Source: Gemmatimonadaceae bacterium
GTDB taxonomy: Bacteria; Gemmatimonadota; Gemmatimonadetes; Gemmatimonadales; Gemmatimonadaceae
Reading direction: 5' to 3'
Length of the DNA: 16,479 nucleotides
NCBI GenBank assembly: GCA_040901985.1
Contig: JBBDYC010000008.1
Span: 1 to 16,479 of the forward strand
Positions 1 to 16,479 of the stretch are shown in pieces; within the stretch, counting starts at the first letter, position 1, and every line of letters begins with the position of its first letter. Position numbers and translations under genes: made by a program. Under the pieces are notes generated by a model, which worked only from the letters and a program-made list of their open reading frames with translations, searched no databases and was not told the DNA's origin.

Positions 1-91
1 ATCGGCAAAGTTGACCGGATCCCCTGCGGCATATCCGTAGAGGTTCATCCCCCCCCGCGAGCCCGATCGGGTCCTCCTGCGTGAACGGCAC
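1..91 (-). pseudogene. Orphan Rhs repeat-associated core remnant, frameshifted and cut by the window edge
   Basis: Minus strand reads (VP)FTQEDPIGLAGG, then one extra G in a G8 run (49-56), then MNLYGYAAGDPVNFAD to base 1. This matches the Rhs core terminus that leads into the DPxG cleavage motif. An in-frame TGA lies at 101-103 and no RYYDP or YD repeats precede it. Confidence 0.85.
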
Positions 92-168
92 CGATTCCAG
101 TCACCAAGCACCTGGCATCACCGTCATACAATACAGGCCAGGCGAACCCACCGCCGTAGTACTCCCCC

Positions 169-182
169 GAACCAGCTGGTTC
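169..182. repeat. Perfect 14-bp palindrome GAACCAGCTGGTTC
   Basis: Read directly; 2 nt beyond the activator stop codon (185-187). No loop and no U-tract, so not a classical terminator. Confidence 0.6.
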
Positions 183-184
183 AG

Positions 185-1180
185 CTACGCGTCCGGAGGA
201 ATCCGCTTCTTCCGTCTGTAAAGCGTCGAGCGATGGATCCCGAGCCTGCGCGCCGCCTCGATATTGGTTTCTCCGCCTGCCCGTGGCGCCCGCGCCAGCG
301 GGGAACCACTTCCGCTGAGGTCCGTCCGCACTGCGGGGACAACGCGATCCCGCTCTGTGAAGTAGTGGTCCGGCGTGAACTCTGAAAGGTCATGATATAG
401 GAGCACAAGCCGCGAAGTGAATGAAGTCATCTCCCGGATATTCCCTGGCCACGGGTCCTCGATGATTAGTCGCAGCAGCTCGGGATGCACCGTCGGTGTT
501 TTCTGCAGTACTGCCTTCTTTTGCATTCGATGCTCGAGAAGCCAAGCGAAGATGCCGGGGATGTCCTCGCGACGCTCGCGAAGCGCGGGCAAGCGTACCG
601 ACAAAGCGATCAATCGCTGGTAGAGATCGGGAAGGAACTCGCCCCGCTCAACCAGCGTCGCCAGCGGGACGTTGCTGGCGGAGATGAAGCGACAATTCAC
701 GTTCCTGTAGAGGTCGGTGCCGAGTGGCAGTATCCGGTGATCCTCGACTAGCTCCAGGAGCAGGGGTAGGATCTTTGGCGACGTCTTGCCGATCTCGTCG
801 AGGAAGAACGTCCCGCCCTCGGCCTGAACGCAGAGACCGGGCCGGTCGTGCGTTGCACCGGTGAATGCGCCCCGCCGGTGTCCGAAGAGACTGCTATGAA
901 CGAGCTCGTCCGGCAGGCCGCTGACGGCGACGGCAGCCAGCGGCCCGTTCCTTCGGGGTGACACGCTGTGAAGGTATCGAGCAAACGCTGATTTGCCTGT
1001 CCCTGACTCGCCTTCTACTAGCATCGCGTCGTCGTCGTCGGCGAACGCGCGCGCACGATCAAGTCGGCGCTGCATTTCGCGATTAGAAGTCTTGAGCAGC
1101 AAGGCCGAAAGCCCTTCGCGAGGGCGGGCTGCGCCCCTGCTATAGCCACCGCCCGATGACGGATTCAGCTCGTGCGGCAT
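185..1180 (-). CDS. Sigma-54-interacting AAA+ transcriptional activator (bEBP) with Fis-type HTH and no N-terminal sensor domain
   Basis: Walker A GESGTGKS, GAFTGA loop, Walker B FFLDEIG, LPALRERREDI, WPGNIRE, C-terminal HTH AARRLGIHRSTLYRR; 331 aa. Confidence 0.93.
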   Translation of the reverse strand: MPHELNPSSGGGYSRGAARPREGLSALLLKTSNREMQRRLDRARAFADDDDAMLVEGESGTGKSAFARYLHSVSPRRNGPLAAVAVSGLPDELVHSSLFGHRRGAFTGATHDRPGLCVQAEGGTFFLDEIGKTSPKILPLLLELVEDHRILPLGTDLYRNVNCRFISASNVPLATLVERGEFLPDLYQRLIALSVRLPALRERREDIPGIFAWLLEHRMQKKAVLQKTPTVHPELLRLIIEDPWPGNIREMTSFTSRLVLLYHDLSEFTPDHYFTERDRVVPAVRTDLSGSGSPLARAPRAGGETNIEAARRLGIHRSTLYRRKKRIPPDA

Positions 1181-1182
1181 CG

Positions 1183-1266
1183 CAGATTGGCTCAGTCCGT
1201 AGAGGCCTGTTACGCGTCGATAAATGACATAAACTGCGTAAATAATTATAATCTGAGCCGAATCTG
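1183..1266. repeat. Imperfect inverted repeat pair flanking an AT-rich segment
   Basis: CAGATTGGCTCAG (1183-1195) is the reverse complement of CTGAGCC(G)AATCTG (1253-1266) apart from one inserted G. Confidence 0.6.
1224..1252 (+). promoter_or_regulatory. Near-consensus sigma-70-type promoter
   Basis: ATGACA (1224-1229), 17-bp spacer, TATAAT (1247-1252). ATTATAAT is palindromic, so a minus-strand TATAAT also exists (1245-1250), but without a good -35. Confidence 0.55.
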
Positions 1267-1334
1267 TCCTGCCTGAACTACTCTCGCAAGACCCGGATAT
1301 GCCAAGCGTCTGGGCTCTACACGGGAATCCGCGT

Positions 1335-4300
1335 TCAGCGAGGAGATGAAGCGGGAGCCGAGCCGGCGTTCATCGCCTGCTCAGCCGCTGTCACGTGCGC
1401 GCCAAGCAGTTGCGATCGCATATCAGTCGCATCGCGCCCGGAGGCGTTCACCAGCCGCGCATAGAGCGTTCGCGCTCCCTGCACATCGCCTGATCGCAAG
1501 TGTGAAAGCACCGCGGCGTCGAAGAAGAGCCCAATCGGGAGCCACGCCCGCCCCTCGTTGCGCGCCTTCAGCAGCAGGTCGGTCTCGCGCGCCGCACCAC
1601 GCCAGTCGTACGTCACGGCGGCGCGCAGAAAACGCAGCGCCGCCCGTGCATCGTTCGGCGCGCGTTGCGCTTCCATATACCGCTCCACCCCGCGGTACCA
1701 CGCGCTGTCGGCAACGCCGATCGTCCCCTGATGCCGGTCGCGTTCGACCTGGACGACCTCGGCGAACCAAAGCGGCCAGTCCACCGGCGGACGCCCGCTC
1801 GCCAGCTCGAGCCGGAGTCGCTGGTCGCGGAGCCGTGCGCTCTGCAACCGGCGGCTTTCACTCGCGGTGTCGGTGAGCGCAACCACTTCGCCCGCGCGCA
1901 GGCGCGCCCCGACCGCCTGTGCGGTGAATCGGTTGTGGCTGAGCGCCGGCCGGGCGCTGCCAATCCAGCCGATCCGCCGTTCGCCGAGCGCGGCGGCCAG
2001 GTCGAAGCGCTCGATCGGCAGCATCGAAAAGCCGTGGGCCTCGCCGCGCAGGAAGCGCGCGCGCTCGGCGCCGAGGTCGAGGTGCGGGTAGAAGTCCGAG
2101 TTCACCTCGCCGCTGTCGCCGAGCAGCGGCTCGAGCTCGGCGCGCGTGACGAGCCGCGTGGCGTCGAGCACGGTGGCCGAGAGCGGACGGAACCGCTCGA
2201 GGTCGCGCGCCACGTCCGGCAGCGCCAGCACCGACCAATCCGGCCGCGGCAGGCGCTCGGCGTTGGACGCGACAATCAGTAGGTCCAGGTCGTTGGTGAG
2301 GAAGAGCTCGAACGACCGGAAGTTGCGCGCCAGCGCGCGCACCACGCCCAGCACGAGCCGATCTTCACTCTCATAGAGGTGGATCCACTGGCCGAAGACA
2401 CCGCCGGGCGTGAGATGTCGGGCGACCCGCGCGTAGAACTCGTCGGTGAAGAGCGCCGAGACGCCGCTCACCCACGGGTTTGACGGTTCGGAGAGGACGA
2501 GGTCGTAGCGCCGGCCGCCGGCGGCGAAGTGCGACTTGGCGTCGTCCACCACGAACGTTGAGCGCGGGTCGTCAAAGACGCGCACATTGGCCGGCATCAG
2601 GACGCGCGAGGCCTCGATCATCTCCGGCTCGATGTCAATCGTCTCGAGCCATTCCAGCGTCTCGCTGCCGAGCAGGAAGTGCGACGACATCCCCGAGCCG
2701 TGACCGATCACCGCGGCGTCGCGCGCCGCCGGCGCGTGGGCGAGCGTGATCAGCGCCAGGAGCACCTGGGTGGACTCGTCGCTCCGCAGCGCCTCGCGGG
2801 CGCCCTCGGGCGGCACTGCGTCGTACCAGATGCGGGTGACCGAGGCGTCGGGCTTGCCGTTGGTCGCGATGGTGAAGCCGCTGTCGCTGCCGAACTGGAC
2901 GCTTACCGTCGCGGTGCGCCCGTCGCGATAGTGGACGATTGTCCGCGCGCCGCGCGCCGGCACGGTGCCGTAGCGGAAGACGCCGCTGACGAGGATCCCC
3001 GGATCGAACGCCGGAGAGATCACCGCGCCGAGCACGACGAGGGCGCCGGCCGCCGCGGCGAGGCCGGTGGTGCGGCCGATCGCCGGCACGTCACGCGCGC
3101 GCAGGACGAGGATCGCGACGCCAATCGCGATGTCGAGCGCGCCGCCGATGATCAGCATCGCCCGCAGCCCGACCGCCGGCATCAGGACGAGCGCAGCGAG
3201 CGTGACGCCGACAATCGCGCCGAGCGTGTTCCACGCGTACACCGCCCCGATCGCGCGCTCGCCGTTGCCGGCGCCGAGCAACACCCGGGTGATCAACGGC
3301 AGCGTCATTCCCGCGCAGATCGTCGGCGGCAGCATCACCGCGAGCGCGATTCCATAGCGCGCGAGGCTGAAGAGCCGATACCCGCGGTCGTTCTCCTCCA
3401 CGGCGTCGAGGAGCGCCGCCATCCAGTGGAAGGCGTCCAGGTACACGGCGAGCGTCAGGATCGCGAGCATCCCCATCGCCAGTTGCACGATCCCAAGCAG
3501 GCGCACGGGGTCGTCCACCCGGTCGGCGTATCGCCCGATCCACCAGGCGCCGATCGCGAGGCCGAGGATGAAGGCGGAAAGCATCAGCTCGAACGAGTGC
3601 GTCGCGCTCCCGAGCACGAGCGAGAGCATCCGGATCCAGGCAATCTCATAGATGAACGACGCCACCGCGGTGCCGAAGCCGACGGCGAGGAGGAGTCGCC
3701 AGTGCGCGGCCGCGTATGCCGTGCCGGAGTCGGGGAGGGGCGCGGACGCACCCGGCAGCGCGGCGCCGTCCTGGAGATCCTCCTCCACGTCGTCCCGCTC
3801 CATTCGTACGAGGCCGAAGGTCGCCAGCGCGACGAACAGGTTGAGTGTCGCCGCCACGAGGAGCGTTCCCGGGAGCCCAACGAGCCTGATCAGCCAGAAG
3901 CCGGCGACGAGCACGCCGGCTGCGGCGCCGAGCGAGTTGGCGAAGTAGAGCAACCCGAGCGTCCGGCCGCTGGCGGCGCACTGCGCGTCGGCGTCGCCGA
4001 GGCGGCGGAGCACACCGGCGGCGAGGAGCGGGAACGTCGCGCCGAGGAGGACCGAGGGCGGGAGGATCAGAAGCGCGGCGAGCGACCATTTGGCAACGAG
4101 CAGCAGCGTGCCGCCGGCGAGCGCCGGAAAGAGCGTGTCGTACGCGAACGCGCTCGCCACGCCGAAGATGGCGTGGAACGCGAGGCCGAAGAGGCCGACG
4201 AGCGCCTCCACGCCGGCGTACCAGAGCAGTGGCTCGCGCACCCGGCGCGACAGGCGCGCGGTCAGCGCCGCCCCGGCGGACATCCCGCCGAGGAAGATGA

Positions 4301-4427
4301 CAAGGACGATGACCTGGGCGTAGGCGCTGTGGCCGACGAGGAGTCCGAGATAGCGACTCCAGATGGACTCGTAGATGAGTCCGGCCGCCCCGGAGAGGAC
4401 GAAGAGAAAGGCGAGCGCGAGGGTCAC
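1335..4427 (-). CDS. Fused MFS-like membrane domain / spermidine synthase-like (SAM-binding fold) protein with C-terminal helical extension
   Basis: Multi-TM N-terminal half with an internal duplication (LIYESIWSRYLGLLVGHS vs FIYEIAWIRMLSLVLGSA). Class I methyltransferase-type motifs VIGHGSGMS, IDIEPEM, VDDAK, YDLVLSEPSNPW, LFTDEFY, LTPGGVFGQW. GTG start; 1030 aa. Confidence 0.9.
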   Translation of the reverse strand: MTLALAFLFVLSGAAGLIYESIWSRYLGLLVGHSAYAQVIVLVIFLGGMSAGAALTARLSRRVREPLLWYAGVEALVGLFGLAFHAIFGVASAFAYDTLFPALAGGTLLLVAKWSLAALLILPPSVLLGATFPLLAAGVLRRLGDADAQCAASGRTLGLLYFANSLGAAAGVLVAGFWLIRLVGLPGTLLVAATLNLFVALATFGLVRMERDDVEEDLQDGAALPGASAPLPDSGTAYAAAHWRLLLAVGFGTAVASFIYEIAWIRMLSLVLGSATHSFELMLSAFILGLAIGAWWIGRYADRVDDPVRLLGIVQLAMGMLAILTLAVYLDAFHWMAALLDAVEENDRGYRLFSLARYGIALAVMLPPTICAGMTLPLITRVLLGAGNGERAIGAVYAWNTLGAIVGVTLAALVLMPAVGLRAMLIIGGALDIAIGVAILVLRARDVPAIGRTTGLAAAAGALVVLGAVISPAFDPGILVSGVFRYGTVPARGARTIVHYRDGRTATVSVQFGSDSGFTIATNGKPDASVTRIWYDAVPPEGAREALRSDESTQVLLALITLAHAPAARDAAVIGHGSGMSSHFLLGSETLEWLETIDIEPEMIEASRVLMPANVRVFDDPRSTFVVDDAKSHFAAGGRRYDLVLSEPSNPWVSGVSALFTDEFYARVARHLTPGGVFGQWIHLYESEDRLVLGVVRALARNFRSFELFLTNDLDLLIVASNAERLPRPDWSVLALPDVARDLERFRPLSATVLDATRLVTRAELEPLLGDSGEVNSDFYPHLDLGAERARFLRGEAHGFSMLPIERFDLAAALGERRIGWIGSARPALSHNRFTAQAVGARLRAGEVVALTDTASESRRLQSARLRDQRLRLELASGRPPVDWPLWFAEVVQVERDRHQGTIGVADSAWYRGVERYMEAQRAPNDARAALRFLRAAVTYDWRGAARETDLLLKARNEGRAWLPIGLFFDAAVLSHLRSGDVQGARTLYARLVNASGRDATDMRSQLLGAHVTAAEQAMNAGSAPASSPR

Positions 4428-4451
4428 CGGCGCGAATCTACTCCCACCGCG

Positions 4452-5249
4452 CTACGGGCGCGCGTTCTCCTCGACGAAGCGCTTGGTCCAATAGATGATC
4501 AGCGCGCAGGGCTCTGGCCGGTCGCCCGGCCAGGAGAGCCGCTTGTAGATCGCCGGCACCTTCTCGTAGACGTCGTAGTGCTCGATCGCATAGATCTCCT
4601 CGGGCCGGATCTCCTCCTCGAGCGCCGTCCGCTCGCGGCCGTTGTAGGCGACGTTCAGGCACCGCCATCCGGTCGTCGAGATCACCGTCCAGTCGAGTTC
4701 GCGGCGCGGGTTGGTGAACTGCACGCGGCGGAACCCCTGCAGTCCGTCGAACATATCGGCCCAATACCGGGCGCGAAGCGCGCGCAGCTCGTTGGGGCCG
4801 CGGAACTGTCCGACCCCCGCGCGCGCCCGGCACTCGAAACCCTCGATACTGTAGCCGGCACAGCCATCGTGCGACGTGATGCGCAGCGTATCAATCAACT
4901 GGATCACGCGGCCGAGCTGGAACGAAAGCTCGGCCGCGCCGTCGTCGCCGATCGTCACCGCCCGCTCGGCGGGGCGGTAGCCCGGCGTGCGCGCCATCAC
5001 CACCGACTGTCCCCACGGCAGCCGCGTCAGGGTGTACCGCCCCTGCGCATCGGTCCGGGTCGAGCGATCGGTGCGGATTGCGAACACCTCCACGCCACGC
5101 AGCGGCCGGCCGGCGGTATCGGGCACGACCCCGCGGCGCACGCCCTGCGGCGCGTCGGCGCGCGCCGACGGGATTGCCAGCGCGAGGAGCGCCAGGGCGA
5201 TCGCAAGCGCGACGGGCGCAAGGCGGGGAGCAGGGCGGCGAGTGGGCAT
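4452..5249 (-). CDS. Secreted carboxypeptidase-regulatory-like domain protein with a C-terminal TonB-plug-like segment and no barrel
   Basis: Start reassigned to ATG 5249 (265 aa). Signal peptide, then GVVPDTAGRPLRGVEV..TRTDAQGRYTLTRLPWG..ARTPGYRP. C-terminus EEIYAIEHY...CALIIYWTK. Confidence 0.75.
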   Translation of the reverse strand: MPTRRPAPRLAPVALAIALALLALAIPSARADAPQGVRRGVVPDTAGRPLRGVEVFAIRTDRSTRTDAQGRYTLTRLPWGQSVVMARTPGYRPAERAVTIGDDGAAELSFQLGRVIQLIDTLRITSHDGCAGYSIEGFECRARAGVGQFRGPNELRALRARYWADMFDGLQGFRRVQFTNPRRELDWTVISTTGWRCLNVAYNGRERTALEEEIRPEEIYAIEHYDVYEKVPAIYKRLSWPGDRPEPCALIIYWTKRFVEENARP

Positions 5250-5293
5250 CAGGATGCAATTTACCGCGCGCACACCGCCAAAGTGCCGCCCGC

Positions 5294-5881
5294 TCAGGGG
5301 TCCGTCGCGCCCCACGGTGCCGGCGGCGCCTCCACCGGGCGCGTCAGGTCGAACTCCACCCGGAACCGCCGTCCGGTGCTTTCGCGTCGGAGCTGATAGA
5401 CGTACTGAGTTGGCGTGATCTCCACGGTCCAGATGTTCGTGGCCGCGGCCGGCAGGAGCGCGGCGGTGAACGAGTCGGCGGGGAACTCCATCCGGCTCGC
5501 CGTCCCGTCGGCACGCGAATCGCCGCCGTACTGCGTGACCGCGTCCTCGCTCCCGTCCTCGTGGCGATGGTCGTGCTTCAGCCGCACGCCGCCCTCGGTG
5601 CGCGTGAGCACCCAGGTGCGCGAGTGGTCGTCGCCCACGTGGAAGGGAATGCGCACCTCGGCACCGCACCCGCGCACGTGCATCACCAGGGTCTGGCCGG
5701 CAAAGGCGGTGTCGGCGGGCTGCGGATCAATGATCTGTCCGGCGTAGGCCTTGCCGCAGTGTGCACGGAGGGCGTCGAGGAATGCATCCGGTGCCGCCAC
5801 TTCCCGTGGCGCGCAGGCGGCCGTGGCGAGGAGCGCGAGCGCAATGGCGAGCGCCGGCGCGACGATCGGTGATCGGGTCAT
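5294..5881 (-). CDS. Hypothetical exported protein, probable lipoprotein, with KHDHRHEDG motif
   Basis: ATG at 5881 overlaps the abgT stop (ATGA). Signal peptide ends LLATAAC. Motifs IPFHVGDDHSRTW, LKHDHRHEDG, TQYGG and a PPAPWG tail; 195 aa. Confidence 0.8.
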   Translation of the reverse strand: MTRSPIVAPALAIALALLATAACAPREVAAPDAFLDALRAHCGKAYAGQIIDPQPADTAFAGQTLVMHVRGCGAEVRIPFHVGDDHSRTWVLTRTEGGVRLKHDHRHEDGSEDAVTQYGGDSRADGTASRMEFPADSFTAALLPAAATNIWTVEITPTQYVYQLRRESTGRRFRVEFDLTRPVEAPPAPWGATDP

Positions 5882-7419
5882 GGCACGGGGTAGATGAGGG
5901 GAGCTCCGGGACCCAGCGGTACCCCGGAGAGGAGCCAGAGGGCGAAGAACGCGCTCCAGATGAGCATCAGCGCGATCGAGTACGGCAGCATCATCGCGAC
6001 GACGGTGCCGATCCCGGCGTCCTTCTGGTACTTCTGCGCAAAGGCGATGATCAGCGGGAAGTACTGCATCAGCGGGGCGATGATATTCGTCGTCGAGTCG
6101 CCGATGCGATACGCGCCCTGCGTCACCTCGGGGGCGAACCCCATCAGCATCAGCATCGGCACGAAGACCGGCGCCATTACCGCCCACTTGGCCGACGCCG
6201 AGCCCATGAAGAGGTTGATGAACGCGGAAACGACGATGAACGCGAGGAGGAGTGGGATGCCGGTGAATCCGACCGCCTTCAAGCCGTCGGCGCCCTGGAT
6301 GGCGAGGATGAGGCCGAGGTTGGACCAGTTGAAGTAGGCGACGAACTGCGCGGCGGCGAACGCAAGGACGATGTAGCTGCCGAGCACCGCCACGCTCTCC
6401 GACGACATCGCTGCGACGTCGCGGTCGGAGCGGATGGAGCCGGTGGTGCGGCCGTAGACGATCCCCATCACGAGGAAGAGGAGCATCAGGATCATCACGA
6501 GGCTGTCGAAGAACGGGCGCAGCTGGATGATGACGCGCTCCGCTGCCGCCTCGGGATTGCGGAGAACGGCGTGTTCCGGCACGGTGAGGGCGAGCATCAC
6601 GCCGATGCCGGCGAGCAGCACGAGGCCGGCGTTGCGAAGGCCGCGGCGCTCGGCGTCGGTGAGCGGATGCATCTCGTCGCCGGCGGCGACCGGGCCGCCC
6701 GGTGGGGGCCCGAGCCGCGGCTCGACGATCCGCGTCGTCACGATCGCCCCGACGACCGTGACGAGGAAGGTCGAGGCGATCATGAAGAAGTAGTTGCCCG
6801 TCACCTGCGCGTTGTAGGCGGGGTCCACCAGCTGCGCCGCCTGCGTGGTGAGGCCGGCGAGGAGAGGGTCGAGCGACGTGATGAGAAGGTTGGCGCTGAA
6901 CCCGCCCGAGACGCCGGCGAGTGCGGCGGCGAGTCCCGCCAGCGGATGCCGCCCGACGGCCTGGAAGAGCACCGCGCCGAGCGGGACCAGCACCACATAG
7001 CCGGCGTCCACCGCCATCGAACTCATCACGCCGGCAAAGACGACCGTCGCGGTCAGCAGCGACGGCGGGACCACGAGGAGGAGCCGCCGCAGCGCGGCGG
7101 TGATCAGCCCGCTGCGCTCCGTCACGCCGATCCCGATCACCACGACTATCACCAGGCCGAGCGGCGCGAAGCCGGTGAAGTTGCGGACGCCCTCGGTGAG
7201 CATCCGCCGCACGCCCTCGGCGGTCGCGAGGTCCACCGGCGTCACCGCCGCACCGGTGCCGGGATGAATGGCGCTCACCCCGAGCCGCGCGGTGAGCCAG
7301 GACAACGCCACCACGGTCAGCGCGAGGATCGCGAAGATCGTGATCGGGTCGGGGAGCTTGTTGCCGGCGCGTTCGACGCGGTCGAGCGAGCGGAGCAGCC
7401 AACTGCGGTGGGCAGTCAC
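5878..7419 (-). CDS. abgT: AbgT family transporter (p-aminobenzoyl-glutamate transporter / YdaH-MtrF type)
   Basis: ERAGNKLPDP, NFTGFAPLG, GRHPLAGLAAALAGVSGGFSAN, SASAKWAVMAPVFVPM, AYRIGDSTTNII. AGGAG RBS before the GTG; 513 aa. Confidence 0.95.
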   Translation of the reverse strand: MTAHRSWLLRSLDRVERAGNKLPDPITIFAILALTVVALSWLTARLGVSAIHPGTGAAVTPVDLATAEGVRRMLTEGVRNFTGFAPLGLVIVVVIGIGVTERSGLITAALRRLLLVVPPSLLTATVVFAGVMSSMAVDAGYVVLVPLGAVLFQAVGRHPLAGLAAALAGVSGGFSANLLITSLDPLLAGLTTQAAQLVDPAYNAQVTGNYFFMIASTFLVTVVGAIVTTRIVEPRLGPPPGGPVAAGDEMHPLTDAERRGLRNAGLVLLAGIGVMLALTVPEHAVLRNPEAAAERVIIQLRPFFDSLVMILMLLFLVMGIVYGRTTGSIRSDRDVAAMSSESVAVLGSYIVLAFAAAQFVAYFNWSNLGLILAIQGADGLKAVGFTGIPLLLAFIVVSAFINLFMGSASAKWAVMAPVFVPMLMLMGFAPEVTQGAYRIGDSTTNIIAPLMQYFPLIIAFAQKYQKDAGIGTVVAMMLPYSIALMLIWSAFFALWLLSGVPLGPGAPLIYPVP

Positions 7420-7471
7420 GCGCGGATCTCCTGTGGATGGACCGGAGGACCCGCGAAGATACGCCCCGGTG

Positions 7472-8011
7472 CTAGCGGCGCGCGAGCCTTTCCACGAAGA
7501 CCTTCCGCGCCTTTGACACCTTTGGCGCGACGACCACGGCGCAATACGGGTTCTGGGGATTCCGCGCGAAATAGTTGTCGTGCGCGCGCTCGGCAGGCCA
7601 GAACTTCTCCAGCGGCACGACCTCGGTGACGATCGGGTCGTCCCAGTGCGCCTGTGCGGCGGCCAGTCGCTCCGCGGCAGTCCGGGCCTGCTCGTCCGAG
7701 TGCGTGAAGATCACCGAGCGGTACTGCGGCCCCACGTCGTTCCCCTGACGGTCCTTGGTGGTCGGGTCGTGGATCGTGAAGAGCACGTCGAGCAGGTCGC
7801 CATAGCCGATCTCGGCCGGGTCAAAGCTGATCTGCACCACCTCGGCGTGACCGGTCTTCTTTCCGCAGACCTGCTCGTACGTCGGGTTGGCGACGTGGCC
7901 GCCGGCGTAGCCGCTCTTCACGCCCGTCACGCCGCGCAGCTCGAGGTACACCGCCTCGAGACACCAGAAGCACCCGCCGCCGAGCGTGGCGAGTTCGGTG
8001 CCGCCGCTCAC
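7472..8011 (-). CDS. msrA: Peptide-methionine (S)-S-oxide reductase MsrA
   Basis: GGGCFWC active site, [33 protein letters not shown]-terminal NPYC. GTG overlaps the msrB stop (GTGA). Confidence 0.97.
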
Positions 8012-8475
8012 TTGGCGTCCTCCTGCACAATCGTCGGGAAAAGCACGGCGTACTTTCCCAACCCCTCGGCCGTCAGCCGTGCGGCGGGGACGAACCGCAA
8101 TGCCGCCGAGTTGATGCAGAAGCGCAGCCCGCCGGGGCCCGGTCCGTCCTCGAAGACGTGGCCGAGATGCGAGTCACCCTGCGCCGAGCGCACCTCCACA
8201 CGGCGCATCCCGTACGCGTGGTCCGGGTGTTCGGCGACGTTCTCGTCCACGAGCGGCTTGGTGAAGGACGGCCATCCCGTGCCCGAGTCGAACTTGTCGG
8301 TCGAGGCAAAAAGCGGCTCGCCGGACACGACGTCCACGTAGATGCCGGGCTCCTTGTGATCCCAGAACTCGTTGCGGAACGCGGGCTCGGTGGCACTGCA
8401 CTGCGTGACCTGGTACTGCAGCGGCGTGAGGCGTTGCTCGAGCGCCGGGTCGGCGGGCTTCTTCTGCTTTGACAT
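8008..8475 (-). CDS. msrB: Peptide-methionine (R)-S-oxide reductase MsrB, zinc-free type
   Basis: Start reassigned to ATG 8475 (155 aa). [31 protein letters not shown]. No CxxC zinc motifs (VDVVS and RSAQGD instead). Confidence 0.96.
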
Positions 8476-8536
8476 TTGCGTTTGGGCGTGGAGTACCTCC
8501 GAGGAATCGAGCCAGCGCCGCCCAAGTTCCGCAACC

Positions 8537-8565
8537 TTGACAATGCCGAACAAACACCGAACCAT
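8537..8565 (+). promoter_or_regulatory. Possible sigma-70 promoter for the efflux operon
   Basis: Perfect TTGACA (8537-8542), 17-bp spacer, weak -10 AACCAT (8560-8565). Confidence 0.3.
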
Positions 8566-8631
8566 TGCCGGCTCGGCGCGAAGATCGCTCCAGCGCTCAC
8601 CCTGAAACCACTGACGCGGGCCTTGCGTTGT

Positions 8632-8669
8632 AAGCAAGTGGTCGCTTGCTTTGTGAAAGTATTCACTTG
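8632..8669. promoter_or_regulatory. Tandem palindromic operator candidates for the TetR domain
   Basis: AAGCAAG-N6-CTTGCTT (8632-8651) and AAGT-N4-ACTT (8657-8668). The shared core AAGT-N4-(A/G)CTTG recurs 21 bp apart, ending 10 nt before ATG 8680. Confidence 0.7.
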
Positions 8670-8679
8670 AACCTCCCAT

Positions 8680-10671
8680 ATGTCTGAACCGACCAAGCAG
8701 CAGCTCCTCGACGCCGCCGCGCGCGTCTACGCCGAGGCCGGATTCCGCGGGGCGACGACGCGCCGCATCGCCGACGAGGCTGGCGTGAACGAGGTGACCC
8801 TCTTTCGCCTCTTCGGCTCCAAGGATGCGCTCATCAAGGAAGCCATCCGCGAGCACGCGCGTAGCGGTCCGCCCGACGTCCTACCGGATGTGCCGGTGGA
8901 TCCGGTCCGCGAACTCACGGCGTGGGCCGAACAGGACCACGTCTTCCTCACCGAGTGCCGCGGGATGATTCGCACGGCAATGGCCGAGATGCACGAGCGG
9001 CCGGAGTGCGCCGGGTCCACCGCCGAGCAGCCCGCCGAGTCCATGCGCGCGCTCACCACCTACATCGAGCGACTGGCCGAGCACCGCTTCATCCCTTCGG
9101 CAGCGGACGCAAACGCCGCGGCCGCGATGCTGAAGGGCACGCTCTTTGCCGACGCAATGGGCCGCGACATGATGCCTGACTTGTTCCCGCCGGCGAAACG
9201 CGCGCCGGCGATCTACGTGCGCCTCTTCCTCCGTGCCCTCGGCGCCGCGTTGGCACTGCTCCTCCTGGTGCTGCCGCCCTCCGCCGTCGCGCAGGCGCAG
9301 ACTCCGTCGCAGGCGCAAGCGACGCCGACCGAGCTCTCGCTCGCCGAGGCGCTGCGGATCGCCGAGCGCCGCAACGCCGGTGTGCGGATCGCCGAAGCCG
9401 GCGCCGCGCGCGCACGCGGGTACCAGCGCGCCGCCGACTCCGGGCGCTTGCCGCAGGTGAACGGGTCCATCAGCTATCAGCGCGCGATCGAAAGCCAGTT
9501 CGCCGCGATCTCCGAGCGCTTCGCGCCCGACACCGGCAGCTCCGGCGGCGGAATCGAGGACTCGCCGCTGGCGCAGATCTTCGCGGCGCCGAACACCGCC
9601 GTGTTCCAGCTTTCGGCGACGCAGCATCTCTGGACCGCCGGCCGACTCGGCGCTGCACGCGCCGGCGCCAGCGCCGGCCGCGACGCGGCCAACATCGCCC
9701 TCGCCTCGGCGCGCGCGCAGGCCATCCTCGACGTTGCCGCGGCTTACTTTGACGCGGTGGCGATGGAGCGTCTGCAGGCAATCGCCGATTCGACCGTCGC
9801 CCTCACCGAGCGCACCCTCGCCCACGTCGAGCTCGCGCGCGAGGTTGGCACGGCGAGCGAGTTCGACCTCCTGCGCGCCCGCGTGGCGCGCGACAACCAG
9901 CGCCCGCTCGCCATCCAGGCGCGCGGCAACCGCACGGCGGCGCTCCTCCGTCTCAAGCAGCTCCTCGAACTCCCGCTCTCGGCGCCGCTCACCCTTACCA
10001 CGCCGATCCGGGATGACGACGCGCTCGTCGCCGAGACGATGGGCCCGATCCGGCTCGTGGACGACCGCACGATCACGCCCGACACGAGCGTCGCGGCGCG
10101 CGCAACGGTTCGTCAGGCGGAGGCGCAGGTAGAGGCGCGGGAGGCCGCGTTGCGTGCGGCTCGCCTGGCGCGGTTCCCCTCGCTCCAGCTGACCTCGACC
10201 TACCAACGCTTCGCCTATCCGCCCGACGGCACGTTCCTCCCCGGCGAGCTTGGCCTCTACTTCCCGAACTGGACGGTGTCGCTCGGCCTCGCCTTTCCCG
10301 TCTTCAGCGGCGGCCGCGTCAGCGGCGAGCGGATGGTGGCGGAGGCGGATCTCCTCGAGGCGCGCTCGCGGTTGCAGCAGACGCGCGACGGCGCCGAGCT
10401 CGACGCCCTCCTCGCGGTCACGCAACTCGAACAGGCGCAGGCGGCGTACCTCGCTTCGGTCGGCACCGACGCCCAGGCCGAGCAGGCGTATCGCATTGCC
10501 GAGGTCCGCTTCCGCGAGGGAATCTCGACGCCGGTCGAGTTGACCGAGTCGCGCGTCCAGCTCGAACAGGCGCGGCTGCAGCGCGTCACCACGGCGCGCG
10601 ACCTCGAGATCGCGAAGCTCCGGCTCGCCCTCCTGAAGGACCTGCCGCTCGCGCCGGAAGGGGTCCGCTGA
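8680..10671 (+). CDS. TetR/AcrR-family regulator fused in frame to a TolC-family outer membrane efflux protein
   Basis: Residues 1-187: TetR ([43 protein letters not shown]). Residues 180-204: signal-peptide-like, ending AVA/Q. Residues 205-663: OEP repeats ([57 protein letters not shown]). No internal stop. Confidence 0.88.
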
Positions 10672-10734
10672 TGCGCTCGCCTGCCCGCGCGCTGACGCGC
10701 GCGCCACGTCTCGCCGCGTCGTCCACTGATTGCT

Positions 10735-10770
10735 CGACCGTTCCGACCGTTCCGACCGTTCCGACCGTTC
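10735..10770 (+). repeat. Tandem repeat (CGACCGTTC)x4
   Basis: Four exact 9-bp copies between the TolC stop and the likely adaptor start. Confidence 0.95.
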
Positions 10771-10805
10771 CACCCCCTACGCCCAAGTCCCGAGGGAAGC
10801 TCCCG

Positions 10806-11936
10806 ATGTCGTCTCGCATTGTTCGTTCCGCCGGTCTCGCCTCCCTCGCGTTCACGCTCTCGATTGCCGCCTGCGGTCGCGGTGACGCTGCCGAGGATGC
10901 CGCGGCGGCGGCGGCCCCGGTGGTTGTCGCTGTCGGTCCGGAGGCGATCACCGTCGCCGAGGTCACGACGCTCGCGACTGGGCCGATCCTCTCGGGCACC
11001 TTGGTGGCCGAGCGGACGGCGCAGATCCGCGCCGAAGTGCCGGGCTCGGTCATCCAGGTCTTCCGGGACCCAGGGGCGGTGGTCGCGCGCGGCACCTCGC
11101 TCGCCAAGATTGACGACCGGTCCATCAACGACGGCTACCTCTCGGCGCGCTCCGGCTACACCGCGGCCGAGACGTCGGCCGACATTGCCCGGCGCGAGCT
11201 CGAGCGGGCCGAGAAGCTGCAGGCGGCCGGCGCGATCTCCGACCGCGACCTCGAGAACGCGCGACGCGCGAACCTCGCCGCCGGCTCGATGCTCGACGAC
11301 GCCCGCGCGCGGCTCTCGTCGGCGCAGAAGCAACTCGACGCGACCAACGTGCTGGCGCCGTACGACGGAGTCGTCAGCGAGCGCTACGTGAACCCGGGAG
11401 ACGTGGTCGCGCCGGGCTCGCCGCTCTTCACGGTGGTGGACCCGGCGACGATGCGGCTCGAGGCGACGGTGCCGGCGAGCGAGCTCGCGGCAATCCGCGT
11501 CGGCGCGCCGGTCCGCTTCTCGGTGACCGGCTATCCGGGGCGGACATTCGAGGGCCGCATCTCGAGCATCAACCCGTCAGCCGACCCGCAGACGCGGCAG
11601 GTGCGGCTCTTCGTCCGCATCCCAAACGCGGGGAACAGCCTGGTCGCCGGCCTCTTCGCCGAGGGACGCGTGGCAAGCGACGCCCGCGCGACGCTCACCG
11701 TGCCGCGGCTGGCGGTGGACCTCCGCGGGCTCACGCCGGTGGTGCTCCGCGTGCGCAACGGCACCACCGAGCGCGTAGAGGTTGTCCTTGGCGCGCAGGA
11801 CGAGGCCAGTGAGCGCGTGGAGATCACTGCCGGCATCGTGGCGGGCGACACGCTGCTCGTCGGCGCGGCGCTCGGCATCACGGCCGGCACCCCAATCCGC
11901 GTGAGCGCGCCGGCCGACGTGCCGGCGCGCAACTGA
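10806..11936 (+). CDS. RND efflux periplasmic adaptor subunit (MFP), lipoprotein
   Basis: ATG 10806 follows GAGGGAAG; lipobox IAAC; IRAEVPGSV, GAISDRDLE, APYDGVVSER..NPGDVV, GRISSINPSADPQTR; 376 aa. An alternative in-frame ATG lies at 10671. Confidence 0.92.
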   Translation: MSSRIVRSAGLASLAFTLSIAACGRGDAAEDAAAAAAPVVVAVGPEAITVAEVTTLATGPILSGTLVAERTAQIRAEVPGSVIQVFRDPGAVVARGTSLAKIDDRSINDGYLSARSGYTAAETSADIARRELERAEKLQAAGAISDRDLENARRANLAAGSMLDDARARLSSAQKQLDATNVLAPYDGVVSERYVNPGDVVAPGSPLFTVVDPATMRLEATVPASELAAIRVGAPVRFSVTGYPGRTFEGRISSINPSADPQTRQVRLFVRIPNAGNSLVAGLFAEGRVASDARATLTVPRLAVDLRGLTPVVLRVRNGTTERVEVVLGAQDEASERVEITAGIVAGDTLLVGAALGITAGTPIRVSAPADVPARN

Positions 11937-11951
11937 CCAGGAGCCGCGCCC

Positions 11952-14900
11952 GTGTTCATCTCTGACTTTGCGATCAAGCGGCCGCTGATCACCGTCGTCT
12001 CGATGGTGGCGCTCGTCGTCTTCGGACTGTTCGCGCTCTTCCAGCTCGAGACCGATGAGTTCCCCGACGTGCAGCAGCCGATCATCAACGTGGCGATCCC
12101 CTATCCCGGCGCGTCGCCTGACGTCGTCGAGCGCGAGGTGCTCGACCGCGTCGAGGAGGCGGTCTCCGGCATCTCCGGTGTGGACCGGATCTCCGGCTCG
12201 GCGATGGACGGCTTTGCCAACGTGACGGTCTTTTTCGTCTTCGAGAAGGACCTGCAGCAGGCGTCGCAGGACATCCGCGACAAGATCTCGTCCATCCGCT
12301 CGGACCTGCCGCTGGAGATGAAGGAGCCGGTGCTGACGCGGTTCGACCCGGCGGACCAGCCGATCGTGCAGCTCTCGCTCAACTCCAATACGCTCGACGC
12401 ACCGGCACTGACGCGGATCGCCGACCCCGGCGTGACGCGCGTGCTGCGCGGGATCGCCGGCGTGGCCGAGGCGACGGTGGTCGGCGGTGTCGAGCGCGAG
12501 CTCACGGTGGAGATCCGCCCCGACGCGATGGAGGCGGCGGGCGTGACGGTGGCGCAGATCGTCGGCGCGCTGCAGTCGCAGAACCTCGCCGTCCCGGTTG
12601 GGCGGCTGGCCGGCACGCTCGACGAACGGGCCATCCGGCTGAAGGGCAAGCTCGAGACGCCGGAGGACTTCCTCCGCCTCGTGGTGGCCGAGCGGGGCGG
12701 CCGCGCGATCCGCCTTGGCGAGGTGGCCACCGCGCGCGACGGCACCGCCGAGCCGCGCACCGCGGCGCTCTTCAACGGGCGCGACGCGGTCGGCATCATG
12801 ATCAAGAAGTCGAAGGGGTACTCGACGACCGCGGTGGCCGAGCAGGTCCTCGCGGCGATTGACGAGCTGCGGCCGACGCTGCCGCCGGGCACGCAGCTCG
12901 ACGTCGTGCAGAACGCCGGCGACCGCGTGAAGGCCTCGGTGGCCAACGTGCAGAGCGCACTGGTCGAGGGCGCGCTGCTCACGGTGCTCGTCGTCTTCAT
13001 CTTCCTCAACTCGTGGCGCTCGACTGTCATCACCGGGCTCGCGCTCCCGATCTCGGTGCTCGCCTCCTTCATCGCCGTCTGGGTCTTCGGCTTCACGCTG
13101 AACACGATGTCGTTGCTCGGCCTCTCGCTGGCGATCGGCATCCTGATTGACGACGCGATCGTCGTGCGCGAGAACATCGTGCGGCACGTCGAGATGGGGA
13201 AGGACCACTTTCGCGCGGCGCACGAGGGAACCGACGAGATCGGGCTCGCGGTCACCGCGACGACCTTCTCGATTGTCGCCGTCTTCGTGCCGATCGCGTT
13301 CATGTACGGGTTGTCCGGCCAGTGGTTCAAGCCGTTCGCGCTGACGATTGCCTGCGCGGTGCTCGTCTCACTGTTCGTCTCGTTCTCGCTCGACCCGATG
13401 CTCTCAGCCTACTGGCCGGACCCCGAACTCGAGGAGGGCGAGCGTCGGAGCTGGATCTCGCGCAAGCTGACGGTCTTCAACCAGTGGTTTGACCGCCAGG
13501 CAAACAACTACACGCGGGTGATCGGGTGGGCGCTCGACCACCGGCTGGCGATGGCGGTGCTCGCGGTCGGGAGCCTCGTCGGCGCGCTCTGGCTGCAGGC
13601 GACGTTTGGTGGGTTCGGGTTCGTCCCGATCTCCGACAACTCCGAGTTGGTGGTCCAGGTGGAGACGCCGCCCGGGTCGAATCTCGAGTACACCCGACTG
13701 AAGACGGAGGAGGCGGCGCGCCTCGCCCGCGCGCACCCTGAGGTGCGGTACACGTTCACCACAATCGGCGCCGGACAGGGGATGGATCCCTCGGAGGCGC
13801 TCGGCGCGGTGGACCTCGGCTCGGTCTACGTGCGGATGACGCCGAAGGCGACGCGCTCGATCTCGCAGGACCGCCTGGGCGCAATCCTGCGGAACGACGT
13901 CCGCCAGATCGGCGGCGCCACGGTCGCCGTCTTCACGTCGGGCTTCGGCGGCGCAATCAAGCAGGTGCAGCTCGAGCTCCGCGGGCACGATGCGCGCCAG
14001 CTGCAGGAGGTGGCAGACTCCGTCCTCGGCCGGATGCGCGGGATCACCGGGGCGGTGGACCTCTCGCTCTCGACCAAGGGGCAGAAGCCCGAGCTTGAGA
14101 TCACGCTCAACCGCGCGCTGGCCGGCGCGCTCGGCGTGACCGTCGGGCAGATCGCGCAGTCGCTCCGCCCGGCGTTCGCCGGCGTGGACGCCGGCGACTG
14201 GGTGGACCCGAGCGGCGAGAACCGGAAGGTGCGCGTGCGGCTCGCGCCGGAGGCGCGCACGCGGGTGCAGGACATCGAGCGGCTGCCGATTGCGGTCGGC
14301 GGCCAGGGCGGGCCGGTGCGGATGATGCCGCTCGGCCAGCTGGCGACGGTGTCGCAGGGCCTCGGCCCCGCGAAGATCAGCCACCTCGACCGCGACAACG
14401 TGATCGTCGTCCAGGCGAATGTGTCGGGGCGGTCGCTTGGCGAGGTCACCAGCGACATCGAGCGCGAACTCGACACGATGACCATTCCGGCCGGGATCCG
14501 CTGGTCGTTCGGCGGCGAGGCGCGCGACCAGGCGCAGGTCTTCGGCGACATCCTCGCCGCGCTCGGGATCGCGCTCCTCCTGATGTACCTGATCCTCGTG
14601 ATGCAGTTCGGCTCGTTCCTCGAGCCGATCGCAATCCTCGTGTCGTTGCCGCTCTCGCTGATCGGCGTGGTGCTGGCGTTGCTGGTCACCGGCGATACGC
14701 TCAACATCATGTCAATGATCGGCGTGATCCTCCTGATGGGGATCGTCGCCAAGAACGCCATCCTGCTCATTGACTTCGCGAAGTGGGGCCAGGAGCAGGG
14801 AATGCCAAGGCGCGAGGCGATCATCGAGGCGGGCCGCGTGCGGCTGCGGCCGATCCTGATGACCACCTTCGCGCTGATCGCCGGGATGACGCCGGTGGCG

Positions 14901-15107
14901 CTCGGCGTCGGCGAGGGCGCCGACTTCCGGGCGCCGCTCGGCCGAGCGATCATCGGCGGCACGCTCACCTCGACACTGCTGACCCTCCTCGTGATCCCGA
15001 CGGTCTACGAGGTGATGGACGAGTTCCGCGAGCGCATCGCGCGGCTCTTCAACTTCCCGGTGCGGCCGAAGACCGAGGAGTACGCGGTGCCGACGAAGCC
15101 GGGCTGA
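11952..15107 (+). CDS. RND efflux permease, AcrB/AcrD/AcrF (HAE1) family
   Basis: MFISDFAIKRP start after CAGGAG; TM4 GILIDDAIVVRENI; TM10 GIVAKNAILLIDF; RLRPILMTT. Proton-relay residues intact; 1051 aa. Confidence 0.97.
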   Translation: MFISDFAIKRPLITVVSMVALVVFGLFALFQLETDEFPDVQQPIINVAIPYPGASPDVVEREVLDRVEEAVSGISGVDRISGSAMDGFANVTVFFVFEKDLQQASQDIRDKISSIRSDLPLEMKEPVLTRFDPADQPIVQLSLNSNTLDAPALTRIADPGVTRVLRGIAGVAEATVVGGVERELTVEIRPDAMEAAGVTVAQIVGALQSQNLAVPVGRLAGTLDERAIRLKGKLETPEDFLRLVVAERGGRAIRLGEVATARDGTAEPRTAALFNGRDAVGIMIKKSKGYSTTAVAEQVLAAIDELRPTLPPGTQLDVVQNAGDRVKASVANVQSALVEGALLTVLVVFIFLNSWRSTVITGLALPISVLASFIAVWVFGFTLNTMSLLGLSLAIGILIDDAIVVRENIVRHVEMGKDHFRAAHEGTDEIGLAVTATTFSIVAVFVPIAFMYGLSGQWFKPFALTIACAVLVSLFVSFSLDPMLSAYWPDPELEEGERRSWISRKLTVFNQWFDRQANNYTRVIGWALDHRLAMAVLAVGSLVGALWLQATFGGFGFVPISDNSELVVQVETPPGSNLEYTRLKTEEAARLARAHPEVRYTFTTIGAGQGMDPSEALGAVDLGSVYVRMTPKATRSISQDRLGAILRNDVRQIGGATVAVFTSGFGGAIKQVQLELRGHDARQLQEVADSVLGRMRGITGAVDLSLSTKGQKPELEITLNRALAGALGVTVGQIAQSLRPAFAGVDAGDWVDPSGENRKVRVRLAPEARTRVQDIERLPIAVGGQGGPVRMMPLGQLATVSQGLGPAKISHLDRDNVIVVQANVSGRSLGEVTSDIERELDTMTIPAGIRWSFGGEARDQAQVFGDILAALGIALLLMYLILVMQFGSFLEPIAILVSLPLSLIGVVLALLVTGDTLNIMSMIGVILLMGIVAKNAILLIDFAKWGQEQGMPRREAIIEAGRVRLRPILMTTFALIAGMTPVALGVGEGADFRAPLGRAIIGGTLTSTLLTLLVIPTVYEVMDEFRERIARLFNFPVRPKTEEYAVPTKPG

Positions 15108-15641
15108 TCAGGGTCCGGCGATCGGCCTCGGGAAGCGCCGGGGCCGGTGCTCGTCGAGCCAGGCCCGCTGCGCGTCGGTGAGGACGGCGCGGAGCGCGTC
15201 GTGCAGTTCCTTGAGCGCCGGACGCAGGGCCACGGCGATCTCACGCCCCTGCTCGAGGATGGCCCGCACCTCCTCTCGCGTCGCGCCGGACTGCCGGGCC
15301 GTGCGCGCCGCCTGGAAGATCTCGCGGAGTGCATCGAGTTCCTCCTCGTGTTCGGCGCGGAAGGCCGTGCGCAGCTCGGCGATCGCGGCGCGCTGCTCGT
15401 CGGTCAGCGCCAGTTCCTCGGGGAGCGGCGGCCGGCCGGTACGGCCGTCGAACGGCCGGGAATCCGCCTGCGTGCCCATCGTGCCTTCGAGCGCGGTGCC
15501 GGTCTCGCCGAACATCGCCAACGCGTAGTCGTCGGCGACAACGGCGCTCGCCTGGGTCCCGGCGGACGGGAGGTCGCACGCCGTCAGCACGACGAGGGCG
15601 GCAAGGGCGGCGAGCGCGGGGGTGACGGTCCTTCTCAGCAT
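15108..15641 (-). CDS. Spy/CpxP-family (LTXXQ motif) lipoprotein
   Basis: ATG 15641 with a GGAGG RBS; lipobox LTAC; LTDEQR and LTDAQR flank a helical region; 177 aa. Confidence 0.82.
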   Translation of the reverse strand: MLRRTVTPALAALAALVVLTACDLPSAGTQASAVVADDYALAMFGETGTALEGTMGTQADSRPFDGRTGRPPLPEELALTDEQRAAIAELRTAFRAEHEEELDALREIFQAARTARQSGATREEVRAILEQGREIAVALRPALKELHDALRAVLTDAQRAWLDEHRPRRFPRPIAGP

Positions 15642-15756
15642 ATCGGGTTGCCTCCAGTGGCCAGGGGCCGTTGGTCGCGCGGCAGAATGGGAGCCGGCGC
15701 GGTTATGCCCGTTTGATGCCCGCTGCGGCCCGATGTTAATCCGACCCCCAAGTCCA

Positions 15757-16479
15757 TCAATCCGCCGCCGCGCGGAGCAGCCGCCACGCCGCCGCCAGAT
15801 GCGACTCCTGGGTCCGCAGGTTCCCGATGGCGACCCGAAGCACGTACGCCTCACCAAGCTTGGTGTGCGAAAGGAAGACCGCGCCGTCGGCGTTCACGCG
15901 GTCGAGAATGCGGGCGTTGTGCGCCGCGAGTTCCGTCTCGTCGGTCACTCCCGGCGGCCGATGGCGAAAACAGACCACCGACATCCCGACCGGCGCGACG
16001 ACTTCCCACCCCGGCGCGTCGGCGACCCACGCCGCAAAGGTCGTGGCGAGCGCGCAATGGTGCCGGATGCGCAGCGCCAGCCCGTCAATCCCGAACGCGC
16101 GCAGCACGAACCAGAGCTTGAGGGCCCGGAACCGGCGCCCGAGCTGGAACGAGTAGTCGGAATAGGAGAGCGCCACCTCCTGCTCGCGCGTCTCGAGGTA
16201 GGTGGGCGTGAGCGCAAAGGCGCGGCGCAGGACCTCGGGATGCCGGGTCCAGAGCACCGAGCAGTCCATCGGCGTGAAGAGCCACTTGTGGGGATTGACG
16301 ACCATCGAATCGGCGCGCTCGATTCCCGCGAACTCGGCGCGGCGCTCGGGGAGGAGCGCGAGGACGCCGCCGTACGCCGCGTCGGCGTGCAGCCAGAGTC
16401 CCTCGCGCTCGCAGATCGGCGCGATCTCGCCGATCGGGTCCATCGCCGTGGACGAGGTCGTGCCGAGCGTGGCGACGAC
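15757..16479 (-). CDS. Group II PLP-dependent decarboxylase (aromatic-L-amino-acid decarboxylase family), 5' end outside the window
   Basis: VVATLGTTSSTAMDP, WLHADAAYGG, PLP lysine motif NPHKWL, LGRRFRALKLW, VVCFR. The frame is open to the window end. Confidence 0.94.
   Translation of the reverse strand, partial: VVATLGTTSSTAMDPIGEIAPICEREGLWLHADAAYGGVLALLPERRAEFAGIERADSMVVNPHKWLFTPMDCSVLWTRHPEVLRRAFALTPTYLETREQEVALSYSDYSFQLGRRFRALKLWFVLRAFGIDGLALRIRHHCALATTFAAWVADAPGWEVVAPVGMSVVCFRHRPPGVTDETELAAHNARILDRVNADGAVFLSHTKLGEAYVLRVAIGNLRTQESHLAAAWRLLRAAAD

Follow-up and report, generated by a model that had tools for sequence, protein, structure and literature searches.

How can a bacterium draw from one gene both a transcriptional repressor of the cytoplasm and a channel of the outer membrane? 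Bacteria are not known to make a cytoplasmic regulator and an outer-membrane protein from one chain. The question is raised by a single open frame on the forward strand of the window, by which we mean the whole 16,479-nucleotide stretch of Gemmatimonadaceae DNA analysed here (contig JBBDYC010000008.1). The product of this frame, 663 amino acids and 71.3 kDa, joins a TetR-family repressor, a signal peptide and a TolC channel (Table 1). The reading that we prefer, at a probability of roughly 0.6, is that the gene yields one precursor which is cut by signal peptidase I (SPase I) and likely trimmed by RseP, and that a nested start at V180 is used as an option besides. Throughout, g1 denotes the window's genus, while g62 and g19 are other genera with which it was compared.

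Table 1. Features of the fused gene and its surroundings (positions in the window; residues and codons are those of the 663-aa product).
Feature	Positions	Strand	Basis
ECF-sigma-like promoter motif (presumed), GAAAC-N17-CGTT, directly 5' of the operator	8604..8629	+	pattern match
Palindromic operator-like site, GCAAG-N6-CTTGC, predicted TetR binding site	8634..8649	.	sequence
Second operator-like site, degenerate, 2 mismatches	8655..8670	.	pattern match
Fused ORF, TetR - signal peptide - TolC	8680..10671	+	ORF, Pfam, AF2 + Foldseek
TetR-family repressor, residues 1-188; HTH 9-55; last helix 175-188 in predicted dimer interface	8680..9243	+	
In-frame fallback starts: ATG 9169, ATG 9172 (M164/M165), TTG 9181 (codon 168)	9169..9183	+	
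8-bp G+C hairpin just upstream of GTG 9217	9188..9210	+	MFE -19.3 vs -13.7 expected, z -1.5
V180 codon GTG: candidate nested start, from which a canonical signal peptide of 25-27 aa would be read	9217..9219	+	codon/folding signature
Signal peptide h- and c-region, residues 189-206; predicted SPase I cut after A204 (9291) or A206 (9297)	9244..9297	+	pattern, hydrophobicity
Mature TolC/OMF channel, 459 aa, residues 205-663	9292..10671	+	Pfam, AF2/Foldseek
Periplasmic adaptor (MFP), separate gene, ATG 10806	10806..11936	+	TIGR01730, 210 bits, cut-off 94.9
RND permease, separate gene	11952..15107	+	ACR_tran, 860 bits

The original prediction, which was made from the letters of the DNA, had described a TetR, a signal peptide and a TolC in one frame, with the last TetR helix running stop-free into a 459-residue TolC, and frame, domains and predicted structure all bear this out. 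On translation, the end of TetR (residues 179-188) continues without a stop into a signal-peptide-like segment at 189-204/206, and a stop codon of TetR's own before TolC is absent from the window's frame and from the fused relatives that were translated. Pfam places TetR_N (PF00440) at residues 9-55 (E 3.6e-14; 52.7 bits against a cut-off of 24) and finds two OEP stretches in the C-terminal part (E 1.9e-43). An AF2 model built with a 97-row alignment (mean pLDDT 89.5; a model from the single sequence reached 46 and was not used) consists of a TetR domain and a TolC protomer, with a continuous helix over residues 175-197 followed by a disordered stretch at 198-210. The Foldseek matches of this model are TolC and OprM on the one side and the TetR-family proteins MexL and NalC on the other, and the two OEP repeats together with the alpha/beta barrel protomer fold are the OMF features of the TolC half. 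For the repressor half, the model and these matches predict an all-helical ligand domain that pairs through its last two helices. TetR dimers are textbook, and a homodimer was predicted for residues 1-206 as well, with a score of 0.76 against 0.00 for the best control, contacts 91% alike between runs and pLDDT of at least 82; the mark set for this score is reached by 20 of 30 solved pairs and by 1 of 23 single chains. The predicted interface covers residues 143-191 and thus includes 175-191, and the prediction shows likeness to solved TetR dimers. Conservation among the best 120 of 268 long homologues is 0.89 in the HTH, 0.80 in TolC and 0.63 in the h/c region, and judged by sequence and model both halves look functional.

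The alternatives that the original prediction had kept for such a frame, an assembly artefact or a strain-specific deletion, are excluded by the fused relatives and by an assembled read set. A Logan contig of run X1 spans positions 8400-11000, and with them the stretch 9200-9300 at the joint, in one piece at depth 26 and with 0 differences; X1 is possibly the source of the window's DNA, so it is not independent. A domain search on homologues of the TetR part (the class of 364-1161 aa, named Gemmatimonadaceae or Gemmatimonadota) returned TetR_N plus OEP in 120 of 120 among the matches listed, of 268. Within g1, a deep genus of 57-75% identity, 52 of 55 genomes have the gene, which is fused in 49, cut by contig ends in 3 and split in 0, so that none of the 49 uncut copies has a stop or a frameshift between the domains. 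All counts of fused and split loci come from direct translation, because a long predicted frame is an unreliable sign of fusion: 13 of 20 long-frame loci turned out to be split when they were translated. Among 74 GTDB loci, the 14 closest comprise 12 fused and 2 cut ones and the other 60 are split, and a tree of TetR plus TolC, built from 21 fused and 54 split sequences, sets all the fused ones on one side of a branch with SH-aLRT 100. Two loci of g1, L195 and L200, have the TolC frame broken further downstream, by assembly error or decay. Sister to the g1 fusions stand two unfused TetRs of 195 aa, known from protein records (P0157 and P0158), that end in YVRLFLRSIGAA(I/V)PALT; this places the joint of the fusion near residue 190. 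The fusion is also carried by a cultured organism, Pseudogemmatithrix spongiicola (DSM 109487; strain deposits are given in PMC11271474), as the 666-aa protein WP_367886339.1, which is annotated just as a 'TolC family protein'.

The g1 gene has counterparts elsewhere. In a family-wide search sample of 301 loci, of which only the 20 long-frame loci were read and which was not itself counted, 7 of those 20 are fused, with differing junctions; nothing concluded here depends on the unpublished genomes G326, G114, G087 and G212. Of 30 genomes of g62, 27 have a match, fused in 14 and split in 13; the four g19 genomes hold 3 fused orthologues and 1 split one; and a profile of the split TetRs brought up more fusion types, Longimicrobiales included. 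On an 84-row tree (38 fused, 46 split), whose rows were picked to cover lineages and which comes from a quick search with some long branches, the fusion label needs 9 changes, at least 7 of them forced by well-supported branches. A single origin is rejected on a 67-row set, both for all fusions (p-AU 2e-5) and for g1 plus g62 (p-AU 2e-12). By this phylogenetic evidence, orthologous tetR-tolC pairs have been fused repeatedly and independently across Gemmatimonadota. Two kinds of junction occur: a compact one, in which the h-region follows directly after the last TetR helix (g1, P0276/8, P0279-88, P0290), and a spaced one, in which the basic tail of TetR serves as the n-region (g62, g19, P0273-7). 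One further TetR, not orthologous to these, has likewise been joined to a TolC (P0355), and most of the family remains split.

If the long chain is to serve as a precursor, it needs a targeting signal and a cleavage site in its middle. The signal peptide was assigned by pattern and hydrophobicity. All 120 listed homologues (of 268) have a small residue followed by Q past the h-region; Ala is at -1 in 119, and the site lies 24-27 residues beyond V180 in 107 of the 120; since the search pattern demanded A, G or S and then Q, what is informative here is presence, spacing and the preference for Ala. A lipobox cysteine is absent from segment 189-206 and from the listed homologues, so the protein is no lipoprotein. 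The hydrophobicity of the h-region (best 11 residues) is higher in fused genes than in their split relatives in 8 of 9 lineage pairs (2.79 against 2.35 in g1), one pair being reversed and several having n=1, and more hydrophobic h-regions are expected for an internal targeting signal. The genome has an RseP gene and two SPase I genes. It also has four other OEP genes, as would suit a chain that stays uncleaved in the inner membrane as a sensor while another TolC serves the pump; we find this scarcely credible in view of the cleavage-like site in all 120 homologues listed, the conservation of the TolC half at 0.80 with its full fold, and the operon order, which is kept.

The harder matter is where translation begins. 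The original prediction had named ATG 9169, ATG 9172 and GTG 9217 as internal starts without an obvious ribosomal binding site; they are in frame, as are ATG 9157 and TTG 9181, and such a site is indeed missing, but as an argument against internal initiation this fails. An SD-like 4-mer precedes about 30% of 1309 high-confidence starts in the genome, against 10% of internal codons (the genome's start model is a rough EM fit, partly contaminated by internal codons, which served for SD frequency and second-codon usage only), the start of TetR itself has no SD-like site, and Table 1 of a survey (PMC10783764) gives an SD use of 22% for Gemmatimonadetes. A missing site says little because SD use is low in genome and phylum alike. 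The Met codons are no guide: codon 168 is TTG in the window and ATG in 44 of 50 relatives, and M165 is ATG in 34 of 35 fused loci, while M164 and M165 are invariant in 99 split TetRs as well and M168 is present in the unfused sister TetRs P0157 and P0158. Since split and unfused TetRs share these residues, their conservation is no evidence for a start, and M168 was dropped as a fusion-specific one.

The valine codon at 180 is a different case. In a g1 codon set of 50 non-redundant fused loci (from 66), codon 180 is GTG in 44, the highest share of 15 Val columns, of which others reach 0.74-0.83, so that GTG retention by itself is a modest signal. The codon that follows, 181, is CGA in 39 of 50, against at most 0.27 in 38 other Arg columns. 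Split genes with Val at 180 use GTG in 15 of 33 cases, and GTG CGA occurs in 0 of 18 split V-R pairs, although one split locus beyond that set, L203, does have it. In this genome, second codons favour CGA and AGA: the two make up 50 of 171 Arg codons there, versus 5% after internal start-like codons. More broadly, 5 of the 7 most A/T-rich among 241 four-fold columns sit in codons 160-183, which hold 10 such columns (nominal P 8e-7); the loci are kin, so tests of this kind overstate. Four-fold sites are near saturation (0.52 versus 0.41 random), and in simulations the A of CGA is retained neutrally in fewer than 1 in 3000 runs at the mean rate and with probability 0.28 at rate 0.2, the corresponding values for the G of GTG being 0.001 and 0.66. 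Should these two positions simply evolve very slowly, GTG and CGA would thus likely be retained without selection.

The folding of the mRNA points to the same codon. At codon 180 it is 6.4 kcal/mol weaker than under synonymous resampling, the maximum of the gene and of a size that resembles its 5' end, against a background of -0.7 +/- 1.25 with a maximum of 2.4. Fused genes average +5.6 at this codon (29 of 35 above zero) versus -0.4 in split genes (29 of 58). From the codons and the folding together we infer the signature expected of an SD-less start. GTG180 has been lost in 6 of the 50 g1 loci, on several branches, with fused frame and signal peptide kept, and the open context follows it (mean z 1.6 in the 44 loci with GTG, 0.0 in the 6 without); one of these, L186, lacks GTG180 but carries an ATG at 178, two codons upstream, and its context is still open. 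The signature is missing from 13 loci in a set that was defined after the data had been seen, and the window is one of them. Its own mRNA is predicted to form a hairpin that would close GTG 9217, and its codon 181 is CGC, not CGA. Codons 165-168 stay open both in this closed set and in the window (about +3.5 and +4.5). In g62, 7 of 14 fused genes have no ATG, GTG or TTG between the MMP motif and the h-region, the remaining 7 share no start, and an open-structure signature at the junction is found in none of the g62 fused genes; the precursor route must therefore work in the start-less ones, unless translation begins at the invariant MM, 40 codons further upstream. In other fusion types, Met is missing from the stretch between MP motif and h-region in 6 of the 8 inspected, GTG and TTG being invisible in proteins.

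Many members of g1 thus likely also make a plain pre-TolC from V180, and as far as the sequences of these lineages tell, an internal start is not obligatory. The nested initiation that the original prediction had listed as an alternative gains from the fusion-specific signature in most of g1 and loses in the window gene and in g62, where that signature is missing. Its stronger form, that functional TolC comes solely from V180 or M164/M165 while the long product delivers TetR and has its TolC half degraded in cytoplasm or periplasm, could draw on the strength of the V180 signature, on the openness of codons 165-168 in the closed set and the window, and on the ATG of M165 in 34 of 35 fused genes. 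We consider it improbable, since the 7 g62 genes with no nearby start codon or open structure, the 6 other fusion types without a Met before the h-region, and the raised hydrophobicity in 8 of 9 pairs all speak against it.

The converse is a strict polyprotein, in which the halves are made 1:1, TetR is permanently tethered to the membrane, and the codon bias near V180 stems from another cause such as pausing, RNA binding or a cleavage site. The occlusion of the window's GTG, the 6 of 50 loci without GTG180, a compact junction that may block RseP and the more hydrophobic h-regions would all suit it; yet the bias is centred on a GTG that opens a textbook signal peptide and has the size of the gene's 5' end, it decays along with GTG (z 1.6 versus 0.0), and L186, which lost GTG180 but has ATG at 178, remains open in context. 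We regard this strict form as unlikely. Of the original claims, the polyprotein as such is supported (artefact and strain-specific deletion are excluded, motif and domains are conserved, and independent fusions often lack any internal start), whereas synthesis at 1:1 is doubtful in most of g1 because of the V180 signature and possible in the window gene, where that signature is missing.

Programmed frameshifting, of which CopA(Z) is an example, or early termination at the junction might instead free TetR, with TolC made by read-through. A rare CGA codon conserved at the junction would be in keeping with this; however, no conserved slippery heptamer was found at the junction, the first stops in the +1 and +2 frames past V180 are scattered over 0 to more than 400 codons, and the window has CGC rather than CGA, so that we judge it very improbable. 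A conserved +1-frame TGA at codon 164 was rejected as a frameshift stop: it is a by-product of the ATG ATG there, and split genes have it too.

Because no stop and no conserved frameshift frees TetR, all of it would be made as precursor. In the reading that we prefer, the fused gene would be translated as one chain, which Sec would insert with TetR inside. SPase I would then cut after A204 or A206, releasing TolC (49 kDa) for assembly in the outer membrane, and the 22-kDa TetR with its signal remnant would at first be held in the inner membrane. The topology of the long form, with cytosolic regulator, transmembrane segment (the internal signal-like segment) and exported domain in one chain by Pfam and AF2, is shared with RodZ-type proteins, whose internal transmembrane segment is targeted co-translationally according to PMC9360617. 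That RseP then clips and frees TetR is, by analogy, slightly favoured over a permanent tether because of two precedents: according to PMC9360617, signal peptides are broken down by RseP once they have been cleaved off, the one of E. coli TolC among them, and PMC4597795 describes how RseP cuts some, but not all, transmembrane segments that are preceded by a folded N-terminal MBP. The main doubt is the compact junction, where in the model the dimer helix ends about 16 residues before the cut site, which may make it harder for RseP to gain access or for TetR to dimerise at the membrane. In about three quarters of g1, initiation at V180 would add ordinary pre-TolC beyond 1:1, and the last TetR helix would be put to dual use, as dimer helix in the long form and as n-region of the signal peptide in the short one. 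In the window gene, where V180 looks closed, the precursor, or else a start at M164/M165, would be the main source of TolC.

The fused gene heads a tripartite operon in which the OMF, MFP and RND genes lie together; the RND permease scores under the cut-offs of every named RND equivalog. TolC and MFP are separate in 59 of 59 loci and MFP and RND in 53 of 53, a weak control because such fusions would be non-functional. Each of the 145 loci whose flank is long enough (49 fused, 96 split) has the palindrome GYAAG-N6-CTTRC within 120 nt upstream, compared with 2 of 423 control windows, and the strict operator pattern has 2 matches genome-wide. The motif GAAAC-N17-CGTT, a candidate promoter of ECF-sigma-like form, is present in a relaxed version upstream of 44 of the 50 fused loci and 13 of the 99 split ones, and a sigma-70 consensus has no match in 8450-9350, the interior of the TetR gene included. 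Two operator copies are found in 32 of 49 fused loci; split sister groups commonly have them too, with 2-3 copies, so extra operators were dropped as an adaptation to tethering.

These upstream regions bear on why the fusion exists, a matter compatible with the mechanism above. It could be a tolerated ratchet and not an adaptation: small deletions would join the basic TetR tail to the signal peptide, Sec would tolerate the product, and loss of the TolC start would lock it. Split TetRs do end in basic tails, the stop of tetR and the start of tolC overlap or abut, most of the family is split, and the double operators predate the fusion, so that no regulatory rewiring is seen upstream. Against a mere ratchet stand the at least 7 origins, the 0 split copies among 52 genomes of a genus as deep as 57-75% identity, the tuning of the h-region in 8 of 9 pairs and the non-orthologous fusion P0355. 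We give the ratchet even odds, and whether the fusion is adaptive is likewise about even.

No paper on a TetR-TolC fusion was found in the literature searched, which left subscription journals, InterPro architecture tables and bioRxiv supplements outside, in agreement with the original remark that no characterised example was known. Hepatitis C virus core-E1, processed by signal peptidase and then by signal peptide peptidase, is alike in joining a cytosolic nucleic-acid-binding protein to an exported one through an internal signal peptide with two cuts, but it belongs to a eukaryotic viral polyprotein and has no homology to the fusion. AcrR-type local TetR repressors of RND operons, as covered in PMC8277102, share the TetR fold, the upstream palindrome and the OMF-MFP-RND operon; here, by contrast, the repressor is co-directional, stop-less and in frame with the OMF, and such a fusion is absent from the portion of that source on which we draw. 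The hybrid sigma/anti-sigma protein IutY of Pseudomonas putida likewise has a cytosolic regulator and an exported domain in one chain, and its regulator is freed by RseP; in the account of PMC5411451, Prc destroys the periplasmic sensor part of IutY on signal, whereas here the exported part is a complete TolC channel that bears a signal-peptidase site, and each half is predicted to be a working product. The anti-sigma factor RsiV of Bacillus subtilis has its regulatory domain in the cytoplasm, and a cut by signal peptidase at an internal site behind that domain sets off intramembrane proteolysis; unlike what is proposed here, RsiV as described in PMC4183432 is destroyed, is ligand-gated, is separate from its sigma factor and releases no channel. 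The AyrR/AyrA secretion-stress circuit of Staphylococcus aureus, as presented in PMC5727409, links repression of a transporter operon to SPase activity through a relay of separate proteins, while the link here, if any, is covalent. ArcB-C, in the description of bioRxiv 10.1101/520783, resembles the V180 case in its short C-terminal isoform, conserved internal start and local synonymous constraint; here the short isoform is the ancestral downstream gene, with a signal peptide overprinted on the repressor's dimer helix. The fusion resembles IutY, RsiV, AyrR/AyrA, ArcB-C and HCV core-E1 and is a member of none, and what this analysis adds consists of a start signature overprinted on the repressor gene, the disappearance of that signature from sub-lineages, and the contrast of fused and split genes inside g62.

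The annotation 'TolC family protein' hides the regulator half of these genes. Fused and split sister lineages within g62, together with a cultured carrier, open three questions to experiment: what Sec and SPase I do with a signal peptide that follows a folded domain able to dimerise, whether RseP, in its housekeeping clearance of signal peptides, could bring a transcription factor to maturity, and whether such gene fusions are an adaptation or the product of a ratchet. Rather unlikely, yet worth stating, is the view that these genes form a class of bacterial polyproteins in which the repressor is in effect a pro-peptide of the channel that it controls, active only after Sec, SPase I and RseP have acted, with at least 7 origins and with an overprinted start that tunes the ratio of channel to repressor. 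If it were true, repression of the pump would be wired to export throughput: under export stress, free repressor would run short and the pump would be induced.

Upstream of the fused tetR-tolC gene, an ECF-sigma-like motif lies against the predicted TetR operator, and a relaxed form of this motif occurs at 44 of 50 fused loci, versus 13 of the 99 split loci, where tetR and tolC are separate genes. In many split loci its place is taken, as judged by eye, by a -35/-10 pair that ends 6-9 nt before the TetR ATG, and this spacing suggests that their mRNA may be leaderless. The strict operator pattern has a single further match in the genome (G000:C9:283708), possibly a second target or a chance occurrence.

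Features of the window around the efflux operon
Feature	Position	Strand	Remark
1030-aa membrane protein, MFS-like part and spermidine-synthase domain	1335-4427	-	
msrB and msrA genes	7472-8475	-	Divergent from efflux operon
ECF-sigma-like motif, GAAAC-N17-CGTT	8604-8629		Sequence pattern; directly adjoins operator
9-bp tandem repeat, CCGTTCCGA, three or more copies	10738-10770		Between TolC stop and MFP ATG 10806
LTXXQ (Spy/CpxP-like) protein	15108-15857	-	Convergent with RND gene

Between tolC and the adaptor gene (MFP) lies the only such tandem array in the genome, and a further ATG at 10671, in the MFP frame, overlaps the TolC stop. The msrB and msrA genes and the operon are separated by a common intergenic region, which also contains the operator. 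The LTXXQ protein probably starts at a later Met than the annotated-length ORF, and the 1030-aa protein belongs to a known fused type.

P0355 (725 aa) is a fusion in which a non-orthologous TetR precedes a TolC, with a basic tail and a signal peptide linking the two. Two fused genes, L195 (G015:C130) and L200 (G042:C76), have a TolC frame broken downstream (465 and 365 aa, respectively), which may reflect assembly error or decay. Among the split loci, L018, L019, L030, L033 and many soil loci carry a tolC start in the tetR frame, 3-15 nt past the tetR stop (TGA-NNN-GTG), and are one substitution short of a read-through fusion. Sister to the fusions of the window's genus stand two protein records of unfused, 195-aa TetRs (P0157 and P0158), which likely represent the pre-fusion state.
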